Positions 1 through 64,000 of a stretch of DNA of 64,000 nucleotides are shown piece after piece. The DNA comes from Oscillospiraceae bacterium (GTDB lineage: Bacteria > Bacillota > Clostridia > Oscillospirales > UBA929). Within the stretch, counting starts at the first letter, position 1, and every line of letters begins with the position of its first letter. The DNA lies in the NCBI GenBank assembly GCA_009777255.1, contig WRMG01000001.1:5751-69750 (forward strand), in the 5' to 3' direction. The notes under the pieces are model-generated. The model had not been told where the DNA came from, made no database searches, and saw only the letters and a program-made list of their open reading frames with translations. The position numbers were made by a program, and so were the translations under genes.

Positions 1-1
1 G

Positions 2-541
2 CGCATATTCGTCGAGCCGTCTGACGTGCGCGCGGTGCGCGGCGGCACCGGCGACGCGAAGATCGGCGGCAATTACGCGGCGACCATCCGCGCTCAGGAG
101 AACGCCAAGCTGGAGGGCTTTACGCAGGTCATGTGGCTTGACGCTATCGAGCGCAAATATGTCGAGGAGATCGGCACGTCCAACGCGTTTTTTGTTATAA
201 ACGACACCGTTATAACCCCTCCGCTGAACGGCACTATCCTGCCCGGCATCACGCGCAGCTCGGTCATTGAGCTGCTGCGTTCATGGGGCATCGGCATAAA
301 GGAGCGCCAGATAAGCATTGACGAGGTTATCGCCGCGGCCGACAGCGGCGCGCTGACGGAGTCGTTTGCCAGCGGCACGGCGGCGGTCATTTCGCCGGTG
401 GGCAGCCTGCACTACGACAGCCGCGACATCGTCATCGGCGGAGATAACATAGGCCCGACGACGCAAAAGCTCTACGACACGCTGACCGGCATACAGTGGG
501 GCCGCGTAGAGGACACATTCAACTGGACGAAGGTGCTTTAA
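2..541 (+). CDS. ilvE: Branched-chain amino acid aminotransferase, C-terminal part (5' end lies left of window)
   Basis: ORF is open from the window edge. Translation GGNYAATIRAQENAKLEGFTQVMWLD...GITRSSVIELL fits the class IV (BCAT) aminotransferase pattern. Confidence 0.85.
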   Translation, partial: RIFVEPSDVRAVRGGTGDAKIGGNYAATIRAQENAKLEGFTQVMWLDAIERKYVEEIGTSNAFFVINDTVITPPLNGTILPGITRSSVIELLRSWGIGIKERQISIDEVIAAADSGALTESFASGTAAVISPVGSLHYDSRDIVIGGDNIGPTTQKLYDTLTGIQWGRVEDTFNWTKVL

Positions 542-552
542 CAGACAACCGC

Positions 553-586
553 GCGGGGGACGATGTAATCGCCCCCCGCTTTCGTG
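553..586 (+). terminator. Intrinsic-terminator-like hairpin after ilvE
   Basis: GC-rich stem (gcggggg-a-cga / tcg-cccccc-gc) with loop tgtaa, followed by tttcgtg. It sits between convergent genes. Confidence 0.5.
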
Positions 587-603
587 TGTAAAGCGCTTTC
601 AAT

Positions 604-1644
604 TTACAGTTTGACCCAGTTTGTCAGGTTTCTGTTCGTGTCGGGATTTTTGCCGTCGGAGACCGCCTTGTGGAAGCCTATGGCTTGCAGGCAGAATAAG
701 AGCGGCACTCCGCGCACGGCGTAATTCTCGTAATCCGGCAGGACGACGTTCAGCGCCGAGCCGAAGATATTGTCCGGATGGCTTGAGATTGTCACTATCT
801 GTGCGCCCATATCCGCGATTTCGCGGAACAGCACGCACTGATAAGCGTCTTCGAGCGGGGTGACGGCGGCGAGAACCAGCGTCTGGTGGTCGAGCATGGT
901 CAGCTCGCAGTGCCTTACGTCCAGTATGTGGCAGTATTTTACGGGTATCTGGCACATGCGCTGGATCGCTATCGCGCCCGCCTCGGCGACGCCGGACAGC
1001 TCGCTGTCAGCGAGTACCAGCACCTTGTCGATAAGTCCGCTCTGGCCGATACCCTCCAGCTCGCTGGAATAGCGGTCTATGAATTTTTCCTGATTGTCGG
1101 TGGCGTCTTTCAGCTCGTCGAGCAGCTTGCCGGCGCCGGACAGCAACCCTATGTTATAGAGGTTGGCTATGTACATATTCGATACGGAGCGCGTGGCGCA
1201 TGAGCTTTCGTCAAGTATCCACGGCATCTCCAGGCACATGTCCGAGCAGTGTGAAAGGCGCGAATCGGGCGTGGCGCATGTGGAGAGCGTGAGCGCGCCC
1301 GCGGCGTGACGGGCTTTTTCGACCGATGAGATGACCTCGGAGGTCTGTCCCGACCGCGACGACACGAACAGCAGCGTGCCGTTGAGCATGTCCTGATAGT
1401 ATCGCATGTTCAGCGACAGGTCGCCCGCCGGAAAGGACATGCTGTGCAGGCCGCCCCGCGTTTTCAGGCTCAGCTCGGCGGAGCGCGAGATCGCGTAATT
1501 CGCGCCGCAGCCCGTGAAGGTGACGCTGTAGAACCCCGCGAGCGCAAAGAAATCCTTTATTTTTTCAGACATACCCTGTAAATACGCGATGGTCTGACGC
1601 AGGGAGATATGCTGTTTGAAGATCTCGCCCTCTGTTTTATACAC
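604..1644 (-). CDS. SIS (sugar isomerase) domain protein, AgaS/GlmS-isomerase-like
   Basis: 346-aa ORF. It contains two SIS-like halves (FTGCGANYAISR...LLFVSSRSGQTSEV). Confidence 0.75.
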   Translation of the reverse strand: MYKTEGEIFKQHISLRQTIAYLQGMSEKIKDFFALAGFYSVTFTGCGANYAISRSAELSLKTRGGLHSMSFPAGDLSLNMRYYQDMLNGTLLFVSSRSGQTSEVISSVEKARHAAGALTLSTCATPDSRLSHCSDMCLEMPWILDESSCATRSVSNMYIANLYNIGLLSGAGKLLDELKDATDNQEKFIDRYSSELEGIGQSGLIDKVLVLADSELSGVAEAGAIAIQRMCQIPVKYCHILDVRHCELTMLDHQTLVLAAVTPLEDAYQCVLFREIADMGAQIVTISSHPDNIFGSALNVVLPDYENYAVRGVPLLFCLQAIGFHKAVSDGKNPDTNRNLTNWVKL

Positions 1645-1689
1645 CGCCTAACCCCCTCGCTGAAGGTATATCCGCCTAATCTAAAAATT

Positions 1690-2982
<1,293 letters not shown>

Positions 2983-3032
2983 GGTACGTTTCCTTTCTGA
3001 TACGGTTGGAACCCCCCGCGGCGGAGGGCGCT

Positions 3033-3620
3033 TTATTTATTGACCAAAATTTTATCGGCCAGCCCGTATTCCACCGCCTGTTCGGCGGTGAGATAGTTGT
3101 CACGGTCGGTGTCGCGCTCGACTATATCCAACGGCTGTCCGGTCATCTCGGCGAGCATACGGTTCAGCTTGTTTTTGATATACGTCAGATGGTCGGAATG
3201 TATTTTTATATCCGACGCCTGGCCTCGCATCCCGCCCATAATAAGGGGCTGGTGGATCAGCACCTCGGCGTTGGGCAGAATGAACCGCTTGCCTTTGGCG
3301 CCGGCCGCCAGTAAAACCGCCGCCATGCTCGCCGCCATGCCTATACATATAGTGGACACGTCCGCTTTGATATATTTCATCGTGTCATATATCGCCATGC
3401 CGTCGTTTATCGAGCCGCCGGGGCTGTTGATATAAAAGTGTATATCCTTGTCGGGGTCCGCCGCCTCGAGATAAAGCAGCTGCGCCACGACCAGATTGGC
3501 CGTTATGTTGTTGACCTCTTCGTGCAGTATGACGATGCGGTCGTTCAGCAGGCGCGAGTATATGTCATAGGAGCGCTCGCCCCGGTTGGTTTGTTCTATT
3601 ACTATCGGCACTAAGCTCAT
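3033..3620 (-). CDS. clpP: ATP-dependent Clp protease proteolytic subunit ClpP
   Basis: Translation [22 protein letters not shown]...[11 protein letters not shown]...IHQP is a classic ClpP sequence. It overlaps tig by 4 nt. Confidence 0.97.
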
Positions 3621-4981
3621 TGTTCCTCACCTTTCGTCTCCGTTTCGGGCTGCGAAACGGGCTCTTTCTTTTTGGTTTTCCTCGGCGCTCTGGGCTTCGG
3701 CGCGGGCGGCGCCAGCTCGGACGCGTTCTCAATCAGGAACTCCGAGCCCTTGAGGCCCAATAAATCGCGCTTGAGCGACCGCTCGGATATGGCTTTGCGT
3801 ATGTCCTTCTCAGGCATGCGGTATCTCTCCGCCAGCTTTGCATACTCGTCGGCCAGCTCCTGCTCCGTGACCGTGAACCCTTCCAGCTCCGCTATCTTTC
3901 TGAACGCCAGATCGCATTTGACATGGCGCTCCGCCGCGCCGCGCTGCTGGCCGCGCAGCTCGTCCATGCTCTGGCCGGTCAGCTGAAGATACTGCTCAAG
4001 CTCAAGCCCCTGCATGGATACGCGGTATTCAAGATCCCGCATAAGCGAATCCAGCTGCTCCTCTACCATAATATCAGGTATAACCGCCTCAAAGCCCTCC
4101 AGCATTTTCTCAAGAACATCGGACTCGAATTTATCCTTTACCTCTGTTTCGCGGCGCTCCAGCACGCGCTTCTTTATATCCTCTTTGAACTCGTCAAGGG
4201 TGTCAAACTCCGACACATCCTTAGCAAACTCGTCGTCCAGCTCCGGCTTTAACGTCCGCTTCGCCTCCCTCACGGTCACTTTGAATACCGCCGGCTTGCC
4301 CGCAAGCTGTTCCGCGTGATATTCCTCGGGGAACGTGACGTTTACGTCGCAGCTATCGCCTGCTTTTTTGCCGATAAGCTGCTCCTCGAACCCGGGTATG
4401 AACTGCCCCGAGCCGATTGTAAGGCTGTGGTTTTCGGCTTTGCCGCCGTCGAACGGGGTGTCGTCAACAAACCCCTCAAAGTCGATAACGGCCGTGTCGC
4501 CGTCTTCCAGCGGCTCCTCGGAGGTCTCCACGCGCGCGTTGCGCGTCCGCAGACGCTCCAGCTCGGCGTTTATGTCCTCGTCGGTACATACGGCCTTGTT
4601 CTTTACCACAGATACGCCCTTATATTCGCCCAGCTTGACCTCGGGTGCCACACGCACGCTCGCGGTAAAGGTGTAGCCGTCCCCGCTGATGGCGGTGATA
4701 TTTATATCGGGGCGCTCGATCGGGTCAAGATTATACTCCGCGACCGCGTCCTCATACGCCGCGGGGAACGATATATCCACCGCGTCCTCGTAAAAGAAGC
4801 TGCCGCCGTACATCTTCTCAATTATTTTGCGCGGCGCTTTTCCGTGCCTGAAGCCCGGCACGTTAATTTTGTGCGCGCTGCGGCGAAACGCCGTTTCGAC
4901 CGCTTTCTCAAACTCCTCGCGCCCGACCGTCACTTCCATTTCTACCATGTCGTTCTCTTTGCGTTCGACCTTGACACTCAT
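3617..4981 (-). CDS. tig: Trigger factor (PPIase chaperone)
   Basis: [16 protein letters not shown] ribosome-binding motif and an FKBP-like middle domain. It lies in tig-clpP-clpX gene order. Confidence 0.95.
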
Positions 4982-5071
4982 CCGTTAAGTCCTCCTTGAT
5001 TATAACCATTTAATGTATCCGCAATCACTTTTATTATTATATCACTATTGTCAAGAGGCGGCTAGATGTAC

Positions 5072-5767
5072 CTATATTATTTTTACAGGCTTAAACCCGA
5101 CATGGTCGGCGGAAACCAATCCGTATTCGATGCCTCTATAATTTCCCTCGATCGCGCGGTCGCGCGCGCGGCCGTGCAAATGCCCGTAATAGCAGCGTTT
5201 GACGCCGAACTCGTTCAGCATATCAACGATTTTATCGCAGCGATAGCCCTCGTAAAGCGGCGGATAATGCAGAAAGCATATTATTTCGCCGGCGTTTTGA
5301 GCCGCCCCGTGGGTGAGCGAGGCGCGCAGCCGTCCAAGCTCGCGGTTGAACACCTTTTCGTCGTGGCCCGTGGCCCTGTCCTCCTCATAGAACCAGCCGC
5401 GCGTCCCGCACAGCGCGAGCCCGCCATAGGTATACGACAGGTTGTGCAGTATCTTTATCGTGGAAATGCCGGACTCGGCGAACAGCCGCTCCATCTTGCC
5501 GACCGTGGACCACCAATAGTCGTGATTGCCCTTGACGATCAGCTTCCTGCCGGGCAGCTTGTCAATAAAAAGCAAATCCTCTTTTGACTGCCCGAAATCC
5601 AGCCCCCAGGAGAGATCCCCCGTTAAAACGACCGTGTCGCCGGATTCAATATGTGAGAAGCCGTCTTTAATTTTTTCTACATAATTTTCCCATGGGCCGC
5701 CGTATATATCCATAGGCTTATCGACAGACAGCGACAGGTGCAGATCCCCGATTGCGTAAAGTGACAT
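5072..5767 (-). CDS. Metallophosphoesterase family protein
   Basis: Motifs GDLHL, GDLSW and GNHDYWW match the calcineurin-like phosphoesterase fold. Confidence 0.8.
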   Translation of the reverse strand: MSLYAIGDLHLSLSVDKPMDIYGGPWENYVEKIKDGFSHIESGDTVVLTGDLSWGLDFGQSKEDLLFIDKLPGRKLIVKGNHDYWWSTVGKMERLFAESGISTIKILHNLSYTYGGLALCGTRGWFYEEDRATGHDEKVFNRELGRLRASLTHGAAQNAGEIICFLHYPPLYEGYRCDKIVDMLNEFGVKRCYYGHLHGRARDRAIEGNYRGIEYGLVSADHVGFKPVKII

Positions 5768-5844
5768 CCGGCTTGCTCCTCCGAATATAACAGTGTTTTT
5801 TGGACAAACTAACTGAGAAAACTTAAATTAAGGAGAGTACAGCA

Positions 5845-6030
5845 ATGTTTGGATATAACGAAAAAACCCAAAACGGCGTCCTGTCCGGCGTGACCTGCGA
5901 CGTTAAATCCTGCGTCTACCACGACAGCGCCAACAACTGTCACGCGCGGCAGATCAACGTAGCCAACCCTGCCGCCCACTCCGTTGACGAGACAAAATGC
6001 TCGACATATAAATTGCAGGCGGGCATGTAG
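5845..6030 (+). CDS. DUF1540-like small Cys/His-rich protein
   Basis: 61 aa with CDVKSCVYH...NCHA...ETKCSTY spacing. The RBS aaggagag is upstream. Confidence 0.65.
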   Translation: MFGYNEKTQNGVLSGVTCDVKSCVYHDSANNCHARQINVANPAAHSVDETKCSTYKLQAGM

Positions 6031-6033
6031 CCG

Positions 6034-7479
6034 TTAATCAACCAGCCGGTCAAGCATCCATTCCTTCATCCCCGATTTTTCCGTTACGCTTGTAAAGCGA
6101 ACCGCCTTTGCGCCGAGGTTTCTCAGCGGCCCGGGGGCGGTTTGCTTCGCGGCGGTTTCCAGCGCCTCAAGCGTGTCGCCCTCGGCGCCCAGCGCCGCGC
6201 AGACGGATTCGGTGAACTTAAACGGGCTTGCCGTGGCGACAATGAGCATGGGGTTCTCCGTTAAATTCTCCCTCGCCACCGCCGCGGCGACCGCCGTATG
6301 CGGGTCGAGCAGATAGCCGTCTTGCTCCCAAACTGATTTTATTGTTTCGGATACGCGCTTCTCATCGCACCAGCCGCCGGTCAGTTCGCCGTCAAACGCC
6401 CGTTTCAGCGCGGCGGGCGCGGTATATATCCCGTCGGCCGACAGCTTGCTCATCAGGGCCCTTACCAGCTCCGCGTCGCCGCCGGAGAGATGGAAGAGCG
6501 CGCGCTCGAAGTTGCTGGACACCAGAATATCCATCGACGGCGAGCTGGTAAGCCGCAGCTTGCGGCGGCGGTCGTAAACGCCGGTCGCCAGAAAATCCGC
6601 CAGCACGTTGTTGGAGTTCGACGCGCAGATAAGCCGACCGACCGGCAGGCCGATCATCTTGGCGTAATTCGCCGCCAGTATATTCCCGAAGTTGCCTGTC
6701 GGCACGGTTATATCCAGCTTGCGCCCCGCGGAAAGCGTTCCGTTCCCGACCATATCGCAGTACGCCGATACATAGTACGCGACCTGCGGCAGCAGCCGCC
6801 CGAGGTTTATGGAGTTCGCGGAGGATAAAACGATGTTATTTTCGGCTAACGCTTTGTTAACACCTGCATCGGTAAAAATCTCCTTAACGCCTGTCTGCGC
6901 GTCGTCAAAGCTGCCGTTCACCGCGCAGACGCACACGTTTTCGCCCGCCTGCGTCGTCATTTGCAGCTTTTGGGTGTTGGAAACGCCGTCCTTCGGATAG
7001 AACACCAGCACCGAAAAACCGGCGCGGTCCTTAAACCCCTCCAGCGCCGCCTTGCCCGTGTCGCCCGACGTCGCCACAAGAATATGGAACCTGCGGCCGT
7101 CGGACAGTTTTTTCGCGCTAAGCGACATTAATTCCGGCAGTATTTGCAGCGCTATATCCTTAAACGCGCAGGTCGGCCCGTGCCAAAGCTCCAGCACGGA
7201 AATTTTATCATCCACGGCCCTGACCGGCACGGGAAAATCCAAATACGCCGTTTCGCACGCCGCCGACAGCTCTTCGAGCGTGAAATCGTTAAGGAACAGC
7301 CCCAGTATCTCCGCGGAACGCTGCGTATAAGTCATTTTTGACATTGCGGCGAGCCGTTCGGGCGTGAGCGCCGGAAAGCCCTCGGGGCAGTACAGCCCGC
7401 CGTCGGGCGCCAGTCCCCGCAAAATCGCGGCGGGCGCTTCCGCCGGAGGCGCTTCGCCCCGTGTGCTGATATAGCGCAT
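6034..7479 (-). CDS. thrC: Threonine synthase
   Basis: Translation MRYISTRG...HGPTCAFKD (PLP lysine motif)...TSGDTG matches long-form ThrC. Confidence 0.93.
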   Translation of the reverse strand: MRYISTRGEAPPAEAPAAILRGLAPDGGLYCPEGFPALTPERLAAMSKMTYTQRSAEILGLFLNDFTLEELSAACETAYLDFPVPVRAVDDKISVLELWHGPTCAFKDIALQILPELMSLSAKKLSDGRRFHILVATSGDTGKAALEGFKDRAGFSVLVFYPKDGVSNTQKLQMTTQAGENVCVCAVNGSFDDAQTGVKEIFTDAGVNKALAENNIVLSSANSINLGRLLPQVAYYVSAYCDMVGNGTLSAGRKLDITVPTGNFGNILAANYAKMIGLPVGRLICASNSNNVLADFLATGVYDRRRKLRLTSSPSMDILVSSNFERALFHLSGGDAELVRALMSKLSADGIYTAPAALKRAFDGELTGGWCDEKRVSETIKSVWEQDGYLLDPHTAVAAAVARENLTENPMLIVATASPFKFTESVCAALGAEGDTLEALETAAKQTAPGPLRNLGAKAVRFTSVTEKSGMKEWMLDRLVD

Positions 7480-7515
7480 AGTAAAGACCTCCTTTGATCT
7501 GACAGATGTATTTGC

Positions 7516-7860
7516 TCACATAAACGCATCCTCTATGTGGTTAATATCCCCGTTTGAGTATACTTCTATAACGTCAAAGCGCACGGGCGACTCATCGTTA
7601 TTTTCGGCCAGCCACCAGAGCGCGGTCTTGCGTATGCGCGCCCGTTTTTTGCGGGTCACGCTGTCCGAAGCGCCGGCAAACCCGGCGTCACGCCGCGTTT
7701 TCACCTCGACGACCGCGAGGATTTCGCCGTCGCGGGCTATTATGTCCAGCTCGCCGTACCTTGTCCTGAAATTTCGCGTTACTATAGAATAGCCTTTGCT
7801 CTCGAGATACTTGGCGGCGCGCTCCTCTCCGGCGTTTCCGGTCATCTTTTTTTCAGTCAT
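7516..7860 (-). CDS. yraN: YraN family (UPF0102) endonuclease-like protein
   Basis: GEERAAKYLESKGYSIVTRNFR...GELDIIA...VEVKTR signature. I chose the ATG at 7860 (ATGA overlap with the rnhB stop) over the ORF-track start at 7896. Confidence 0.85.
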   Translation of the reverse strand: MTEKKMTGNAGEERAAKYLESKGYSIVTRNFRTRYGELDIIARDGEILAVVEVKTRRDAGFAGASDSVTRKKRARIRKTALWWLAENNDESPVRFDVIEVYSNGDINHIEDAFM

Positions 7861-8438
7861 AGCTTCCTCAAAAACTTCATCCGATGCTCGGGGCACGGGC
7901 CGTATTGCCTGATACGCTCGATATGCAGCTTTGTCCCGTAACCCTTATGGCGCTCAAAGCCGTATTCGGGGTACTTGTCCGCAAGCTCCAGCATGTACCT
8001 GTCACGCGCGACCTTCGCAAGGATCGACGCCGCCGCGACACACGCGCACTTCCCGTCTCCGCCCACCACGCATTTTGTTTCCGTTTCAAAGCCGCGGGCG
8101 ATGTTACCGTCGATAAGCGCAAGCTCCGGCGGGGCTTTAAGTCCCGCGACCGCGCGGCGCATGGCCAGCTGGCTCGCGCTGAGTATATCAGACTGCGCTA
8201 TCTCCTCTACAGACGCCGACGCGACGGAATAGTCCATTGCCTGTTCCTCTATTAACCGGCGGAGCTCCTCACGCCGCTTGGGCGACAGGTTTTTAGAGTC
8301 GTCCAGACACAGAACCGGTTCCCTCAACACCACGGCGGCGGCATATACCGCGCCCGCGAGTGGTCCCCTGCCCGCTTCGTCAACGCCGCACACGGACAGG
8401 CAGTCACGCCCGCAAAAGAAATCGCACGCCGTGATCAT
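7857..8438 (-). CDS. rnhB: Ribonuclease HII
   Basis: GVDEAGRGPLAGAV and SKNLS motifs. It lies in conserved rbgA-rnhB order. Confidence 0.92.
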   Translation of the reverse strand: MITACDFFCGRDCLSVCGVDEAGRGPLAGAVYAAAVVLREPVLCLDDSKNLSPKRREELRRLIEEQAMDYSVASASVEEIAQSDILSASQLAMRRAVAGLKAPPELALIDGNIARGFETETKCVVGGDGKCACVAAASILAKVARDRYMLELADKYPEYGFERHKGYGTKLHIERIRQYGPCPEHRMKFLRKL

Positions 8439-9277
8439 TCCGGCTTCTCCAAGGTAATACGCCCCATCCTGCCGGCTCGGAACTCGTCAAGCAGCAAAGC
8501 GGCGAAGCGTTCGGTGTCAGGCTCGCCGCCGCGCGACACGCATCCGCGCGACTTTGCCGCAAGGCGCAGCAACTCGTATCCGCGTTCCTCCGGCGGCGTC
8601 TCCCATTTGCAGCGGGCCGCAAGCGGCGCCGGCGCCAGCTCCGTCAATCTGTCTATCAATTTTACAGCCAGCTCCTCAGTATCCAGTACCTGATCCTTTA
8701 CGGCGCCGGTAAACGCGAGGTTCAGCGCCGCCTCGGGGTCGTCTATCCTCGGCTGAAGCACGCCGGGCATGTCGAGCAGCAGCACGGCGCCGCCCGCGTC
8801 TATCCACTGTTTCCCGCGCGTCACCCCCGGGCGGTCCTCGACTTTAGCCGGTTTGCGTCCGGCGAGCCTGTTTATCAGCGACGACTTGCCCACGTTCGGT
8901 ATGCCCACGATCATCAGGCGGACGGCGCGGCCCGCCTGTCCCCTTTCCGCGCGCGCCGCGAGCTTTTCAGCCAGCACTTCTCTGACGGCGGGCAGCAGGC
9001 GTTCCGTACCCGCGCCGGTTCTGGCGTCCATGGCGGCGGCTGCGGCGCCCCGCTCCGCGAAATGCCTGATCCACTGTTTTGTGACGGCGGGGTCGGCAAG
9101 GTCGGCGCGGGTCATTATATACAGGAGGGGTTTGTTAAGCGATGTAAGCCCCGGGTTCAGGCTCGCGCGCGGTATACGCGCGTCAAGCAGGACGCACACC
9201 GCGTCCACAAGTTTAAGGTTGGATTCGATGGCGCGCATGGTTTTCGCCATGTGGCCGGGGTACCAGTTTATATTCAT
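8435..9277 (-). CDS. rbgA: Ribosome biogenesis GTPase A (YlqF/RbgA)
   Basis: MNINWYPGHMAK start and circularly permuted GTPase motifs (LNKxDL-like, GIPNVGKSSLIN). Confidence 0.9.
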   Translation of the reverse strand: MNINWYPGHMAKTMRAIESNLKLVDAVCVLLDARIPRASLNPGLTSLNKPLLYIMTRADLADPAVTKQWIRHFAERGAAAAAMDARTGAGTERLLPAVREVLAEKLAARAERGQAGRAVRLMIVGIPNVGKSSLINRLAGRKPAKVEDRPGVTRGKQWIDAGGAVLLLDMPGVLQPRIDDPEAALNLAFTGAVKDQVLDTEELAVKLIDRLTELAPAPLAARCKWETPPEERGYELLRLAAKSRGCVSRGGEPDTERFAALLLDEFRAGRMGRITLEKPE

Positions 9278-9840
9278 TTTATGAATCCGATTTTATTGAA
9301 CGGGTATATCCGCGTATAAACGCGCCCGAGTATATAACGCGTATCCACAAGCCCCACTCTGGTGGAGCGGCTGTCAAGGCTGCTGTTGCGGTTATCCCCC
9401 ATGACGAACACATAGCCTCTGGGCACCGTCAGCGGAAAATCAACATCGTCCCTTTTCGCGGTGGGCTCTTTGATATACGGTTCGTCTATGACCCTGCCGT
9501 TTATAAACACATCGCCCGTTGCGAAATCAATGTCAATCGTATCCCCGCCCACGGCTATAATCCGCTTTACCAACGGCGCCTCGCCCGCCGCGCCGGCCAC
9601 ATGCAGTCCCTTTTTGGTGAACATGATAACGTCGCCGCGTTTGGGCGTATAGAACAGATTCGAGATAAGCGTCTTGTCGCCCTCACGGAGCGTTGGCTCC
9701 ATAGAGTGCTGCTCGACGCCTATCATGCGAACCACAAACGCGAAAATCATAATGAAAATCGTTATAGCGGACACCAATGCCTGCGCCCACTCGAACAGCT
9801 CGCGGCGTATATCAGTCTTGGCCTTCTGCATATGTTCCAC
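9274..9840 (-). CDS. lepB: Signal peptidase I
   Basis: An N-terminal TM segment, SMEPTL (catalytic Ser box), KRIIAVGGD and GDNRNSSLDSR boxes. Confidence 0.9.
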   Translation of the reverse strand: MEHMQKAKTDIRRELFEWAQALVSAITIFIMIFAFVVRMIGVEQHSMEPTLREGDKTLISNLFYTPKRGDVIMFTKKGLHVAGAAGEAPLVKRIIAVGGDTIDIDFATGDVFINGRVIDEPYIKEPTAKRDDVDFPLTVPRGYVFVMGDNRNSSLDSRSTRVGLVDTRYILGRVYTRIYPFNKIGFIK

Positions 9841-9862
9841 CTCTTAGTAAAACAACGGACAC

Positions 9863-10021
9863 GGCTCGCCGTGTCCGCTTTACAAACTTAACATCCTCCC
9901 CCTGCGGAGGGGGTGCCGCCCTCAGGCGGCGGGGGTTGCGGCCCGGCTCGCCGTGTCCGCTTTACAAACTTAACATCCTCCCCCTGCGGAGGGGGCGCCG
10001 CCCTCAGGCGGCGGGGGTTGG
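9863..10021. repeat. Tandem direct duplication, 2 x 82 bp, GC-rich hairpin-containing intergenic element
   Basis: Copy 1 is 9863-9944 and copy 2 is 9945 to about 10021, with one substitution (t9914 vs c9996). Each copy carries the hairpins cccccTGCGGAggggg and gccgccCTCAggcggc. Confidence 0.9.
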
Positions 10022-10064
10022 GCAGGTGCCCGGCAATGCGGGGACTTCGCCCCCTTGTATCTGC

Positions 10065-10406
10065 CTAGATATCCTCTCTGACTTTGGCGGCCTTGCCTTT
10101 GCGTCCGCGCAGATAATACAGCTTGGCGCGGCGGATACGGCCGCGGCGCACCGTTTCGATCTTCGCTATAAGCGGGGAATGGAGCGGAAATACCTTCTCT
10201 ACGCCCACGCCGTAAGACAGCCTGCGCACGGTGATCGTTTCGCTGATCCCGCCGTGCTGGCGCGCTATGACGGTACCCTCGAATACCTGCACCCTCTCGC
10301 GGGCGCCCTCTTTAATTTTAATATGCACACGCACCGTACTGCCGATTCTTATCTCGTTAAGATCGGTCTTGAGATGCGGTTGAGCGACAGCCTGTAACAA
10401 ATCCAT
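10065..10406 (-). CDS. rplS: 50S ribosomal protein L19
   Basis: MDLLQAV...[24 protein letters not shown] is typical L19. I chose the internal ATG at 10406; the ORF-track start at 10454 adds 16 non-conserved residues. Confidence 0.95.
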
Positions 10407-10510
10407 AATTTTGAACTCCCCCTGTATATTTATAGCACTAGGATATGCTACCATACTTAGGAGAAAAAAGCAAGCATAATGCTATACGATTTGTGTAGGA
10501 CTAAGCTCTA

Positions 10511-10540
10511 TTGACAATTTCCGGCTTTTTATGATATAAT
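10511..10540 (+). promoter_or_regulatory. Consensus-like sigma-A promoter facing into the 3' end of the permease gene (antisense)
   Basis: TTGACA (10511-10516), an 18-nt spacer, then TGaTATAAT (10532-10540). No plus-strand gene lies downstream. Confidence 0.35.
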
Positions 10541-10573
10541 TTATCTCGCAGCCGGGAGTGTGAGGCGCAGAGC

Positions 10574-12025
10574 TTACAGTCCCTGGATAGCGATGAAAAT
10601 AAAGTTGACTAAGAAAATAGCGCTGACCCCGTAGAGGATGGGATGAACCTCATTGAACTTACCGCGGCACATTTTCACGATAGTATAGAAGATGAAGCCG
10701 GCGGCAATACCGTAAGTTATGCTGTAGGCAAAGGGCATGACCGCGACGGTAAGGAATGCCGGAAGCGCTTCGTCAAATTCGTTCCATTTGATTTTCATTA
10801 AGCCGCCGGACATCAATATACCGACAACAATCAATGCCGGCGCTGTCGCCGCGGCGGGAACGGCTCCGACCAAGCCGGCAAAAGGCAGGCACAGAATAAA
10901 GCATATAGCCGTGGCTACCGACGTCAGGCCGGTGCGGCCGCCGACACTTATACCGGCCGCGCTTTCAACATAAGTCGTCACGTTTGACGTGCCAAGCATC
11001 GCTCCGGTTGTCGTAGCCGTCAGGTCGGAGAATAACGCGCGCTCTATGCTGCTGTCAAAACCTTTTCCGGTCTTGAGCTGTTCGATTTCCTTGTCGCCGA
11101 AAAGCCCGCCGCTGCGGCCTGTTCCGATCAGCGTGCCGATAGTATCAAAAATATCGGTGAGCAGGAAAGTTAAGATAGCGATAATGACAAGGAATATATT
11201 ATGGTCGGTAAACAGGGACACAATGCCCATTTTCCCTCCGGCTGTCTGCCCGAAGAACCCGAAGGCGACATCCTTAATACTGCCGACGCTCTGAAGATCA
11301 AAAATTTTGGCGCCCTCGCCCATAGCGGTAAGCCCCATCGGTATGCCGACAACGGCGGTTGCGATAATGCCGAGAAGAATCGCCCCTTTAACGCGGAATA
11401 ACATTAAGAGAACCGTAATGACCAAGCCTATCAGCGCAAGCAAAGCGGCTTTATCGGTGAAATTGACCAGAGCGGGTATAACATCCTTCCCCTCCGTCAC
11501 CAGTCCGAAGGTCAGCTCGCCGCCTGCCGCGTCAGGCGGAAGCATAACGACATCGGAAGTAAATTTCAGGAATCCGGCGTTTTTAATGCCTATGTAAGAA
11601 ATAAACAGTCCGATACCGCCGCCGATAGCGTATTGCAGCGACTGCGGGATAGCAACGATCAACATGCGGCGGACGCCGGAAATGGTAAGCACCGTACCAA
11701 TCAGGCCGCAAATCAAAACCATCGCCAGCGCTTCTCTCCAATGGAAGCCCATCGCAAAACAAACGGTATAGGTGAATAAAGCATTCAATCCCATACCGGA
11801 CGCCTGAGCATAAGGCAGATTAGCTACGAAAGCCATCATAAGGGTTCCGACGACCGCGGCCAAAACAGTGGCTACAAAGACGCCTTGCCAGCTCATACCT
11901 GTCAGAGAAAGCATGTCGGGGTTGACAAAGATGATGTACGCCATAGTGAAGAATGTGGTCAGTCCTGCGATGATCTCGGTTCTGATATTAGACCCTTTTT
12001 CTCTGATCCTGAAGAATTTCTCCAT
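10574..12025 (-). CDS. NCS2 family purine permease (AzgA/PbuG-type guanine/hypoxanthine/adenine permease)
   Basis: 483-aa polytopic membrane protein. The N-terminal sequence FFRIREKGSNIRTEIIAGLTTFFTMAYIIFVNP is typical of this family. Confidence 0.9.
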   Translation of the reverse strand: MEKFFRIREKGSNIRTEIIAGLTTFFTMAYIIFVNPDMLSLTGMSWQGVFVATVLAAVVGTLMMAFVANLPYAQASGMGLNALFTYTVCFAMGFHWREALAMVLICGLIGTVLTISGVRRMLIVAIPQSLQYAIGGGIGLFISYIGIKNAGFLKFTSDVVMLPPDAAGGELTFGLVTEGKDVIPALVNFTDKAALLALIGLVITVLLMLFRVKGAILLGIIATAVVGIPMGLTAMGEGAKIFDLQSVGSIKDVAFGFFGQTAGGKMGIVSLFTDHNIFLVIIAILTFLLTDIFDTIGTLIGTGRSGGLFGDKEIEQLKTGKGFDSSIERALFSDLTATTTGAMLGTSNVTTYVESAAGISVGGRTGLTSVATAICFILCLPFAGLVGAVPAAATAPALIVVGILMSGGLMKIKWNEFDEALPAFLTVAVMPFAYSITYGIAAGFIFYTIVKMCRGKFNEVHPILYGVSAIFLVNFIFIAIQGL

Positions 12026-12074
12026 TTCTATCTCCTTTTCTCTCCCGCGTATTTTTGCTCGGCCGAGCGTCTAT

Positions 12075-12103
12075 ATTGTATCATGCCGCGCGGCAAAACG
12101 CAA
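12075..12103 (-). promoter_or_regulatory. Candidate promoter of the permease gene
   Basis: On the minus strand: TTGCGT, a 17-nt spacer, then TGaTACAAT. It lies about 50 nt upstream of the RBS aaaggag. Confidence 0.4.
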
Positions 12104-12147
12104 TATATGTATATTCATAAATATTTTTGGACAATAGGAGGAAAATT

Positions 12148-12702
12148 ATGCAATTTTACGAACTGCAAATCGCCGGTCTTACGCGCCGGCTGCCCCTGTG
12201 CCGCGTCAATGACGAATTGCAGATAGCGGCGTTCGTCATGTTCGGCGACGTGGAGGTCACAGTCAAAGGCGCGGAGGAGCTATTAAGGCTGGCGCCGGAG
12301 TTTGACGTGCTGATTACAAACGAGGCAAAGGGCATACCGCTGGCCTATGAGATGGCTCGCGCGGCGGGCAAGCCGTACTGCGTAGCGCGTAAAGGCAAAA
12401 AACTTTACATGCCGGACAGCATCTCCGTCGATGTTAAAAGCATGACGACAATGTCGATGCAGACGCTTATCATCAGCTCCGACGAGGCGGCCGTTCTCAA
12501 CGGGAAGCGCGTTCTGCTGGTGGACGACGTCATATCCACGGGAGATTCGCTGGCGGCGCTGGAGCGGCTTGTGGAGATGTCGGGCGGCGTTATCGCCGGA
12601 CGCACCGCAGTTCTGAGCGAGGGCGGCGCGAACAAACGCGATGATATTATATGCCTCGGGCGCCTGCCGCTGTTCGGTAACGACGGGAGGGCGCTGTCAT
12701 GA
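12148..12702 (+). CDS. Purine/adenine-type phosphoribosyltransferase family protein
   Basis: PRPP-binding loop VLLVDDVISTGDS. The RBS aggagg lies 7 nt before the ATG at 12148, which I prefer over the ORF-track start at 12127. Confidence 0.8.
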   Translation: MQFYELQIAGLTRRLPLCRVNDELQIAAFVMFGDVEVTVKGAEELLRLAPEFDVLITNEAKGIPLAYEMARAAGKPYCVARKGKKLYMPDSISVDVKSMTTMSMQTLIISSDEAAVLNGKRVLLVDDVISTGDSLAALERLVEMSGGVIAGRTAVLSEGGANKRDDIICLGRLPLFGNDGRALS

Positions 12703-13589
12703 ATATTAAGAATCTTAACAGGCCGTCCTCGAGGGTTGACGTTATACTTGACACAGACACGTTTAATGAGATAGACGATCAGTTCGCCGTCGCGTATATG
12801 CTTAAAAACGCTGATAAATTAAACGTCAAGGCAATATACGCCGCGCCGTTTCTCAATGAGAAGTCAACAAGCCCAAAGGACGGCATGGAGAAAAGCTATG
12901 ACGAGATACATAAGATACTCGGCCTTATGGGCGCCGATGTGAACGTCTATAAAGGCTCGGAGCGTTTTCTGTCAAGCGAAACACAGCCGGAAAGCTCGCC
13001 CGCGGCGGAGCATCTTGCCCGGCTGGCGATGGATTACAGCCCTGAGAACCCTCTTTACGTCGTCGCTATCGGCGCGATAACGAATATAGCTTCCGCCGTG
13101 CTGATAAACCCGAAAATCGTTGATAACATCGTCGTCGTCTGGCTGGGGGGCAACGCGCTGCACTGGCATGACACAAAGGAATTCAACCTTTTTCAGGACG
13201 TCGCGGCGGCGCGGGTCATATTCGGGTGCGGCGCAGCTTTGATACAGCTGCCCTGTATGGGCGTGGTTTCGGCGTTTACTTTGAGCGAGGCGGATATAAG
13301 GCACTGGCTTTCCGGCAAAAATAAACTCTGCGATTATTTGGCGCAGAGTACCATCGACGAGGCGTCGTCATATGCCGCGGGACGCCCGTGGACGCGCGCC
13401 ATTTGGGACGTTACCGCGGTCGCGTGGCTGATCGACGGCAGGTTCTTAGAGGAACGGCTCGAACACAGCCCCATCCCCGAGTACGATGGGCATTACGCCT
13501 TTGACGGGCGGCGTCATTTTATCAGATATGTCTATCACATCCACAGGGACGCTCTGGCAGAGGATTTGTTCAACAAGCTGACGTCATAG
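12699..13589 (+). CDS. Nucleoside hydrolase (inosine/uridine-preferring family)
   Basis: N-terminal DTDTFNEIDDQFAV aspartate cluster (DxDxxxDD). It overlaps the PRT gene by 4 nt. Confidence 0.85.
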   Translation: MNIKNLNRPSSRVDVILDTDTFNEIDDQFAVAYMLKNADKLNVKAIYAAPFLNEKSTSPKDGMEKSYDEIHKILGLMGADVNVYKGSERFLSSETQPESSPAAEHLARLAMDYSPENPLYVVAIGAITNIASAVLINPKIVDNIVVVWLGGNALHWHDTKEFNLFQDVAAARVIFGCGAALIQLPCMGVVSAFTLSEADIRHWLSGKNKLCDYLAQSTIDEASSYAAGRPWTRAIWDVTAVAWLIDGRFLEERLEHSPIPEYDGHYAFDGRRHFIRYVYHIHRDALAEDLFNKLTS

Positions 13590-13617
13590 GGAGCGAAATA
13601 TTATTCCGAAAAAAAAC

Positions 13618-13645
13618 TTGACATTTTGTAAAACAATGCTATAAT
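13618..13645 (+). promoter_or_regulatory. Near-consensus sigma-A promoter with extended -10
   Basis: TTGACA (13618-13623), a 16-nt spacer, then TGcTATAAT (13637-13645), preceded by an A-tract (aaaaaaaac). Confidence 0.7.
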
Positions 13646-13681
13646 AACATCAATAAGGACTGTTTAATTTAAGTTAAAATA

Positions 13682-13757
13682 TCCGGTCGGCGGGCAACCG
13701 CGCGAGTTTTGGCTTTCAGGGTGGAGAAGCTGTAATCAGGCTTCCCGTCCTTTTTTT
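13682..13757 (+). promoter_or_regulatory. Leader unit 1: conserved 50-nt element plus intrinsic terminator
   Basis: Element spans 13682-13731. The hairpin is ggtggagaagc/gcttcccgtcc (13720-13750, imperfect), followed by T7 at 13751-13757. Confidence 0.5.
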
Positions 13758-13770
13758 ATCTAAATAAATT

Positions 13771-13843
13771 TCCGGTCGGCGGGCAACCGCGCGAGTTTTG
13801 GGCTTTCAGGGTGGAGAAGCTATGCTTCTTCACCCTTATTATT
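13771..13843 (+). promoter_or_regulatory. Leader unit 2: second copy of the element plus terminator/sequestering hairpin next to the RBS
   Basis: Element spans 13771-13821 and is identical to unit 1 except for one extra G. A 12-bp stem gggtggagaagc/gcttcttcaccc (13809-13835, loop tat) is followed by ttattatt, the RBS aaggagg at 13844-13850, and the ATG at 13859. Confidence 0.5.
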
Positions 13844-13858
13844 AAGGAGGTGCAACCC

Positions 13859-14275
13859 ATGTTGTTCTTGACGCTCGAACAATTATCTGTCCCCGAGGCA
13901 CTCGGTATTTCACTGGTCGGCATACTTATCGGTTTCTGCGCGCTGTCACTGCTCATACCAATAATCCGGTTAATCAGCCTGATGGCCGCTAAGCTCCAAA
14001 AGCCTGTAAAGGATGAGATACAGGTTTTGCCCGTTGCCGCGCTGCCGCAGATGACGCCCGCAAAGGGCTCCTTCGGCGACGTTAAGCTCTATGATGTTGA
14101 TGAAAAAACCGCCGCGCTGCTTATCGCTATCGTGGCGGATGAAATCGGCGCGCCGCTTAACGAGCTTCGCTTTATCTCGATTCGTGAAAAACTCGGGAAA
14201 AAATATTCCGAAATAGACGAAAAATTTGAAAGCATCGCCAGCTCCGCTATCGGCGGCGAAAAGATGGGGAGGTAA
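13859..14275 (+). CDS. OadG-like small membrane protein (Na+-pump decarboxylase gamma-subunit family), orphan
   Basis: One N-terminal TM helix, and a C-terminal GDVKLYDVDEKTAALLIAIVADEIGAPLNELRFISI pattern that I recognise from OadG-family proteins of Clostridia. The start was moved to the ATG at 13859, which has a good RBS. Confidence 0.55.
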   Translation: MLFLTLEQLSVPEALGISLVGILIGFCALSLLIPIIRLISLMAAKLQKPVKDEIQVLPVAALPQMTPAKGSFGDVKLYDVDEKTAALLIAIVADEIGAPLNELRFISIREKLGKKYSEIDEKFESIASSAIGGEKMGR

Positions 14276-14280
14276 ATACA

Positions 14281-14409
14281 TTGAACATTGTGATTATAGC
14301 GGTAATCGGTCTGGCTGTCGCGGTTCTGCTCGGCGTTTTGATGTCGCGTATTGACAAAAACATTCATGAAACGAACCAGACCCCCAAAGATCAAAAGAAA
14401 GACAAGTAA
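14281..14409 (+). CDS. Candidate 42-aa single-TM peptide (not in ORF track)
   Basis: A TTG start lies 8 nt after GGGGAGG (14266-14272). Translation is LNIVIIAVIGLAVAVLLGVLMSRIDKNIHETNQTPKDQKKDK: a hydrophobic helix with a charged tail. Confidence 0.35.
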   Translation: MNIVIIAVIGLAVAVLLGVLMSRIDKNIHETNQTPKDQKKDK

Positions 14410-14414
14410 GACCC

Positions 14415-16262
14415 TTACGCCCACTTGACATATTCCTTTAACAGCTCCACCGTGCGCGGCGCGTCCTCGCGCCGCGCCGCTTCGCGCAGCGCGTCAAGCC
14501 TCGGGCTTAATTCCGCGAAAGCTATATCCGACGGCTTTGCCACGAAAATCTTCTCGTGCGTCGTCGCGGCCACGCCCTCCTCGCTGAGCAGCAGCTCCTC
14601 GTACAGCTTCTCACCCTGACGCAGTCCGATGATCGTGATAGGAATATCCGTCTCAGGCTTAAAGCCCGAGAGCCGTATCATATCATGCGCCAAGCCGAGC
14701 ATTTTTACCGGCTCGCCCATGTCCAAGACGAAAATCTCTCCGCCGTTTGCCAGCGCGCCCGCCTGAATGACCAGCCGCGCCGCCTCAGGTATTGTCATAA
14801 AGAACCGCGTGACCTCCGCGTGCGTCAGCGTGACGGGGCCGCCGGCCTGTATTTGCCGCCGCCACAGCGGTATAACGCTGCCTGCGGAGTCCAGCACATT
14901 CCCGAACCTGACCGCCGCCAGCAGGGTTTTATCCTGTTGCTTAGACAGCGCCTGTATGACCATCTCCGCCATGCGCTTCGTCGCGCCCATCACGTTGGTC
15001 GGGTTCACGGCCTTGTCCGTGGAGACGAGTATAAACCGCTCGGCGCCGTGTTCTATAGCCGCCATAGCGGTGTTATACGTGCCGAAAATATTGTTCTTAA
15101 CGCCTTCGCACGGGCTTAGCTCCATGGTCGGCACATGCTTGTGCGCCGCGGCGTGGAACACGACTTCGGGACGGTATTCCTCAAAAATCCGGTCAAGCCG
15201 CTCCCTGTCGCGCACCGAGCCGACAAGCGCGGCGGTTTCGACGACATCCGTGAGTTCCCGCCCCAGCATATACATATCGTTTTCATAAATATCAAGCATA
15301 ACCAGCCGTTCCGGCTTCAGCCGCGCGATCTGGCGGCACAGCTCCGAGCCTATCGAGCCGCCGCCGCCCGTGACAAGCACGGTTTTGCCCATAAGCCGCG
15401 CTTTGCCGATATTAAGGCTTACTACCTCGCGCCCCAGCAAGTCCTCAATAGCGACGTCGCGGATCGCCGATACCGTGACCTGACCGCCCACAAGCTCGGC
15501 GGTGGACGGCAGCAGCCTCAGCTTCGCGCCGGTAGTCTTGCAGATGTCCAGTATCGCCGCCTGCTCCCTGCGCTGCGCCGTCGGGACGGCGACGATTATC
15601 TCGTCTATCAGCTGCTCCCGCACAAGCCGCGGGATATCCTCACGCGCGCCCAAAACCCGTATGCCGTTTATCAGCATACCGCGCTTCGCCCTGTCGTCGT
15701 CAACCGCGCATATGACGTCCACTCCCGCGCTGCCGCCCAGCTCAATTATGGCGGCGCTGCCGGCGCTGCCCGCTCCGACGATCATTACGCGCTTTTTATT
15801 CGGAAACGGCTTATGCCTTGTAAAAATATCCGGCAGTCCCATGCCGCGCCCGATACCGTAGCGCAGTCTGCGGTATACCCGAAAGCTCATGCGCGACCCG
15901 CCGACCGAGAGCGTTAGCAGTAAAAACCAGATAATATAGACCGAGCGCGGCAGCGGGCGCTGTATCATAAACCCTATACATACGGCGAGGCCCGTGACCA
16001 GCGCGCACGCCAAAATTATACGCACAAGCTCGGTCACGCCGGCAAATTCCCACAGGCTGCGGTACAGCCCGAACAGAAAAAAAACAACCAGCGCGGCAAG
16101 CGTAAAATAAATTATACTGTGCGTGAAGCTATCCGAATGCCGCGGTTCGGCATAGAAATCGCCCTCAAAGCGCAGCAGAAAAGCCAGAAAGCATGTCAGA
16201 GGGACGACGGCGGCGTCGAACAGCATTAATATATACGCCCTGATTTTTCGCAAAAAAATCAC
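14415..16262 (-). CDS. Membrane-anchored polysaccharide biosynthesis protein, CapD/PglF-type nucleotide-sugar 4,6-dehydratase
   Basis: An N-terminal TM bundle, two Rossmann motifs (VGAGSAGS, VTGGGGSIGSEL) and HAAAHKHVP. Confidence 0.85.
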   Translation of the reverse strand: MIFLRKIRAYILMLFDAAVVPLTCFLAFLLRFEGDFYAEPRHSDSFTHSIIYFTLAALVVFFLFGLYRSLWEFAGVTELVRIILACALVTGLAVCIGFMIQRPLPRSVYIIWFLLLTLSVGGSRMSFRVYRRLRYGIGRGMGLPDIFTRHKPFPNKKRVMIVGAGSAGSAAIIELGGSAGVDVICAVDDDRAKRGMLINGIRVLGAREDIPRLVREQLIDEIIVAVPTAQRREQAAILDICKTTGAKLRLLPSTAELVGGQVTVSAIRDVAIEDLLGREVVSLNIGKARLMGKTVLVTGGGGSIGSELCRQIARLKPERLVMLDIYENDMYMLGRELTDVVETAALVGSVRDRERLDRIFEEYRPEVVFHAAAHKHVPTMELSPCEGVKNNIFGTYNTAMAAIEHGAERFILVSTDKAVNPTNVMGATKRMAEMVIQALSKQQDKTLLAAVRFGNVLDSAGSVIPLWRRQIQAGGPVTLTHAEVTRFFMTIPEAARLVIQAGALANGGEIFVLDMGEPVKMLGLAHDMIRLSGFKPETDIPITIIGLRQGEKLYEELLLSEEGVAATTHEKIFVAKPSDIAFAELSPRLDALREAARREDAPRTVELLKEYVKWA

Positions 16263-16295
16263 CCGTCGTAATTATACAACGGGCCGTCTTTTATG

Positions 16296-17294
16296 TCAAA
16301 TATTGTTTTTCTCATAATTCCAAGCGTCGGCGCACATCTCGTCAAGGCCCAGCTCGGCTCTCCAGCCCAGCAGCTTTAACGCCTTTGACGCGTCCGCGCA
16401 GCTCTCGGCTATATCTCCCGGGCGCCGCTCCGCCTGCCTGCTCGGCAGTTTCCTTCCGCACGCCTTTTCATAAGCCGCCAAAACCTCTAAAACACTGTAT
16501 CCCCTGCCCGTGCCGAGGTTTATCGCCTCCGCGCCGGCGCCCTTATACTCCAGCGCCTTCAGATGCCCCTTAGCCAAATCGACAACATGCAGATAGTCGC
16601 GGATACATGTGCCGTCGGGCGTATCGTAGTCGCTGCCGAAAATATTCAGGTACTCGCGTCTGCCCGCCGCCACCTGAGATATGAACGGCACCAGATTGTT
16701 GGGCACCCCTTTCGGCCTTTCTCCCAGCAGGCCGCTCTTATGCGCGCCCACGGGATTGAAGTAGCGCAGCAGCACGGCGCTCCACCCCTCCTCCGAAACG
16801 CAGAGGTCGCGCAGGATATTCTCTATGACCAGCTTTGTCGTTCCGTAAGGGTTTGACGCCGCCGCCGGCAGCGGGTCCGTCTCCTTAAACGGCGCCTTGT
16901 TGTCCGCGCCGTAAACCGTGGCGGACGAGGAGAACACTATCCGTTTGCAGCCAAACTCGCGCATGGCGCCCAACAGCGTGAGCGTGCCGGTGACATTATT
17001 ATGGTAGTATTCCAGCGGCTTGGCGACAGACTCGCCAACGGCTTTCAGCCCCGCGAAATGGATGACCGCCTCAATCTCATTTTCGGCAAATACCCTTGAC
17101 ACATCCGGCGCGTGCAGAAGATTGACCGCCGCGACGGGAAAATCCTTGCCGGTCAGCTCTTTGATGCGCCGTATAACATCCGGCTCCGAGTTGGAGAAAT
17201 TATCCAGCACTACAATTTCATACCCCGCGTTTAACAGCTCGACACAGGTATGGCTTCCGATATAACCCGCGCCGCCGGTCACTAAAATCGCCAT
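16296..17294 (-). CDS. galE: UDP-glucose 4-epimerase
   Basis: MAILVTGGAGYIGSH start, YGTTK (catalytic YxxxK) and DGTCIRDYLHVVDLA. Confidence 0.93.
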   Translation of the reverse strand: MAILVTGGAGYIGSHTCVELLNAGYEIVVLDNFSNSEPDVIRRIKELTGKDFPVAAVNLLHAPDVSRVFAENEIEAVIHFAGLKAVGESVAKPLEYYHNNVTGTLTLLGAMREFGCKRIVFSSSATVYGADNKAPFKETDPLPAAASNPYGTTKLVIENILRDLCVSEEGWSAVLLRYFNPVGAHKSGLLGERPKGVPNNLVPFISQVAAGRREYLNIFGSDYDTPDGTCIRDYLHVVDLAKGHLKALEYKGAGAEAINLGTGRGYSVLEVLAAYEKACGRKLPSRQAERRPGDIAESCADASKALKLLGWRAELGLDEMCADAWNYEKNNI

Positions 17295-17297
17295 TTA

Positions 17298-18566
17298 TTA
17301 TACCACTCCTTTTAACGCCTGTTCCAAATCTTCAATAATATCCTCAATATTCTCAAGCCCGATGGAAAACCTGACCGACCCGGGCACGATCCCCATGCCG
17401 AGCAGCTGCCCGTCGGAGAGCTGCGAGTGCGTGGTCAGCGCGGGACAGTTGACCATACTCCGCAAGTCGCCCAGATTGGCGACGATTTTCAACAGCCTCA
17501 GCCCGTCGCAGAATTTAGCGGCGGCTTCGCGCCCGCCCTTCAGGTCGGCGGTGAATGTCGAGCCCGCGCCCAGCGGCAGATATTTCTCCGCCAAGCCGTA
17601 ATAGGGAGATGATTTCAGCTTAGGGTAATTCACGCGCTCGATCGCCGGATGTGCCTCTAAAAATTCCGCGACCGCCAGAGCGTTGGAGCTGTGGCGCTCC
17701 ATGCGCAGCGAGAGCGTCTCCATGCCCAGAAGCGTTATCCACGCGTTAAACGGCGACTGGCACGCCCCGATGTCGCGCAGTATATGCGTGCGCAGCTTTG
17801 TGATAAACGCCGCTTTGCCCAGCGCTTCGGCGTATACCAGCCCCTTATAGCTCGGGTCGGGCGTGTTGTACGCCGGAAAGCGCGGGTCGCCCAAATAGTC
17901 AAAGCTGCCCGCGTCCACAATCGCGCCGCCCATGACGGTGCCGTTGCCGACCATGTACTTCGTCGTGGAATATATCACCAGGTCCGCGCCGTGCTCGATC
18001 GGGCGCAGAAGATACGGCGACGCCATCGTGTTATCGACTATGAACACAACGTTCTGCTTTTTCGCTATTTTTGAAATGGCCTCGAGGTCCGGCACGTCCG
18101 CGAGCGGGTTGCCTATGCTCTCGACAAAATAGGCGCGCGTTTTTTCGGTCGTGGCGCGTTCAAACGCGCCGGGGTCGCCCGCGTCCACAAACTTGAAATT
18201 TATGCCGAACTGCTTGAGCGTCTTATCCATTAAATTGATGGCGCCGCCGTATATGCCTGACGCGGATACTATTTCGTCGCCCGCCGAACACAGGTTCATA
18301 AACGTCATGACCATCGCGGCGTGGCCGCCCGTCGCCGCCAGCGCGCCGATGCCGCCGTCCAGCGCGGCAAGCCGCTCTTCCAAGGCGGCGTTGGTGGGAT
18401 TGTTCAGGCGCGTGTATATGTACCCCGTTTCCTCAAGGCTGAACAGCCTGCGCGCGTGTTCGGTGTCGTCAAACGAATAGCCTGTGGTCAGGTGTACGGG
18501 CGTCTGGACCGAGCGCGTGTGATCGCCGCCGTGTCCCGCGTGGATCTGCTTTGTTTCAAATTTCAT
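17298..18566 (-). CDS. metY: O-acetylhomoserine sulfhydrylase (PLP-dependent)
   Basis: MKFETKQIHAG...STTKYMVGNG (PLP lysine). I chose the ATG at 18566, which avoids overlapping the upstream gene. Confidence 0.9.
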   Translation of the reverse strand: MKFETKQIHAGHGGDHTRSVQTPVHLTTGYSFDDTEHARRLFSLEETGYIYTRLNNPTNAALEERLAALDGGIGALAATGGHAAMVMTFMNLCSAGDEIVSASGIYGGAINLMDKTLKQFGINFKFVDAGDPGAFERATTEKTRAYFVESIGNPLADVPDLEAISKIAKKQNVVFIVDNTMASPYLLRPIEHGADLVIYSTTKYMVGNGTVMGGAIVDAGSFDYLGDPRFPAYNTPDPSYKGLVYAEALGKAAFITKLRTHILRDIGACQSPFNAWITLLGMETLSLRMERHSSNALAVAEFLEAHPAIERVNYPKLKSSPYYGLAEKYLPLGAGSTFTADLKGGREAAAKFCDGLRLLKIVANLGDLRSMVNCPALTTHSQLSDGQLLGMGIVPGSVRFSIGLENIEDIIEDLEQALKGVV

Positions 18567-18579
18567 AGTATATCTCCCT

Positions 18580-20694
18580 TCAATGATGCTCATATAGATA
18601 GCCGAACAGCGCGTCGTCCTCCAGCGGGCGGCTTATGTAATACCCCTGTATGCAGTCGCAATCTCTATCTTTGAGTATATCGAACTGTTTCTCCGTCTCC
18701 ACGCCCTCGGCGACGACCTTCAGTCCCAGCCTGTGCGCCATCTGTATCATCATAAAGGCGAAAATCTGCTGCTTGTCATTCTCTATCTCGTCGATAAAAT
18801 GCTTGTCGATCTTCAGAACGTCCACCGGTATCTCGCGCAGATACTTCATCGAGGAATATCCGGTCCCGAAGTCGTCCAGCGCTATGGTGACGCCGCCCTC
18901 GCGCAAAACGCGCAGTTTCTCGCACATGGCGCCCACATTGGCGAGCATGACGCTCTCCGTGACCTCCAGCTGCAACTTCTCCGGCGGCAGCCCCGTATCG
19001 TTAAGAATCTCGAAAACCATATTGACAAAGCCGCCGTCGTCAAGCTGCACGGGCGATACGTTCACGGACATGTATCCGAAATCGACCCCGTCGCGCATAA
19101 GCTCCGCCGCTTTGCCGCACGCCGTCCGCAATATCTCACCGCCCATCGAGATTATAAGCCTTGCGTTCTCCGCGAGCGGTATGAACTCGGACGGCGAGAT
19201 AAAGCCCATGCTGGTTATATTCAGGCGCGCGAGCGCCTCAAACCCCAGACACTTTTTATGTATATCCACAATCGGCTGATAGACCAGATACAGCGACTTC
19301 ACCTCGTCCAGCTCCTGCAATATCTGCATTATCTGGTGCGTGCGCCTGATTTTAGCGACCATCCTGCGGTCAAACAGCGCGAAGTTAGTTTTCTTGACAT
19401 ACCACGCCTCGATCATCGCTATATCGGCGTACTGTATAAGCTCGTCTATATCGGTCCCGTGCAGCGGGCAGAGCGAGGCTCCCATCCTCACCTCCGCCAT
19501 AACGGACATGTTCTGTATCAAAAAAGGCCTGCGGAATATATCGAGTATCCGCGTGCTCAGCCGGTCCAGATGATCGACGTCATGCAGGCACTCGACATAG
19601 AGCAGGAAGCTGGAGTCGCCCGAGTTGCGCGAGTAGTACATCTCTTTGCCGAAATTCTTTTTCAGCGCCTCCGCCACGACTAAAATAACCTTATCCCCTA
19701 TCCCGAAACCGAAGGTGTCGTTTATGCTCCTCATATTTGCGATATTGAGTATAATGACCGCGCCCCAGTGGTCTTCCTTCAGGCTCTTCAGCTTTTCGGC
19801 GACCTCCTCGCAGAACTTTGCGCGACGCGGAAGGCCGGTAAGCGATTCATGGTGCGCGATGTAGTCCGAAAACTCCTGCGCCGTCTTGCGCTCATGTATG
19901 TCCGTAAGCGTGCCGGAGATTTTTTTCGCCCCGCCGTCCTCCACGACGGCCATGGTAAGATGCAGCCACTTATGTCCTCCGCCGGAGGTGATTATCTTAA
20001 TATCCCCGTCATAATGCCCCGTCATCCTGTCTAACCAGCTTACCAGCCCTTTTCTGTAATCGGGATGGATGATCTTATGCATCACATATTCCAACGGATA
20101 GTTCTCTTTAGAAAGCTCGTATGTCGTTATCTCATTCCAGCTGCCCGAGGCGAAGAACTCGTTGGTATACGGCACCAGCTCGAATATAGCGATCGTTGAA
20201 ATATCCACGGCGGACTTGAACCGCTGCTCGCTTATCCTGAGCCGCTCCCTGTCGCTTTTAAGCTCCGCTTCCAGCTGCGTGAGCGTCAGGTTTTTCTCCT
20301 CAAGCTCGCCTACCCGTTCGTTAAGCTGCCTGAACAGATTGTTAAAGCTGTTCAACAGCTCGCCGACCTCGTCGTTAACGTCAATCTCGCAGACCATATA
20401 CTGCCCGCCGGAGGCAAGGGTTATGGTTTCCCTCAGCCTTTTCAGCGGAGATACCACCCTGAAATGGAGTACCGGCAGAAAAACCGCCAGCGCCGCCGCA
20501 CCGAAAACAACGGCGATAAAGCTGCTTCCGCGTATAAACAGCGCCGCTTCCGCCTCAAGCACGGATACCGCGTCATTAATCCGGACGTCTTCGTAGATGA
20601 CAAACAAAAGAAGCGGAACAAACGTCATCAAAACCGCCACCGTGTAAAGTGATCTGCGAATACTCAATCTCAACATCCTCTCGGTATATTCCAA
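18580..20694 (-). CDS. Membrane c-di-GMP signalling protein: 2 TM-HAMP-PAS-degenerate GGDEF-EAL (probable phosphodiesterase)
   Basis: EAL motifs are intact (FEALARL, EVTES, DDFGTGYSS, KIDKHF, EGVET, QGYYISRP). The GGDEF position reads SGDSSF. Confidence 0.85.
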   Translation of the reverse strand: MEYTERMLRLSIRRSLYTVAVLMTFVPLLLFVIYEDVRINDAVSVLEAEAALFIRGSSFIAVVFGAAALAVFLPVLHFRVVSPLKRLRETITLASGGQYMVCEIDVNDEVGELLNSFNNLFRQLNERVGELEEKNLTLTQLEAELKSDRERLRISEQRFKSAVDISTIAIFELVPYTNEFFASGSWNEITTYELSKENYPLEYVMHKIIHPDYRKGLVSWLDRMTGHYDGDIKIITSGGGHKWLHLTMAVVEDGGAKKISGTLTDIHERKTAQEFSDYIAHHESLTGLPRRAKFCEEVAEKLKSLKEDHWGAVIILNIANMRSINDTFGFGIGDKVILVVAEALKKNFGKEMYYSRNSGDSSFLLYVECLHDVDHLDRLSTRILDIFRRPFLIQNMSVMAEVRMGASLCPLHGTDIDELIQYADIAMIEAWYVKKTNFALFDRRMVAKIRRTHQIMQILQELDEVKSLYLVYQPIVDIHKKCLGFEALARLNITSMGFISPSEFIPLAENARLIISMGGEILRTACGKAAELMRDGVDFGYMSVNVSPVQLDDGGFVNMVFEILNDTGLPPEKLQLEVTESVMLANVGAMCEKLRVLREGGVTIALDDFGTGYSSMKYLREIPVDVLKIDKHFIDEIENDKQQIFAFMMIQMAHRLGLKVVAEGVETEKQFDILKDRDCDCIQGYYISRPLEDDALFGYLYEHH

Positions 20695-20698
20695 ACAA

Positions 20699-21766
20699 TT
20701 ATACTATAGTTATCAGCTCCCTGTCAAGCGTCATAAGATTTTCGCAACCATTCTCACGCAATACGATAACATCCTCGATCCTCACGCCGAATTTCCCGGG
20801 AATATATATACCCGGCTCGGCCGATATGACCATCCCCGCCTCCAAAACGCGCTTTTCGCCGGGGGATGCGTTATAGTCCTCATGCACCTCCATGCCGATA
20901 CCGTGCCCGAAGCCATGCCCGAAATACTCGCCGTAGCCCGCGTTCCTTATCACCTCGTCGGCGGCGTTGTGGATGTCCATGCCCAAAACGCCCGCCTTCG
21001 CGGCGGCGATACCCGCAAGCTGCGCCTTCCTGACGACGCCGTAAACCTCGCGCATCTCATCGGTGGCATATCCTATAGCGACGGTGCGCGTCATATCCGA
21101 GCAATAGCCGTCAAGGCTGCAACCAAAATCAACCGTTACAAAATCTCCCTTTTGCAGCTCCCTGTCGCCCGGCTCGCCGTGCGGCAGCGACGAGTTCGGG
21201 CCGCTGACGACAATCGGGTCAAACGACGGCTTATCCGCGCCCAGTCTGAGCATCCGGTAAATAAGCTCCGCCGCCGCCTGTTTCTCCGTCATGCCCGCCG
21301 ATATGACGTCTAAAACTTCTAAAAACGCTCTCTCCGCGATACGCTGCGCCGCTTTCATGCGCTCGATCTCCCAAGGCTCCTTGACCGCCCTCATCTTTGC
21401 GATGCCGGCCGCCGCCGATACCCACTCTATGTTCTCCAGTTCCTTTTGCCACGCCTCGTGTTCTTTGACCGTCATAATATCCTCTTCAAAGCCGATACGC
21501 CTTATATCGCCTGTCCATTCCCTCATAATCGCGGCGAAGGTTTTCTCTCTCGTGCGCATCTCGACTGTAAAGTCACTTAGCTTTACATTTGCCGCCTCGA
21601 TATAACGGAAATCCGTGCTGAAAAACGCGCGCTCCGGCGTAACAAACGCAATACCCGACGAAGTGCGCAGCCCCGTCGCGTAATGCCTGTTGACCTCCCC
21701 CGCAAGCATGATACCGTCAAGCTCCAGTTCCTTGCAAAGGTTTTGGGTTTTCATTAAATTACTCAC
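20699..21766 (-). CDS. M24 family Xaa-Pro aminopeptidase/dipeptidase
   Basis: An N-terminal creatinase-like domain, and metal ligands in DFGCSLDGYCSDMTR, HGFGHGIGMEVHE and EPGIY. Confidence 0.88.
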   Translation of the reverse strand: MSNLMKTQNLCKELELDGIMLAGEVNRHYATGLRTSSGIAFVTPERAFFSTDFRYIEAANVKLSDFTVEMRTREKTFAAIMREWTGDIRRIGFEEDIMTVKEHEAWQKELENIEWVSAAAGIAKMRAVKEPWEIERMKAAQRIAERAFLEVLDVISAGMTEKQAAAELIYRMLRLGADKPSFDPIVVSGPNSSLPHGEPGDRELQKGDFVTVDFGCSLDGYCSDMTRTVAIGYATDEMREVYGVVRKAQLAGIAAAKAGVLGMDIHNAADEVIRNAGYGEYFGHGFGHGIGMEVHEDYNASPGEKRVLEAGMVISAEPGIYIPGKFGVRIEDVIVLRENGCENLMTLDRELITIV

Positions 21767-22251
21767 TATAAGCGCCCCTTTTCATTAATAAACCGTCTTT
21801 CCAGCACATTGCGCCTGAAGTTGAACAGCATATTGCGCGTGACCGGCTCGACGATGACCGACGTGATCCTCGCCCTGTTCGCGGCCAGCACGTCCGTGAA
21901 TATCTGGTCGCCCACCATCGCGGCGTCACGCGGACAGATACCGATACGCCCGCAGGCCTCCAGCAGGGCTTCGGGTTTGGGCTTGCGCGCCCCGGCGACA
22001 TACGGCAGCTCCAGCGGAGCGCAAAACGCCTCCACGCGCCGCTTTCCGGCGTTAGACAGCACAATAAGGCCGTAGCCCGCTTCACGCATAGATTTAAGCC
22101 ATTCCGACGTGGCGGTGTCCGGCGTTTTGACGCGGTATCCGGCAAGCGTATTGTCAAGGTCAAGCAGCAGCCCCTTGATCGAATACCGGCTCATCCACTC
22201 CGGCGTAATCTCCTGAACGGACCGCAGAACTATGTCCGGATAAAAATTCAT
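21766..22251 (-). CDS. yqeG: YqeG-family HAD-IIIA phosphatase
   Basis: LLLDLDNTL, SNAG and GDQIFTDV motifs. The ATG at 22251 lies 7 nt after GGAGG. The rest of the 369-aa ORF-track entry is a shadow ORF. Confidence 0.85.
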   Translation of the reverse strand: MNFYPDIVLRSVQEITPEWMSRYSIKGLLLDLDNTLAGYRVKTPDTATSEWLKSMREAGYGLIVLSNAGKRRVEAFCAPLELPYVAGARKPKPEALLEACGRIGICPRDAAMVGDQIFTDVLAANRARITSVIVEPVTRNMLFNFRRNVLERRFINEKGRL

Positions 22252-22287
22252 AGACTGACCTCCGACGAGCATACTTTTTATAAGGGG

Positions 22288-22998
22288 GTGACGCGTGTGC
22301 AGATATATCTCGCCGCAACGCCCGACGACGCGAGGTCGGCGGCGGCCTACGGCTATCCCCTCGCCCACATGGCGTATTACAAGACGTTCGAGCAGCACGG
22401 CAGGTCCGGCGGCTGGATGGTGCTGGGCGGCCCGCTGGCCGGCGGCATAGACCCGCGTGAGGCCGTCGAGGAGTGCAGACGCCGCGATTTCAGCGGCCTT
22501 TTGCTGGATTTTGAGAGCGGCGACCGTCAGGCGCTCACGCGCTTTGTTCTTCAGGCCGACGAGCTCTGCGCCCAATATAACCTTACTCTGATAACCGGTA
22601 AAAAATTCCAGACAGAACGGTCGCTCACGCTTGTGCCCTCCGGCGCCGTCAGCGGCTCGCTCAGGCAGCGGCTTATTAAGTACGGCGCGGGCGCGGTGCT
22701 GGAGATAGTCAGGCTCGCGCAGGATATACCGCTTCCGGCGCCGCAGGGCCGCGGCATAACCATGACGCACCGGCGGCTGGGCGAGCTGCTGGAGTCGCGC
22801 AGACCGGTGACATTTTTTTCCTCCGAGCTGCTGGCGCGTTATTTTACGTACAAGGATGAATCCGGCGTCACGCATTTCATCATCTACGACGACGCCGAAA
22901 GCATTTCAAAAAAAATACGGCTTGCCGGCGCGATAGGCTTCCCTTACGCTGTCATGCTGTACAGCGAGGTCAAGGATTTACTCGGTAATATTTCGTAA
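22288..22998 (+). CDS. Hypothetical protein with degenerate GH18/TIM-barrel-like features
   Basis: GLLLDFES (DxE-like) and C-terminal IIYDDAESISKKIRLAGAIGFPYAVML resemble the chitinase fold. The start is GTG 22288 or GTG 22297, the latter better spaced from aaggggg. Confidence 0.45.
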   Translation: MTRVQIYLAATPDDARSAAAYGYPLAHMAYYKTFEQHGRSGGWMVLGGPLAGGIDPREAVEECRRRDFSGLLLDFESGDRQALTRFVLQADELCAQYNLTLITGKKFQTERSLTLVPSGAVSGSLRQRLIKYGAGAVLEIVRLAQDIPLPAPQGRGITMTHRRLGELLESRRPVTFFSSELLARYFTYKDESGVTHFIIYDDAESISKKIRLAGAIGFPYAVMLYSEVKDLLGNIS

Positions 22999-23053
22999 GT
23001 AAAAATCTCCCACATAAGGGCGCCGCCTGCCGGCGGCGGCCGCGTCCTATTCA

Positions 23054-23088
23054 AAATCCGCAACAGTTGTTGCGGATTTCAGGTTTTT
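23054..23088. terminator. Bidirectional intrinsic terminator between convergent genes
   Basis: An 11-bp perfect stem aaatccgcaac/gttgcggattt (23054-23079, loop agtt). It is flanked by T-runs on both strands. Confidence 0.7.
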
Positions 23089-23269
23089 AACCGAATTTTT
23101 TCTTTTTGGCGCGCGCGGCCTCCGATTTTTTACGCCGCTTTACGCTGGGGCTCTCATAGTGCTCGCGTTTGCGAAGCTCGGAAAGCACACCGGCTTTAGC
23201 GCAATTGCGCTTAAAACGCTTGAGAGCGCTGTCCAGAGATTCATTCTCCTTTAATCTTACTTCCGACAT
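23087..23269 (-). CDS. rpsU: 30S ribosomal protein S21
   Basis: [21 protein letters not shown]...KREHYESPS is typical S21. Confidence 0.95.
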
Positions 23270-23315
23270 TTGCTACCCTCCCCCCGCTTATGCAAGTTCA
23301 TGTCAACGCTTAACC

Positions 23316-23344
23316 ATTATAATTGTACTGGCCCTTTTTGTCAA
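23316..23344 (-). promoter_or_regulatory. Consensus sigma-A promoter of rpsU
   Basis: On the minus strand: TTGACA (23344-23339), a 17-nt spacer, then TATAAT (23321-23316). Confidence 0.65.
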
Positions 23345-23365
23345 CCCCCAATTTTTACTGCCTTT

Positions 23366-25756
23366 TTACGGTTTTATTACAAGGTTGACTATTTTATTCC
23401 TGACGACAATGGTTCTGTCCGGAGTTTTACCCGCCAGATACTGCGCCACCCTCGCGTCGCCGAGCGCCGCCTTTATAACGTCGCCGTCGCCGGAGTCAAG
23501 CGGCAAAACTATTGAGGCTCTTAGCTTTCCGTTTACTTGAACGGCAATTTCGACTTCGCTGTCAATAACCTTTCGGGGGTCATATTCCGGCCATTTCTGC
23601 TTACAGCACAGCTCTTTGAAGCCCAGCTTTTCCCACAGCTCCTCCGCCGTATGCGGCGCGAACGGCGACAAAAGCCGCAACAAAACGTATAAATCCCCCT
23701 TTGTCGCCCCACCCGCGCCCAATTCGTTTGTAAGTGTCATCAACTGGGCGATTGCCGTGTTGAATTTCAGCTGTTCTATATCCTCCGTGACTTTTTTTAT
23801 GGTTTTATGCAGCAAAACCTCAGTAGCCGGCGACACGTTTAGTGTGGCTTTCGCTTTCTCCGAAAGCGCCCACACCTTTTCGACAAACCTCCGGCAGCCC
23901 TTTACGGCCTGCGACGCCCATGCCGCCGCCTTTTCAAAGTCCCCGATAAACATGATATAGAGCCGCATGGTGTCCGCGCCGTACTCCGCGACAATATCGC
24001 CGGGATCGACGACGTTCCCGCGCGACTTCGACATCTTTTCCCCGCCCTCGCCGAGTATCATGCCGTGGCTCGTGCGCTTTTTATACGGCTCAGGCATGGG
24101 TACGACGCCGATGTCGTACAGGAATTTATGCCAGAATCTGGAATAAAGCAGATGCAGCGTCGTATGCTCCATGCCCCCGTTATACCAATCCACGGGCATC
24201 CACTTCTCAATTGCCTCCCGCGACGCCAATTCCCTGTCGTTATTACAGTCTGTATAACGCAGAAAGTACCACGACGAACCCGCCCACTGCGGCATCGTGT
24301 CCGTTTCGCGCTCGGCGGCGCCGCCGCACTTGGGGCATTTCACCTCGACCCATTCCCGCATCTTAGACAGCGGCGACTCCCCGCTCTCCGTCGGCTCATA
24401 CGAATCAACCATCGGAAGCGTAAGCGGCAGCTCCTCATACGGCACGGGGACCGCGCCGCATTTTTCACAGTGTATTATGGGGATCGGCTCGCCCCAGTAG
24501 CGCTGACGCGAGAACACCCAGTCGCGCAGCTTGTAGTTGACCTTAGCCTCTCCCAGCCCCTTTTCAACCAGCCACGCGGTTATCTTTTTCTTTGCCTCGC
24601 CTACCTCCAGCCCGTCCAGAAAACCGGAGTTTACCATTTTCCCGCTCTCGGTGTCCAGAAACGCCGCCTCGTCTATATTGCCGCCCGCGACCACCTCAAC
24701 TATCGGCAGGTTGAACTTTTTCGCAAACTCCCAGTCGCGCGTGTCATGCCCGGGCACAGCCATGATGGCGCCCGTCCCGTATGACATAAGGACATAGTCC
24801 GACACAAAAACCGGTATCTCCTTGCCGGTGACCGGATTAACGGCGCAGACGCCCGACAGCATGACGCCGGTTTTGTCCTTTGCCAGCTCCGTGCGCTCAA
24901 AGTCCGATTTTCTGGCGGCGCCCGCCCTGTAATCATCTATCTCCCGATAATTTTCCAGCTTCTCCTTCCACTTCTCGATAAACGGATGCTCCGGTGAAAT
25001 AACCATGTAAGTCGCGCCGAACAGCGTGTCGGGCCGCGTTGTATACACCCGCAGTATATCGCCCGCGGTGGTGGCGAAATCCGCCTCGGCGCCCTCGCTG
25101 CGCCCGATCCAGTTGCGCTGCTGCGCCTTGACGCGGTCGTTGAAGTCCACCATATCCAGATCGTCGATAAGCCGTTGGGCATACGCGGTTATTTTCAGCA
25201 TCCACTGCGACTTCTCGCGGCGCACCACGGCGCTGCCGCAGCGCTCGCAAACGCCGTCCACGACCTCCTCGTTGGCCAGCACGCACAGGCACGACGTACA
25301 CCAGTTGACGGGCATACGCGCCTTATACGCCAGCCCGTTTTCAAACAGCTTCAAAAATATCCACTGCGTCCATTTATAGTAACCCGGGTCGGTGGTGTTC
25401 ACCTCCCTGTCCCAGTCGAAGGAGTAGCCCAGCGCGTCCGACTGTTTGCGGAACAACTCCACGTTATCCCTTGTGACGACGGACGGATGTATGCGTTTAG
25501 CGATAGCCGTATTCTCGGTGGGCAGCCCGAACGCGTCCCAGCCCATGGGGAACAGCACGCTCTGCCCCTGCATGCGGCGCTTGCGCGCTATAACGTCCAT
25601 AGCGGTATACGGGCGCGTATGCCCGACATGCAGCCCGTTGCCGGAGGGATACGGGAACTCTATCAGCAGATACGATTTCTCCCCGTCCTCCCGCGTCTTA
25701 AAGGCCTTTTCCTCAGCCCAGCGTTTCTGCCATTTCTTTTCGTAATCCTTTGTCAT
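23366..25756 (-). CDS. leuS: Leucyl-tRNA synthetase
   Basis: HVGH (HIGH) and KMSKS motifs, and a CP1 editing domain. I chose the ATG at 25756 ([13 protein letters not shown]). Confidence 0.97.
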
Positions 25757-25760
25757 ACCG

Positions 25761-26099
25761 TCACCTCTCAACCGCAACCGCGTCGCTCCATAATCTCTCC
25801 AGCGCGTAGAACTCTCGCGCCTCGTGCGTAAACACGTGAATGATCACGGCGCCGTAATCAAGCAGCACCCAGCCGCTGGCCTTATGCCCCTCGATGTGAT
25901 GCGGCGTTATGCCCCGCTCCTTCAGCTTTAGCCCCAGCTCGTCCGTCAGCGCCCGCAGATGTGTGCCGGACGTGGCGGTCGCTATGACGAAATAATCCGC
26001 CAGAACCGTGACCTCCGTTACCTGAAGCAGCTTTATGTCCAGACCTTTTTTGGCGTCCAGCGTATCCGCCGCGAACACGGCTATTTCTCTAGGCTCCAT
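25761..26099 (-). CDS. rsfS: Ribosome silencing factor RsfS
   Basis: 112 aa with the [10 protein letters not shown]...[14 protein letters not shown] signature. Confidence 0.92.
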
Positions 26100-26113
26100 T
26101 TTATAACCCTCCT

Positions 26114-27211
26114 CTAATCATTCAGCAGCAATATATCCAGATCATCCGCCGTAATATCCCTTGTAAACGGGTTGATCATAGCGTTTATCATCTCAAGCGC
26201 CTCGTCAACAAGCACATGCTCATACCATCCCCTGTTATATCTCACGCTTTCGGTCGGCAGCGTATAGAAATTCAGACATTCCGTGCCGTAGCCCAAAACC
26301 GTTGTGGCAATCCACATCAGCGTAGTGCCGCTCATGTCGGAGGTAAGGTTCTCCTCGGCGATTTTCAGAAACTCGCCCAGCTTGAACAGATTGCCCAGCG
26401 AGATCGCCTGCCTGCCCATAGCCCTCAAAAACTCCTGCTGAACCGCCATGCGCCCGTAATCGTCGTGCCCATAGCCCTCGGTGCCGTTATAGTCCCTGTA
26501 CCTCACCAGCTGGAGCGCCTCGTCGCCGTTCAGCTTCCGCTGCCCCTTTTCCAGGTCGATGACCATATCGTCAAGAATCTTGTACATGGTCTTAGGCACA
26601 TTGAAATCCACGCCGCCCATCGTGTTCACCAGCCTGATAAATCCGTTGTAATTAACAACAGCGTAAAAATCCGGCACAAAACCGATTACCGTCTCCAGCT
26701 CGCCTTTAAGCTGCAATATGCCGTTGCCCTTGCCGCTCGACTCGCCCATGCCGTAAGCGGCGTTTATCCTTTTCACGCTGCGCCGCACGTTTACCATGGT
26801 GTCGCGCGGTATGCTGACAATATTAAATACTTCGTTTACCGTATCCAGCATCCCCACCATTATCGTGTCGGTGTTGCCGTCGTTCTCTTTTCCCAGGAAA
26901 AGAAAGGTATAAACACCGGCCTTGCGCCTGCTGACCGGCGCGGGCGTAGAGCTTGGCGCGTCCGCGGGCCTCGGCGTCCTGTTGATGTCGAACTGCGGCA
27001 GCTCGACGGTCTCCGGTATCTCCACCTCCGGTATCTCGGGCGGCACGATATTCATATTCCACCACGCGACGCCGGCGATGATAAGCGTGCCGGTCACCGC
27101 CATAATGACGGTAAGCACCCTCACCCATTTCTTCCCGAAGAAATCCGCAAGCCCAGTCTTTTTTTCCGCGCCGTCCCCGCGGTCCCTTATATGCCCACCG
27201 TACAGCTTCAT
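26114..27211 (-). CDS. LytR-CpsA-Psr (LCP) family cell-envelope phosphotransferase
   Basis: An N-terminal TM segment and NTDTIMVGMLD...VSIPRDT motifs. Confidence 0.88.
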   Translation of the reverse strand: MKLYGGHIRDRGDGAEKKTGLADFFGKKWVRVLTVIMAVTGTLIIAGVAWWNMNIVPPEIPEVEIPETVELPQFDINRTPRPADAPSSTPAPVSRRKAGVYTFLFLGKENDGNTDTIMVGMLDTVNEVFNIVSIPRDTMVNVRRSVKRINAAYGMGESSGKGNGILQLKGELETVIGFVPDFYAVVNYNGFIRLVNTMGGVDFNVPKTMYKILDDMVIDLEKGQRKLNGDEALQLVRYRDYNGTEGYGHDDYGRMAVQQEFLRAMGRQAISLGNLFKLGEFLKIAEENLTSDMSGTTLMWIATTVLGYGTECLNFYTLPTESVRYNRGWYEHVLVDEALEMINAMINPFTRDITADDLDILLLND

Positions 27212-28260
27212 AAACCAAGTACCTCTTTATAATAATCGCGCGCCTCGAAAGTAGCGGGATGGATAACGCTGCCCTCTTCAACAAGCTTCTGCATGACCCT
27301 TTCAATCACAGCCAGCACGGCCCGCTCTCTGTTTTCATACGCCAGCCTGCGGTATGCCGGAACATCCTTATACTCCCTTGTCGGCTCCAGCTTGTCCGCC
27401 AGATAGATAATCATTTCCAGCCCGCTCATGCCGGGCCTGCCCATCGTATGGTGCTTAATCGCGCCGTATACGGCGCCGCTCACCCCGAGTTCACGCCGCG
27501 CAAGCTCCGCCGCCGTTATGCCGTGCAGAAATTTTTCGTTTCCCGAAAACGGCCTGTCAGATATTATATTACACTCCGCGCAATATTGCAAATGTTTTTC
27601 CGGCGGCCAATGCTTTGTGCAGTCGTGAAGGAGCGCGGCCAGCGCGGCCTCCCTCAAATCCTCCCCATACAGCGCGGCCAGCCTGACGGCCTCGCTCTCC
27701 GTCCCCAGCGAGTGTTCAAGTCTTTTCGGATGGATATTTTCAAGGATTTCAGCCCTTCTCATATCCCCTCCGCGCAGTTCCGAAGACGATATTTCGACAA
27801 TTTTCGCGTCAATAACCGTGACATTAGCATTATATTCCGACTTTAAGCGCTCAACGCGCTCATTTACGGACTGCCCATCGCGGCGCGTTACCGCGAGCTT
27901 AACCTTGCTCAAAAGCTCCCTGAAGCCGCGCCATTTTTCAAAATTATTGAATGAATCCGTGCCGAGCGCCAGCGTAAGCCCGTCTATGTCCAGCGCGTTC
28001 ACCGTGTCAATTGTATAACTGACCCCGCCTTTTGTAATCTCAAAATCCGATACCTCGACATTGTCAAACCCGCCGAAGGTCAGCCGCGCCAGCCTAATGC
28101 GTTCAGAAGCGCCGAACGAGTTTTCCGGCAGCGGCTTGTGCGGCGGTACGGCCGCGGGCATGACGATCACCCTGTCATACAGCCCCGACAGGGTTTTAAC
28201 GGTCAAATAGTGCCCTATGTGCGGCGGGTTGAACGTCCCGCCATATAAAACAGTCCTCAT
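27208..28260 (-). CDS. nadD: Fused nicotinate-nucleotide adenylyltransferase (NadD) and HD-domain YqeK hydrolase
   Basis: The N-terminal GGTFNPPHIGH (HxGH) and SSSELR motifs are NadD. The C-terminal half has LHDCTK and HHTMGRPGMSGLEMIIYLADKLEP (YqeK-type HD). Confidence 0.85.
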   Translation of the reverse strand: MRTVLYGGTFNPPHIGHYLTVKTLSGLYDRVIVMPAAVPPHKPLPENSFGASERIRLARLTFGGFDNVEVSDFEITKGGVSYTIDTVNALDIDGLTLALGTDSFNNFEKWRGFRELLSKVKLAVTRRDGQSVNERVERLKSEYNANVTVIDAKIVEISSSELRGGDMRRAEILENIHPKRLEHSLGTESEAVRLAALYGEDLREAALAALLHDCTKHWPPEKHLQYCAECNIISDRPFSGNEKFLHGITAAELARRELGVSGAVYGAIKHHTMGRPGMSGLEMIIYLADKLEPTREYKDVPAYRRLAYENRERAVLAVIERVMQKLVEEGSVIHPATFEARDYYKEVLGL

Positions 28261-28811
28261 AATCGGTCAAGCATCCTCACTAACTGCCGTATCGCCCTGC
28301 CTCTGTGCGAAATCAAATTCTTTTCGCCCTGCGTCATCTCGCCGGTCGTGCTGCCGTTGTACTCGAACAGCGGGTCGTACCCGAAGCCGTTGTCGCCGCG
28401 CGGCACCTGCACAATGCTCCCGTTGCAGCGCGCCACGGAAACCAGCTCACGCCCGTTCGGAAAAACGCAGACGATCGCGCACTCGAAACACGCCGCGCGG
28501 TTTGTTTTTCCAACCATTTGACGCAGCAGATACATGTTTCGTTCCCTGTCCGTCCTATAGCCGCCGTACCGCGCGCTGAATATCCCGGGCGCGCCGCCCA
28601 GCGCGGCCACGCACAGCCCCGAATCCTCGGCGATAACGGGCAGCACGCCCGCCGCCGCCCGCGCCTTGATACGCGCGTTCTCCACAAAGGTTTTGCCGTC
28701 CTCCGCCGGCGGCGCGTAGGCAATCGGCAGCGGCTCGAACTCATGCTCCGGCATAAGCGTGTAAAACTCCCTTATCTTGCCCATATTCGTAGTGGCGATC
28801 AGAAATTTCAA
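28257..28811 (-). CDS. rdgB: Non-canonical purine NTP pyrophosphatase (RdgB/HAM1)
   Basis: ATTNMGKIREF, EDSGL and FGYDPLF motifs. Confidence 0.9.
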   Translation of the reverse strand: MKFLIATTNMGKIREFYTLMPEHEFEPLPIAYAPPAEDGKTFVENARIKARAAAGVLPVIAEDSGLCVAALGGAPGIFSARYGGYRTDRERNMYLLRQMVGKTNRAACFECAIVCVFPNGRELVSVARCNGSIVQVPRGDNGFGYDPLFEYNGSTTGEMTQGEKNLISHRGRAIRQLVRMLDRL

Positions 28812-29659
28812 ATTATATCCTCCACAAAAGCCCTCGGGTCAAACGGCTTCAAATCCTCAGCCTTTTCCCCGACGCCGATGAACTTGACCGGCACGCCCAG
28901 CGTATCCGCGACGGCCACCACTATGCCGCCCTTCGCCGTCCCGTCCAGCTTTGTCAGCACCACGCCCGTCAGCAGCGCCGCCTCACAGAATTTTTTCGCC
29001 TGTTCAAGCCCGTTCTGCCCCGTCGCCGCGTCTATGACCAAGAGCGTCTCGCGGTCATGCCCGGGCAGCTCGCGGTCAATTATCCGGCTGATCTTCGCCA
29101 GCTCATTCAGCAGATTCTGCTTGTTGTGCAGCCGGCCAGCCGTATCGCACAGCAGCACGTCAACGCCCCGCGCCTTCGCGGCGCCGATAGCGTCGAACAC
29201 CACCGCGGCGGCGTCCGCGCCCTCGTTCTGCTTGATTATACCCGCCCGCGCCCGCTCCGCCCAGATGGAAAGCTGTTCGGCGGCGGCGGCCCGGAACGTG
29301 TCGCCCGCGCACAGCAGCACCTCTTTGCCCTGATTTTTCAGTCTGAGCGCCAGCTTGCCCAGCGTCGTGGTCTTGCCCACGCCGTTGACGCCGGCAATCA
29401 AAACCACCGACGGCTTCGAGTCCAGCTTCAGCGCCCTGTCGCCGCGCTCCAATATCTCGACGATGATGTCCTTCAGCGCCCGCGTCACTCCGTCCTCGTT
29501 CTTCAGCTTGTCACGCTTGCACGTTTCCCGCAGTTTTTCAACGATCCCCGCCGCCGTCATAACGCCCGTGTCGGCAAGGATGAGCGTCTCCTCAAGCTCG
29601 TCGAAAAACTCGTCGTCTATCCTCTGAAACGCGCTGAAAATCTTATTGAACAAACCCAT
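28808..29659 (-). CDS. ftsY: Signal recognition particle receptor FtsY (NG domain form)
   Basis: GVNGVGKTTTLGKLA, DTAGRL and TKLDGTAKGG motifs. Confidence 0.93.
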   Translation of the reverse strand: MGLFNKIFSAFQRIDDEFFDELEETLILADTGVMTAAGIVEKLRETCKRDKLKNEDGVTRALKDIIVEILERGDRALKLDSKPSVVLIAGVNGVGKTTTLGKLALRLKNQGKEVLLCAGDTFRAAAAEQLSIWAERARAGIIKQNEGADAAAVVFDAIGAAKARGVDVLLCDTAGRLHNKQNLLNELAKISRIIDRELPGHDRETLLVIDAATGQNGLEQAKKFCEAALLTGVVLTKLDGTAKGGIVVAVADTLGVPVKFIGVGEKAEDLKPFDPRAFVEDII

Positions 29660-29677
29660 TGTTGACTCCCCCCCCCG

Positions 29678-32600
29678 TTACTTCAGCTTCAGGCTCAGCG
29701 CGCGCTCCACCTCGGCAATATCCAGCGGCAGTATCTTCGACACGCCCTGCTGCTCCGACGTGACGCCGTATATAAAGTTCGCCGCCTCCATCGTGCTGCG
29801 CCTGTGCGTGATGACCACGAACTGCAGCTGCTTCGCCATACGTTTAAGATAATCGGCGTACCGCGTGACGTTTATCTCGTCAAGGTCGTGGTCAACCTCG
29901 TCCAGCACGCAGAACGGCGCCGGATTGACCTTAAATATAGCGAAATACAGCGCGATGGCCACCAGCGACCTCTCGCCGCCCGACAGCGGCGCCAGCGCCG
30001 CGAGGCGCTTGCCCGGCGGCTGCACGCGTATCTCTATGCCCGAGTTGAGTATATCCTCGGGGTCCTCAAGCTCCAGATACGCCTGTCCCCCGCCGAATAT
30101 CTCCAGAAACGTCTCCACAAACTTTTCGCTTATACCGTTAAACTTATCCGTGAATATCTTCTTCATCTCGGCGACTATCTCGTCGATTATGCCCAGCAGC
30201 TCGGTCTTTGACTTGCTAACGTCGCCGCTTTGCAGCGTCAGATACTCATAGCGCTCGTTGACCCTCTTATACTCGTCTATCGCGCCGATATTCACCGTGC
30301 CCAGCGCCTCAATCTCGCGTTTAAGCTCCGCTATACGCCGCTGCGCGACCGGCACGCTCTCTATCTCCGTGCGCTGCTTCAGCGCGTCCTGATGCGCCAG
30401 CCCGTAATTCTCCCAAAGCTGCTCAAGTATCTGCTTCTCCTCCTGCTCGCCCGCGGCGCGCTTGCTCTCGATACGCGCGGCCTCGCGCTCGAGCTTTAAG
30501 TTCTGCTCGTTTATCTCCTTTGTTGCTTTGTCCGCGCGGGAGCGCTCCGCCTCGAACTCCATCGACTGCTGCACGGCGATCATAAGCTGCTGTCTTATCT
30601 CCTCGTGCGCGCGCTCACAGCCGCTGATCTCGTCAGCCAGCTCCTCCAGCTGCCGCCCGTACTCCGCCTTTTTCTCCCGCTGTTCACTGATCGCGGCCTC
30701 TTTCTGCTCGCTGTCGCCGGACAGCTGTTCCCGAAAGCTCCCGTATTCCCCGACCGCGCGCTCAACGCCGCGTATCTCCGCCTGCAAGCCCGCCTGCTCC
30801 GCGCGCGCGTCGTTTATCCGGCGCGACAGATCCTCGTGCCGCGTGTCAAGCTCGCCCATCGCGGCCTCCAGCTCCAGCGCGGATTGCCCGAACGCCCGCG
30901 CGTCCCGCTCCAGCGCTTTAATGGTTTCGTTATGCTCCTCCGCTTTCTGCCTGTTCTGCTCTATGCGCTCCGAAATACCCGAAAGCTCGTCCTGCAATAT
31001 TTTTATCGCGGCGGCCAGCTGCCCGGTCCACGCCTGCTTGTGCTGGCGCTCCGCCGTGAGCGCCGTCAGGGTGATCTCCGCGGCCCTGCGCTCCTCCTCC
31101 GCCACGCCCAGCTCATACTGCGCCGCCTGTGTCTCACGCTCGGCGTTTTTAAGCTCGCGGCCTGCGGCGCCGAGCTTCTCACGCAGCCCCTCCAGTTTTT
31201 TATTCAGCCGTTCCAGCTCGTTTTTCCGCGACAGCGTCCCCACGTTCTGCGCCGCCGCGCCGCCGGTCATGGCGCCGCCCGCGCTTATAACCTGTCCGTC
31301 CAGCGTCACTATCCTGACGCGGAACCTGTTGTTCCGCGCTATCTCCACCGCCGCGTCCATATCCCTCGCCACCAGCGTGCGCCCCAAAAGCTGAAGTATC
31401 ACGCCCTCAATTCTTTTATCATACGCCACTAAATCGCTCGCAACCCCGATCAGCCCGCCGTGGCCGCCGCCGCGGTCCTCCGTCCTCTCGCCCCTAACGG
31501 CCGACAGCGGCAGAAACGTCGCGCGCCCGATGCCGCGGCTTTTCAAAAACTGTATACATTCCTTGGCGTTGTTCTCCTCCTCGACGACTATGTTTTGCAG
31601 CGCGCTCCCGAGCGCCGTCTCTATCGCCACGGCATAGTCGTCCTCGGCGCGGATAAGCTCCGACACCGTCCCCAGCACCCCTTTGAATTTCCCGTTCATA
31701 ACGGCCTTTACGGCGCGCGGGAACCCCTCGTACTCCCGCTCCATATCGCGCAGTATGCCCGCGCGCGACTCCGTGGCCTGTATCTCGCGCTCGCAGTCCG
31801 AAAACCCCGAGCGCAGCTCGTCCGCCTTCTTCGCCCGCGCGCCCGCGCGTATCCTATAGCCCTCTATCACATGCTCAAGCGACTCAAAATTCTCTCCGGC
31901 CGTTTTAATATTGCCGTCTATATCCTCCAGCTCCGAAACGCTCTCCTTATGCGTCTGGTTGCGCACGGCCAGCTCCGTCATCACCGTCTGGCGCCTTGCC
32001 GACATTTCGCTGCTCAGCGCCTCCAGCGTACTCAGCGCGTCCCGCGTCCCGTTTATGCCCGCCGAGGCGGCGGCCCCGTCCAGCCGCAGCTTTGCCAGCT
32101 TCGCCTCCAGGTCCCCCGTCTCCTCGGCGCGTTTTTGCGTCTCGGCTATCGTCTCCTCCAGCACCCTGTCCGTCGCGGCAAGTTTGGCGTTCAGCTCCTC
32201 AAGCCTGCTCTCATGCTCGGACAGCTGCTGCAACAAGCTCTCATACCGTCCGGCATGTCCCTCCAGCTCCTCGGTCAGCCGCGCTATATATTCGTCGGCA
32301 TGGGCGATGTTCGCCTTTATAAGCTCGCCTTTTCCGGCCAGCTCCTGCGTTTCAAGCTCGTTGCGCGACAGCGCGCCGCGCACCTCGTCCACCATTCTCT
32401 GCTGTTCGGCGTGCCTTTCGCCCAGCGTCTCGGCGGCGGCGTACTGCTCCTCCAGCCTCCTGCGGCCCTGTTCCATATCCGCCTCTATCAGCTGATAATC
32501 CCGCCTGATTTTCTCCGTATCGAACCGCAGCCTGTCCAGATTATTAAGCCATACGTTTATCTCCAAAACACGCTGCTCGTCGCGGTATTTCAAATACGTT

Positions 32601-33241
32601 CTGGCCTTTTCGCTCTGTTCCTGCAACGGTTCGCGCTGAAGACTCAGCTCGTCTATCTTGTCCTGTATGCGCACAAGATTTTCCTCGGCGACCGCCAGCT
32701 TGCGCTCCGTCTCCTCCTTGCGCATCCGAAAGCGCGAGATGCCCGCCGCCTCCTCAAAAACGCGCCGCCTGTCGGCGCTCTTGTCGGAGAGTATCTCAGA
32801 TATTCGCCCCTGTCCGATGATGGAATACCCGTCGCGCCCCAGCCCCGTGCCGAAGAACAAATCCAGCACGTCCTTCAGCCTCACGGAGCGCTTGTTGATA
32901 TAATATTCGCTCTCTCCCGAACGGTACAGGCGGCGCGTAACCGCCACCTCATCGCCGTCCTCGGGAAATATCCGCGAGCTGTTGTCAAGCCTGATAGTCA
33001 CCTCGCAGAATCCCACGGGCCCGCGGTTCTGAGTGCCGTGGAAGATAAGCTCCTCCATTTTTTTGTCACAGCGCAGCGACTTCGCGCTCTGCTCGCCCAG
33101 CACCCAGCGTATCGCCTCCGCCACGTTCGACTTGCCGCTGCCGTTCGGCCCGACAACGGTAGTCACGCCGTTGTCAAACGTCAGCGCCGTCTTGTCGGGA
33201 AACGACTTAAAGCCCTGTAATTCAAATGATTTCAGTATCAA
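29678..33241 (-). CDS. smc: Chromosome segregation protein SMC
   Basis: 1187 aa with N-terminal GPNGSGKSN, long coiled coils, a hinge, and C-terminal LSGGERSL and DEVD motifs. Confidence 0.97.
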   Translation of the reverse strand: MILKSFELQGFKSFPDKTALTFDNGVTTVVGPNGSGKSNVAEAIRWVLGEQSAKSLRCDKKMEELIFHGTQNRGPVGFCEVTIRLDNSSRIFPEDGDEVAVTRRLYRSGESEYYINKRSVRLKDVLDLFFGTGLGRDGYSIIGQGRISEILSDKSADRRRVFEEAAGISRFRMRKEETERKLAVAEENLVRIQDKIDELSLQREPLQEQSEKARTYLKYRDEQRVLEINVWLNNLDRLRFDTEKIRRDYQLIEADMEQGRRRLEEQYAAAETLGERHAEQQRMVDEVRGALSRNELETQELAGKGELIKANIAHADEYIARLTEELEGHAGRYESLLQQLSEHESRLEELNAKLAATDRVLEETIAETQKRAEETGDLEAKLAKLRLDGAAASAGINGTRDALSTLEALSSEMSARRQTVMTELAVRNQTHKESVSELEDIDGNIKTAGENFESLEHVIEGYRIRAGARAKKADELRSGFSDCEREIQATESRAGILRDMEREYEGFPRAVKAVMNGKFKGVLGTVSELIRAEDDYAVAIETALGSALQNIVVEEENNAKECIQFLKSRGIGRATFLPLSAVRGERTEDRGGGHGGLIGVASDLVAYDKRIEGVILQLLGRTLVARDMDAAVEIARNNRFRVRIVTLDGQVISAGGAMTGGAAAQNVGTLSRKNELERLNKKLEGLREKLGAAGRELKNAERETQAAQYELGVAEEERRAAEITLTALTAERQHKQAWTGQLAAAIKILQDELSGISERIEQNRQKAEEHNETIKALERDARAFGQSALELEAAMGELDTRHEDLSRRINDARAEQAGLQAEIRGVERAVGEYGSFREQLSGDSEQKEAAISEQREKKAEYGRQLEELADEISGCERAHEEIRQQLMIAVQQSMEFEAERSRADKATKEINEQNLKLEREAARIESKRAAGEQEEKQILEQLWENYGLAHQDALKQRTEIESVPVAQRRIAELKREIEALGTVNIGAIDEYKRVNERYEYLTLQSGDVSKSKTELLGIIDEIVAEMKKIFTDKFNGISEKFVETFLEIFGGGQAYLELEDPEDILNSGIEIRVQPPGKRLAALAPLSGGERSLVAIALYFAIFKVNPAPFCVLDEVDHDLDEINVTRYADYLKRMAKQLQFVVITHRRSTMEAANFIYGVTSEQQGVSKILPLDIAEVERALSLKLK

Positions 33242-33894
33242 CCCATAGCCTCCATAGCGCGCCGCGCCGCAAGCTGCTCCGCTTCCTTCTTGCTCGCGCC
33301 CGTACCCAGTCCCATCGGTCTGCCGTCCACCCTTATCTCGGCGGTGAATATCCTGCGGTGCGGGGGCCCGTCCTCCCCTATCAGATGATAGGAGATGCCC
33401 GAGCCTGCATTCTGCACTTTTTCCTGTATGATCGTCTTGTAATCCGTAAACGAATTTTGCAGCGCGGCGGGGAATATGTGCGTTTCCGCGAACAGGCGCG
33501 CGCTTTCAAGCCCCCCGTCAAGGTACACGGCGGCAAGCAGCGCTTCAACCAGATCCGCCAGTATCGAGGGGCGCCGGCGCCCGCCCGTGCCGTCCTCGCC
33601 CTTGCCAACCCTGAGATGCTCGCCCAGTCCCAGAATATTCGCGGCGTTGGCCAAGCTGGACTCGCATACAAGCGTAGCCCGCCGTTTGGTCAGCTCGCCC
33701 TCGCTCAGCTTGGGATGCGAGATATAAAGCATCTCCGCCGTGAGCATCCCCAGCACGGAGTCGCCCAAAAACTCCAGCCGCTCATAGCTGTGCTTCAGGT
33801 TCCTCTCGTTTTTATACGAGCTGTGCGTCAGCGCGATTTCCAGCAGCTCTTTATTCCCGAAGGAATAACCGATTTTATCCTCAAGCGGCCTCAT
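33238..33894 (-). CDS. rnc: Ribonuclease III
   Basis: ERLEFLGDSVLG signature and a C-terminal dsRBD. It has 4-nt overlaps with smc and plsX. Confidence 0.93.
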   Translation of the reverse strand: MRPLEDKIGYSFGNKELLEIALTHSSYKNERNLKHSYERLEFLGDSVLGMLTAEMLYISHPKLSEGELTKRRATLVCESSLANAANILGLGEHLRVGKGEDGTGGRRRPSILADLVEALLAAVYLDGGLESARLFAETHIFPAALQNSFTDYKTIIQEKVQNAGSGISYHLIGEDGPPHRRIFTAEIRVDGRPMGLGTGASKKEAEQLAARRAMEAMG

Positions 33895-34946
33895 GGCTTC
33901 TCCGCGCCGCCGTCAGCCGTTTCCGCCGAAAGCTCCGCGATAAGAGCCTTCATCGTGTCCATCTGTCCGGCGATATGCTCGGCGAACCCGCATTTGGCGT
34001 ATGCCACCGCCTGCCTTACCGCCCCTCTGACCGCCCGCGCGTCGGACGAGCCGTGCGCTTTAAGTATCGGCTTCGACATGCCCAAGAGCGGCGCGCCGCC
34101 CGTCTCGCGGTAATCCATTTTGTCCTTAAAGGCCTTAATATCCTTATAACACAGCAGCGCCGCGAACTTTGTCAGCAAATTGCGCTTGAACATACGCTTT
34201 ATCATGCCGCCGAAAAACACACCCGCGCCCTCGGCCGCTTTAAGATATATATTGCCGGCGAACCCGTCCGCCACTATGACGTCGGCGCCGCCCAAAACGG
34301 CCTCCCGCGCCTCTATGTTGCCGACAAAATTTATATCCGCGGCGTTTTTCAGCATTTTATACGCGTTCCGGTACAGCGGCGGGCCTTTTTTCTCCTCCAC
34401 GCCGTTATTCAAAAGCCCCACCCTTGGGTTGGGTATGCCCAGCGCCAGCTTTGAATAGGCCGAGCCGAGATACGCGAACTGGAGCATATACTCCTCCGTG
34501 ACCTCCACGTTCGCGCCGCAGTCTATCAGAATACAGCAGCCGTCGGGCGTGGGCATCGTCGGCACCAGCGCCCCGCGCCTCACGCCTTTTATCCGCTTGA
34601 CTATCAGCGTCGCCGAGGTTAAAAGCGCGCCTGTGCTGCCCGCCGTGATAAAAGCGTCGCCCTTGCCCTCGGCCAGCAGCCTCAGCGCGACAAGCATCGA
34701 GGACTCCGGCTTCTCCTTCATTACCGCCGAAGCGTTGTCCTCCATCGTGACTACCTGCTCCGCGTGCGCGATCTCGATACCCTGCGGCAGATCCGCCACG
34801 CCGTCGTCCTTTAATACCTGTAGAATTTCCTCGCCTCGTCCGACCAGTATGATGTTCACGCCGAACTCACTGTTTGCCAGCAGCGCCCCGCGCACGATCT
34901 CCCTCGGCGCGTTGTCGCCGCCCATTGCGTCGATGATTATTTTCAT
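33891..34946 (-). CDS. plsX: Phosphate acyltransferase PlsX
   Basis: MKIIIDAMGGDNAP start. I chose the ATG at 34946, which gives a 4-nt overlap with the trmFO stop. Confidence 0.93.
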   Translation of the reverse strand: MKIIIDAMGGDNAPREIVRGALLANSEFGVNIILVGRGEEILQVLKDDGVADLPQGIEIAHAEQVVTMEDNASAVMKEKPESSMLVALRLLAEGKGDAFITAGSTGALLTSATLIVKRIKGVRRGALVPTMPTPDGCCILIDCGANVEVTEEYMLQFAYLGSAYSKLALGIPNPRVGLLNNGVEEKKGPPLYRNAYKMLKNAADINFVGNIEAREAVLGGADVIVADGFAGNIYLKAAEGAGVFFGGMIKRMFKRNLLTKFAALLCYKDIKAFKDKMDYRETGGAPLLGMSKPILKAHGSSDARAVRGAVRQAVAYAKCGFAEHIAGQMDTMKALIAELSAETADGGAEKP

Positions 34947-36232
34947 AATCCGGCATCCCCTTTCCACTGTGCAAGTTTTGCAAGCGCTCTCCCCGACATC
35001 TCTCTGTATCTCTCCGTCTTATCCTTTATCTCTATCTCCGGTTTAGGAAGCAGTCCGAAATTTATGTTCATCGGCTGGAAATTTTTTTCGCGCGAGCCGC
35101 TGATATGCCGCGACAGCGCTCCCAAGGCTGTCTCCGGCGGGATCTGCAAAGCGCCCCCTTTTACAATCGCCAGCGCGGCGGTGAGCCCCGACGCGGCGGA
35201 TTCCACATAACCCTCAACCCCCGTTATCTGCCCCGCGAAGTACACGCCCGGCTGTGCTTTCAGCATATACTCCGGCGTCAGCAGCTTCGGCGAGTCGATG
35301 AATGTGTTGCGGTGCATAACGCCGTAACGCAGAAATTCGGCGCTGTGCAGCGCGGGTATCATCGAGAACACGCGCCTCTGCTCCCCGAACGTCAGATGCG
35401 TCTGAAATCCGACGATATTGAGCATCGTGCCCTCTGTGTTGTCGCGCCTCAGCTGTACGACGGCATAGCTGCCTTTTCCCGTTCGCGGGTCCCGCAGCCC
35501 TATGGGCTTCAGCGGGCCGTACCTCAGCGTATCCACTCCGCGGCGCGCCAGCACCTCCACGGGCATACAGCCCTCGAATACCTTCGAGTCCTCAAAGCCG
35601 CGGACGGGCGCCTCTCCGGCGTTCGCCAGCTCCTCCCTGAACGCCAGATACCGCTCCTTATCCAGCGGGCAGTTGATGTAATCGCCGCCGCCCTTGCCGT
35701 ACCTGTCGCCGGTATAGGCAAGCTCCATGTCAACGCTGTCGCTCGATATAATGGGCGCGGCGGCGTCATAGAAGCTCAAAAACTCTCCGCCTACAGTTTT
35801 CTGTATGTCAACCGACAGGCTTTCGGCCGTCAGGGGTCCGGTGGCAATGACAAGCGGGCGGTCTTTCGGAATATGCGTGACTTCACGCGGCACAACTTCA
35901 ACCAGCGCCTTAACGCGCTCCGTCACGTAACGCTCGAACTGCTGCCTGTCCACCGCGAGCGCGCCGCCCGCCGCCACCCTTGACGCGTCGGCGGCCTCTA
36001 AAACCACCGAGCCCAGCAAACGCATCTCGGCCTTCAGCAGTCCGGCGGCGTTCTCCAGCCTGTCGCCGCGCAGGGAGTTCGAGCAGACCAGCTCGCATAA
36101 ATTATCGGATTGGTGCGCCGGCGTTTTTTTATGGGGCTTCATCTCGATAAGCGTCACTGGTATGCCATATCTCGCCAGCGTACAGGCACACTCACAGCCC
36201 GCCAGCCCCGCTCCGACGACGGTTACATTCAT
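34943..36232 (-). CDS. trmFO: Methylenetetrahydrofolate-tRNA-(uracil-5)-methyltransferase TrmFO (Gid)
   Basis: VVGAGLAGCE FAD motif and LVCSNSLR. It lies in topA-trmFO order. Confidence 0.93.
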   Translation of the reverse strand: MNVTVVGAGLAGCECACTLARYGIPVTLIEMKPHKKTPAHQSDNLCELVCSNSLRGDRLENAAGLLKAEMRLLGSVVLEAADASRVAAGGALAVDRQQFERYVTERVKALVEVVPREVTHIPKDRPLVIATGPLTAESLSVDIQKTVGGEFLSFYDAAAPIISSDSVDMELAYTGDRYGKGGGDYINCPLDKERYLAFREELANAGEAPVRGFEDSKVFEGCMPVEVLARRGVDTLRYGPLKPIGLRDPRTGKGSYAVVQLRRDNTEGTMLNIVGFQTHLTFGEQRRVFSMIPALHSAEFLRYGVMHRNTFIDSPKLLTPEYMLKAQPGVYFAGQITGVEGYVESAASGLTAALAIVKGGALQIPPETALGALSRHISGSREKNFQPMNINFGLLPKPEIEIKDKTERYREMSGRALAKLAQWKGDAGL

Positions 36233-38373
36233 GCTTTTTTGCTCTTTGACGGCGGCTTTTTCGCCGGTTTCTTCTTATCGTCGGGCTTCTTCGCAAAGGT
36301 TCTTTTATCCTCCGGCAGGAAGTTCGTACATTTCTCGTTTATGCAGAAGGTCTTTTTCTGTCCGCGCCCGCCGCTTTTGAACAGGGTCTGGCCGCAGCTC
36401 TCGCAGTTTTCCTTCTGCGGCACGTCCCACGTGGCGAAGTCGCATTTCGGGTAAGCCGAGCAGCCGTAGAACGTATAGGCGTTCCGCGTCTTTTTTTTGA
36501 GTATCTTATTGCCGCATTTCGGGCATAGCCCGGGCATCTCCTCGGCAATGGGCTTGGTGTTTTTGCACTCGGGGAATCCGGGACAGGCCAGAAACCGCCC
36601 GAAACGCCCCGCCTTTATGACCATCATGCGCCCGCACAGGTCACATTTAACGTCGCTCTCCTCCGCGGGCACCTTTATGCGCCCGGTCACATGCGCGGCG
36701 TTCTCAAGCGCCTCGGAAAAGCCGCCGTAAAACTCGGAAAGCATCTCCTTCCAAGGCTTCGCGCCCTCCTCGACCTCGTCTAAGTGCCGCTCCATCCTTG
36801 CCGTAAACTCGATGTCCACAATGTCGCCGAACTGCTCCATCATAAGCCCCGTCACCACCTCGCCCAGCGGCGTGGGGCGCAGCCTGTTATTCTCCCTTAT
36901 GACATACTCCCTGTCGAGTATCGTCGATACGGTCGGGGCGTAGGTGCTGGGGCGGCCGATGCCCCGCTCCTCCATCGCCTTTATCAGCGTCGCCTCTGAA
37001 AAGCGCGGCGGCGGCTGTGTAAAATGCTGGGCGGGCGCGGTTTTCAGCCGCTTGAGCGCCTCGCCCTCCTTCAGGTCGGGCAGCCGCACGGTCTTCTCCT
37101 CGTCGTCGTCGTCCCTGCCCTCCTCATAGACCGCCGTAAACCCCGGAAATATAACGGTCGTGTGGTTCGCGCGGAATATATGCGGAACCGAACCTCCTCC
37201 GGCCAGCACGTCTATGGTCAGCGTGTCATACACGGCGTTTGCCATCTGGCACGCCGTGAACCGCTCCCATATAATCTTATACAGCTTATACTGCTCGTCC
37301 GTCACCGAGCCCCTCAGCGTCTCGGGCGCCCGGTGCGCGTCGGTCGGGCGTATAGCCTCGTGCGCGTCCTGCGACGCGCTTTTATTTTTGAACACATTCT
37401 TTGTCTTGGGCAGATATTTTTCGCCGTAACGCGAAACTATCATATCCCGCGCGGCGGCGACCGCCTCGTCCGAGAGCCGCAGCGAGTCGGTGCGCATATA
37501 GGTGATAAGCCCCGTCTCATACAGCCCCTGCGCGGCGGCCATCGCGCGCTTCGCGCCCATTCCGAGCTTGCGCGAGGCCTCCTGCTGAAGCGTCGAGGTG
37601 ATAAACGGCGGCGGCGGCGAGCGGCGTTTCTCCGAGTGGCCGACACGCCTGACGCTCAGGCTTGAGCGCTCGAGATCGGCGAGTATTTCATTGACGGCGG
37701 CCTCGTTGGGAAGAACCGCCTTTTTCTCTCCCTCCGGCGCGAAATACGAAACCGTAAACACGCCGTCCCCGCTTTCGCGGGCCACGTCCAGCTCGATCGA
37801 CCAGTATTCCTCCGGCACAAACGCGCGTATCTCGTTTTCACGGTCAACGGTAAGCCGCGTCGCCGCGGACTGGACGCGTCCGGCCGAAAGGCCGGACTTT
37901 ATGCGTTTCCAAAGCACGGGGCTTATTTTATATCCGACCAGCCTGTCTAAAACGCGGCGCGCCTGCTGCGCGTCTACAAGCCTGTAATCTATATCGCGCG
38001 GGTTGGCTATGCTGTTCTGCACAACCTTTTTTGTTATCTCGTTAAACGTAACGCGCCGCGCGCGCTCGTCCGGCAGCCCGAGAAGCTCCTTCAGATGCCA
38101 TGAAATGGCCTCGCCCTCGCGGTCCGGGTCGGTCGCCAGATAGACGATCCGGCTGTCCTTAACGGCCTTTTTCAGCGCCGATATGGTCGTCTCCTTGCCC
38201 GCTATGGGTCGGTAGTCCAGCTCGAAGCCCGCTTCGACGTCAACGCCGATCTCGTCCTTGGGCAGGTCGCGCAAATGCCCCATCGTCGCCTGGATGTGAT
38301 AGCCGGGGCCGAGATATTTTTCAATGGTTTTCGCCTTTGCCGGTGATTCGACAATAACTAAATCGTACATCAA
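36229..38373 (-). CDS. topA: DNA topoisomerase I
   Basis: A Toprim domain (VIVESPAKAKTI), YMRTDS active-site Tyr, C-terminal Cys4 zinc ribbons and a Lys-rich tail. Confidence 0.97.
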   Translation of the reverse strand: MMYDLVIVESPAKAKTIEKYLGPGYHIQATMGHLRDLPKDEIGVDVEAGFELDYRPIAGKETTISALKKAVKDSRIVYLATDPDREGEAISWHLKELLGLPDERARRVTFNEITKKVVQNSIANPRDIDYRLVDAQQARRVLDRLVGYKISPVLWKRIKSGLSAGRVQSAATRLTVDRENEIRAFVPEEYWSIELDVARESGDGVFTVSYFAPEGEKKAVLPNEAAVNEILADLERSSLSVRRVGHSEKRRSPPPPFITSTLQQEASRKLGMGAKRAMAAAQGLYETGLITYMRTDSLRLSDEAVAAARDMIVSRYGEKYLPKTKNVFKNKSASQDAHEAIRPTDAHRAPETLRGSVTDEQYKLYKIIWERFTACQMANAVYDTLTIDVLAGGGSVPHIFRANHTTVIFPGFTAVYEEGRDDDDEEKTVRLPDLKEGEALKRLKTAPAQHFTQPPPRFSEATLIKAMEERGIGRPSTYAPTVSTILDREYVIRENNRLRPTPLGEVVTGLMMEQFGDIVDIEFTARMERHLDEVEEGAKPWKEMLSEFYGGFSEALENAAHVTGRIKVPAEESDVKCDLCGRMMVIKAGRFGRFLACPGFPECKNTKPIAEEMPGLCPKCGNKILKKKTRNAYTFYGCSAYPKCDFATWDVPQKENCESCGQTLFKSGGRGQKKTFCINEKCTNFLPEDKRTFAKKPDDKKKPAKKPPSKSKKA

Positions 38374-38407
38374 AACAGTCCTTTACGCGGGAGGCTGCTC
38401 GCCCCCT

Positions 38408-39559
38408 CTACAAAATTGAATAAATTCCGGCGGGATTGCCCGCCACCACGCCCGCGATTTCCAGCATTGTAAGCTCGGACAGCACCTCGCGCATTTCGGC
38501 CTTCACGCCGGAGCATATGTCGTCGGGCCCCAGCGGCCCGCTTCGCAGCGCGTTTACAATCTCCGCCTGTATTTCCGTCAGCGGCACGTCAATAGGCCTC
38601 TGGACCGGCGGCGGCGCGGCCGGCAGCTGCCTCCTCGGCGGCTCGGTTTTGGGCAGGCTTGGCGCCTCGCGCTTTGGCCCCAGCTCGACGGGGTACTGGA
38701 GTATATACTCGCCGAGTATGTCCGCGGGTTCCGCGGCAAGCACGGCATAGTCGCGTATCAGCCGGTTGCAGCCGATGCTGTTCGGCGCGTCGATGCCGCC
38801 GGGTACGGCGAACACGTCGCGCCCCTGTTCCCGCGCCACGCGCGCCGTTATCAGAGCGCCGCTCTTCAGCGGTGCCTCGACAATCAAAACGCCGACGCCA
38901 AGGCCGCTCATTATCCTGTTGCGTCTGGGAAAATTAACGCCCAGCGGGCGCGTGCCGGGCGGAAACTCCGATATGACCGCTCCGAGATTTATTATGTCGT
39001 TATACAGCGATTCGTTTTCGGAGGGGTATATGACATCCGCGCCGCAGCCCAGAACGGCCGCCGTCGGCTTGTTCGCGCGCAGAGCGCCCTGATGCGCCAG
39101 CGTGTCGATCCCCTTAGCCATGCCCGATACGATGACCATGCCGCTCTTGGCCAGATTATAAGAAAACATCGCGGCGGCGTTCAAGCCGTACGGGGTGGCG
39201 CCGCGCGTGCCGACTATGGCGACTGCCGGCTCTATCGCCAGCGGATTCAAGCTGCCCTTTATATATAATACGCCGGGCGGGTCGTCAATATCCCTGAGCG
39301 CGCGGGGATAGCGGGCGTCCTGAAGCGTGACTATGCCGATATTCTTTATGTCGCACTGTTCAAGGATATGCTCGGCCATATCAAAGGATTTTTTCGAGAG
39401 CGCCTCAATATCCTCGGGCGCGAGAAAATCCAGCTCGCCAAGCTCCTTTTCGCCCGCGAAATAAACCTCCTCGGGCGTCGCGTAACGCCGCATCAGCTTA
39501 GCGACCTTCAGCGGCGGCAGCATTGATGTCAGCCAGAGCCAGTATTTAAGCATCAGCAA
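38408..39559 (-). CDS. dprA: DNA processing protein DprA (Smf)
   Basis: GMAKGIDTLAHQGAL Rossmann-like core. It lies in dprA-topA order. Confidence 0.9.
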   Translation of the reverse strand: MLMLKYWLWLTSMLPPLKVAKLMRRYATPEEVYFAGEKELGELDFLAPEDIEALSKKSFDMAEHILEQCDIKNIGIVTLQDARYPRALRDIDDPPGVLYIKGSLNPLAIEPAVAIVGTRGATPYGLNAAAMFSYNLAKSGMVIVSGMAKGIDTLAHQGALRANKPTAAVLGCGADVIYPSENESLYNDIINLGAVISEFPPGTRPLGVNFPRRNRIMSGLGVGVLIVEAPLKSGALITARVAREQGRDVFAVPGGIDAPNSIGCNRLIRDYAVLAAEPADILGEYILQYPVELGPKREAPSLPKTEPPRRQLPAAPPPVQRPIDVPLTEIQAEIVNALRSGPLGPDDICSGVKAEMREVLSELTMLEIAGVVAGNPAGIYSIL

Positions 39560-39656
39560 TTCCCCATTCTCTATAATCCCCGATTATTCTTTACGAGCCC
39601 AAGCCAATATATCATATATTTTCTGTCGTGTCAAGAATCCGGCGCGCCTGTTAAAA

Positions 39657-40172
39657 TCAGCTGTTATCGTTTATCACGTTTACCTGACACATTCTCATGG
39701 TAAGCAGCGCCGCCCTGTGGCTTTCCTCACTCACACAGGCGCAGCACGACGCGTCAACGGTAATCACCGCCTCGGGATAAGCCGCTTTAAGAATCAGCGC
39801 GTTGGACACGACACAGATACCGGTGCAAAGCCCGACAAGCTCTATTTCCGCGCCGTCAAGCGGATACGTCCAGCCGCACCAGCCGAACGACGGTTTATCT
39901 ATATATAAACAGCCCTCGTTATCCAGCCCGTCATAAATCTCCCAGCCGCGCGTACCCGCGATACAGTGTTCAACCGGCAGATTTCTCCCCTCCTGCGTTT
40001 GAAGATAATTCGCGGTATGTGTATCGCGCGTGAATATAATTAAATCCCCGCGCCCCGCATATTCGGCTATCTTCGCCCTCACCGCGGGCACGATGGCCCG
40101 AGCCCGCCCGCTCCCCAAGGCCCCGTCCACAAAATCGTTTTGCATATCTATTACTATAAGCGCCTTTTTCAT
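39657..40172 (-). CDS. Isochorismatase-family cysteine hydrolase (nicotinamidase-like)
   Basis: VIDMQNDF, a catalytic-type Cys in GLCTGICV, and 171 aa in length. Confidence 0.8.
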   Translation of the reverse strand: MKKALIVIDMQNDFVDGALGSGRARAIVPAVRAKIAEYAGRGDLIIFTRDTHTANYLQTQEGRNLPVEHCIAGTRGWEIYDGLDNEGCLYIDKPSFGWCGWTYPLDGAEIELVGLCTGICVVSNALILKAAYPEAVITVDASCCACVSEESHRAALLTMRMCQVNVINDNS

Positions 40173-40266
40173 CTCATTTTTCCTCTTTAATATTCATAAA
40201 AGTGTTGACAGCGAATATTCCGTGTGATATTTTATGCTCAACCTTCAAGTAAAGGATTGATGATTT

Positions 40267-41217
40267 GTGAACAAACGCGACAGAGTGCTTAACGCCATGG
40301 ACAAAAAAGAGGTTGACCACGTCCCCGTCGGCTTCTGGTATCACTACTCGGACGCGCAGGCCGCGGGCGAGCAATGCGTTCAGGCTCATCTTGATTATTA
40401 TAATGAGGTTGACGCCGATATTATGAAAATCATGTGCGACAGCTATTTCTCTTACCCCATCACAATTCCGGTGAGCAAGGCGTCCGACTGGTATAACCTC
40501 AAACCTCTGGGCAAAGACCACCCCTATATCCAAGAGCAGATATGGCGCGTAAAGCGCATAAAGGAAGAGACAAAGGACGAGCGCGCCGTCTTTTACAATG
40601 TCAACTCCCCCTTCGCGTCCCTGCGCAACGGAGCGGGCGATGAGCTTGTCATGCGGCACCTCCGCGAGGACAAAAAAGCGGTGATGCACGCGCTTGACAT
40701 GGTCGCGCGGGACAGCGCGGCGATCTGCGAGCTGTCCGTCGCCGAGGCCGGAGCGGACGGGATTTACTACCCCGTGCAGGGCGCGGAGCTTAACAGGTTC
40801 AGCTATGAGCAGTACCGCGAGCTGATCACGCCCAGCGATTTATATGTTCTTAACATCGCAAACCAATTTTCCGATTATAACATACTTCACGCCTGCGGCT
40901 GGGCCGGCGACAAAAACCGTCTTGAGGTCTGGCGCGATTATCCGGCCAAAGCCGTCAACTGGGCCATTTATGTAGAGGATATGTCCCTGGAGCGGGGGCG
41001 CGAATTTTTCGGCGGGCGCTGCTGTCTGGGCGGGTTCCAGAATACCAAAACGGGTATCCTGTTCGGCGGGACAAAAAAAGAGATACAAGACTATACGCGC
41101 AGCCTTATATCATCCTTCGGAAAAACCGGCCTGATATTAGGCGCCGACTGTTCAGTTCCGGCCGAGATCTCTCACGAGCATATTAAATGGGTCGTCGAAG
41201 CCTCCAGAGAAATTTAA
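40267..41217 (+). CDS. Uroporphyrinogen decarboxylase (URO-D) family protein, function unknown
   Basis: 316 aa with a GTG start. The N-terminal RVLNAMDKKEVDHVPVGFW and overall pattern are typical of URO-D/MtaA-like TIM barrels. Confidence 0.7.
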   Translation: MNKRDRVLNAMDKKEVDHVPVGFWYHYSDAQAAGEQCVQAHLDYYNEVDADIMKIMCDSYFSYPITIPVSKASDWYNLKPLGKDHPYIQEQIWRVKRIKEETKDERAVFYNVNSPFASLRNGAGDELVMRHLREDKKAVMHALDMVARDSAAICELSVAEAGADGIYYPVQGAELNRFSYEQYRELITPSDLYVLNIANQFSDYNILHACGWAGDKNRLEVWRDYPAKAVNWAIYVEDMSLERGREFFGGRCCLGGFQNTKTGILFGGTKKEIQDYTRSLISSFGKTGLILGADCSVPAEISHEHIKWVVEASREI

Positions 41218-41227
41218 CGTTCCGCCG

Positions 41228-41980
41228 TTAAGAGGCGCCGCTATCCATACACTTGCTCATCTCCCACATGATGATCGCCGCGGCGCTCGCCACTCCGAGC
41301 GACTCAAACTCTATCGGGATTTCCACCGTATCAATATTCCTCCACGCGTCCGATATCCCCGTGCCCTCGTTGCCGATGACCACCGCGCAGTTCTTCAGCG
41401 TGACCTCGCTCAGCGGCACCGCGCCGGGTCTGACTTCGGCGGCGTAGCATTTACAGCCGCCGAGCGACGCCAGTATCCCCCGAGGCTCGCCGAATATCAG
41501 CCTTTGCGAAAACACCGCGCCCATCGCGGCGCGCAGCGCCTTGGGGTTGGCGACGTCGGCGCAGCCCGTGGTCATTATAACGCCGGATATGCCCAGCGCG
41601 CGCGCCGTGCGTATAATCGACCCGACATTGCCCGGGTCCTGTATCCGGTCCATTATAATATACGCGCCGGGCGTCAGCTTCTGAAAGCGCGGCCTCGGCA
41701 TCGGCGCGGTGAAGAGCAGGCGGGGCGGGTTATCCAGCGTCGTCACCGACTTTATAACATCCTTGGGCGCGATAATAACCTCCGCGCCGTACGGCAGCGG
41801 CATATCCGGCTCTGACGCGGACACTACATGCCGCGGCGTTATTCCCGCGTTCAGCGCCTCCTTCAGCATAGTTTCGCCCTCACAGAGCATAAGCCCGTGT
41901 TCGCGGCGGTACGACGGCTCGCGCCCAAGTCGGGCTATATGCTTTATAACGGGGTTCGCGCGGCTGGTTATCTCTCTCAT
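41228..41980 (-). CDS. TrmH/SpoU family RNA 2'-O-methyltransferase
   Basis: DRIQDPGNVGSIIRTA, VIGNEGTGIS and LGVASAAAI motifs. Confidence 0.85.
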   Translation of the reverse strand: MREITSRANPVIKHIARLGREPSYRREHGLMLCEGETMLKEALNAGITPRHVVSASEPDMPLPYGAEVIIAPKDVIKSVTTLDNPPRLLFTAPMPRPRFQKLTPGAYIIMDRIQDPGNVGSIIRTARALGISGVIMTTGCADVANPKALRAAMGAVFSQRLIFGEPRGILASLGGCKCYAAEVRPGAVPLSEVTLKNCAVVIGNEGTGISDAWRNIDTVEIPIEFESLGVASAAAIIMWEMSKCMDSGAS

Positions 41981-42648
41981 TCTTCCAAAAGATACCCGAG
42001 CGCCGCAGCCGACAGCCCGACGGTCAGGTCTGTCGCCGACTCCCTGTCCAAAAGCCCGGCGTAAAGCTCGGCGCCCTGATAAAAGTTCAGCCTTGTTATA
42101 CGCGGCGCCCGCGAGGCGTCGAGCAGCCTGCGCCCGCCGTAGCCATACGGCTCAAGGCTCATAAAGCTCTCATCTCCCTCGAGCATATTGTTAATTACAT
42201 CCGCGCCGAGTATAAACAGCAGCGTATCCTGACGCACCAAATGCACCGAGAGCAGCTGGATAGACGCGACGCCCACCTCGGTCGCGCCCGAGAGGTTCAG
42301 CGCGACAAACTCGACGACGGCGTTGTCCCTGCCCGTCATCTCATTTACAAGCCCCTCAAGCTCCTCCCTCAGCTCCATCGCGTAGCCGAGGTCAAACTCA
42401 TATGCGGCGGCGACGACCACGACAAGATCGGGGTCTCTTTTTGTGGCTATGCTGTGGATCATGCTGAACAGAAAAACCGAGGCGATGATAATTCCGATCG
42501 TATGCAATCTGTAATGGAACCAGAACACATTCGTAAACCAGTACTTAAACCGGTCGATTTTGCTGTCAAAAACAGGCGGCGCGTCCATAACATCAGGCTT
42601 GACGCGCATACCGTAAACCTTTCGGGCGCCCTTATCCCGCTTACTCAT
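41977..42648 (-). CDS. Hypothetical single-pass membrane protein
   Basis: 223-aa ORF with one TM segment (IGIIIASVFLFSMIHSIA). It overlaps both neighbours (lysS by 8 nt, trmH-family gene by 4 nt). I recognise no family. Confidence 0.5.
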   Translation of the reverse strand: MSKRDKGARKVYGMRVKPDVMDAPPVFDSKIDRFKYWFTNVFWFHYRLHTIGIIIASVFLFSMIHSIATKRDPDLVVVVAAAYEFDLGYAMELREELEGLVNEMTGRDNAVVEFVALNLSGATEVGVASIQLLSVHLVRQDTLLFILGADVINNMLEGDESFMSLEPYGYGGRRLLDASRAPRITRLNFYQGAELYAGLLDRESATDLTVGLSAAALGYLLEE

Positions 42649-44119
42649 GAGGCTTCATGGTCGGGAACAGCAGCACATCGCGTATCGACGCTGAATCCGT
42701 GAACAGCATGACCATGCGGTCGATCCCCAGCCCCATGCCCCCCGTCGGCGGCATACCGTACTCCATCGCCGTTATAAAATCCTCGTCTATCTCAAACTCG
42801 CCGTCCTTATGCTTCTTGCGCGCCTGTTCGGTAAAGCGCTCACGCTGGTCGATCGGGTCGTTCAGCTCGGAAAACGCGTTGCCCATCTCGCGCCCGAAGA
42901 TGAACGCCTCAAACCTCTCGGTCAGGCGCGGGTCATACTTTGTCTTTTTGGCGAGCGGCGATATCTCTATCGGGTAGTCATATATAAACGTGGGCTGTAT
43001 CATATGCCGCTCCGCCTTTTCCTCAAAGAACAGGTTAATTATATCGCCGCGCTTCATGTCCTTTTCCGCCGGCAGCCCGTGCTTTTCGGCAAGGCTATAC
43101 GCCTCGGCGTCGGTCTGAACCCCGCCGAAATCAACGCCGGCGTATTCCTTAACCGCCTCGCACATCGTCATGCGCCTCCACGGCGCCTTCAGGTTTATCT
43201 CCGTGTCCTGATACTTAACGGTATACGTCCCCAGCACCTTCTCGGCGCAAGCCTCATACAGCTCCTCGCAGAGCCTCATCATGCCCTTATAGTCGGTATA
43301 CGCCTCGTACATCTCCATCATTGTAAACTCGGGGTTATGCTTGACCGACATCCCCTCGTTGCGGAATATCCGCCCGATCTCAAACACCCTGTCAAACCCG
43401 CCGATTATCAGGCGCTTCAGATACAGCTCCAGCTCCACGCGCAGCACCATGTCCAGATTCAGCGTGTTGTGATGGGTGCGGAACGGCTTCGCCGCCGCGT
43501 TCGTCGCGTGGTTATGCAAAACAGGCGTCTCCACCTCCAGATAGCCGCGCCTCTGCATCTCCTCGCGTATAACGGAGATTATTTTCGAGCGCGTGAGAAA
43601 CACCTGCCGCGATTCGGCGTTCATGATAAGGTCGAGGTAGCGCCGCCGGTAGCGCAGCTCGGAGTCGCGCAGCCCGTGGTATTTTTCCGGAAGCGGCCGC
43701 AGCGACTTCGCCAGCAGCGTCACGGTTTTGCAATGCACCGAAATCTCGCCCCGCCGCGTGCGGAACACAGTCCCCTCCACCCCGATTATATCCGAAATAT
43801 CGAATTTCTTAAACGCGCTGAACGCCGTTTCGCCCAAATCGTCCACCTTGACATACAGCTGCACGCGGCCCGTGGAGTCCTGCAAGTCGCAGAAAAACGC
43901 CTTGCCCATATCGCGCTTCGACATCATGCGCCCGGCCAGCCTGACGCTTTCGCCCTCCAGCCGCTCAAAATCGTCGCGGACGGAGCGCGCGCCGTGCGTA
44001 AAATCAAAGTCCGTAATGTCAAAGGGGCTGCACCCGTCGCCGGCAAGCGCCTTCAGCTTTTGCAGCCGGATCGCCACCAGCTCGTTTTCCGTTATCTCCG
44101 TCTGTACATTTTCGTTCAT
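42641..44119 (-). CDS. lysS: Lysyl-tRNA synthetase (class II)
   Basis: An OB anticodon domain and class II motifs (FRNEG, GGMGLGIDRMVM). Confidence 0.97.
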   Translation of the reverse strand: MNENVQTEITENELVAIRLQKLKALAGDGCSPFDITDFDFTHGARSVRDDFERLEGESVRLAGRMMSKRDMGKAFFCDLQDSTGRVQLYVKVDDLGETAFSAFKKFDISDIIGVEGTVFRTRRGEISVHCKTVTLLAKSLRPLPEKYHGLRDSELRYRRRYLDLIMNAESRQVFLTRSKIISVIREEMQRRGYLEVETPVLHNHATNAAAKPFRTHHNTLNLDMVLRVELELYLKRLIIGGFDRVFEIGRIFRNEGMSVKHNPEFTMMEMYEAYTDYKGMMRLCEELYEACAEKVLGTYTVKYQDTEINLKAPWRRMTMCEAVKEYAGVDFGGVQTDAEAYSLAEKHGLPAEKDMKRGDIINLFFEEKAERHMIQPTFIYDYPIEISPLAKKTKYDPRLTERFEAFIFGREMGNAFSELNDPIDQRERFTEQARKKHKDGEFEIDEDFITAMEYGMPPTGGMGLGIDRMVMLFTDSASIRDVLLFPTMKPHE

Positions 44120-44130
44120 ACTAACCCCTT

Positions 44131-44604
44131 CTACGCGGAAATCTCAATAATTGTGTACGTAAACGTACCGGCCTCCGCCTCGAAAACCACCTGATCGCCG
44201 GTTTTATGGCCCATCAGCGCCTTCCCGAACGGCGACTCGTCGGATATGCGGCTCTTGGAGGGGTTGGCCTCCTGCGTGCCCACTATGGAATACCGCAGCT
44301 CCTCGCCGTCGGCGTCGTCGCGCACCGCGACATGGCAGCCGATGACCACCGTGTCGACGCCCTCGTTTACCGACTCCAGTATCTCATAATTTGAAAGCAC
44401 GCTCTCAACCTCGGCAATCCGCGAATACAGCTTGCCCTGTTCGTTCTTCGCCTCGTTATACTCGCTGTTTTCGGAGAGATCCCCGAACGCGCGCGCCTCC
44501 TTTATCTGCTCGGCGACCTCGCGCTCCTTCACCGTTTTCAGATACGACAGCTCATCCTCCAGCTCCCTGAGCCGTTCCCGCGTCAGCATAAATGTTTTTT
44601 TCAT
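44131..44604 (-). CDS. greA: Transcription elongation factor GreA
   Basis: GDLSENSEYNEAK coiled-coil tip. 157 aa. Confidence 0.95.
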   Translation of the reverse strand: MKKTFMLTRERLRELEDELSYLKTVKEREVAEQIKEARAFGDLSENSEYNEAKNEQGKLYSRIAEVESVLSNYEILESVNEGVDTVVIGCHVAVRDDADGEELRYSIVGTQEANPSKSRISDESPFGKALMGHKTGDQVVFEAEAGTFTYTIIEISA

Positions 44605-44643
44605 GACAGTTCATCCCCTAAATAAAAATAAAGCTGATACTAT

Positions 44644-45183
44644 TTATACATTATACAGCGGCAGTTTGTCAACCTCAAATAATCCGCTCTCCAAAAGCGC
44701 GAGATTCCAAAGCCGTCTATCCGCGCCGAACGGCGGCTCCGGCGCGTCCCTCAAAGTAAACTCCGCGCCCAAAAGCGATTCGCCGTTAACGGTCATGCCC
44801 GTCAGATCGACGGTCAGACCGGCTGCGTCCGGCAGCGCCCTCAGAACCGCCACCCCGTAATGCCTGTGGATATACCGCGCCGCGCGTTCCGTATCCGGCC
44901 CGCAGTCAAGCGCGAGTGTTTTTGTAAAAGGCAGTATCGCGCCCAGCACGCGCTCAAGCGTCTTTGACATGCGCGGGGCGGTCACCGCCGCGCTCTGCCC
45001 CGCCACGCTCCTATTCCCCGCGGCAATGTGTATGAGCCTCTCCGGCTGCTCCTCGGGCAGGCGCAGCCCCCGCGGCAGCTCCAGCCCCACCGGTATCGCC
45101 GTATCTATGCTTAAACGGCGCAGCTCCCTCAGCGTTTTCCTTAAATGCCTTTTATTCCCGACTGTGAAGTAATAATACTTCAC
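44644..45183 (-). CDS. Hypothetical protein, start unresolved
   Basis: An open frame continues to 45309 but there overlaps the ctp tail in another frame. No well-spaced RBS/start pair was found; GTG 45183 is 1 nt after GGAGG. Confidence 0.3.
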   Translation of the reverse strand: MKYYYFTVGNKRHLRKTLRELRRLSIDTAIPVGLELPRGLRLPEEQPERLIHIAAGNRSVAGQSAAVTAPRMSKTLERVLGAILPFTKTLALDCGPDTERAARYIHRHYGVAVLRALPDAAGLTVDLTGMTVNGESLLGAEFTLRDAPEPPFGADRRLWNLALLESGLFEVDKLPLYNV

Positions 45184-45226
45184 GCCTCCGGCGTACCCAT
45201 GGGCGGCCTGCCGGCGCGCCCCCGCG

Positions 45227-46519
45227 CTAATTATCGCCGGCATCCCCTTCGCCCCCGCCGGCATCTCCGCCGGCATCGCCGCCGTCACCTGTGTCCGACG
45301 CCGCCTCAATAGCTCCCGCCTTGCGCATCAGCACATCATACGCCCTTACGATCTGCCGGTCCTCGCCGGGTTCAAGGACATAAAACATCGCGGCCTCTTC
45401 CTCCGTGAGTCTGACGGTATAATCCGGCGTCAGCCCCTCCGCGTCCGCGAGGCTCACGCCCATCGGCGTGAAATACTCGGCGGTCGAGAGTATTATGCCC
45501 GAGCCGTCCGGCAGCTCAATCGGCACCTGGGCGTAACCCTTGCCCGTCGTGGGTTCTCCCGCAAGCTCCGCGAGCCCGTGTTCCTTCAGCGCCGCGGCGA
45601 AAAACTCCGCCGCCGAATACGACCTGTCGTTGATTATCACCATCATCGGCAGTTCGATTCCCTCGCCCTCCGAGATCTCCTGCTGCATCTGCCCGCCCTT
45701 TTCGCGCGACTGGAACATAACCAGCCCCTCGGGCAGCACCAGATTAAGCATCGGCAGCATGACCTGCTTCAACCCGCCGGGATTGTTGCGCACATCGAAT
45801 ATAATCCCTCTCACGCCCGCCAGCCGCAGGTTTGTGACCGCCTCCGAGAACGCTATATCCGTGCCGCGCTCAAAATTGCGTATGCGGATATAGCCGATGT
45901 CGCCCTCCAGTATACGCGAGCGCACGCTCTCGACATTGACCTCCCGCCTTATCAGCTCAATCTCAAACGTCCTGTCGTCCGACGGCCGGTATATCCCGAT
46001 CATAACGGGGGTGTTCGCCTCGCCGCGCACAGTCTCCACCGCCACCAGATATTCCATCCCGCTCACGGGCAGCCCGTTGACGCTCACTATAATATCCAGC
46101 GCCCTCAGGTCCGCGTCGAGCGCCGGCGAGTTGTTATAAACCTCGACAATACAGATACCGCCGGTATCATGGTCATACATGACGGAAACGCCGATACCGA
46201 CAAACCTGTTATCCATCGACGCCTTGTGGTCCTGAAAATCCTCGGCGTTAAGGTATCCCGACCACTGGTCGCCGAGGCTGGCCATCATGCCGCGCACCGC
46301 GCCGTCCAGCAGCTTCTCCTCGTCCCACGAGCCTACAAAGGAGGATTCGATATATTCCTTGGCCCTTTTCACCTTCTCGAATTCCTTCGATTCGCGCATG
46401 GTTCTCTCGATCTGCCTGTTATACGCCTCGGTCGTCTGCCACTGGGCGACAAGCCACGTCACCGTGGCCACCAAAAGCATCAGCACTATAACCGTGCCTA
46501 CATCAAGTCTTCGCTTCAT
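45227..46519 (-). CDS. S41 family C-terminal processing peptidase with PDZ domain
   Basis: An N-terminal TM segment, a PDZ domain, and a catalytic region with DRSYSAAEFFAAALKE. It has an acidic Gly/Asp C-terminal tail. Confidence 0.9.
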   Translation of the reverse strand: MKRRLDVGTVIVLMLLVATVTWLVAQWQTTEAYNRQIERTMRESKEFEKVKRAKEYIESSFVGSWDEEKLLDGAVRGMMASLGDQWSGYLNAEDFQDHKASMDNRFVGIGVSVMYDHDTGGICIVEVYNNSPALDADLRALDIIVSVNGLPVSGMEYLVAVETVRGEANTPVMIGIYRPSDDRTFEIELIRREVNVESVRSRILEGDIGYIRIRNFERGTDIAFSEAVTNLRLAGVRGIIFDVRNNPGGLKQVMLPMLNLVLPEGLVMFQSREKGGQMQQEISEGEGIELPMMVIINDRSYSAAEFFAAALKEHGLAELAGEPTTGKGYAQVPIELPDGSGIILSTAEYFTPMGVSLADAEGLTPDYTVRLTEEEAAMFYVLEPGEDRQIVRAYDVLMRKAGAIEAASDTGDGGDAGGDAGGGEGDAGDN

Positions 46520-46529
46520 TTAATTCTCC

Positions 46530-47729
46530 TTACCTGACTGTGCCGATATATTTGCTCTGCAGCGGATTCTCCGTCTTACCGTCTATCAAAACCTCAAAAT
46601 GGAGATGCGGTCCGGTCGATGTGCCGGTCGAGCCGATCAGCGCTATCCTGTCGCCCTTTGTGACGTTCTGCCCCTTTTTCACCAGTATCCTGCTGGCGTG
46701 CGCGTATAGAGTAGCCACGCCGCCGCCGTGGTCGATGACCACGCAGTTGCCGTAGCCGCCGTTCCACTCGGCCTTGAGAACCGTCCCGCTGTTGGCCGCC
46801 AGTATCGGCGAGCCGGTGGGCGCGGCCAGATCGACGCCGGAGTGGAACCTGTTCACCTTCAGTATCGGATGTATCCGGTTGCCGTATTCCGACGACAGCC
46901 GCGTCCACTCGGGCGCGGGCCACGCCATGCTGCCGCCGACATACTGCGTCCTGTTGCGCCGCTGCTGCTCGGCAATCTCGGCGGCGATCGCCGCCTGGAG
47001 CTTCGCCATCTCCTTATCGGCCTCGTCCTCGGCCAGCAGCAGCTCCTTCTCGTCGGCCTCCAGCTCCGCCATCAGCTTGTCAAGCTCCTTGTACTGATTG
47101 GCCAGCTCGCTCTGCGCGTCGGCAAGCTCCTGCTTGCTCCTCTGCTGTTCAACCTTCTCGGCCTCCAGCTGCTCCCGCGCCGAAATTATCTCGTCGCGCG
47201 CGGCCTGAAGCTCGGCAATCACCTTCCTGTCGGCCGCCGCTATATCAGATATTATGCTTATCCTTCCCAATAAATCCGCGAAATCGTGCGCCTGCATAAG
47301 TATACTGATATAACTGATGTCCCCGGCCTCCTCCATCGCGCGCATCCGCCTCAGGAACCTGTCCTCCTTGTCGGCGATGTCGGCGGTGGCGGCGGCGATG
47401 CTCTCCTGCGTCCGCGCTATCTGCACGGTATACTCCTGTATCAGCTGTACTGTGTTGTCAATCTCCTGCTCAATTATGGCAATCTGCTCGTCAAGCGCGA
47501 ACTTCTGGTTTATAATGGATTTTCTCTCTCGCTTCGTATCCGCCAGCTTTTCCGTGATACGCTTTTTATCCGCCGCGATACGCTTCTGCTCCTCCTTCAG
47601 GTTGTCCAGCTTGGTCGCCGCCTCCGCCGTCACCGCGTTCATTATAACGGATATCACAACGGACAGCAGCAGCATCCCCGCCAGTATAAGCGCCAGCACC
47701 ATCGCCAGACGCTTAGTGGATTTCCTCAT
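46530..47729 (-). CDS. M23 (LytM) metallopeptidase with N-terminal coiled coil, EnvC-like
   Basis: HSGVDLAAPTGSP...GSTGTSTGPHLHFEV motifs and a long coiled coil. It lies immediately downstream of ftsEX. Confidence 0.88.
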   Translation of the reverse strand: MRKSTKRLAMVLALILAGMLLLSVVISVIMNAVTAEAATKLDNLKEEQKRIAADKKRITEKLADTKRERKSIINQKFALDEQIAIIEQEIDNTVQLIQEYTVQIARTQESIAAATADIADKEDRFLRRMRAMEEAGDISYISILMQAHDFADLLGRISIISDIAAADRKVIAELQAARDEIISAREQLEAEKVEQQRSKQELADAQSELANQYKELDKLMAELEADEKELLLAEDEADKEMAKLQAAIAAEIAEQQRRNRTQYVGGSMAWPAPEWTRLSSEYGNRIHPILKVNRFHSGVDLAAPTGSPILAANSGTVLKAEWNGGYGNCVVIDHGGGVATLYAHASRILVKKGQNVTKGDRIALIGSTGTSTGPHLHFEVLIDGKTENPLQSKYIGTVR

Positions 47730-47735
47730 AAAAAC

Positions 47736-48629
47736 TCACACCCTTAAAAATTTTCGTATCGTCAGCACGCTGCCCAGCACCCCGACCACAAAGCCGAAGC
47801 CGGTGAACAGCAAAAGCACAATTATCATAAGATCGTCAAACGGCGACATGTTAAACGACGGTATAAGCCCGTTCACCATCCTCGTCAGCGACGAATAAAC
47901 GCTCCATTGCAGGAAAAAGCCCAGCGCCGCGCCGGTCAGCCCCAGCAAAAACCCCTCGATCACAAACGGCCAGCGTATAAACGCGTAAGTCGCGCCGACG
48001 ACGCGCATGATCCCGATCTCCTCGCGCCGGTCAAACGTGGCCAGCTTGACCGTATTCGATATTATAAACACCGACACGCCGAGCAGCATAATTATCAGCG
48101 TATACGACACCGCCTTCACAATACTGCGCGTGCTGAGGATAAACTCCGAAACCTCAAAGCTGGCGGCGGCAAATTCCACCCCGGCAATGCCCTCAAGCCG
48201 CTCTATCGTCTCCCGCATCAGCGAAACATCATGGAGCTGTATAAGATACCTGTCGCGCAGCGGGTTCCTCTCGTCCTCAATGCCCTCCAGAATATTCCCC
48301 TGCTCGCCCAGCTGCTCCCGGTAATTCTCCAGCGCCGTCTCCTTGGGGATAAACTCAAGCTCCTCTATATTGTCGATCGTCCTGTTTATCCGCGTGCCGA
48401 TACTCTGCGCCTCCGCGCGCGAGAGGCTCTCGTTAACCACGACAAGTATCTTGTTCTGATTGCGCAGCTCCTCGATAATCCGGTCTATGTTAACGGCGAT
48501 AAGCGAAAAGCTGCCCATGATAAGCAGACATGCGGCAATAACGCTCACCGCGGCAAAGCTGGTGAACCCGTGTAAAAAAACACCGCGAATCCCCTCGCGG
48601 AAGAAATACATAACCTCATAACGTTTCAT
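47736..48629 (-). CDS. ftsX: Cell division ABC transporter permease FtsX
   Basis: 4-TM topology with a large first extracellular loop. It follows ftsE. Confidence 0.88.
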   Translation of the reverse strand: MKRYEVMYFFREGIRGVFLHGFTSFAAVSVIAACLLIMGSFSLIAVNIDRIIEELRNQNKILVVVNESLSRAEAQSIGTRINRTIDNIEELEFIPKETALENYREQLGEQGNILEGIEDERNPLRDRYLIQLHDVSLMRETIERLEGIAGVEFAAASFEVSEFILSTRSIVKAVSYTLIIMLLGVSVFIISNTVKLATFDRREEIGIMRVVGATYAFIRWPFVIEGFLLGLTGAALGFFLQWSVYSSLTRMVNGLIPSFNMSPFDDLMIIVLLLFTGFGFVVGVLGSVLTIRKFLRV

Positions 48630-48640
48630 AAACGGAACCT

Positions 48641-49321
48641 CTATCTGGCGAAATAGCCGCCCGTCCTGTCGCTTATCACCCTGCCGCCGTCTATGGCGAT
48701 GACCCGTTTGGCAAAGCGGTTTACAAGCTCGCTCTCATGCGTAACGGTGACGACCGTGGTGCCCAGCGAATTTATCTTATTCAATATCGTCATTATCTCA
48801 AGGCTGCGGGCCGGGTCAAGGTTGCCCGTAGGCTCGTCGGCGATAATCAGCTTGGGGTTGTTTATCAGCGCGCGCGCTATGGCCACGCGCTGCTGCTCCC
48901 CGCCCGAAAGCTCAAACGGCCTGCGGCGCGCCTTATGCGCAAGCCCGACAAGCTCCAGCACAAACGGCACGCGCACGCGTATGTCCCTCGGCGGCGCGCC
49001 CACCACGCGCATGGCGAACGCCACGTTTTCATACACGCTTCTCTTCTCGATAAGCCTGAAATCCTGAAATATAACCCCCAGCGTGCGCCTCAGCTTGGGA
49101 ATATCGCCGCGCCTTATTATGCCGACATTAAAGCCGTTGACAAGCACCTTCCCCTCGGTGGGGCGCAGCTCCGACGTCAGCAGCTTTATTATCGTCGATT
49201 TCCCCGAGCCGGAAGGCCCCACCAGAAACACAAACTCGCCGTCGTCAATACGCGCGGTTATCCCGCGCAGTGCCTTTGTGCCGTTGTCATACTGCTTGTA
49301 TACATCAATAAGACGTACCAT
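48641..49321 (-). CDS. ftsE: Cell division ATP-binding protein FtsE
   Basis: GPSGSGKST Walker A, LSGGEQQR signature and ADEPTGNLD Walker B. Confidence 0.93.
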
Positions 49322-49323
49322 CG

Positions 49324-50406
49324 CTACACTCCCTGAGTAGCAAGATACTGCTTTACCATAAGCGCGACCTTGAATATAATCGCGTGGTCAAACTCGCGCA
49401 GGTCCAGCCCCGTGAGCTTTTTTATCTTCTCTATGCGGTAGACAAGCGTGTTGCGGTGTACGAACAGCTTGCGCGAGGTCTCGGACACGTTCAGGTTATT
49501 CTCAAAGAACTTGAGTATCGTAAACAGCGTCTCCTGATCCAGCGACTCTATCGTGTTCTTCTTAAACACCTCGGAGAGGAACATCTCGCACATGGTCGTG
49601 GGCAGCTGATAAATAAGCCGCCCGATCCCCAGCGTCTCATAATGGATGATATGCTCCTCGGGGTCGAACACCTGCCCGACGTCGATGGCGGTCTGCGCCT
49701 CCTTAAACGACGCGGCGAGATCCCGTATATTGTTCACAACCGTCCCGATCCCGATAACCGTCTTTATATACAGATCGTTGCCTATCGTCTCGCTTATCGC
49801 GGCGGCCAGCTTCATCAGGTCGTCCGGCGCGGTATCGCCCTGCACCTCTTTAACCAGCGCGACGTCGCTCTCGTTTATGCTGATGACAAAGTCGTTTTTC
49901 CCCGCCGGGAACAGGCTCTGCAGCACGTCGATAACCGACGTGTCGGCGGAGCCGAGCTGATGTATCAGCAGCACCGCGCGCTGAATGTCCCCTTCAAAAT
50001 GCAGCTCGCGGGCGTGCGCGTAAATATCCCCCGGCAGTATATTGTCGGTCAGTATCTTCTTGATCAGCACCATCTTGTCATGCTTCTCGTCATAGAAGGA
50101 CTTCGCGCCGCTCAGCGCGACCGCCGCCATATGGCACGCCGCCGCCGCGATCTCGTCGTCCCCTTCCACGAATACGATAAAATCCGACTGCCCGCCCGGC
50201 AGCGGCTTAAACGTGAAACCGTTGATCACGGTCATATGGGATACCCCCAACGGAATATCCTCTCTCACGCGCCCGATGTCGCCGAGGCTTGTACACGCAA
50301 GCACAACCCCCGTTTCGTCCGTTACGCCGACAACACGCTGAATCGCGTCTTTTATCTGAAGCATAACGCTCTGAAAAATTTTACTCGGCAAAAGACTCAC
50401 CCCCAA
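49324..50406 (-). CDS. PucR/CdaR family transcriptional regulator
   Basis: C-terminal HTH ETSRKLFVHRNTLVYRIEKIKKLTG. Confidence 0.8.
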   Translation of the reverse strand: MGVSLLPSKIFQSVMLQIKDAIQRVVGVTDETGVVLACTSLGDIGRVREDIPLGVSHMTVINGFTFKPLPGGQSDFIVFVEGDDEIAAAACHMAAVALSGAKSFYDEKHDKMVLIKKILTDNILPGDIYAHARELHFEGDIQRAVLLIHQLGSADTSVIDVLQSLFPAGKNDFVISINESDVALVKEVQGDTAPDDLMKLAAAISETIGNDLYIKTVIGIGTVVNNIRDLAASFKEAQTAIDVGQVFDPEEHIIHYETLGIGRLIYQLPTTMCEMFLSEVFKKNTIESLDQETLFTILKFFENNLNVSETSRKLFVHRNTLVYRIEKIKKLTGLDLREFDHAIIFKVALMVKQYLATQGV

Positions 50407-50459
50407 AACTAACCTTCCTGTCCATATTAATACAAATCTCCAAAAAAATCAAGTTAAAT

Positions 50460-50909
50460 TTATGTTAACTGATTATTATTTTCAATCTCCGTTATCATAG
50501 CGACGCGTTCCGCGTGCCTCCCGCCCTCAAATCCCGCGTCAAGCCACGCCTTTACAATCATCCTCGCCAGCTCCGGCCCGATGATGCGCCCGCCCAGCGC
50601 CAGCATATTCGCGTCGTTATGCCGGCGCGACAGCTGCGCCGAACAGGGGTCGCCGCAGACCGCGCAGCGGATGCCCCTCACCTTGTTCGCGGCGATGGAA
50701 ATGCCCACGCCCGTCCCGCAGAACAGGATCCCCTTTTCACATTCGCCTCCGGCGACCGCCCTCGCCGCCGCCAGCGCGTATTCGGGGTAATCACAGCGCT
50801 CCTCCGAAAACACGCCGTAATCCCTATACCCCACGCCCAGCTCATCAAGAAACGCCTTTATCTCACCCTTCAGCCCAAACCCCGCGTGATCCCCCCCCAA
50901 AGCAATCAT
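50460..50909 (-). CDS. rpiB: Ribose-5-phosphate isomerase B
   Basis: MIALGGDHAGF...CGTGVGISIAANK. I chose the ATG at 50909 over the TTG at 50924. Confidence 0.92.
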   Translation of the reverse strand: MIALGGDHAGFGLKGEIKAFLDELGVGYRDYGVFSEERCDYPEYALAAARAVAGGECEKGILFCGTGVGISIAANKVRGIRCAVCGDPCSAQLSRRHNDANMLALGGRIIGPELARMIVKAWLDAGFEGGRHAERVAMITEIENNNQLT

Positions 50910-50924
50910 AATCCCCGCCCCCAA

Positions 50925-50974
50925 TTGTTAATTGTTAACTGTTAACTGTTAACTGTTAATTGTTAATTGTCACC
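50925..50974. repeat. Heptanucleotide tandem array (Y-TGTTAA) x6 plus one degenerate unit
   Basis: TGTTAA hexamers start at 50926, 50933, 50940, 50947, 50954 and 50961. A degenerate TGTCAC is at 50968. The array abuts the rpiB start region. Confidence 0.95.
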
Positions 50975-51035
50975 CAATGTCACACTTCCCCATGCTATAC
51001 TTCACTCGCATGCACAAGCGATCGCTTGAAAACCG

Positions 51036-51061
51036 AAACAAGGTGTAAACAAGGTGTAAAC
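51036..51061. repeat. Tandem 11-mer (aaacaaggtgt x2 + aaac) giving TGTAAA-N5-TGTAAA
   Basis: TGTAAA occurs at 51044-51049 and 51055-51060 with spacer caagg. A 14-bp perfect palindrome caagcgatcgcttg lies adjacent at 51015-51028. Confidence 0.9.
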
Positions 51062-51092
51062 TGGGGCGACCAGCGACAAATCTCTTTTCACC

Positions 51093-52460
51093 CTATTTGT
51101 TCTTTGACAATTGATCATCAATCGCAATCGCCGCGGCCCGTCCCGCGCCCATCGCCAGTATAACCGTCGCCGCGCCGGTCACGGCGTCGCCTCCCGCGTA
51201 AACCATCGGGCGGTTAGTCCTGCCGTCTTCGGCGGCGGCGACACAGCCCCTGCGGTCAAAATCCAGATCGGGCGTCGAGTTTCTTATCAGCGCGTTCGGC
51301 GCCGAGCCGATCGCCATTATAACACAGTCCGCGTCCAGCGTAAACCCCGCGCCCTCTTTAACGACAGGGCGGCGCCGCCCGGAGGCGTCAGGCTCCCCCA
51401 GCTCCATCGCGTCGCAAACCACAGCCCTGACATTAAATTTTTCATCGCCCAGTATCTCCCTCGGGTTCGTCAGCACACGGAAATTGATGCCCTCCTCCCG
51501 GGCGTGATGTATCTCCTCACGGCGCGCGGGCATCTCCTCCATCCCGCGCCGATATACTATATCCACCGTCTCCGCGCCCAGCCGCAAAGCGCAGCGCGCC
51601 GCGTCCATCGCCACATTGCCGCCGCCGACCACAACAACCTTTTTCAAATCCTTTACCGGCGTGTCCGACCGCGCGTCATAGGCCTTCATGAGATTCACCC
51701 GCGTCAGAAACTCGTTGGCGGAGAATACCCCGTTCAGGTTCTCCCCGGGAATCCCCATAAACGACGGCAGCCCCGCGCCCGACCCGATAAACACCGCGTC
51801 ATACCCGTCGTCAAACAGATCGTCTATAGTCAGCGCCTGTCCGACGACTGCGTTTGTGATAATACTCACACCCAGCGCTTTCAGCTCCCCGACCTCGCGC
51901 CGCACTATCTCCTTTGGAAGCCTGAACTCGGGTATCCCATAAATCAGCACCCCGCCCGGCTCATGAAACGCCTCAAAGACCGTGACGTCATACCCCAGCC
52001 CCGCCAGCGTCCCCGCGCAGCTCAGCCCCGCCGGCCCCGACCCCACAACCGCAATCCTCTTCCCATTATCTGTTATCTGTCCTCTGTTATCTGTTATCTG
52101 CCCACCGTCTGCCGCATACCGCTCCAGCCTCCCAATGGCGACCGGCTCCCCCTTCACGGCCCGCACACACAGCCGCTCGCACTGATTCTCCTGCGGGCAG
52201 ACCCGCCCGCAGACCGCCGGAAGCGCGTTTGTCTCCTTTATAATAGCGGCGGCTTTGGCTATATCCCCGTTTTTAATCTCCGTAATAAACTCCGGTATCG
52301 CCACGCCGACCGGACACCCCGCCACACACGGTCGCTTTTTGCAGTTAAGGCAGCGCGACGCCTCGGCGGCGGCCTGCTCCGGCGTATAGCCCAGAGCGAC
52401 CTCGCCGAAATTATTGCGGCGCAGCTCGGGCGCCTGCTCCGGCATAGGAGTCTTCATCAT
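51093..52460 (-). CDS. nfnB: NfnB-type NADPH-dependent oxidoreductase (GltD-like; 2x[4Fe-4S] + FAD/NADPH)
   Basis: CLNCKKRPCVAGCPV and CGRVCPQENQCERLC clusters and VVGSGPAGL. It pairs with a PyrK-like subunit through a 4-nt overlap. Confidence 0.85.
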   Translation of the reverse strand: MMKTPMPEQAPELRRNNFGEVALGYTPEQAAAEASRCLNCKKRPCVAGCPVGVAIPEFITEIKNGDIAKAAAIIKETNALPAVCGRVCPQENQCERLCVRAVKGEPVAIGRLERYAADGGQITDNRGQITDNGKRIAVVGSGPAGLSCAGTLAGLGYDVTVFEAFHEPGGVLIYGIPEFRLPKEIVRREVGELKALGVSIITNAVVGQALTIDDLFDDGYDAVFIGSGAGLPSFMGIPGENLNGVFSANEFLTRVNLMKAYDARSDTPVKDLKKVVVVGGGNVAMDAARCALRLGAETVDIVYRRGMEEMPARREEIHHAREEGINFRVLTNPREILGDEKFNVRAVVCDAMELGEPDASGRRRPVVKEGAGFTLDADCVIMAIGSAPNALIRNSTPDLDFDRRGCVAAAEDGRTNRPMVYAGGDAVTGAATVILAMGAGRAAAIAIDDQLSKNK

Positions 52461-53335
52461 GCCGTCACCCCCTTAAACAGCCCGCAGCCATGCCGCGCGG
52501 TTTCCTCTTTTTCTCTGTAGGCGGCGCTCCGCCGTATGGCCTCGTCAAAATCAACCTCGTGGCCGTCGAAATCCGGCCCGTCCACACAGGCGAATTTCAC
52601 CGCTCCGCCGACCGTAACGCGGCATCCGCCGCACATGCCGGTGCCGTCTATCATAATCGGGTTCATGCTCACATATGTCCTGATATTAAACGGCTCTGTC
52701 ACAAGGCACACAAACTTCATCATAACCAGCGGCCCTATCGCCACGACCGCGTCGTAAGCGTTCCCCTCTTCTATCTGCCGTTTCAGCGCGTCGGTGACCA
52801 GCCCCTTATGCCCGTTAGAGCCGTCGTCGGTACAGATATGCAGCCGCGACGACACGGCGCGCATCTCGTCCTCAAGTATGATCAGCTCTTTATTTCGGAA
52901 TCCGCCGATGATATGCACCTCGGCGCCCTGCCTGTAAAGCTCCGCGGCCTGCGGATACGCGATGGCGCAGCCCAGCCCCCCGCCGACGACGCAGACCCTT
53001 TTAAGCCCCTCGAGATGCGACGGCTTGCCCAGCGGGCCGGTCAGATCCGTGACAGAATCGCCCTCGTTCAGCGCGGCAAGCAGCGCCGTCGATTTCCCGA
53101 CCGGCTGGAATATAACGGTTATCGTGCCGCTTTCGCGGTCATAGCCCGCTATGGTGAGCGGGAAGCGCTCCCCCCACTCACCCACTCGCAGCATGACAAA
53201 CTGCCCCGCTTGCGCGCGCCTCGCCGCCAGCGGCGCGCATATGGTCATACGTATGACCTGCGGGTTCAGATACTCCTTTGAAATGATAGTATAAATCTGG
53301 CTCAGCTCCCTCGTATTTTTCCGAACTATTGACAA
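52457..53335 (-). CDS. nfnA: NfnA-type ferredoxin-NADP+ reductase subunit (PyrK-like, [2Fe-2S])
   Basis: An FAD/NAD-binding fold and a C-terminal CGGCRV...CVDGP cluster. The start codon is uncertain: TTG 53335 has no RBS, and GAGGGAG lies downstream of it. Confidence 0.82.
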   Translation of the reverse strand: MSIVRKNTRELSQIYTIISKEYLNPQVIRMTICAPLAARRAQAGQFVMLRVGEWGERFPLTIAGYDRESGTITVIFQPVGKSTALLAALNEGDSVTDLTGPLGKPSHLEGLKRVCVVGGGLGCAIAYPQAAELYRQGAEVHIIGGFRNKELIILEDEMRAVSSRLHICTDDGSNGHKGLVTDALKRQIEEGNAYDAVVAIGPLVMMKFVCLVTEPFNIRTYVSMNPIMIDGTGMCGGCRVTVGGAVKFACVDGPDFDGHEVDFDEAIRRSAAYREKEETARHGCGLFKGVTA

Positions 53336-53365
53336 TATATCAGAAAATCAGGGACAAGTCAAGAT

Positions 53366-54310
53366 TCAATTGCCCGCCGCGCTCTCGTCGATCCGGCGCA
53401 CAACGCTGTGGGTATAGGCCGTGAAATATTTAAGCCAAAAGGCGGCCCCAGACGGATTAAAGCTCTCAAAGTCTGTGCCCAGACGGGTATACCCCTCACC
53501 CTTAAGCGCGGAAACGGCGAAATTCATCAGGTTTTGATAAACGCCCCTCCCCCGATGCTCCGGCATACAGAAAGCGCCGTTTATGTGTTTATATTTTTCG
53601 GTAACACCGGTAATAAAGGTTTCGCCGCAGTCCGATATTTGCATATACGCGCATAATTCGCCTTTATATCCCGCCCCGAAGAATCTCAGATTTCCCTCAG
53701 CGCACAAGCCCGCAAAGCTCTCGGGGGTATCCGGCGTCCGGTTCATAAAATACGGGCTTAAACACTGATACTCATTCAGCATTAAATGAAGCGGATACAC
53801 GGGCATACAGTCAGTCAGCTCGGCAAATTCATATCCCCCGCAGGGAGCGCAGTCTACCGGCTCCATCATCCGTATCGCGTCGATACAGCGCATCCCGAAC
53901 CCGTATCTGAAAAACCGCGCCTGCGTTTCCGTATCGTGGGCGTACAGGCATATGCCGTGGCTGGCCGCGCCGGCCTTCGCCCATTTCGCTCCCGCCGCCT
54001 GATACAGCGCGGCATAAATTTCCGCCCGGTTTTCGGGCAGCGCGCCGTTGGCGTGCATCGGCGAAAACACATTGCGCAGCCCCGCTATGTCCCACGCGTT
54101 GTCCCAGACGCCGTAAGCGCCCAAAAAGCCGATAACCCTTCCGTTTTCAACCGCCGCGGCGCCAAGCCCGTTCTCCGCGAGCGGCGTCAAATCCGGCCAC
54201 TTATCAACCGGAGGCAGCGCGGGGACATGCCCGCGCTCCTCCCCGTAATTTTGTTTCGCTATCAGCGCCGCCTGTTCAGCATGGGCGGCTGTAAAGTCAA
54301 CTACTTGCAT
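53366..54310 (-). CDS. Two-domain GNAT family N-acetyltransferase
   Basis: 314 aa. The C-terminal half has the acetyl-CoA motif HRGRGVYQNLMNFAV, and the N-terminal half is a second GNAT-like fold. Confidence 0.75.
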   Translation of the reverse strand: MQVVDFTAAHAEQAALIAKQNYGEERGHVPALPPVDKWPDLTPLAENGLGAAAVENGRVIGFLGAYGVWDNAWDIAGLRNVFSPMHANGALPENRAEIYAALYQAAGAKWAKAGAASHGICLYAHDTETQARFFRYGFGMRCIDAIRMMEPVDCAPCGGYEFAELTDCMPVYPLHLMLNEYQCLSPYFMNRTPDTPESFAGLCAEGNLRFFGAGYKGELCAYMQISDCGETFITGVTEKYKHINGAFCMPEHRGRGVYQNLMNFAVSALKGEGYTRLGTDFESFNPSGAAFWLKYFTAYTHSVVRRIDESAAGN

Positions 54311-54703
54311 TTATATATCATCCTTTCTTGTTTCCTCCAGTCGCTCCAGCGGGAAAGGCGGCAGCGCCAGCGGCTTGACGGCGATGGACATTAGCAGCGC
54401 GGGGTTGTCGTCCGCGGCTATCCGGTTCGCGCTCAGCGCGCCGCAGACCTTGCAGCGGTGTATGAGCGCCCATTCGCCGTTTCTGCGGACCCAGACGCCT
54501 ATCGGCTCCATGACCCCCTTGCAGAACGAGGCCCGGTCGCCGGGCTCGTCGTCTAAATGGATGCTGGACAGGCACTTGCTGCAATGGTTCCTGTGCGCCG
54601 TGCCGGCGTTATCGGGATGGTTAAGCGTCCCGCAGACCTTGCAGCTGAAGCTGTCAAGGCAGGCGGCGCTTTTATAATCCGTATATTTTCTGTATTTGCT
54701 CAT
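54311..54703 (-). CDS. RNHCP domain zinc-ribbon protein
   Basis: The literal motif AHRNHCSKC plus three further CxxC/C pairs. 130 aa. ATGA overlap with the upstream GTPase gene. Confidence 0.75.
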   Translation of the reverse strand: MSKYRKYTDYKSAACLDSFSCKVCGTLNHPDNAGTAHRNHCSKCLSSIHLDDEPGDRASFCKGVMEPIGVWVRRNGEWALIHRCKVCGALSANRIAADDNPALLMSIAVKPLALPPFPLERLEETRKDDI

Positions 54704-55770
54704 TCAAAATGTTTCTCTCCTTTTTTCATCTGTTTGCTCCGTATGGCGATAGATTTATTCCTCTCGCGTTTTAGCGTCATGTAATTCGCTCTGTCGTCCG
54801 CGTATCTGTTCTCCCGCTTCTGCGCGAGATAGCGCTCCCAGCGCCTGCGGGAGAGGGCGCCGTCCGTCAGCGCGGCAAGCACGGCGCAGCCCGGTTCGGA
54901 CTGATGGCCGCAGTCGCTGAAGCGGCAGCCGGAAAACAGCTCCTCCACATCGGCAAAGCCCGCGCTTATCCCCTCGTCCGCGTCGAACAGCCCCAGCTCG
55001 CGCATACCGGGCGTGTCAATGACCATCGCACCGCAGGGCAGCATGAACAGCTGGCGGTGGGTGGTGGTATGGCGGCCGCGGCCGTCGTCCTCGCGGATCG
55101 CTTTCACGGCCATGACCTCCCGCTCCATCAGCGCGTTGAGGAGCGACGACTTGCCGACGCCGGACATCCCGAGGAACACAGCGGTTTTGCCGGGTTGCAG
55201 GTATTCGTCAAGCGCGTCCAGCCCGAAGCCCGTATGCGCGGAAACCGCGTGGACGGGCACGTCCGGCGCGGCGCTTCGCACGGCGTTAAGCGCCGTCTCC
55301 GTATCCGCGGCCAGGTCCGCTTTTGTCAGGATCACCACGGGCAGCCCGCCGCTCTGCCATGCCTGCGTGAGATAGCGGATGATGCGGTTGACGTTGAAGT
55401 CCTGATTAAGCGACGACAGTATAAACACATAGTCGAAATTGGCGGCGACGAGCTGCTCGCGGTTGGCCTTGATATGCGCGAAGCCGTGGCCGGAAAAGTC
55501 AACGCGGGAAAATTTCGAGCGGCGCGGCAGCAGCCGGGTTATAAGCGACACGCCGCTTCCGCTGTATTGCAGCAGCACAAAGTCGCCGACGCAGGGCAGG
55601 TCGGCGCGGATCACCGCGTCGTATACAAACGCGCCCTTCAGCGCCGCCGTCACCTCGCCGTGTTCCGTGACGACGGTGTACTGCGGGCCGCGATGCTCCG
55701 TGACACGCCCGGGCAGCAAGCCCTCAATCAGCTCGGTTTCGGTGCAGCCATATAGTTTTAAGTCTGGCAT
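54700..55770 (-). CDS. rsgA: RsgA/YjeQ-type circularly permuted ribosome small-subunit GTPase (paralog-like, C-terminal basic extension)
   Basis: An OB N-terminus, LTKADL (G4), GMSGVGKSSLLNAL (G1), DTPGMRE (G3), and a zinc knuckle CRFSDCGHQSEPGCAV. Confidence 0.85.
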   Translation of the reverse strand: MPDLKLYGCTETELIEGLLPGRVTEHRGPQYTVVTEHGEVTAALKGAFVYDAVIRADLPCVGDFVLLQYSGSGVSLITRLLPRRSKFSRVDFSGHGFAHIKANREQLVAANFDYVFILSSLNQDFNVNRIIRYLTQAWQSGGLPVVILTKADLAADTETALNAVRSAAPDVPVHAVSAHTGFGLDALDEYLQPGKTAVFLGMSGVGKSSLLNALMEREVMAVKAIREDDGRGRHTTTHRQLFMLPCGAMVIDTPGMRELGLFDADEGISAGFADVEELFSGCRFSDCGHQSEPGCAVLAALTDGALSRRRWERYLAQKRENRYADDRANYMTLKRERNKSIAIRSKQMKKGEKHFE

Positions 55771-56762
55771 AAATCCTCCGTATTGTTATTTTTTATCTCA
55801 TAGATTTTTTGCAGGGTGTCCAGCTGAAGTTTTTTGCTCTCCGGCGTTCCGGCGAACTTGTACCATTCGACGAGCCTGTACCCGTAGTGCAGTATCATCC
55901 GCTCAAGGATGTACAGGTCTTTAATACGGGACACGTCCGCGTGTTCCGAAAAGCCTCTGTAATACGCGCGGACACATTTCGGGTAATATTCCGCCATATG
56001 CTCCACATCCGCCTCGTCCGCGAGCAGGCTGACAATATCCTCGCCCATATGGCCCCAGCCGGTTGTGTCCCAGTCGATAAGGCGGATGCCGCCGTCTGTG
56101 TAAAAGATATTCGTCACCCAGAAATCCCTGTGGCACAGCACTATGGGCAGCTCCTCAACGCGGCGCCATGTTTCGTCGGCGTTTTCGTCGGCCCCGATCA
56201 GCATTTCGCGCAGATGCGGGGGTATTTCACAGTCACAGGAGCGTATATAACCGTACACCTCGTCCCACGACCTGTAATACAGGTAGAAATTTTTCATGCC
56301 GTCGGCCTTGCTCAGGTTTTCTATCTCCCCCGGCGCGCCGCCGGCATACAGCCTGCCCTGAAACCGCCCCAGCTCCAGCGCCGCCCGTTCGTACATCTCA
56401 CCTGTCAGGCTGAGGCCCGACACGCCGTTGATATATTCCATCCACAGCCGTATTTCGCCCTCGCCGTACTCCGCGTGATAGCACTCTGGCCAGCGGAGCG
56501 CATCGGTGAACAGAGCGCCCAAGCCGGACATATAAAGGTCGTATTCCCTGCGCCACGATTCGGGGTCGCCGTAACGCTCCCACTTTTTCTGGGTTTTGCT
56601 TACCAGCTTGAACGGCAGCCGTTCGCCGTCATCGCTCACAGCCTCGCCCTCCAACAGACGGACGTCGCCCAGCGTGCCTCCGTGCAGCCGTTCGGTTTTA
56701 TATTCGGCGTTTATTATCGGTTTTTTCAGCATTACGCCGAGCGCTTTTAACAGTGCTTCCAT
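55758..56762 (-). CDS. Aminoglycoside-phosphotransferase/choline-kinase fold kinase-like protein
   Basis: HRDFWVTNIFY (HxDxxxxN) and IDWD motifs. I chose the ATG at 56762, 5 nt after GGAGAGGA. The in-frame upstream extension has no RBS. Confidence 0.7.
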   Translation of the reverse strand: MEALLKALGVMLKKPIINAEYKTERLHGGTLGDVRLLEGEAVSDDGERLPFKLVSKTQKKWERYGDPESWRREYDLYMSGLGALFTDALRWPECYHAEYGEGEIRLWMEYINGVSGLSLTGEMYERAALELGRFQGRLYAGGAPGEIENLSKADGMKNFYLYYRSWDEVYGYIRSCDCEIPPHLREMLIGADENADETWRRVEELPIVLCHRDFWVTNIFYTDGGIRLIDWDTTGWGHMGEDIVSLLADEADVEHMAEYYPKCVRAYYRGFSEHADVSRIKDLYILERMILHYGYRLVEWYKFAGTPESKKLQLDTLQKIYEIKNNNTEDLCQT

Positions 56763-56996
56763 AATTATCCTCTCCGTTTCGTTATATTTTCGGGCGCAAA
56801 AATACCGCGGTACAAACAGCCTTTTCTCAGACTGCCGCACGCGGTCGCGGTATTCACGAAAGGTTGCTTTACGCGGCGCACAAAGCATAAAGGGATCGGC
56901 TCCCTTTTTCACACCGTACGCGCCCTATATTCGGTTTAAGTCAGAACCACCACTGATAATACCGACACAAAAACAACTCCTTTCGTAATGTAATAT
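56763..56996 (-). promoter_or_regulatory. Long 5' leader with 10-codon mini-ORF and hairpins (candidate attenuator)
   Basis: Mini-ORF GTG 56968 to TAA 56936 (M-S-V-L-S-V-V-V-L-T), 8 nt after AAAGGAG. Hairpin aaaggga/tcccttt at 56889-56907. A 9-bp stem aauaccgcg/cgcgguauu at 56801-56854 is followed by a U-run. Confidence 0.4.
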
Positions 56997-57002
56997 GGGG
57001 GT

Positions 57003-57031
57003 ATTATAGCAGGATAAAAACGAAATGTCAA
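57003..57031 (-). promoter_or_regulatory. Consensus sigma-A promoter with extended -10 for the kinase-rsgA-RNHCP-GNAT operon
   Basis: On the minus strand: TTGACA (57031-57026), a 17-nt spacer, then TGcTATAAT (-10 at 57008-57003). Confidence 0.7.
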
Positions 57032-57065
57032 GGGGTAAAATTGCACGGCGATTTAGTTTTGTGTG

Positions 57066-57146
57066 TGTAGGGGTCGCACACCGGGCGACCCGTCGGGCGA
57101 CGGTGTAGCGCGGGTTTTGCGGGACGCCCAGTGTGCGTCCCCTACA
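57066..57146. repeat. REPIN-like inverted pair of REP-type hairpins with GTAG/CTAC tails
   Basis: Left unit tGTAG-gggtcgc-acaccgg-gcgaccc (57066-57091). Right unit gggacgc-ccagtgt-gcgtccc-CTACa (57121-57146). The two are reverse complements of each other apart from a few substitutions. Confidence 0.8.
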
Positions 57147-57222
57147 GGCGGTTTCACAATTAAATTACAGCAGGCATAATCTTCTCATTAAAAAGCCATG
57201 CTAAACGGCGGAGGGGTGTTCT

Positions 57223-59097
57223 GTGAAAAGATTTTGCATATTGTTTTTTATATTGATTATATTGTCGGGCTGCGCGGACAGGCATCCCGCCGGTCAGCGC
57301 GCGGGCACACTCCCCGTCCCCGCCGCAGAAAGTGACGCCGCGCCGGAGCAAAGCACGAGTGCAAAGGAAAGTACCTTTACACTCATGTGGTATGTCAACG
57401 GCTCGGATTTGGAGTCCGGCGGCGGCGAGGACTACGGCGGCGCGTTTTCACGCAATCTGCGGGAGGTGCTGTCATATCTGCCGGCGGACGACAGGGTTAC
57501 GGTCGTCATCTTCTCGGGCGGCACGTCAAAATGGGAGACGGCCGGTTTTGAGGCGGATATAAATCAGGTGCATTTCGTGACCGAGGACGGGCTGGCGCAC
57601 GGCGAGCGGCTGCCGGAGGGCAGCATTGCCGACCCTGATACGCTGGCCGGTTTTGTCGATTACGTGATGAAGGCGCGGCCCGCCGACCGCTATGGGCTGG
57701 TGTTCTGGGACCATGGGAGCAGCGTGCCCATCGGCTTCGGGCTGGACGAGCTGCGCGAGCCGAGGTCCATCAACGCCCGGGATATAGCGCGCGGGCTGGA
57801 GGCGGGGCTGGGCGGTGAAAAGCTGGCCTTTATCGGGTTTGACACTTGCCTGATGGCGACGGCGGAGACCGCCGCGCTGTGCGCGCCGCACGCCGGTTAT
57901 ATGATCGCATCGGAGGAGCTGGAGCCCAACGCGGGCTGGAATTACGCGCCGCTGATGCGGGCGCTGACGCGCGACCCGTCCGTTGATACCCTGAGGCTGT
58001 GCAGGATTGTCGCCGACGCTTATTACAGCGCGAGTCTCGAGCTTAACCCCGAGGAGCTTATCACTGTCTCCGTGACCGATCTTGCAAAGATAGATGCCGT
58101 AGTCAGCGCCACCGAGGCGTTCGCGCTGGCCGCCAAGAGCGACCTTGACGCGGGCGGGTTCGCCGGTATCTCGAAAAGGCGCGCAACCGTGAAGGATTTC
58201 GGCGGCGTGAACGAGAGCGCCGATATGGTTGATCTGGTACATCTCGCCCAGCGCTTCTCGCCGAAATATCCCAAGGAGTCGAAGGCGCTTATCGCCGCCG
58301 TTAAGAGCTGCGTGGCGTATAACCGCCGCTCGCGGACCTCGCCGAACTCCAACGGGCTGAGCGTATATTTCCCGTATGAGAACGAGCCGGTTATGGACGG
58401 GTATCTGGACGTCTATCTCGCCATGGGCTTTACGGAGGCTTATATCGGGCTTATCAGGAGCTTTTCAGCGGAGCTGAGGGCCGGCGACGCCGATACGAAG
58501 AGGACGGAGATACCGGTTGAAGCGGCGGCCGGCGGATATAAAATAAGCGTGCCCGACGGTATAACCTCGCTGCGGGCGGCGCTGCTGGGCAGGGAGTCCG
58601 GCGACGCGTATTATATTTTCAGCTATGTGCCCGGCGCGGCGCTTAACGGCAAAACGGGTTCGGCCGCGCTGCCGGAGAGCTGGCTGACGCTGAACGGCGT
58701 TTTGGTGTGCGCGTATACCGAGAGCGCGGACGAACGGCATGTGCTGTACTCCGTGCCCGTGCTGGTAAACGGCCGCGATATGAACCTGATGTACGCGCGC
58801 GATGGGGCGGCGCTCTATGAGATCGGCGCGACGCCCGACGGCGATGAGGACACGCCCGCGCTGCCCGGCTTTCTGCCGATAAATGCCGGCGACGCCGTTA
58901 CGCCGAAATATCCGCGGGTGAGCCTCAGCTCGGGGCGCGAGGAGGACGGGTATTACCTCGGGGAGACGGTTGGTGTGACGGACGGCGGGCTTGCGCCCGA
59001 ATTTTCCGCGCTGCCCGGGGGCGAATATTATTTCGCGTTTTGCCTGACCGATATTTACGACAACCATTTCTGGTCGGAGGTTATACAAATAACATAG
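57223..59097 (+). CDS. Clostripain-related (C11 family) cysteine peptidase lipoprotein
   Basis: Lipobox ILSGC, His in VFWDHGSS and Cys in GFDTCLMA. GTG start 6 nt after GGAGGGG. Confidence 0.85.
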   Translation: MKRFCILFFILIILSGCADRHPAGQRAGTLPVPAAESDAAPEQSTSAKESTFTLMWYVNGSDLESGGGEDYGGAFSRNLREVLSYLPADDRVTVVIFSGGTSKWETAGFEADINQVHFVTEDGLAHGERLPEGSIADPDTLAGFVDYVMKARPADRYGLVFWDHGSSVPIGFGLDELREPRSINARDIARGLEAGLGGEKLAFIGFDTCLMATAETAALCAPHAGYMIASEELEPNAGWNYAPLMRALTRDPSVDTLRLCRIVADAYYSASLELNPEELITVSVTDLAKIDAVVSATEAFALAAKSDLDAGGFAGISKRRATVKDFGGVNESADMVDLVHLAQRFSPKYPKESKALIAAVKSCVAYNRRSRTSPNSNGLSVYFPYENEPVMDGYLDVYLAMGFTEAYIGLIRSFSAELRAGDADTKRTEIPVEAAAGGYKISVPDGITSLRAALLGRESGDAYYIFSYVPGAALNGKTGSAALPESWLTLNGVLVCAYTESADERHVLYSVPVLVNGRDMNLMYARDGAALYEIGATPDGDEDTPALPGFLPINAGDAVTPKYPRVSLSSGREEDGYYLGETVGVTDGGLAPEFSALPGGEYYFAFCLTDIYDNHFWSEVIQIT

Positions 59098-59135
59098 GGG
59101 CGGCTATTGATCGCCCGCATGGGGAGATAGAATTT

Positions 59136-60569
59136 ATGGCGGCTGTTAACGAAACGCGCAAAATGCTCGAGCAAGCGTTTAACTATCCGGTCAACAAGGA
59201 TATTGTGTTCCGCGATTTTAAGTACGCGGGCAAAGACTGCTTTGTCCTCTATATCGACGGCATGGCAAGCGGCGATAAGATCAGCGATTTTATTCTGCGC
59301 CCGCTCACCCGCTCGCCCGGCGGCGGCAGCGTGATGAACGTATTACAGGTGTGCGGCGTAAAGGCCGAGACGGAGCTTGAAAAGGCTGTCGCCGCCGTGT
59401 TGCAGGGCGACGCCGCCGTCTGCGCGGACGACGCGGTGTATATCTGCGAGACAAAGGGGTTTGACAAGCGCGGGGTTGAGAAGCCGACGGTGGAGAACTC
59501 GATTGTTGGCTCTCAGGAGGCCTTTAACGAGTCGCTGCGCACGAATACCACGCTGCTGCACCGCATCATCAAAAACGCGGCGCTGACCACGGAGACGCTC
59601 ACGCTGGGCAGGCTCAACAACCTCGTCTGCGGCGTTATATACGTAAACGGCATAGCGGACATGGGGCTGGTCGCGGAGGTAAAGCGGCGCCTCGGCGGCG
59701 TCGAGACGGATTTTTTGCAGAGCGGCGGCATGGTCGAGCAGTTTATTGAGGATCAGGCGTCGTCGCTGTTCCAGACCGTGACGACGACCGAGCGCCCCGA
59801 CAACGCCGCCGCGCTGCTGATGCAGGGCCGGGTCGGCATTATCGTTGACGGCAGCCCGCGCGTGATAGTCGCGCCGGTCACGCTGTTCACGCTCCTGAAA
59901 ACCAGCGAGGAGAGCGCTATGCGCGCGCCGCTGGCGTCCTCGATCAGGGCAGTGCGTATTCTGGCCGTGTTCGCGGCGCTGCTGATGCCGGCGCTGTATC
60001 TGGCGGCGACGACGTTCCACGCGGAGATGATACCCGCCGCGCTGCTGCTCAATCTCGCCGGGGCGCGGCTGAATATCCCGTATCCCGCGATGGTGGAGCT
60101 GCTGCTGATGGAGATCTCCTTCGAGCTGATACGCGAGGCCGGACAGCGTATCCCCGGGCCGATCGGCGGCACCGTCGGGATCGTCGGCGGGCTTATTCTG
60201 GGCGAGGCGGCGGTGTCCGCCGGGCTGGTCAGCCAGGGCTGCGTGGTGATAATCGCGTTTTCGGGGCTGGGCAGCTTTGCCATACCGCAGTATCAGCTGA
60301 CGTTCACCGTCAGGCTTTTGCGGCTGATTTTCCTGATATGCGCCGGGCTGATGGGGTTTTTGGGCGTGGGCGCCGCGTTTGTCATTCTGGTCGGGTATGT
60401 AAACTCCCTGACCTCGTTCGGCACGGATTACGTCAGCCCCGTGTTCTCGGACGCGCCGGTTTTCCCAAAGCGTCCCGTCTGGGAGTATGAGATGCGGCCG
60501 CCGGAGCTGAACGCCGCGCGGCCCGAGTATCAGCCGGGAATATCGCGCAAATGGAGAGAGGGCCGATGA
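59136..60569 (+). CDS. Spore germination protein, GerA-family A subunit
   Basis: DIVFRDF...GMA...ESLRTNTTLLHRII pattern and a C-terminal TM bundle. ATG 59136 lies after GGGGAG. Confidence 0.9.
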   Translation: MAAVNETRKMLEQAFNYPVNKDIVFRDFKYAGKDCFVLYIDGMASGDKISDFILRPLTRSPGGGSVMNVLQVCGVKAETELEKAVAAVLQGDAAVCADDAVYICETKGFDKRGVEKPTVENSIVGSQEAFNESLRTNTTLLHRIIKNAALTTETLTLGRLNNLVCGVIYVNGIADMGLVAEVKRRLGGVETDFLQSGGMVEQFIEDQASSLFQTVTTTERPDNAAALLMQGRVGIIVDGSPRVIVAPVTLFTLLKTSEESAMRAPLASSIRAVRILAVFAALLMPALYLAATTFHAEMIPAALLLNLAGARLNIPYPAMVELLLMEISFELIREAGQRIPGPIGGTVGIVGGLILGEAAVSAGLVSQGCVVIIAFSGLGSFAIPQYQLTFTVRLLRLIFLICAGLMGFLGVGAAFVILVGYVNSLTSFGTDYVSPVFSDAPVFPKRPVWEYEMRPPELNAARPEYQPGISRKWREGR

Positions 60570-61597
60570 AGACGCTTAGGATTTACGACGGCGCAGCCGC
60601 CGCGTGCCTTTTGATCCTGCCGCCGCTGCTTTACGCGGGGCTAGGCGATCTGACCGCCGCTTACGGGACCGCGGCGTGGCTTGTGCTGCTCGTCGCGGCG
60701 GCCGCGGCGCTGTGCCTGTTTCTGATAACGGCGTTTCTTACACGGGGGAATATAAAGCTCCTTGACGCGGCGGCGGCCGTGTGCGGCAGGCCGTTCGCCG
60801 TACTGTACGGGTTTGTTCTGTGCGTATATTTTTCTTACCACACCGGCGTGTACGCGCGGGAGAGCGCCGCCGTGTTAAAGGCATACGGCTTTAATAAGAC
60901 GCCCTTTTATGTCATCGCGGGGATTATTTTGCTGGCCGCGCTTGTCATGAACCTGTTCGGCGGGCGGGCCGTTATAAAGAGCGCGGGGTTTTTCTTTATC
61001 GCGCTGCTGGCCGGTATCGCGCTGGTCATTCTGCTGGGCCTTAACAGATACGAGCCGGCCTATCTCTTCCCCGTGTCCCTGAACGGGATAGACCCTCTTG
61101 AGGGGTTATATAAGGCGTCGTTTTTCAGCGGCGCGGTGCTATTGGCGCTGTTCAGCTTCGGCGATGGCCGCGCGCTCAGGCGCTCGGGGGTTATCTCTGT
61201 CCTGACGGCGGGCGGGGTTTCGGCGCTGCTGTGCGTGTGCTATGTCATGATGTTCTCGCGCGGCGCCGGCGCGGCGATGACCTGCGGCTTTATCGAGATG
61301 GGACAGTCGAGCTACTTCAACCACTTCTTCTACCGCTTTGAGGCGCCGCTGCTGCTCTTTGTCATTTTCGCCGCCGTTATGCAGGCGTCGCTCGGGCTGC
61401 TGATCGCCAAGGAGAGCCTTGTAAGCGTCTTTAAGCGCTGTTCACACAGAGGCGTCGTCTGCGCGGCGGCGGCTGCTGCGTCGGCAGCGGCGCTGGTTCT
61501 GCCGGACGCGCCCGTTAAGAGATACGGGGTTTTTATCGTCGCGGCGCCGCCGGTTTTTCTGTTTATAATAAGCTGTGTAAAGAGGATTTTCAAATGA
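60566..61597 (+). CDS. Spore germination protein, GerAB-type permease (B subunit)
   Basis: About 10 TM helices, positioned between the A and C subunits. ATG 60566 lies after GGAGAGAGGG and overlaps the A-subunit gene. Confidence 0.8.
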   Translation: MKTLRIYDGAAAACLLILPPLLYAGLGDLTAAYGTAAWLVLLVAAAAALCLFLITAFLTRGNIKLLDAAAAVCGRPFAVLYGFVLCVYFSYHTGVYARESAAVLKAYGFNKTPFYVIAGIILLAALVMNLFGGRAVIKSAGFFFIALLAGIALVILLGLNRYEPAYLFPVSLNGIDPLEGLYKASFFSGAVLLALFSFGDGRALRRSGVISVLTAGGVSALLCVCYVMMFSRGAGAAMTCGFIEMGQSSYFNHFFYRFEAPLLLFVIFAAVMQASLGLLIAKESLVSVFKRCSHRGVVCAAAAAASAAALVLPDAPVKRYGVFIVAAPPVFLFIISCVKRIFK

Positions 61598-62649
61598 GGT
61601 TTTTTAAGTTTTTGGGCGTTATAATCTGTATCGCCGCGCTCTGCTCGGGGTGCTGGGACAAGCGCGAGCTGGAGGATAACGTGTTCGCGGTGCTGCTGGG
61701 GCTGGATATATCCGAGGATAAAGGCGTGACGGTCACGGTCGCCTATCCGCAGACCCAGCCGGGCGGTCAGGACGGAGAGCAGGCGGATTACGCCGTCATG
61801 TCCGCAAAGGCAAACTCCTTTACAGACGGGCTGGAGATGCTGAGGGCGGAGCTGGCCGGGCCGCTGGCGCTCCACTCGGTGAAGACTGTCGTAATATCGC
61901 AGGAGTTTGCCGTGAGGGGCGGGATAAGCCGCGCGCTCTCCGAGCTGCGCCGCGCCCAGGTGAAGAACACCGCGAATATAATGGTCTCCGCCGGCGCGGC
62001 GAGCGATTTTATCAGCGCCCGCGTGAAGGAGCCTGACGTTCTCAGGCGGGAGGAGCTGCTGCTTGAGCGGGCGAACGGCGGCGTGTTTTACAGGCCGCTG
62101 ATGCTGCTGGACCTTATGATAAATATAATGTCCGCGGACAGCGCCGCGATGTACGCGGTATCGGAGAGTGAGGACGGCGCGGATGATGAGGGGGACGGGA
62201 AAGCCGCTGAAGCGTCCGCCATGGCTGAAAGCTCCGGCAAAAAGGGGGAGCCCGATATGCCCGTGAAGTCGGACGGCAAGACCCGAATATGCGGGCTGGC
62301 GGTGTTCAGGGGGGACAAAATGGTCGGCACGCTTAATTCCTCAGAGGCGCGGATTTTTATCATGCTGACCGGAAGCAAGGCTAAAATTAAGAGCCGGATT
62401 GAGGACGGCAGGCCCGTATTCGATATTACTCTGCTGAGCGACGCCGAAAACGCACCGTCTCTCAGCGATACGCGGGATTTTATTGAGAAAATCCAAGGGG
62501 AATACGGCGCGGATATACTGAAGCTCGGCAACAGGCTGCGCGTCAGGAACCAGAAGGTTAACTGGCGGGAGAAATATGGGGAGGCGGAGATCAATGTATC
62601 CATAAAAATAATCGCGGTTCCACATCACAAATCGCCGCAAACCACATAA
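61594..62649 (+). CDS. Ger(x)C family germination lipoprotein (C subunit)
   Basis: Lipobox LCSGCWDKRELEDN is the typical GerAC start. 4-nt overlap with the B-subunit gene. Confidence 0.88.
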   Translation: MRFFKFLGVIICIAALCSGCWDKRELEDNVFAVLLGLDISEDKGVTVTVAYPQTQPGGQDGEQADYAVMSAKANSFTDGLEMLRAELAGPLALHSVKTVVISQEFAVRGGISRALSELRRAQVKNTANIMVSAGAASDFISARVKEPDVLRREELLLERANGGVFYRPLMLLDLMINIMSADSAAMYAVSESEDGADDEGDGKAAEASAMAESSGKKGEPDMPVKSDGKTRICGLAVFRGDKMVGTLNSSEARIFIMLTGSKAKIKSRIEDGRPVFDITLLSDAENAPSLSDTRDFIEKIQGEYGADILKLGNRLRVRNQKVNWREKYGEAEINVSIKIIAVPHHKSPQTT

Positions 62650-62683
62650 ACTGTACTATAATTTTTATAGTAAGGAGAGCGTT

Positions 62684-63202
62684 ATGGATATTTACAACGG
62701 TTCACAGGCAGCGGATCCGCGCGATATGGCCTCGCGGATCGAGGAGTCCTATCCCGAGTCATACAGGAGGATATACCCGCATGTAAGGCAGCTTGTAAGC
62801 GCGATGAACGACGACGACGGCATGACAGGCGACGGCATGGAGAGGATGGCTGACGAGGCGGTCGCCAGAAGCGGCATGTTAAGCGATCCGGCGCCGGTAC
62901 ATAGCAGAGGGGCGCTGGGCGACATCGCCAGAATTTTGATCGCGCGGGAGCTGTTTGACAGGCGCAGGGGCCGCGGCGGGTTCTTGCCGTTCGCGCCGTT
63001 TATGTTCATGCCGATTGACTACAGGGGCGGCTTCAGGGGCGGTTATCACGGCGGGTTCGGCGGGTTCAGGGACGGGTTCCGTGACGGAGGTTTCGATGGG
63101 TTCAGGGACGGCTTATGGGACGGCGGCTTCGACGGGTTCCGCGACGGCTACCGTGACAGGGACGGGTTCCGCGACCGTGACGGCTACCGTTACTGGTATT
63201 AG
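62684..63202 (+). CDS. Hypothetical protein with G/F/R/D-rich repetitive C-terminus (possible spore coat component)
   Basis: RBS aaggagag. The N-terminal YPESYRRIYPHV...GDIARILIARELFDRRRGRG pattern recalls small Clostridial proteins. The tail has GFRDG/GFDGFRDG repeats. It lies directly upstream of cotJA. Confidence 0.5.
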   Translation: MDIYNGSQAADPRDMASRIEESYPESYRRIYPHVRQLVSAMNDDDGMTGDGMERMADEAVARSGMLSDPAPVHSRGALGDIARILIARELFDRRRGRGGFLPFAPFMFMPIDYRGGFRGGYHGGFGGFRDGFRDGGFDGFRDGLWDGGFDGFRDGYRDRDGFRDRDGYRYWY

Positions 63203-63213
63203 GGGGTGTCATT

Positions 63214-63390
63214 TTGATCAGCGCTGAAACGGCACGCGGCCCCGACAGGCCGTCGCTTGCGATGGCATATGTTATGCCGCAGCGGCAAATAACGCAGGTG
63301 TATAAAACCGACGCCGCGCTAAAGCGGGGCACGCTGTTCCCCGATCTGGACAAACCGTTTTCGGGCAAAGGAGGGCGTTTGAATGGATAG
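63214..63390 (+). CDS. cotJA: Spore coat associated protein CotJA (not in ORF track, 58 aa)
   Basis: TTG start 7 nt after AGGGGG. LAMAYVMPQ...ALKRGTLFPDLDKPF matches the CotJA signature. It overlaps the cotJB start by 8 nt. Confidence 0.75.
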   Translation: MISAETARGPDRPSLAMAYVMPQRQITQVYKTDAALKRGTLFPDLDKPFSGKGGRLNG

Positions 63391-63634
63391 GAGCCGGCTT
63401 GGCCGCCAGATGACCGCCGAGCAGTTCGCAATGTTCGACACGCAGCTGTATCTGGACACGCATCCCAATGATATGGTCGCTATGAACATGTTTAACAGCT
63501 ATAAAAAAGCTCATGACGAGTATAAAAAGCAGTTCGAGGCGCAGTTCGGCCCGCTGATGGCCGAGGGCGGCGCGCCGGGAGAGTCGTGGGCGTGGGTCAG
63601 GGACCCGTGGCCGTGGGAAAGGGAGGCGAACTGA
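63383..63634 (+). CDS. cotJB: Spore coat protein CotJB
   Basis: FAMFDTQLYLDTHPND...Y...FGPL...WAWV.DPWPWE signature. Confidence 0.88.
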   Translation: MDRSRLGRQMTAEQFAMFDTQLYLDTHPNDMVAMNMFNSYKKAHDEYKKQFEAQFGPLMAEGGAPGESWAWVRDPWPWEREAN

Positions 63635-63874
63635 ATGTTTCATTATGAGAAGAAGCTGCAATACCCCGTTAAAATAAAGACCCCCAATCCCAGGATGGCA
63701 AAGATAATCATAACGCAGTACGGGGGGCCGGACGGCGAGCTGGGCGCCAGCCTGAGATACCTGAGCCAGAGATACACTATGCCGCACGGGGAGTTAAAGG
63801 GATTGCTGACCGATATAGGTACAGAGGAATCAAAATGGCGGTTTTTTATCGCCGGAGGGTATACGGCGCGATGA
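63635..63874 (+). pseudogene. cotJC: cotJC (Mn-catalase-family spore coat protein) truncated after about codon 65
   Basis: YEKKLQYPVKIK...QYGGPDGELGASLRYLSQRY...LTDIGTEE matches the CotJC N-terminus. After 63829 the frame reads SKWRFFIAGGYTAR-stop instead of the expected LAHLE metal-binding helix. Confidence 0.8.
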
Positions 63875-63997
63875 GGACATCGCGCCCTACGGACGCGGGG
63901 GGGGTTATGCGCGGGACGCCCGGGTGTGCGTCCCCTACGTAGGGCACGGAACGCCGGTTGGGGTAACGACGGGCGACCGGGGACGGTCGCCCCTACA
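63865..63997. repeat. Three same-orientation REP-type hairpins each followed by CCTAC
   Basis: ggcgcgatg-agga-catcgcgcc-CTAC (63865-63890). gggacgc-ccgggtgt-gcgtccc-CTAC (63913-63938). gggcgacc-ggggac-ggtcgccc-CTACA (63971-63997). They belong to the same family as 57066-57146. Confidence 0.75.
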
Positions 63998-64000
63998 AGG

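What the first reader, a model, noticed from the sequence alone, without database searches (positions are those of the whole stretch)
13618..13858. Tandem duplicated 50-nt RNA element, each copy with its own terminator hairpin, behind a consensus promoter: candidate tandem riboswitch/attenuator of unrecognised class
A near-perfect promoter (TTGACA-16-TGcTATAAT) precedes a leader of about 205 nt. The leader holds two copies of the same element, at 13682-13731 and 13771-13821, identical except for one extra G. Each copy folds as a hairpin capped by a GCAA tetraloop: CCGG-UCG-GCGG-GCAA-CCGC-(G)-CGA-(GU)-UUGG. That hairpin is followed by CUUUCAGGGUGGAGAAGC. The latter segment forms the 5' arm of a downstream hairpin, but the 3' arms differ between units. 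Unit 1 uses GCUUCCCGUCC followed by U7. Unit 2 uses GCUUCUUCACCC (12 bp) followed by UUAUUAUU and the RBS. So the sensor-like part is identical while two different expression platforms pair with it. This is what stacked riboswitches or protein-dependent attenuators look like, not a simple recent duplication. From memory I cannot match it to glycine, purine, SAM, TPP, c-di-GMP/AMP, guanidine I-III, ZTP, fluoride, preQ1 or ANTAR substrates. The regulated gene is OadG-like (Na+-pump subunit family), so the Na+ (DUF1646 motif) and Li+ (nhaA-I motif) riboswitch classes are the first to test. That link is speculation.
Basis: partly seen in the sequence, partly recalled or inferred. Interest (0 to 1): 0.78.

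Follow-up and report, generated by a model that had tools for sequence, protein, structure and literature searches.

The report
Tandem variant sodium riboswitches before oadG-like gene
The leader holds two near-identical copies of a divergent sodium-riboswitch-type RNA, each with its own terminator; this known kind of ion sensor appears here in a sequence variant that standard annotation misses and in a doubled arrangement not yet reported for it.

Summary
A 12/12 consensus promoter is followed by two about 55-nt copies (13677-13731 and 13766-13821) that differ by one base and one extra G. Each copy is followed by a different terminator, then the RBS and an OadG-family gene.

The element belongs to a recognised fold. 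Both copies align end to end with Rfam RF03071 (Na+-I riboswitch, DUF1646 motif), but at only 20.1 and 19.2 bits against a threshold of 40.5. Each terminator consumes that loop and the P2 3' arm, as in the validated Na+ ON switches.

The score is low because the middle pair at the base of P1 is C-G, where Na+-I has a "strictly conserved" U-A, and because the P1 bulge is G.

A metagenome scan found 27 more distinct elements with this variant core, about half of them from one termite-gut metagenome. They show P1 covariation, 25 of 27 have the same terminator layout, and none reaches the Rfam threshold. They precede ABC exporter, nhaA, cation/H+ antiporter, rnfC and birA genes.

Only this species carries a same-strand doublet.

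Verdict: a pseudo-cooperative tandem of variant Na+-I-type riboswitches. Ligand binding is untested.

The parts
13618..13645 (+). Sigma-70-type promoter: -35 TTGACA (13618-13623), 16-nt spacer ending in TGc, -10 TATAAT (13640-13645). The transcription start is inferred at about 13652.
   Evidence: 12 of 12 consensus matches with TG before the -10. Sequence read.
13683..13731 (+). Aptamer 1, a variant Na+-I type. It consists of the conserved CCGG, then P1 (13687-13705: UCG-GCGG-GCAA-CCGC-[G bulge]-CGA), a linker GUUUU, and P2 (13711-13731: GGCUUUC-AGGGUG-GAgAAGCU). The C13688-G13704 pair replaces the U-A pair of canonical Na+-I.
   Evidence: RF03071 model positions 1-55, 20.1 bits, E = 0.05; 85.9 bits with R1; 73.1 bits with the family model R2; the aptamer-only fold gives P1 plus P2.
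13719..13757 (+). Terminator 1. The 5' arm GGGUGG-a-GAAGC is the P2 loop plus the P2 3' arm. The loop is UGUAAUCAG and the 3' arm is GCUUCCCGUCC (to 13750). A U7 tract follows at 13751-13757.
   Evidence: terminator-like site. MFE of unit 1 is P1 plus this hairpin.: -13.7 kcal/mol against -3.6 for P2.
13772..13821 (+). Aptamer 2, identical to aptamer 1 except for the extra G at 13800 in the linker. P1 is 13776-13794, P2 is 13801-13821, and the variant pair is C13777-G13793.
   Evidence: RF03071 model positions 1-55, 19.2 bits, E = 0.086; repeat and alignment; 89.3 bits with R1.
13808..13843 (+). Terminator 2. It is a 13-pair hairpin, AGGGUGGAGAAGC-UAU-GCUUCUUCACCCU (13808-13836), followed by the U-rich tail UAUUAUU (13837-13843). 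Its 5' arm is again the P2 loop plus the P2 3' arm.
   Evidence: 13 pairs, 7 of them G-C.: -20.8 kcal/mol; the z-score of unit 2 is -4.29; in a second assembly of the species, 13830 U is C, turning the one G.U pair into G-C.
13844..13861 (+). Ribosome-binding site AAGGAGG (13844-13850) and start codon ATG (13859-13861) of the regulated gene.
   Evidence: Sequence read; in the terminator-state fold, GGAGG is predicted to pair weakly with the freed CUUUC (13803-13807).
13859..14275 (+). Regulated gene 1: a stand-alone OadG-family membrane protein of 138 aa. No oadA, oadB or biotin-carrier gene lies in the 64-kb window.
   Evidence: PF04277, 31.3 bits against a cut-off of 27. NCBI names it 'OadG family protein [Oscillospiraceae bacterium]', MCL2080483.1; tblastn with OadA, OadB and BCCP finds nothing in the window.
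14281..14409 (+). Probable regulated gene 2: a 42-aa single-helix membrane peptide, followed at once by a convergent gene.
   Evidence: ORF list; called as a gene in the ENA assembly; homologous peptides follow the OadG-like gene in L083 and sit directly behind a variant riboswitch in L111.

Best explanation
The leader (about 13652-13858) carries two complete, independent riboswitches of a variant Na+-I (DUF1646-motif) type in series.

Each aptamer is a P1 hairpin plus a weak P2 hairpin whose loop is AGGGUG. When the aptamer is not held together by its ion, the P2 loop and P2 3' arm pair with downstream sequence instead. That forms a much stronger intrinsic terminator: T1 ends at about 13757 and T2 at about 13843. 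Transcription then stops.

When cytoplasmic Na+ is high, the ion-bound aptamer keeps P2 closed long enough for RNA polymerase to pass. A full-length mRNA needs read-through at both units. Output therefore scales roughly with the product of the two occupancies. This gives a lower basal level and a steeper, more switch-like response, which is pseudo-cooperative control.

The product is a stand-alone OadG-family membrane protein plus a 42-aa membrane peptide, presumably accessory parts of a sodium-pumping or sodium-handling system.

Shown by computation: the promoter, the two aptamer copies, the mutually exclusive P2 and terminator pairings and their energies, the similarity to RF03071, the existence of a covarying family with the same layout, and its sodium-related gene neighbourhood.

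Inferred: Na+ as the ligand, the ON direction, independence of the two units, and the steeper dose response.
For: Similarity to the known class:
- RF03071 is the only riboswitch family hit in 13560-13900. It matches full length (model positions 1-55) on both copies at E = 0.05 and 0.086, counted over all 4227 families.
- The same model hits all 15 relatives tested, at 19.2-31.7 bits.
- The four experimentally validated Na+-I sequences share the 5' CGGU, the outer U-A and inner G-C pairs of lower P1, the G after P1, and the GGGUG loop. The loop includes the G50/G51 positions whose mutation abolishes Na+ response.

Switch layout:
- P2 is -3.6 kcal/mol, T1 is -13.7 and T2 is -20.8.
- The MFE of each unit is P1 plus terminator.
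- As in the validated kefB riboswitch, the terminator forms only at the expense of P2.

Family:
- 27 further distinct elements have the same variant core.
- P1 is 100% paired, with G-C to A-U double changes in 9 cells. 0 of 500 shuffles reach the observed covariation score.
- 27 of the 29 elements, counting the two window copies, have a terminator that pairs the GGGUG loop and ends in a U-rich tail.
- All 27 relatives lie 5' of a gene on the same strand.

Gene context of the 27 relatives:
- 16 ABC-2-type ATPase plus permease
- 3 cation/H+ antiporters
- 3 birA (with a bioY-like gene)
- 1 nhaA
- 1 rnfC-rnfD
- 1 small membrane peptide
- 2 unknown
The nhaA-like antiporter and oadG associations are published for Na+-I.

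Population data:
- Three independent assemblies of the species carry the identical doublet.
- The single leader polymorphism changes a terminator G.U pair to G-C.
Against: - Both copies score about 20 bits below Rfam's gathering threshold, and no family member reaches it.
- The pair equivalent to U9-A32 of the validated 66 kefB RNA is C-G in every member. A32 is called strictly conserved, and nucleotides 6-9, which include U9, are among those whose in-line cleavage Na+ suppresses. The P1 bulge is G or GU instead of UU, and the A after P1 is U.
- In the related nhaA-I fold a single base change altered ion specificity, so Na+ cannot be assumed.
- P2 covariation is thin, with one double change. 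My scan pattern fixed much of P2 and lower P1, so invariance there is partly ascertainment.
- The two window copies are not independent evidence.
- Terminator 2 has an interrupted U tract.
- No experiment of any kind bears on this RNA.
Confidence: 0.72

Rival explanations
1. The fold and switch are the same, but the ligand differs. The C-G pair and G bulge at the base of P1 would retune the pocket, so that this subfamily senses another monovalent cation (Li+, K+, NH4+) or a very different Na+ range.
For: - The changed positions lie in the region that defines ion classes in this fold family. Na+-I and Li+-I differ in lower P1 and the P2 loop.
- One substitution broadened the specificity of Na+-II.
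- All 29 members carry the same changes.
- None reaches the Na+-I threshold.
Against: - The P2 loop is the Na+-I loop, not the Li+-I/Na+-II loop GYCGGGCCGC.
- The nhaA-I model gives no hit at E up to 10.
- The regulon overlaps that published for Na+-I: nhaA-like antiporters and OadG.
- C-G for U-A preserves the helix.
Confidence: 0.12
2. The doublet is a young, selectively neutral duplication. Only one unit matters, or they are redundant, and there is no pseudo-cooperative function.
For: - The two aptamers are identical even in the P1 stem-loop, which varies freely across the family. This points to recent common origin or gene conversion.
- No other same-strand doublet was found among 27 relatives.
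Against: - The two terminators differ in loop, 3' arm and tail, yet both remain fully complementary to the same aptamer segment.
- The doublet is unchanged in three assemblies that differ by 0.6-0.8% elsewhere.
- The one polymorphism strengthens T2.
Confidence: 0.1
3. It is a ligand-independent or protein-dependent attenuator. Two terminators would be modulated by a binding protein, by a transcription factor such as an antiterminator, or by nothing.
For: - No binding data exist.
- In a homologous two-gene module (L083) regulation appears to be by a LytTR-type protein, not by RNA.
Against: - The family conserves unpaired nucleotides (CCGG, AGGGUG) as aptamers do.
- It matches a validated ion-riboswitch model.
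- It is linked to many non-homologous sodium-related genes, with no common regulator gene nearby.
Confidence: 0.04
4. It is a REP-like or mobile repeat with no leader function.
For: It is a repeated sequence with hairpins.
Against: - There are only two copies in 64 kb, both inside one leader.
- All 27 relatives lie just upstream of a gene on the same strand. For the 26 whose start codon could be placed it lies about 20-110 nt downstream of the aptamer hit; the last contig breaks off before the start could be placed.
Confidence: 0.01

Closest known systems
Na+-I riboswitch (DUF1646 motif, Rfam RF03071; White et al. 2022, PMC9337991)
   Same: - Two-hairpin aptamer of about 50 nt.
- 5' CGGU.
- Outer U-A and inner G-C pairs of lower P1, and a bulge on the 3' side of P1.
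- G after P1, then a U-rich unstructured linker.
- P2 with loop NGGGUG.
- An intrinsic terminator whose 5' arm is the P2 loop plus the P2 3' arm, so ligand binding means read-through (ON).
- Association with nhaA-like and other cation/H+ antiporters and with oadG.
   Different: - The middle pair of lower P1 is C-G instead of the 'strictly conserved' U-A.
- The bulge is G or GU instead of UU.
- U replaces the A after the P1-closing G.
- There is an extra bulged G in the P2 3' arm.
- Scores are 19-32 bits against a gathering score of 40.5.
- New gene partners appear: a specific ABC-2 exporter, rnfC, birA with a bioY-like gene, and a 42-aa peptide.
- Two copies sit in series here.
Li+-I / Na+-II riboswitches (nhaA-I motif; White et al. 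2022, PMC9646797)
   Same: - The same general P1 plus P2 architecture.
- Ion sensing.
- Occasional oadG association.
- Li+-I occurs as natural doublets and one triplet.
- It sets the precedent that small changes in lower P1 or the P2 loop change ion specificity.
   Different: - Their signatures, GGGUG...CAGGUU (or GGGGU...AGGUU) at P1 and GYCGGGCCGC in the P2 loop, are absent here.
- The Rfam nhaA-I model gives no hit at E up to 10.
Pseudo-cooperative tandem riboswitches (for example tandem TPP, Li+-I and c-di-GMP doublets; Sherlock et al. 2022, PMC9481103)
   Same: Two complete riboswitches of one class sit on the same strand upstream of one ORF, each with its own terminator.
   Different: Na+-I is not among the classes listed with same-class doublets in that census (Table 1 and text). 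Here the aptamers are identical but the expression platforms differ.
Na+-I / c-di-AMP tandem logic gate (White et al. 2022)
   Same: A Na+-I-type ON switch with its own terminator is followed by a second riboswitch with its own terminator.
   Different: Here the second unit is another copy of the same aptamer, not a c-di-AMP OFF switch. The expected behaviour is a sharpened single-input response, not two-input logic.

Membership tests
Na+-I riboswitch (DUF1646 motif, RF03071) | Architecture: P1 hairpin with a 3'-side bulge, an unstructured linker, and a P2 hairpin with a 6-nt loop. | tested here: met
   Full-length alignment to model positions 1-55 for both copies. The aptamer-only MFE gives P1 plus P2. 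Across the family, P1 is 100% paired and P2 93.5%.
Na+-I riboswitch (DUF1646 motif, RF03071) | Conserved P2 loop GGGUG; G50 and G51 of 66 kefB are required for the Na+ response. | tested here: met
   AGGGUG at 13718-13723 and 13808-13813. It is present in all 29 family rows, but GGGTG was fixed by the scan pattern. The requirement comes from PMC9337991.
Na+-I riboswitch (DUF1646 motif, RF03071) | Conserved base of P1: GG-UUG paired with CAA-GA, with A32 and A33 'strictly conserved'. | tested here: not met
   The sequence here is GG-UCG ... CGA-GU. The pair equivalent to U9-A32 is C13688-G13704 (C13777-G13793 in copy 2). The bulge is G, not UU, and the A after P1 is U. The change is compensatory, so the helix is kept.
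Na+-I riboswitch (DUF1646 motif, RF03071) | Score at or above Rfam's gathering threshold of 40.5 bits. | tested here: not met
   20.1 and 19.2 bits. There is no hit in the window at gathering. Fifteen relatives score 19.2-31.7 bits, and twelve further relatives produce no hit at gathering.
Na+-I riboswitch (DUF1646 motif, RF03071) | Expression platform: an intrinsic terminator that forms at the expense of P2 (genetic ON switch). | tested here: met
   The 5' arms of T1 and T2 are the P2 loop plus the P2 3' arm. 27 of 29 family members have the same layout. The validated kefB and Dehalobacter constructs have this layout too.
Na+-I riboswitch (DUF1646 motif, RF03071) | Association with genes of sodium transport or use. 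| tested here: met
   OAD_gamma in the window. Relatives precede NhaA, CPA antiporter, RnfC, ABC-2 exporter and BirA genes. oadG and nhaA-like genes are published partners.
Na+-I riboswitch (DUF1646 motif, RF03071) | [quoted passage not shown] | not testable with these tools
   This needs in-line probing or transcription assays.
Li+-I / Na+-II riboswitch (nhaA-I motif) | Match to the nhaA-I covariance model. | tested here: not met
   No nhaA-I hit at E up to 10 in 13560-13900 or in 15 relatives.
Li+-I / Na+-II riboswitch (nhaA-I motif) | Signature sequences at the base of P1 (GGGUG..CAGGUU or GGGGU..AGGUU) and in the P2 loop (GYCGGGCCGC). | tested here: not met
   Direct comparison with the three published constructs. 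Neither signature is present in 13680-13825.
Pseudo-cooperative tandem riboswitch | Two complete riboswitches of the same class on the same strand, upstream of one ORF. | tested here: met
   No ORF or promoter-like site was found between the units.
Pseudo-cooperative tandem riboswitch | Each aptamer has its own expression platform. | tested here: met
   T1 is 13719-13757 and T2 is 13808-13843.
Pseudo-cooperative tandem riboswitch | A steeper dose-response curve than a single unit gives. | not testable with these tools
   This needs transcription or reporter titrations with one unit against two.

The most novel reading that the evidence does not exclude
The C-G / G-bulge subfamily, at least 29 distinct members so far and about half of them from one higher-termite hindgut metagenome, is a separate functional class of the Na+-I fold. 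It would have changed ion specificity or a shifted working range. On this reading the window's doublet is the first natural same-class 'digital' switch of that class. Its regulon (ABC-2 exporter, rnf, nhaA, CPA antiporters, birA with a bioY-like gene, the OadG-like protein and a 42-aa peptide) would define a cation-response programme not yet described.
Probability: 0.15. Interest if true: 0.75.

Novelty: new variant of a known kind. Interest (0 to 1): 0.5.

Why it matters
- It shows that Rfam's Na+-I model, at its gathering threshold, misses a whole, internally consistent branch of the family. None of 29 elements passes. Sodium-responsive regulation in gut Clostridia is therefore under-annotated.
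- The branch carries a compensatory change at a position reported as strictly conserved. That makes it a natural test of which atoms of lower P1 matter for Na+ recognition, in a fold where single changes are known to switch ion specificity.
- It adds candidate members to the sodium regulon: a specific ABC-2 exporter, rnf, birA with a bioY-like gene, a stand-alone OadG-like protein and a conserved 42-aa membrane peptide.
- It is a same-class doublet for a riboswitch type that a 2022 census did not list with such doublets. This gives a simple system for testing pseudo-cooperative sensing of an ion present at millimolar levels.

Tried and rejected
- **Rfam at gathering threshold on the whole window:** no hit at all. 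The match appears only in E-value mode on the leader.
- **Conservation upstream of orthologous genes:** I fetched 80 genome loci with OadG homologues plus 4 contigs from protein look-ups. There the gene usually sits inside an oadA-oadG-(biotin carrier)-oadB operon. A regex, Rfam at gathering on 19 loci, the two-copy model R1 and the family model R2 found no related RNA. So the element is not tied to oadG orthologues.
- **Closest stand-alone OadG-like module (L083):** it has LytTR-type direct repeats upstream and no riboswitch.
- **Scan pattern allowing canonical U-A:** the few T/A hits (L087, L093, L120) do not reach the RF03071 gathering threshold, and L088/L147 match the R1 model only over the P2 segment. 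Two groups of repeated hits (CA type, 14 contigs; TG type, 7 contigs) are conserved non-RNA sequence. L092 and L143 are weak, probably false.
- **Li+-I / Na+-II membership:** rejected.
- **Published alignments:** the supplementary alignments of the DUF1646 motif from Weinberg 2017 are not held. I could not check whether any C-G variants were among the published 308 representatives.
- **Sample identifiers:** a text search for them gave nothing useful. The origin of Ga0082212 was established indirectly.
- **oadA, oadB and biotin-carrier genes in the window:** none found.
Full report
**1. The observation**

The region reads as the first stage described it.

- **Promoter.** A sigma-70-type promoter with 12 of 12 consensus positions lies at 13618-13645, with TG one base upstream of the -10.
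- **Repeat.** Two copies of one sequence follow, at 13677-13731 and 13766-13821. The repeat finder reports 36 nt at 97% and 25 nt at 96% identity. Aligned, the copies differ at one flanking base and by one extra G at 13800. The 20-nt core occurs exactly twice in the 64 kb; none is expected by chance.
- **Terminators.** Each copy is followed by a different hairpin that ends in a U-rich run. T1 is 13719-13750 plus U7. T2 is 13808-13836 plus UAUUAUU.
- **Gene.** Then come the RBS AAGGAGG (13844-13850) and the ATG at 13859. The ORF is 138 codons and matches Pfam OAD_gamma at 31.3 bits against a cut-off of 27. NCBI names it 'OadG family protein [Oscillospiraceae bacterium]'.
- **End of the unit.** A 42-codon ORF follows at 14281-14409, then a convergent gene.

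**2. What the repeated unit is**

No Rfam family reaches its gathering score anywhere in the window. In E-value mode on 13560-13900, both copies align over the whole of model RF03071, the Na+ riboswitch aptamer (DUF1646 motif). The scores are 20.1 bits (E = 0.05) and 19.2 bits (E = 0.086), against a gathering score of 40.5. The E-values are counted over all 4227 families. No other riboswitch family appears up to E = 10.

The segment CUUUCAGGGUGGAGAAGC is not only the 5' arm of the terminators. With the two preceding G's it forms the P2 hairpin GGCUUUC-AGGGUG-GAgAAGCU. Folded without downstream sequence, each copy gives P1 plus P2.

I compared the copies with the four experimentally validated Na+-I sequences printed in the supplement of White et al. 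2022.

Shared features:
- the 5' CGGU
- the outer U-A and inner G-C pairs at the base of P1
- a bulge on the 3' side of P1
- the G after P1
- a U-rich linker
- the GGGUG loop

The loop positions equivalent to G50 and G51, whose mutation abolishes the Na+ response, are present.

Differences:
- The middle pair at the base of P1 is C-G (13688-13704 and 13777-13793). All four validated RNAs have U-A there, and the paper calls the A (A32) strictly conserved.
- The bulge is G, not UU.
- The base after the P1-closing G is U, not A.
- P2 has one extra bulged G.

The C-G for U-A change is compensatory, so the helix is kept.

**3. The switch**

- P2 alone is worth -3.6 kcal/mol, T1 is -13.7 and T2 is -20.8.
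- With downstream sequence included, the MFE of each unit is P1 plus terminator, at -27.5 and -34.4 kcal/mol. The z-score of unit 2 is -4.29.
- Both terminators use the P2 loop and the P2 3' arm as their 5' arm, so P2 and terminator exclude each other. White et al. describe this arrangement for the kefB riboswitch and showed it to be a Na+-dependent ON switch. The published constructs show the same overlap.
- The 3' arms of T1 and T2 differ in sequence, loop and tail, but both complement the same aptamer segment.

**4. Is it conserved, and where?**

*Upstream of orthologues: no.* I fetched 80 genome loci that encode relatives of the OadG-like protein and four more contigs by protein look-up. 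In the contigs whose gene calls were returned, the gene lies inside an oadA-oadG-(biotin carrier)-oadB operon. Rfam at gathering on 19 loci, a model of the two window copies (R1) and later a family model (R2) found no related RNA in about 670 kb. The window's gene is a stand-alone paralogue. The window holds no oadA, oadB or biotin-carrier gene.

*Elsewhere: yes.* One metagenome scan used a pattern that allowed either U-A or C-G at the variable P1 pair: CGGTYG N8-26 CRAG N2-10 GGYTTNNNGGGTGNNNAARC. It returned 65 loci. R1 then picked out 27 distinct elements in 26 loci, with E-values from 1e-13 to 3e-5. It also picked out L100, a 1021-bp contig 99.2% identical to the window that carries the same doublet. 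All 27 have the C-G pair.

What the aligned family shows:
- Conservation goes beyond what the pattern forced. This includes the C before CGG, GC after UCG, the G or GU bulge, the U-rich linker, the A before GGGUG and the G after it.
- The upper P1 stem and loop vary freely in sequence and length.
- P1 is paired in 100% of cells, with G-C to A-U double changes at two pairs (9 cells).
- P2 is paired in 93.5% of cells, with one double change.
- 0 of 500 shuffles reach the observed covariation score, and slid registers drop to 36-59% paired.
- P2 evidence is limited because the pattern fixed most of P2.
- 27 of the 29 elements, counting the two window copies, have an MFE hairpin that pairs the GGGUG loop with downstream sequence and ends in a U-rich tail.

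Against Rfam, RF03071 hits all 15 relatives tested, full length, at 19.2-31.7 bits. Twelve more relatives give no hit at gathering. The whole branch therefore lies below Rfam's threshold. The nhaA-I (Li+-I / Na+-II) model never appears, and its published signatures are absent.

**5. Gene context of the family**

Every relative lies just 5' of a gene on the same strand.

| Downstream gene | Elements | Detail |
|---|---|---|
| ABC-2/DrrA-type ATPase | 16 | about 299 aa, followed by a permease of about 547 aa |
| Cation/H+ antiporter | 3 | |
| Biotin-protein ligase | 3 | followed by a BioY-like membrane protein |
| NhaA | 1 | |
| RnfC-RnfD | 1 | RnfC at 510 bits |
| 43-aa membrane peptide | 1 | homologous to the window's 42-aa ORF |
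| Unknown | 2 | contigs end too early |

Na+/H+ antiporters, ATP-driven sodium transporters, oxaloacetate decarboxylase and oadG are published partners of Na+-I riboswitches. This makes Na+ the most likely ligand for the variant as well. It does not prove it. In the sister fold, one substitution changed ion specificity, and the classes differ precisely in lower P1 and the P2 loop.

**6. The doublet**

Among the relatives, only this species has two units on one strand. L107 has two on opposite strands, driving divergent genes.

The doublet is identical in three assemblies: the window (an NCBI MAG), an ENA contig at 99.4% identity and a JGI contig at 99.2%. The single difference in the leader is 13830 U to C, which turns the one G.U pair of T2 into G-C.

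The two aptamers are identical even where the family varies, which points to a recent duplication or gene conversion. The terminators have nonetheless diverged while both stay complementary to the aptamer.

The 2022 census of tandem riboswitches lists many classes with same-class doublets, including Li+-I. It does not list Na+-I, which is known only in tandem with c-di-AMP riboswitches. By the logic laid out there, two independent ON switches in series should give a lower basal level and a steeper response.

**7. Verdict**

The leader is a tandem of two variant Na+-I-type riboswitches that control a stand-alone OadG-like protein and, probably, a small membrane peptide.

- I do not file it as a member of RF03071 in the strict sense. 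It fails the score threshold and one defining conserved pair.
- It has the same fold, the same loop, the same expression-platform logic and an overlapping regulon.
- It is best described as a new variant of a known kind.
- Ligand identity, ON direction and pseudo-cooperativity are inferences.

**8. Provenance**

The window is from an Oscillospiraceae MAG. Fourteen of the 27 relatives come from metagenome Ga0082212. Contigs with that prefix belong to MAG Nt197P3bin72. Nt197 is the humus-feeding higher termite Neocapritermes taracua and P3 is a hindgut compartment (PMC7024585). The other JGI sample codes look like termite-gut projects from memory only; I did not verify them.

Noticed in passing
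window 14281-14409 (+); L083 3422-3565; L111 about 3752-3883: A conserved small single-helix membrane peptide of 42-47 aa (shared M..V...IG......L....SR.D...H). It follows the stand-alone OadG-like gene in the window and in L083. In L111 it is the first gene behind a variant riboswitch. The NCBI accession numbering leaves no room for it, so it appears unannotated in the MAG.
   Followed up: partly
L083 2880-2950: A homologous OadG-like plus small-peptide module (47% identity) has no riboswitch. Instead it has several TCTCACA/CTCACA direct repeats just downstream of a LytTR-domain gene. The same module is therefore under protein-based control in another organism.
   Followed up: partly
L107 5566-5623 (-) and 5769-5825 (+): Two variant riboswitches sit back to back on opposite strands. 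One leads into nhaA and the other into the ABC-2 transporter operon.
   Followed up: partly
window 13830 against L001: This is the only leader polymorphism among three assemblies. U to C converts the single G.U pair of terminator 2 into G-C.
   Followed up: yes
window 14047-14050 against L100: The JGI contig lacks 4 nt (GCAG) inside the OadG-like ORF. JGI calls a 63-aa product there. This is either a frameshifted allele or an assembly error.
   Followed up: no
window 13803-13807 with 13846-13850: In the terminator-2 fold the freed 5' arm of P2 (CUUUC) is predicted to pair with the Shine-Dalgarno GGAGG. The helix is weak and rich in G.U pairs. It could add a translational OFF component to unit 2.
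   Followed up: partly
L131, L132, L118 (leaders of cation/H+ antiporter genes): After the riboswitch terminator there is a second strong hairpin plus U run before the start codon. This may be a further regulatory element.
   Followed up: no
L121 9260-9355; L150 731-850: Two family members lack the usual terminator. In L121 the MFE pairs the P2 3' arm with sequence next to the RBS instead, which suggests translational control.
   Followed up: no
L099, L133, L149: A variant riboswitch sits in front of birA, a biotin-protein ligase. In L133 a BioY-like membrane protein follows. This would link sodium sensing to biotinylation, which biotin-dependent Na+-pumping decarboxylases need.
   Followed up: partly
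L140 7924-8018 (-); L013 6849-6959 (+); L099 6-64 and L149 2926-2984: Other Rfam hits at gathering turned up in fetched loci: a NiCo riboswitch, a THF riboswitch and two pemK RNAs. None is related to the finding.
   Followed up: no
L097, L101, L103, L104, L106, L114, L117, L124, L126, L135, L142, L145, L146 and others: Fourteen contigs share a near-identical stretch, CGGTCGGTTCGACGCAAGAGG..GGCTTGAAGGGTGCCAAAAC. It matched the scan pattern by chance and shows no RNA-model hit. It is probably a conserved coding segment.
   Followed up: no

What the first reader, a model, noticed from the sequence alone, without database searches (positions are those of the whole stretch)
56763..57031. Consensus promoter plus ~235-nt leader with a 10-codon mini-ORF and terminator-like hairpin upstream of the kinase-rsgA operon
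On the minus strand a perfect TTGACA-17-TGcTATAAT promoter is followed by AAAGGAG, an 8-nt spacer, and GUG UCG GUA UUA UCA GUG GUG GUU CUG ACU UAA (M-S-V-L-S-V-V-V-L-T). Next come a 7-bp hairpin (56889-56907) and a 9-bp stem AAUACCGCG/CGCGGUAUU (56801-56854) that closes a partly self-pairing interior and is followed by UUU. Only then do the operon RBS and ATG (56762) appear. A short, well-initiated leader peptide upstream of a terminator-like structure is the architecture of ribosome-stalling attenuators, which switch on resistance genes against ribosome-targeting antibiotics. That fits the ribosome-related content of the operon.
Basis: partly seen in the sequence, partly recalled or inferred. 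Interest (0 to 1): 0.6.

Follow-up and report, generated by a model that had tools for sequence, protein, structure and literature searches.

The report
Conserved uORF leader controlling RsgA-kinase operon
The 235-nt leader is one copy of a widespread, apparently undescribed family of Firmicute mRNA leaders that pair a tiny translated ORF with terminator hairpins and sit in front of an extra RsgA ribosome GTPase and antibiotic-modifying-type enzymes, so it most likely lets the cell sense trouble at the ribosome.

Summary
That covers the 12/12 promoter, the Shine-Dalgarno (SD) site with its 8-nt spacer, the 10-codon GUG mini-ORF, both hairpins, the U-tract, and the downstream RBS and ATG.

It is not a chance arrangement. 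Homologous leaders occur in at least 155 loci from Oscillospiraceae, Lachnospiraceae, Paenibacillaceae and Bacillaceae genomes and from metagenomes. They always sit in front of the first gene of the operon, whatever that gene is. The first gene is usually an accessory RsgA paralog; otherwise it is an APH-type kinase, GNAT, SAM methyltransferase, ABC ATPase or RNHCP protein.

The mini-ORF is kept in 153 of 155 leaders, at 9-13 codons. An invariant GGUG lies 9 nt before the stop.

New anatomy:
- The mini-ORF's SD pairs with a conserved anti-SD (AACCUUUCG).
- A covarying P2/P3 hairpin follows the stop codon.
- Most leaders carry two tandem terminators; the window has one.
- A covarying antiterminator strand is present.
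- The apex of the first terminator mimics an SD.

Best model: ribosome-dependent transcription attenuation that reads ribosome occupancy of the mini-ORF start site. The polarity and the inducer are inferred, not shown. Rfam and the searched literature contain no such element.

The parts
57003..57031 (-). Sigma-70-type promoter: -35 TTGACA (57031-57026), 17-nt spacer, extended -10 TGcTATAAT (57011-57003). Inferred transcription start near A 56996.
   Evidence: 12/12 match with TG; the only such site in 52-60 kb. Relatives carry a promoter-like site at the same relative position. The transcription start is inferred, not mapped.
56977..56984 (-). SD1 (GAAAGGAG), the Shine-Dalgarno of the mini-ORF and the 5' strand of helix P1.
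   Evidence: Conserved as GAA[AG]GG[AG]G, 6-13 nt upstream of the mini-ORF start, in relatives.
56936..56968 (-). Mini-ORF (uORF): GUG UCG GUA UUA UCA GUG GUG GUU CUG ACU UAA, reading MSVLSVVVLT*.
   Evidence: A uORF of 9-13 codons is present in 153/155 related leaders. That includes 117/119 leaders found with a pattern that does not constrain the ORF. Length changes are in whole codons.
56948..56951 (-). Invariant GGUG: third base of codon -5 plus the Val codon at -4. It lies 9 nt before the stop and is complementary to CACC in the 16S 3' tail.
   Evidence: Entropy is 0-0.47 bits at these four positions. Codon -5 is always NNG although its amino acid varies (M/L/E/K/W/R). Codon -4 is GUG in 128/138 leaders.
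56917..56924 (-). P2 5' strand (GGCGCGUA), beginning 11 nt after the stop codon.
   Evidence: fold. The hairpin is conserved in nearly all relatives. Covariation: swap test diff -2.07 kcal/mol, p<3e-4; 5 of 6 pairs carry compensatory changes.
56889..56907 (-). P3 hairpin (AAAGGGA-GCCGA-UCCCUUU) followed by a U-rich stretch.
   Evidence: Relatives carry a hairpin of different sequence at the same place.
56875..56882 (-). P2 3' strand (UGUGCGCC).
56850..56870 (-). Anti-SD block AAAGC-AACCUUUCG-UGAAUAC, the 3' strand of P1. It pairs with SD1 and its spacer (56970-56986).
   Evidence: P1 is in the MFE. This is the best-conserved block in blastn/nhmmer against relatives. It is the single occurrence in the window. 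L046 carries natural compensatory variants, CAAAAGG/CCUUUUG and GCGUUU/AAACGC.
56835..56850 (-). Weak alternative hairpin CCGCG-ACCGCG-UGCGG (-6.5 kcal/mol) that uses part of the terminator's 5' arm. It occupies the position of the family's antiterminator strand.
   Evidence: In relatives this strand covaries with the terminator's 5' arm (diff -1.87 kcal/mol, p<5e-4).
56797..56845 (-). Intrinsic terminator T2: 5' arm 56845-56830, loop UGAGAAAAG 56829-56821 (SD-like AAAAGG), 3' arm 56820-56804, U-tract AUUUUUG 56803-56797.
   Evidence: -22.8 kcal/mol, z -4.56, 0/200 shuffles. The arms covary in relatives (diff -8.5 kcal/mol).
56760..56775 (-). SD2 GGAGAGG (56775-56769) and the ATG (56762-56760) of the first operon gene.
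   Evidence: Homologue lengths and alignment from residue 1-3.
53366..56762 (-). Regulated operon: APH-family kinase (55758-56762), RsgA paralog (54700-55770), RNHCP-domain protein (54311-54703), GNAT acetyltransferase (53366-54310). Starts and stops overlap or abut.
   Evidence: The RsgA paralog matches solved RsgA structures at 5e-43.

Best explanation
The region is the promoter plus a ~235-nt cis-regulatory leader. It belongs to a conserved Firmicute family that works by ribosome-dependent transcription attenuation.

Shown:
- a strongly initiated 9-13-codon uORF;
- a conserved anti-SD (AACCUUUCG) about 110 nt downstream that can pair with the uORF's own SD and spacer (helix P1);
- a covarying hairpin (P2/P3) that starts 10-13 nt after the uORF stop;
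- one intrinsic terminator in the window, usually two in relatives;
- a strand that covaries with the last terminator's 5' arm (an antiterminator);
- an SD-like sequence at the apex of the first terminator.

Inferred mechanism:
- When translation is healthy, the uORF initiation region clears between ribosomes. P1 snaps shut as soon as the anti-SD is transcribed, the terminator forms, and transcription stops before the operon.
- When a ribosome is held on the initiation region, P1 cannot form. The ribosome may be arrested in the first codons, or queued behind a ribosome arrested further along this one-footprint-long ORF.
- The free anti-SD strand then pairs with the SD-like apex and 5' arm of the nascent terminator, and RNA polymerase reads through into the RsgA, kinase, RNHCP and GNAT genes.

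The likely physiological signal is translation arrest by a ribosome-targeting compound, probably one directed at the 30S subunit. The compound is unknown.
For: Conservation and linkage:
- Leader homologues were found by nhmmer upstream of the first gene of the operon in 36 of 80 loci, although gene order differs.

uORF:
- Kept in 153/155 leaders.
- 9-11 sense codons in 94/100 non-redundant leaders.
- The Acetoanaerobium variant L201 keeps the uORF and its UUG-GUG-GUU motif but has a different downstream platform.

Structure:
- P1 is in the window's MFE.
- L046 carries compensatory P1 variants.
- P2 covaries.
- Terminator arms covary.
- The antiterminator strand covaries with the T2 5' arm.
- The first terminator's apex is complementary to the anti-SD: -5.64 vs -4.15 kcal/mol for shuffles, 57/66 leaders, p 3e-10.

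Switch modelling:
- Masking SD1 to AUG+15 in nascent transcripts raises sequestration of the first terminator's 5' arm from 0.49 to 0.60 (47 leaders up, 8 down; p 2e-8).
- A ribosome only at the stop codon has no effect.
- The new pairing partner is the anti-SD strand.
- In the window, terminator probability falls from 0.88 to 0.50 when the initiation region is masked.

Cargo: RsgA paralog in at least 72 loci. Elsewhere there are several kinds of APH kinase, GNATs, SAM methyltransferases and ABC ATPases.
Against: - There is no transcript or induction data.
- At equilibrium the terminators form whatever is masked, except in the window.
- The gain in 5'-arm sequestration on masking is only slightly larger than with shuffled terminator arms (0.116 vs 0.079, p 0.06). 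Much of that effect is therefore generic.
- For the second terminator the model points the other way: antiterminator probability falls from 0.52 to 0.44 when the initiation region is masked.
- P1 pairs were fixed by my metagenome search pattern. Their support rests on the kinase-selected loci and a few compensatory variants.
- The role of the invariant GGUG is unexplained.
- Resistance function has not been shown for any cargo gene.
Confidence: 0.6

Rival explanations
1. Same element, opposite polarity: a sensor of failed initiation or of a shortage of competent 30S subunits. If no ribosome engages SD1, P1 forms. That leaves the strand after GAAUA free to pair with the T2 5' arm as an antiterminator, and the operon is switched on. 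Busy initiation keeps it off. This would be a homeostatic control for a 30S-maturation GTPase.
For: - The antiterminator:T2 helix covaries. Its modelled probability is higher in the ribosome-free state (0.52) than with the initiation region masked (0.44; 22 leaders down, 5 up; p 6e-5).
- In many leaders the segment before the anti-SD resembles the T2 5' arm and can pair with the antiterminator strand.
- RsgA acts on 30S maturation (established knowledge).
Against: - The linking hairpin is weak (mean -2.6 kcal/mol) and is not significantly supported (p 0.06 and 0.11).
- For the first terminator the model points the other way.
- This model does not explain the conserved uORF length, stop codon or GGUG.
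- Cargo such as kinases, GNATs and ABC ATPases fits drug response better than 30S homeostasis.
Confidence: 0.17
2. A riboswitch-like or protein-binding structured leader. The P1-P2-P3 domain with its conserved junction nucleotides binds a small molecule or a protein, for example the RsgA paralog itself through rRNA mimicry. The uORF is secondary.
For: - Junction sequences are conserved (AAC[CU]GAAUA, GUAAACAGUA, GUGAAUAC) around covarying helices.
- The uORF shows no 3-nt periodicity of variation and its peptide is poorly conserved.
- RsgA is in most of these operons.
Against: - SD, start, stop and length of the uORF are kept in 153/155 leaders.
- L201 keeps the uORF and GGUG but lacks the P1/anti-SD domain.
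- Some leaders control operons without RsgA.
- There is no Rfam match even at E<=10.
Confidence: 0.1
3. The hairpin plus U-tract is only a leaky or constitutive terminator, or an mRNA-stability element. The mini-ORF is fortuitous or encodes a peptide that acts in trans.
For: - The whole-leader fold is only z -2.0.
- Short ORFs are common by chance.
Against: Family-wide conservation of the uORF, anti-SD, covarying helices and position before the first gene.
Confidence: 0.03

Closest known systems
Ribosome-mediated transcription attenuators of Firmicute resistance genes: B. subtilis bmrB-bmrCD (PMC4191407), vmlR leader (PMC9226507), yxjB/tlrB leader (PMC6851288), Listeria hflXr leader (PMC6310831), mef/msrD leaders (PMC4335068, PMC10314930)
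   Same: A short translated leader ORF lies upstream of an intrinsic terminator with alternative pairings. It precedes genes that counter ribosome-targeting drugs. HflXr is also an accessory paralog of a housekeeping ribosome GTPase.
   Different: - No sequence or Rfam relationship.
- The uORF's own SD is sequestered by a conserved anti-SD.
- The terminator apex mimics an SD.
- Tandem terminators are the norm.
- An invariant GGUG lies 9 nt before the stop.
- The cargo (RsgA paralog, this APH-family kinase, RNHCP) has no reported resistance role in the searched literature.
- The inducer is unknown.
erm/cat-type leader peptides (ermC, ermB; PMC8274638)
   Same: A leader peptide of about 10 codons, rich in V/I/L, whose translation state controls a downstream resistance gene.
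   Different: - Those act mainly by translational attenuation, unmasking the SD of the resistance gene.
- Their arrest depends on a defined peptide motif.
- Here the peptide is variable apart from one Val.
- SD2 lies outside the terminator.
- Control appears to be transcriptional.
General translation-stress uORF sensors: the actinobacterial whiB7/wblC leader (regulon in PMC7157823) and E. coli toiL-topAI (both from my own knowledge)
   Same: A uORF whose ribosome occupancy reports many kinds of translation inhibition. The controlled genes include GNATs and ribosome-associated factors.
   Different: Different phyla, sequences and terminator logic. The resemblance is recalled from memory and was not tested here.
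prfB and dnaX recoding sites (internal SD-like element close to a stop or slippery codon; from my own knowledge)
   Same: An SD-like element inside an ORF at a fixed short distance from the decisive codon, with a hairpin just downstream.
   Different: There is no slippery sequence. There is no frame conservation beyond the stop (36/28/36). Recoding is therefore not supported.

Membership tests
Ribosome-dependent (leader-ORF) transcription attenuator | Short ORF with a functional-looking SD and start in the 5' leader, conserved as an ORF | tested here: met
   153/155 leaders, in-frame length variation, SD 6-13 nt upstream.
Ribosome-dependent (leader-ORF) transcription attenuator | Intrinsic terminator between the leader ORF and the regulated gene | tested here: met
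   (window T2, z -4.56). (at least one terminator-like hairpin in 143/145 leaders, two in 88). Arms covary.
Ribosome-dependent (leader-ORF) transcription attenuator | Mutually exclusive pairings that link ribosome position to terminator formation | tested here: inconclusive
   P1 overlaps the initiation region. The antiterminator strand covaries. The anti-SD is complementary to the terminator apex. Masking models agree for the first terminator, but specificity over shuffled arms is marginal and the second terminator behaves oppositely.
Ribosome-dependent (leader-ORF) transcription attenuator | Premature termination relieved by ribosome arrest or antibiotic | not testable with these tools
Translational attenuation (ermC type) | SD of the regulated gene sequestered in the alternative hairpin | tested here: not met
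   SD2 (56775-69) lies 22 nt beyond the U-tract. In the MFE it is outside the terminator, with only weak local pairing.
Amino-acid biosynthesis leader peptides (trp/his/leu type) | Run of codons for the regulating amino acid in the leader ORF | tested here: not met
   There is no conserved codon run. Only one Val codon is invariant. The cargo is not biosynthetic.
Any curated RNA family (riboswitch, T-box, r-protein leader) in Rfam 15 | Match to a covariance model | tested here: not met
   No hit at gathering score in the window. Only chance-level hits (miRNA and plant-virus models) at E<=10 in 56500-57400.
Anti-phage defence system | Operon proteins match PADLOC models | tested here: not met
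   only P-loop-level hits (E about 1e-3) for RsgA and none for the other three proteins.
RsgA (small-subunit biogenesis GTPase) family, for the cargo gene | RsgA_GTPase domain and TIGR00157 above cutoff | tested here: met
   It is below the cutoffs of the PRK12288/12289 equivalogs, and the best PDB match is proteobacterial-type RsgA. That is consistent with an accessory paralog.

The most novel reading that the evidence does not exclude
The leader defines a new, widespread class of translation-stress sensor that reads occupancy of a ribosome-binding site. One anti-SD strand chooses between the uORF's SD and an SD-mimicking terminator apex. Its main cargo, the accessory RsgA paralog together with an APH-type kinase, GNAT and RNHCP protein, would be a previously unrecognised inducible resistance or target-protection module against 30S-directed antibiotics. 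RsgA would then be to the decoding centre what HflXr and ABC-F proteins are to the 50S subunit.
Probability: 0.3. Interest if true: 0.85.

Novelty: new variant of a known kind. Interest (0 to 1): 0.68.

Why it matters
If the model holds, this is a new family of antibiotic- or translation-stress-responsive riboregulators, and it is common. The family is present in cultured Paenibacillus, Lysinibacillus, Bacillus-group and Lachnospiraceae species.

The family points to cargo genes that nobody has linked to resistance: an accessory RsgA GTPase, a highly conserved APH-family kinase (58-68% identity between Clostridia and Bacilli) and the RNHCP domain of unknown function.

It also offers a directly testable design in which an anti-SD competes between a uORF's SD and a terminator. 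Finally, it provides a sequence signature for mining inducible resistance-like operons in gut and soil metagenomes.

Tried and rejected
- **Rfam.** Searches at gathering score and at E<=10 found nothing relevant.
- **Stop-codon readthrough or recoding sensor.** Rejected. The frame between the uORF stop and the anti-SD is random (36/28/36) and there is no conserved second stop.
- **Local hairpin P4 as the link between P1 and the antiterminator.** In P4 the segment before the anti-SD would pair with the antiterminator strand. It is weak (mean -2.6 kcal/mol) and not significant.
- **Direct pairing of the uORF body with the antiterminator strand, T1 arms or T2 arms.** No covariation.
- **Equilibrium masking of ribosome footprints on full-length leaders.** Uninformative, because the terminators are too stable.
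- **Weak signals left unexplained.** P2 5' strand with the segment after the U-tract (p 0.001). 5' flank with the T2 5' arm (p 3e-4). Post-stop segment with the antiterminator strand (p 5e-4). Effect sizes are about 0.6 kcal/mol or less and the test ignores phylogeny.
- **GGUG pairing partner inside the leader.** None found by inspection; RNAalifold offered only a 2-bp contact.
- **PADLOC defence models.** No meaningful match.
- **Solved structures.** None close for the kinase or the GNAT.
- **Literature.** Searches for RNHCP, RsgA with resistance/uORF/attenuation, and RsgA paralog/target protection found nothing on this element.
- **Second copy in the window.** No other copy of the leader.

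Full report
**1. Checking the observation**

- Promoter: TTGACA (57031-57026), 17 nt, then TGcTATAAT (57011-57003). This is the only 12/12 promoter match with an upstream TG in 52-60 kb.
- GAAAGGAG (56984-56977), followed by an 8-nt spacer.
- Mini-ORF: GUG UCG GUA UUA UCA GUG GUG GUU CUG ACU UAA (56968-56936).
- The 7-bp hairpin at 56907-56889 (also listed).
- The stem AAUACCGCG/CGCGGUAUU (56854-46 / 56809-01), followed by U's.
- GGAGAGG (56775-69) and the ATG at 56762.

The terminator hairpin is far more stable than shuffles: -22.8 kcal/mol, z -4.56, 0 of 200 shuffles. The whole leader is only modestly so (z -2.0).

ATG 56762 is the true start of the first gene, not the in-frame GTG at 56912. 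Homologues are 330-340 aa and align from residue 1-3.

**2. The operon**

Four minus-strand genes follow, and their ends overlap or abut.

- An APH/EcKL-family kinase, 55758-56762.
- An RsgA GTPase, 54700-55770. It passes TIGR00157 but is below the cutoffs of the equivalog models. Its best solved relative is proteobacterial-type RsgA at 5e-43.
- An RNHCP-domain protein, 54311-54703.
- A GNAT acetyltransferase, 53366-54310.

The kinase and the GNAT have no close solved structure. None of the four proteins matches PADLOC defence models meaningfully.

The surroundings look like the chromosome of a spore-forming Firmicute. They include a GerA germination operon, rpiB, a PucR-type regulator and oxidoreductases.

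**3. The leader is a conserved family that travels with the operon**

The kinase has about 1000 relatives at 58-68% identity across Oscillospiraceae, Lachnospiraceae, Paenibacillus, Lysinibacillus and Bacillus-group genera.

In 80 genomic loci fetched through the kinase alone, gene order is shuffled. The common order is rsgA then kinase. L001 has RNHCP-rsgA-GNAT-kinase. Some loci have the kinase alone.

Even so, nhmmer and blastn with the window leader hit 36 of these loci at E<0.01. Wherever the position could be checked, the hit lies upstream of whichever gene comes first in the operon. The conserved blocks are:

- the SD plus mini-ORF;
- a block AACCUUUCGUGAAUAC;
- the 3' arm of the terminator.

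A metagenome scan used a pattern that fixes only the SD-like block and the AACCTTTC block at 95-125 nt spacing.

Downstream of these leaders, the RsgA paralog appears in at least 72 loci. Elsewhere the first gene is this kinase, other APH-family kinases, SAM methyltransferases, GNATs or ABC ATPases. Many remaining loci are cut by contig ends.

Rfam 15 has no matching family. Five literature searches found nothing on this leader or on an RsgA paralog linked to resistance.

**4. The mini-ORF**

The scan pattern did not constrain the ORF, yet 117 of 119 metagenome leaders have one. Across all sources, 153 of 155 leaders have an ORF of 9-13 codons starting 6-13 nt after the SD.

Among 100 non-redundant leaders, 94 have 9-11 sense codons. 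Length differences are whole codons; for example L079 versus L049, and L053. The stop is UAA in 127 of 138 leaders.

The peptide is otherwise variable and the variation shows no 3-nt periodicity.

One feature is invariant. The third base of codon -5 is always G, whatever the amino acid (M, L, E, K, W, R). Codon -4 is Val, and it is GUG in 128 of 138 leaders. Codon -3 is RYY.

This gives GGUG(R-U-Y) ending 9 nt before the stop. By my own reading, this is the complement of the GAUCACC stretch of the 16S 3' tail. Its spacing would place the last sense codon in the P site. I found no partner for it inside the leader.

The Acetoanaerobium noterae locus L201 has an RsgA paralog at 58% identity. It keeps an SD, a 12-codon uORF and the same UUG-GUG-GUU motif, followed only by a simple hairpin and the RsgA SD. 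The uORF therefore looks like the core of the device.

**5. RNA anatomy**

- **P1.** The uORF's SD and spacer (56970-56986) pair with the anti-SD block (56856-56870). This helix is in the window's MFE. Its pairs were fixed by my scan pattern, so independent support comes from the kinase-selected loci. L046 has CAAAAGG/CCUUUUG and GCGUUU/AAACGC in place of CGAAAGG/CCUUUCG and UUGUUUU/AAAGCAA.
- **P2/P3.** A hairpin starts 10-13 nt after the stop in almost every leader. The sequences differ widely. It shows clear covariation: own versus swapped strands differ by -2.07 kcal/mol, p<3e-4, and 5 of 6 RNAalifold pairs carry compensatory changes.
- **Expression platform.** 88 of 145 leaders have two hairpin-plus-U-tract units, T1 and T2. 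The window has only T2. Both sets of arms covary strongly.
- **Antiterminator strand.** The strand just after GAAUA covaries with the T2 5' arm (-1.87 kcal/mol, 0 of 2000 permutations). One subclass has ACUGCUGUU:AACAGCAG and another has CUGUAAAC:GUUUGCAG.
- **SD-like terminator apex.** The apex of the first terminator carries an SD-like RGGU that is complementary to the anti-SD. The observed energy is -5.64 versus -4.15 kcal/mol for shuffles, in 57 of 66 leaders, p 3e-10, over 50 distinct apex sequences. In the window, the T2 loop (GAGAAAAGG) plays this part.

**6. How it probably works**

I modelled nascent transcripts that end at the terminator's apical loop.

- Blocking the uORF initiation region (SD1 to AUG+15) raises the chance that the first terminator's 5' arm is captured by upstream RNA from 0.49 to 0.60. 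Of 100 leaders, 47 go up and 8 go down (p 2e-8).
- A ribosome only at the stop codon changes nothing.
- A two-ribosome queue behaves like the initiation block.
- The extra pairing partner is the anti-SD strand.
- In the window, the full-length terminator's probability falls from 0.88 to 0.50 under the same mask.

This fits a three-way switch:

- P1 is the anti-antiterminator.
- The anti-SD paired with the terminator apex or 5' arm is the antiterminator.
- T is the terminator.

A ribosome held on the initiation region would then turn the operon on. An ORF that is one ribosome footprint long means that an arrest anywhere in it keeps the initiation region covered, either directly or through a queued second ribosome.

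**Caveats**

- The masking effect is only marginally larger than with shuffled terminator arms (0.116 vs 0.079, p 0.06).
- At equilibrium, masking has no general effect.
- The antiterminator of the second terminator is slightly less likely when the initiation region is masked. That result is what the opposite-polarity rival predicts.
- No transcript data could be obtained.

I therefore hold the general claim, a translated-uORF transcription attenuator, with high confidence. The polarity and the drug signal I hold with moderate confidence.

**7. Rejected or unsupported ideas**

- A stop-codon readthrough or recoding sensor: there is no frame conservation.
- A local hairpin linking P1 to the antiterminator: weak.
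- Pairing of the uORF body with terminator arms: no covariation.
- A defence system.
- Any known RNA family.

**8. Comparison and novelty**

In kind, this is a ribosome-dependent attenuator like those of bmrCD, vmlR, yxjB, hflXr and msrD (papers listed). The closest biological parallel is HflXr, another accessory paralog of a ribosome GTPase under a leader.

It differs in five ways:

- its own SD is sequestered by an anti-SD;
- the terminator apex mimics an SD;
- it usually has tandem terminators;
- it has the invariant GGUG;
- its cargo is different.

I class it as a new variant of a known kind. It is absent from Rfam and from the searched literature.

Noticed in passing
window 57067-57145 (between the leader promoter and the divergent peptidase gene at 57223): A 78-nt imperfect inverted repeat, GTAGGGGTCGCACACCGGGCGACCCG ... 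CGGGACGCCCAGTGTGCGTCCCCTAC, with 26-nt arms that differ at 3 positions. The fold z-score is -5.1. There is no other copy in the window. It could be an operator, a bidirectional terminator or a small mobile or REP-like element.
   Followed up: partly
L001-L080 (for example L001 1164-4484, L002 2413-4469) compared with window 53366-56762: The RsgA paralog, APH-type kinase, RNHCP and GNAT genes co-occur in different orders and subsets in different genomes, and the leader stays in front of whichever gene is first. The kinase is 58-68% identical between Clostridia and Bacilli, which suggests horizontal spread as a module.
   Followed up: partly
L201 about 2870-3005 (Acetoanaerobium noterae, NZ_CP154629.1): A minimal variant of the leader. 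It has an SD and a 12-codon uORF (MKKFTNNLVVFV*) with the same UUG-GUG-GUU motif. A simple hairpin follows, then directly the RsgA SD. There is no anti-SD block and no U-tract.
   Followed up: partly
L200 1913-2374 (Roseburia plasmid) and L202 2334-2495 (Listeria monocytogenes second rsgA next to pnp): More distant long-type RsgA genes (43-46% identity) are also preceded by unrelated short ORFs (about 22 and 19 codons) with SD sites. In Roseburia a terminator-like hairpin follows. uORF leaders may be a general theme for accessory RsgA genes.
   Followed up: no
Relatives, about 30-45 nt upstream of SD1; absent in the window: Most family members have a small hairpin at the predicted 5' end of the transcript, between the promoter and SD1, and a T1 terminator with a strongly conserved sequence (GGGAUACGAU-NNNG-GUCGUAUCCC). 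The window copy lacks both and is a compact version of the leader.
   Followed up: partly
window 56785-56800 versus 56917-56925, and the same places in relatives: The segment just after the terminator U-tract (UUUUUGCGCCC in the window, UUUUUAUGCCC in Paenibacillus) resembles the P2 3' strand and is complementary to the P2 5' strand. The weak covariation signal (p 0.001) hints at a long-range pairing in read-through transcripts.
   Followed up: partly
window 53334-53362 (minus strand): A second good promoter-like site, TTGACT-17-TATATT with TG, lies directly after the GNAT gene and in front of the oxidoreductase pair 52457-53335 / 51093-52460. It marks the likely 3' limit of the regulated operon.
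   Followed up: no
window 59040-62649 (plus strand): A complete GerA-type spore germination receptor operon (GerA, spore permease, GerAC domains). The window therefore comes from a spore-forming Firmicute with about 60% G+C.
   Followed up: yes

What the first reader, a model, noticed from the sequence alone, without database searches (positions are those of the whole stretch)
63821..64000. cotJC is cut off after the TDIGTEE motif and replaced by a cluster of REP-type hairpins
cotJA, cotJB and the first ~65 codons of cotJC are intact and overlapping or abutting, as in a normal cotJ operon. Immediately after codon E65 (63829), the conserved LAHLE metal-binding helix of this Mn-catalase-family protein should follow. 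Instead the sequence changes to unrelated DNA, reaches a stop at 63872-63874, and carries three REP-like hairpins up to the window edge. There are two possibilities. The 3' two-thirds of cotJC may have been deleted or replaced by repeat-mediated rearrangement. Or an element is inserted here and the rest of cotJC lies further right, in the manner of skin-like sporulation intervening elements. The window ends too early to tell.
Basis: partly seen in the sequence, partly recalled or inferred. Interest (0 to 1): 0.6.

Follow-up and report, generated by a model that had tools for sequence, protein, structure and literature searches.

The report
Mobile element junction inside cotJC gene
The spore-coat gene cotJC is broken here by the left edge of an inserted mobile element of the kind that a serine recombinase can cut out again, a known habit of spore-forming bacteria; the hairpin repeats beside it are passengers, not the cause of the break.

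Summary
cotJA, cotJB and about 62-65 codons of cotJC are intact, CotJC homology then stops, a stop codon follows at 63872-63874, and three GC-rich hairpins ending in CTAC fill the last 140 bases.

The break is not random, and the repeats did not cause it. It lies at a recombination hotspot in cotJC. More than 100 distinct CotJC N-terminal fragments in public data end at the same Gly-Thr-Glu codons. Where relatives can be read further, a large serine recombinase (LSR) element follows, with the intact 3' part of cotJC at its far end (4.2, about 9 and about 38.5 kb examples).

The window carries the recognition arm of this LSR family (TCAAAATGGC, 10 nt from a central GG) in exact register. The true crossover is therefore probably GG 63818-63819, and codons 63-65 come from the element. 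A second strain from an independent assembly has the identical junction, and its four differences in the cotJC fragment are all synonymous.

The hairpins are a genome-specific REP-like family. A second cluster lies at 57067-57145. They sit inside the element, starting 46 nt past the crossover.

The recombinase and the cotJC 3' part of this genome lie beyond the window and could not be retrieved. This is a known kind of element (skin-like); interruption of cotJC is mentioned only briefly in the literature.

The parts
63214..63390 (+). cotJA
   Evidence: Pfam CotJA, E = 2e-15. Overlaps cotJB by 8 nt.
63383..63634 (+). cotJB
   Evidence: Pfam CotJB, E = 1e-26.
63635..63819 (+). Host-derived 5' part of cotJC: codons 1-61 plus the GG of Gly62. 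This is the B arm of attL.
   Evidence: Pfam Mn_catalase profile positions 1-66 of 284. 69% identity to B. subtilis CotJC residues 1-64. Four substitutions against strain L001, all synonymous.
63818..63819 (+). Inferred crossover dinucleotide GG
   Evidence: In the complete elements L103 and L010/L098, attL and attR share only GGT and GGTACTGAGG respectively. GG is the centre of the inverted-repeat attP reconstructed from them. The window aligns in register. This is an inference by homology.
63820..63843 (+). Element-derived att arm (P-type half-site), TACAGAGGAATCAAAATGGCGGTT. It happens to encode T-E-E-S-K-W.
   Evidence: The motif TCAAAATGGC sits 10 nt from GG, as in L103 (TACGGAAACGTCAAAATGGC) and L010 (TACTGAGGTATCAAAATGGC). 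AAAATGGCGG is the reverse complement of the recombinase-coding arm of L101 (CCGCCATTTT)..
63635..63874 (+). The chimaeric 79-aa ORF as it reads today: CotJC residues 1-62, then element-encoded residues, then a stop.
   Evidence: The same protein is encoded on ENA contig L001.
63865..63890 (+). REP-like unit 1: stem GGCGCGATG/CATCGCGCC, loop AGGA, then CTAC
63913..63938 (+). REP-like unit 2: stem GGGACGC/GCGTCCC, then CTAC
   Evidence: 28 nt are 93% identical to 57119-57145.
63939..63957 (-). Possible degenerate inverted REP unit, beginning GTAGGGCACGG
   Evidence: Inverted repeat I1/I4. Weak.
63971..63996 (+). REP-like unit 3: stem GGGCGACCG/CGGTCGCCC, loop GGGA, then CTAC
57067..57145 (.). 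Second cluster of the same REP-like family: an inverted doublet in an intergenic region
   Evidence: Folds with z = -6.45.

Best explanation
Window 63818-63843 is the left junction (attL) of a mobile element that a large serine recombinase (LSR) integrated into cotJC. The crossover is at the GG of the Gly62 codon. That codon lies just upstream of the E-E-L-G-H metal-binding motif, a stretch conserved enough at the DNA level to serve as attB for several recombinase families.

Everything from 63820 to the window edge is element DNA: first the 24-nt recombinase-binding arm, then a terminal non-coding stretch. The genome's own REP-like hairpins have colonised that stretch.

By analogy with skin (sigK), SPbeta (spsM), vfbin, vrin and gin, I infer the following. 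The 3' two-thirds of cotJC lies at the other end of the element, a few kb to tens of kb to the right. The element's recombinase, with a small partner protein, excises it in the terminally differentiating mother cell and rebuilds an intact cotJC. The spore's chromosome keeps the element.

Shown: the break, its position, the att arm, the same junction in a second strain, and complete elements with both cotJC halves in relatives.

Inferred: that this genome still has the recombinase and the 3' half, and that excision is tied to sporulation.
For: 1. At least 117 distinct (90%-identity cluster) CotJC N-terminal fragments of 65-131 aa end at TDIG(T)E, several on contigs of 100-270 kb. 152 IMG/VR contigs also carry CotJC fragments that break here.

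2. The closest relatives, in the same 90% cluster as the window's ORF, have a convergent 527-aa LSR directly after the junction (L094, L096). LSR domain content (Resolvase, Recombinase, Zn_ribbon_recom) and similarity to the SPbeta SprA and A118 integrase structures are shown.

3. Complete elements exist with both cotJC halves intact and co-oriented:
- L103, 4.17 kb;
- ERZ27247098 k141_269153, about 38.5 kb;
- L068, about 9 kb.

4. attP reconstructed from these is an inverted repeat centred on GG. The window has the arm motif TCAAAATGGC at the identical 10-nt spacing.

5. Many C-terminal CotJC fragments begin '...GTEELGHLEM' after a short foreign leader, so the 3' halves are kept widely.

6. 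An independent assembly of a 99.25%-identical strain has the same junction. Its four substitutions in the cotJC fragment are all synonymous.

7. Literature. cotJC is cited as a frequent integration site for phages and transposons (Abe et al. 2013, as cited in bioRxiv 10.1101/2021.11.22.469490). A skin-like element is reported in cotJC of Laceyella sacchari (bioRxiv 10.1101/2022.02.25.481979). Developmental excision of such elements is shown for spsM and gerE (PMC4191935, PMC5595907).
Against: No recombinase gene and no cotJC 3' half of this genome could be seen or retrieved: the window ends 181 nt after the inferred crossover.

In the closest relatives (L094, L096, L005) the recombinase's 3' coding sequence starts immediately behind the arm. 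In the window that position is occupied by REP hairpins, and none of the three minus-strand frames shows recombinase sequence. The recombinase is therefore either displaced, at the other end of the element, or damaged.

Decayed examples exist. The L005 recombinase lacks its catalytic domain.

Sporulation-specific excision has not been demonstrated for any cotJC element in the papers I could search. B. subtilis cotJ mutants are reported to have no obvious defect (PMC12122855), so simple tolerated inactivation is possible.
Confidence: 0.6

Rival explanations
1. A mobile element is integrated here by a serine recombinase, but there is no developmental role. cotJC is merely a dispensable 'safe harbour' that stays inactivated. 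The element leaves only when it transfers or is induced.
For: Many of the elements in cotJC are called viral by IMG/VR. Others carry cargo unrelated to sporulation, such as polysaccharide synthesis genes or an amidohydrolase. cotJ mutants of B. subtilis are reported without obvious defects (PMC12122855). C. difficile carries redundant CotJC paralogues (PMC11222575).
Against: Both gene halves stay intact and conserved in many lineages. The window's fragment shows 4 synonymous and 0 non-synonymous changes between strains. Some genomes carry two or three elements in one cotJC and still have all pieces open.
Confidence: 0.2
2. It is a decayed remnant. An element did integrate, but later deletion or REP invasion destroyed the recombinase, or removed the rest of the element together with the cotJC 3' half. 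cotJC is then a permanent pseudogene in this lineage.
For: REP hairpins sit where the closest relatives have recombinase coding sequence. L005 shows that such recombinases do decay. Both available assemblies stop within or just after the hairpin cluster.
Against: The 24-nt att arm is intact and in register. The cotJC fragment shows only synonymous change between strains, and cotJA and cotJB are intact. In L103 the recombinase ORF stops before the arm, and in the 38.5-kb element the recombinase is at the far end. Hairpins behind the arm therefore need not hit coding sequence.
Confidence: 0.13
3. REP-mediated deletion or rearrangement, unrelated to any element, removed the 3' two-thirds of cotJC.
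For: REP-like hairpins are close to the break, and a second cluster exists 6.7 kb away.
Against: The break coincides to the nucleotide with a recombinase crossover used in many genera that have no such hairpins. It is followed by that recombinase family's arm motif. The hairpins start 46 nt further on.
Confidence: 0.03
4. The break is an assembly chimera, or a self-splicing intron or intein, rather than a DNA insertion.
For: Metagenome contigs do break near here.
Against: Two independent assemblies of different strains give the identical junction. There is no Rfam match in 63300-64000 at E <= 1. There is an in-frame stop 15 codons after the break. Relatives show recombinase elements of 4-38 kb, not introns.
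Confidence: 0.02

Closest known systems
skin element in sigK (B. subtilis, C. difficile), excised by the large serine recombinase SpoIVCA
   Same: It interrupts the coding sequence of a mother-cell sporulation gene. In relatives, an LSR is encoded at the very edge of the element, cargo varies between lineages, and both gene halves are kept in the same orientation.
   Different: The target gene is cotJC (a spore-coat Mn-catalase-family protein), not a sigma factor, so no regulatory checkpoint is obvious. Excision during sporulation is not shown. The recombinase of this genome is unseen.
SPbeta prophage in spsM (SprA with the directionality factor SprB), and vfbin (spoVFB), vrin (spoVR), gin (gerE), yin (yabG)
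   Same: The same logic: an LSR-bounded element inside a late sporulation gene. The relatives' LSRs match the SprA (YokA) structures 9dxh/9dxd by sequence. A small conserved ORF sits next to the recombinase, as gin has little besides its recombination genes (PMC5595907).
   Different: The att sites and recombinase lineage differ. In several cotJC elements the recombinase ORF runs across the att site, into antisense cotJC or in frame into the cotJC 3' half. I did not find this described for those systems.
cotJC-interrupting elements noted by Abe et al. 2013 (as cited in bioRxiv 10.1101/2021.11.22.469490) and by Galperin et al. 2022 for Laceyella sacchari (bioRxiv 10.1101/2022.02.25.481979)
   Same: The same target gene and the same class of element.
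   Different: Those are brief mentions in Bacilli. Here the host is a 58% G+C clostridial-type spore former, and the same site is seen to be used very widely in Clostridia metagenome data.
REP / REPIN elements (short palindromes with a GTAG/CTAC foot, mobilised by RAYT transposases)
   Same: GC-rich 7-9 bp stems, short loops, an invariant CTAC at the foot, clustered copies including an inverted doublet, and non-coding locations.
   Different: Only five units in two clusters are visible. No RAYT gene was found in the window. REPs are best known from Proteobacteria (my own knowledge).

Membership tests
Sporulation-gene intervening element excised by a large serine recombinase (skin / SPbeta / gin type) | Interrupts the coding sequence of a sporulation gene expressed in the mother cell | tested here: met
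   cotJC homology stops at codon 62-65 of about 190-198. That the cotJ operon is mother-cell (sigma-E) expressed is established knowledge for B. subtilis, not tested here.
Sporulation-gene intervening element excised by a large serine recombinase (skin / SPbeta / gin type) | A junction with the recombinase's att architecture: a central dinucleotide flanked by a recognisable half-site | tested here: met
   GG 63818-19, then TACAGAGGAA, then TCAAAATGGC, in register with the attL of L103 and L010 and with the reverse complement of the P arm of L101.
Sporulation-gene intervening element excised by a large serine recombinase (skin / SPbeta / gin type) | The element encodes a large serine recombinase at one edge | not testable with these tools
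   The window ends 181 nt after the crossover, and no recombinase sequence is in those bases. The genome is absent from all searchable collections. The feature is met in relatives L094, L096, L006-8, L103, L097-L102 and L068.
Sporulation-gene intervening element excised by a large serine recombinase (skin / SPbeta / gin type) | The second half of the gene is retained, co-oriented, at the other end | not testable with these tools
   No CotJC C-terminal match in the window. The feature is met in relatives L103, L010/L098 and L068, and implied by many C-terminal fragments.
Sporulation-gene intervening element excised by a large serine recombinase (skin / SPbeta / gin type) | Precise excision during sporulation that rebuilds the gene | not testable with these tools
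   Needs PCR or sequencing of sporulating cells. Indirect support: only synonymous change in the fragment between strains.
CotJC / manganese catalase family (PF05067) | A full four-helix-bundle domain with the two E-x-x-H metal-binding motifs | tested here: not met
   Only profile positions 1-66 of 284 are present, and the first EELGH motif is missing. The ORF is a fragment, not a functional member on its own.
REP elements | An imperfect palindrome with a conserved GTAG/CTAC tetranucleotide at its foot, in several non-coding copies | tested here: met
   Five units, all with CTAC, and none elsewhere in 64 kb under the same scan. Inverted doublet with z = -6.45.
REP elements | A cognate RAYT (Y1 transposase) gene in the genome | tested here: inconclusive
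   tblastn with an IS200-type Y1 fragment found nothing in the window. The rest of the genome is unavailable.
Self-splicing intron or intein | A ribozyme fold, or an in-frame protein-splicing domain | tested here: not met
   No Rfam match at E <= 1. A stop codon lies 15 codons after the break.

The most novel reading that the evidence does not exclude
In this element family the att site lies inside, or directly behind, the 3' end of the recombinase gene. The recombinase therefore has a different C-terminal tail in the integrated state than in the excised state. When integrated, the ORF reads into antisense cotJC, or in frame into the CotJC C-terminal half, giving 643-695-aa recombinase-CotJC fusion ORFs. 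This state-dependent tail could act as a built-in directionality or timing switch. In addition, cotJC is a multi-site hotspot that in some genomes must be reassembled from three or more pieces by independent recombinases.
Probability: 0.1. Interest if true: 0.7.

Novelty: new member of a known kind. Interest (0 to 1): 0.4.

Why it matters
The finding turns an apparent pseudogene into a probable programmed DNA rearrangement. It also warns annotators that 'truncated' cotJC genes in Clostridia are often split genes.

The comparative data collected here go well beyond the one-line mentions in the literature:
- cotJC is one of the most heavily used integration sites for serine-recombinase elements and prophages in gut and environmental Clostridia.
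- At least two hotspots lie within 35 codons of each other.
- The att sites are mapped precisely and could be tested, or reused as recombinase/att pairs.

For this window itself only one junction is visible, so the gain is modest.

Tried and rejected
1. Extending the window failed.
- The genome is not in genome contigs.
- The junction is not in JGI metagenomes.
- The junction and a degenerate attP pattern are not in IMG/VR.
- Ten large window proteins are not in the protein collection.
- The only contig with the same junction (L001) ends at window position 63954.

2. I looked for the same species' recombinase or cotJC 3' half through recombinase homologues and fusion proteins. The look-ups came from other samples.

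3. I tried to predict which end of the element carries the recombinase from the 'SKW' tail of the chimaeric ORF. This was rejected: L103 (SKW tail) has the recombinase next to attL, while L009/L010 (also SKW) has it at attR.

4. A sigma-E/K-like promoter upstream of the small ORF and recombinase: L094 and L096 share ATA-N17-CATAAAyT, but it lies upstream of a terminator-like hairpin and is absent in the others. Not used.

5. Intron reading: no Rfam match.

6. RAYT search in the window: nothing.

7. The figure '117 of 120 best hits are truncated' should not be read as a frequency. Short targets get slightly higher scores, and in the C-terminal search most members of a related clade are full-length 198-aa proteins.

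8. I first took the 577-aa ORF after the L003 junction for a recombinase. Pfam shows it is a chemotaxis receptor.

Full report
**What is in the window**

cotJA (63214-63390) and cotJB (63383-63634) are intact and match their Pfam families. The next ORF (63635-63874, 79 aa) matches the manganese-catalase/CotJC family only over profile positions 1-66 of 284. It matches B. subtilis CotJC (sequence from memory) over residues 1-64 at 69% identity. No C-terminal match exists anywhere else in the 64 kb.

After the Thr-Asp-Ile-Gly-Thr-Glu-Glu codons the reading frame runs into unrelated sequence and stops at 63872-63874. The last 140 bases hold three perfect GC-rich hairpins, each followed by CTAC: 63865-86, 63913-34 and 63971-92.

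**The hairpins**

A scan of the whole window for perfect GC-rich hairpins followed by CTAC returns only five units. They are the three in the tail and an inverted doublet at 57071-57141, which lies in an intergenic region. One unit of the doublet is 93% identical over 28 nt to the second tail unit. The doublet folds far better than shuffles (z = -6.45).

This is a small genome-specific REP-like family: a palindrome with a CTAC/GTAG foot, found in clusters and in non-coding DNA. The heptamer CCCCTAC alone is not enriched. No Y1-transposase gene was detected in the window.

**The junction is real**

ENA contig k141_2168166 (L001) covers window 56850-63954 at 99.25% identity, with 53 substitutions, so it is a different strain. 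It has exactly the same junction and tail. In the cotJC fragment the two strains differ at four positions, all synonymous. The tail has no differences.

**The break is at a recombination hotspot**

A homologue search with the 79-aa ORF returned 120 best hits. Of these, 117 are short proteins (65-131 aa) that lose CotJC homology right after TDIG(T)E. The other three are intact genes cut by contig ends. Short targets score slightly better, so this is a count of cases, not a frequency. Several of the truncated hits sit on contigs of 100-270 kb, so they are not contig-end artefacts.

A scan of IMG/VR found 152 viral contigs with CotJC fragments. Many end at residue 65. Many begin at residue 25-30. 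Some contain only residues about 25-65.

**What follows the break in relatives**

- The two proteins in the same 90% cluster as the window's ORF lie on contigs L094 and L096. There the fragment is followed at once by a convergent 527-aa large serine recombinase (LSR) and a small upstream ORF.
- The same holds for L006-L008, with a 565-aa recombinase.
- It also holds for L103, with a 517-aa recombinase.
- These proteins have the Resolvase, Recombinase and zinc-ribbon domains. By sequence they match the solved SPbeta SprA and A118 integrase structures.

**Complete elements**

- L103 is a 4.17-kb element. Its order is cotJC 5' part, recombinase, 68-aa ORF, amidohydrolase, 147-aa ORF, then a complete cotJC 3' part (...GVEELGHLEMV...NPSFDL) in the same orientation.
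- On ENA contig k141_269153 the two cotJC parts are about 38.5 kb apart. They enclose polysaccharide-synthesis genes. The recombinase is at the far end, and its ORF runs in frame into the cotJC 3' part, giving a 683-aa ORF.
- L068 has an element of about 9 kb with its recombinase next to the 3' part.
- A search with a CotJC C-terminal query found many 145-156-aa proteins that start with a short foreign leader and then 'GTEELGHLEM...'. The 3' halves are therefore kept widely.

**The att sites and where the window fits**

- In L103, attL and attR share only GGT. In the 38.5-kb element they share GGTACTGAGG.
- In both, the reconstructed attP is an inverted repeat centred on the GG of the Gly62 codon. 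In L103 the arms are GGGTGCCATTT...N13-GG-N13...AAATGGCACCC.
- The window reads ...ACCGATATA-GG-TACAGAGGAA-TCAAAATGGC-GGTT. The motif TCAAAATGGC therefore sits at the same 10-nt distance from GG as in L103 and L010.
- AAAATGGCGG is the reverse complement of the recombinase-coding arm in L101.
- The crossover in the window is therefore most likely GG 63818-63819. Bases 63820-63843 are the element's half-site, and the 'T-E-E' after Gly62 is element sequence that mimics the host codons.
- This also explains why relatives read TDIGSEV, TDIGREV or TDIGTEA at this point.
- The first REP hairpin starts at 63865, 46 nt past the crossover and behind the complete arm.

**Interpretation**

The first option, loss by repeat-mediated rearrangement, is not. 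The hairpins are secondary occupants of the element's terminal non-coding DNA.

What cannot be decided is the state of the element in this genome.
- In the closest relatives the recombinase's 3' coding sequence begins directly behind the arm, and in L094, L096 and L006 it even reads across it into antisense cotJC.
- In the window that place is taken by hairpins, and no recombinase sequence is visible in any minus-strand frame.
- The recombinase may lie further right, since in L103 its stop codon precedes the arm. It may be at the other end, as in the 38.5-kb element. Or it may be damaged, as in L005, whose recombinase lacks the catalytic domain.
- The purely synonymous divergence of the cotJC fragment argues that the gene is still under selection.

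**Mechanism proposed**

This follows the characterised systems skin/SpoIVCA, SPbeta/SprA-SprB and gin (PMC4191935, PMC5499854, PMC5595907, PMC5025042). In the mother cell the recombinase, helped by a directionality factor, recombines attL with attR. This removes the element as a circle and restores cotJC. The forespore genome keeps the element.

A conserved small ORF lies immediately upstream of the recombinase in every element examined. It is 56-82 aa, carries the motif NFQTAxLLSLL..LLTxWQxExC, and matches no Pfam or NCBIfam family. It is my candidate for the directionality factor. This is inference only.

A plain 'safe-harbour' integration without any developmental role is the main rival.

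**Comparison with what is known**

- cotJC as an integration site is mentioned in the literature. Abe et al. [quoted passage not shown]
- Galperin and colleagues note a skin-like element in cotJC of Laceyella sacchari (bioRxiv 10.1101/2022.02.25.481979).
- I found no experimental study of a cotJC element.
- The window is therefore a new member of a known kind. The breadth of the phenomenon in Clostridia and the details of the att site appear not to be described.

**Limits**

All attempts to extend the window failed. The organism is unidentified. It has 57.7% G+C, and the related CotJC proteins that carry names come from Oscillospiraceae.

Noticed in passing
window 57067-57145: An inverted doublet of the same REP-like hairpin family (REPIN-like) lies in the intergenic region between divergent genes. 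It folds with z = -6.45.
   Followed up: partly
window 62684-63202: A 172-aa ORF lies directly upstream of cotJA. Its C-terminal half is a Gly/Phe/Arg/Asp-rich repeat (GFRDG...). It has no Pfam match and is identical in the second strain. It may be a spore-coat protein.
   Followed up: no
window 63643-64000, minus strand: One minus-strand frame is open from the window edge through the hairpin cluster and the whole antisense of the cotJC fragment. In relatives, gene callers extend recombinase ORFs the same way (704-aa products P0322, P0351, P0352). This is probably an effect of G+C content.
   Followed up: partly
L002 10261-10359; L003 10261-10353 and 17117-17272; L012 10254-10346; many IMG/VR loci (L040-L093): cotJC has a second integration hotspot at the Q-Y-G-G-P codons (residue about 31). 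In L003 a 6.8-kb element with its own LSR sits there, flanked by the direct repeat CAATACGGTGGACC. The gene is broken again at residue 65, so one cotJC carries two elements.
   Followed up: partly
L068 10001-10111, 19170-19400: This cotJC is in at least three pieces, with elements at both hotspots and an LSR in each. Homology also ends at about residue 137, just before the contig end, which may indicate a third interruption.
   Followed up: partly
P0283, P0264, P0302, P0294 and others; L097-L102: 13 of the 120 best recombinase homologues are 643-695-aa ORFs in which the LSR reads in frame across attR into the CotJC C-terminal half (...KHFESSQ|GTEELAHLEM...). One is annotated in Intestinibacillus massiliensis. 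In elements of the opposite orientation the LSR ORF ends in antisense cotJC (...NRHFDTSLPISVSNPF*). The central dinucleotide is GG in one orientation and CC in the other, relative to the recombinase gene.
   Followed up: partly
L094 4825-4995, L096 5670-5852, L006 11929-12132, L103 11762-11968, L097 9565-9780, L101 908-1156: A conserved small ORF (56-82 aa, motif NFQTAxLLSLL..LLTxWQxExC) always lies immediately upstream of the recombinase. It matches no Pfam or NCBIfam family. It is a candidate directionality factor.
   Followed up: partly
ENA ERZ27247098 k141_269153 (L010 + L098): A 38.5-kb cotJC-intervening element whose cargo is a polysaccharide-biosynthesis cluster (glycosyltransferases, epimerases, EpsG) plus IS fragments, rather than phage genes.
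   Followed up: partly
L024-L033, L059, L060, L078, L018 (junctions listed): Other element families break cotJC 10-12 nt further on, after the His69 codon (…CAT|TGAGGTTATC…). Others use different arms. Several unrelated att types therefore target the same 20-bp stretch that encodes the EELGH metal-binding motif.
   Followed up: partly
L005 8455-10005: In this relative (91% CotJC identity) the recombinase next to the junction lacks the N-terminal catalytic domain and abuts a fragment of a second recombinase. It is an example of a decayed element.
   Followed up: no
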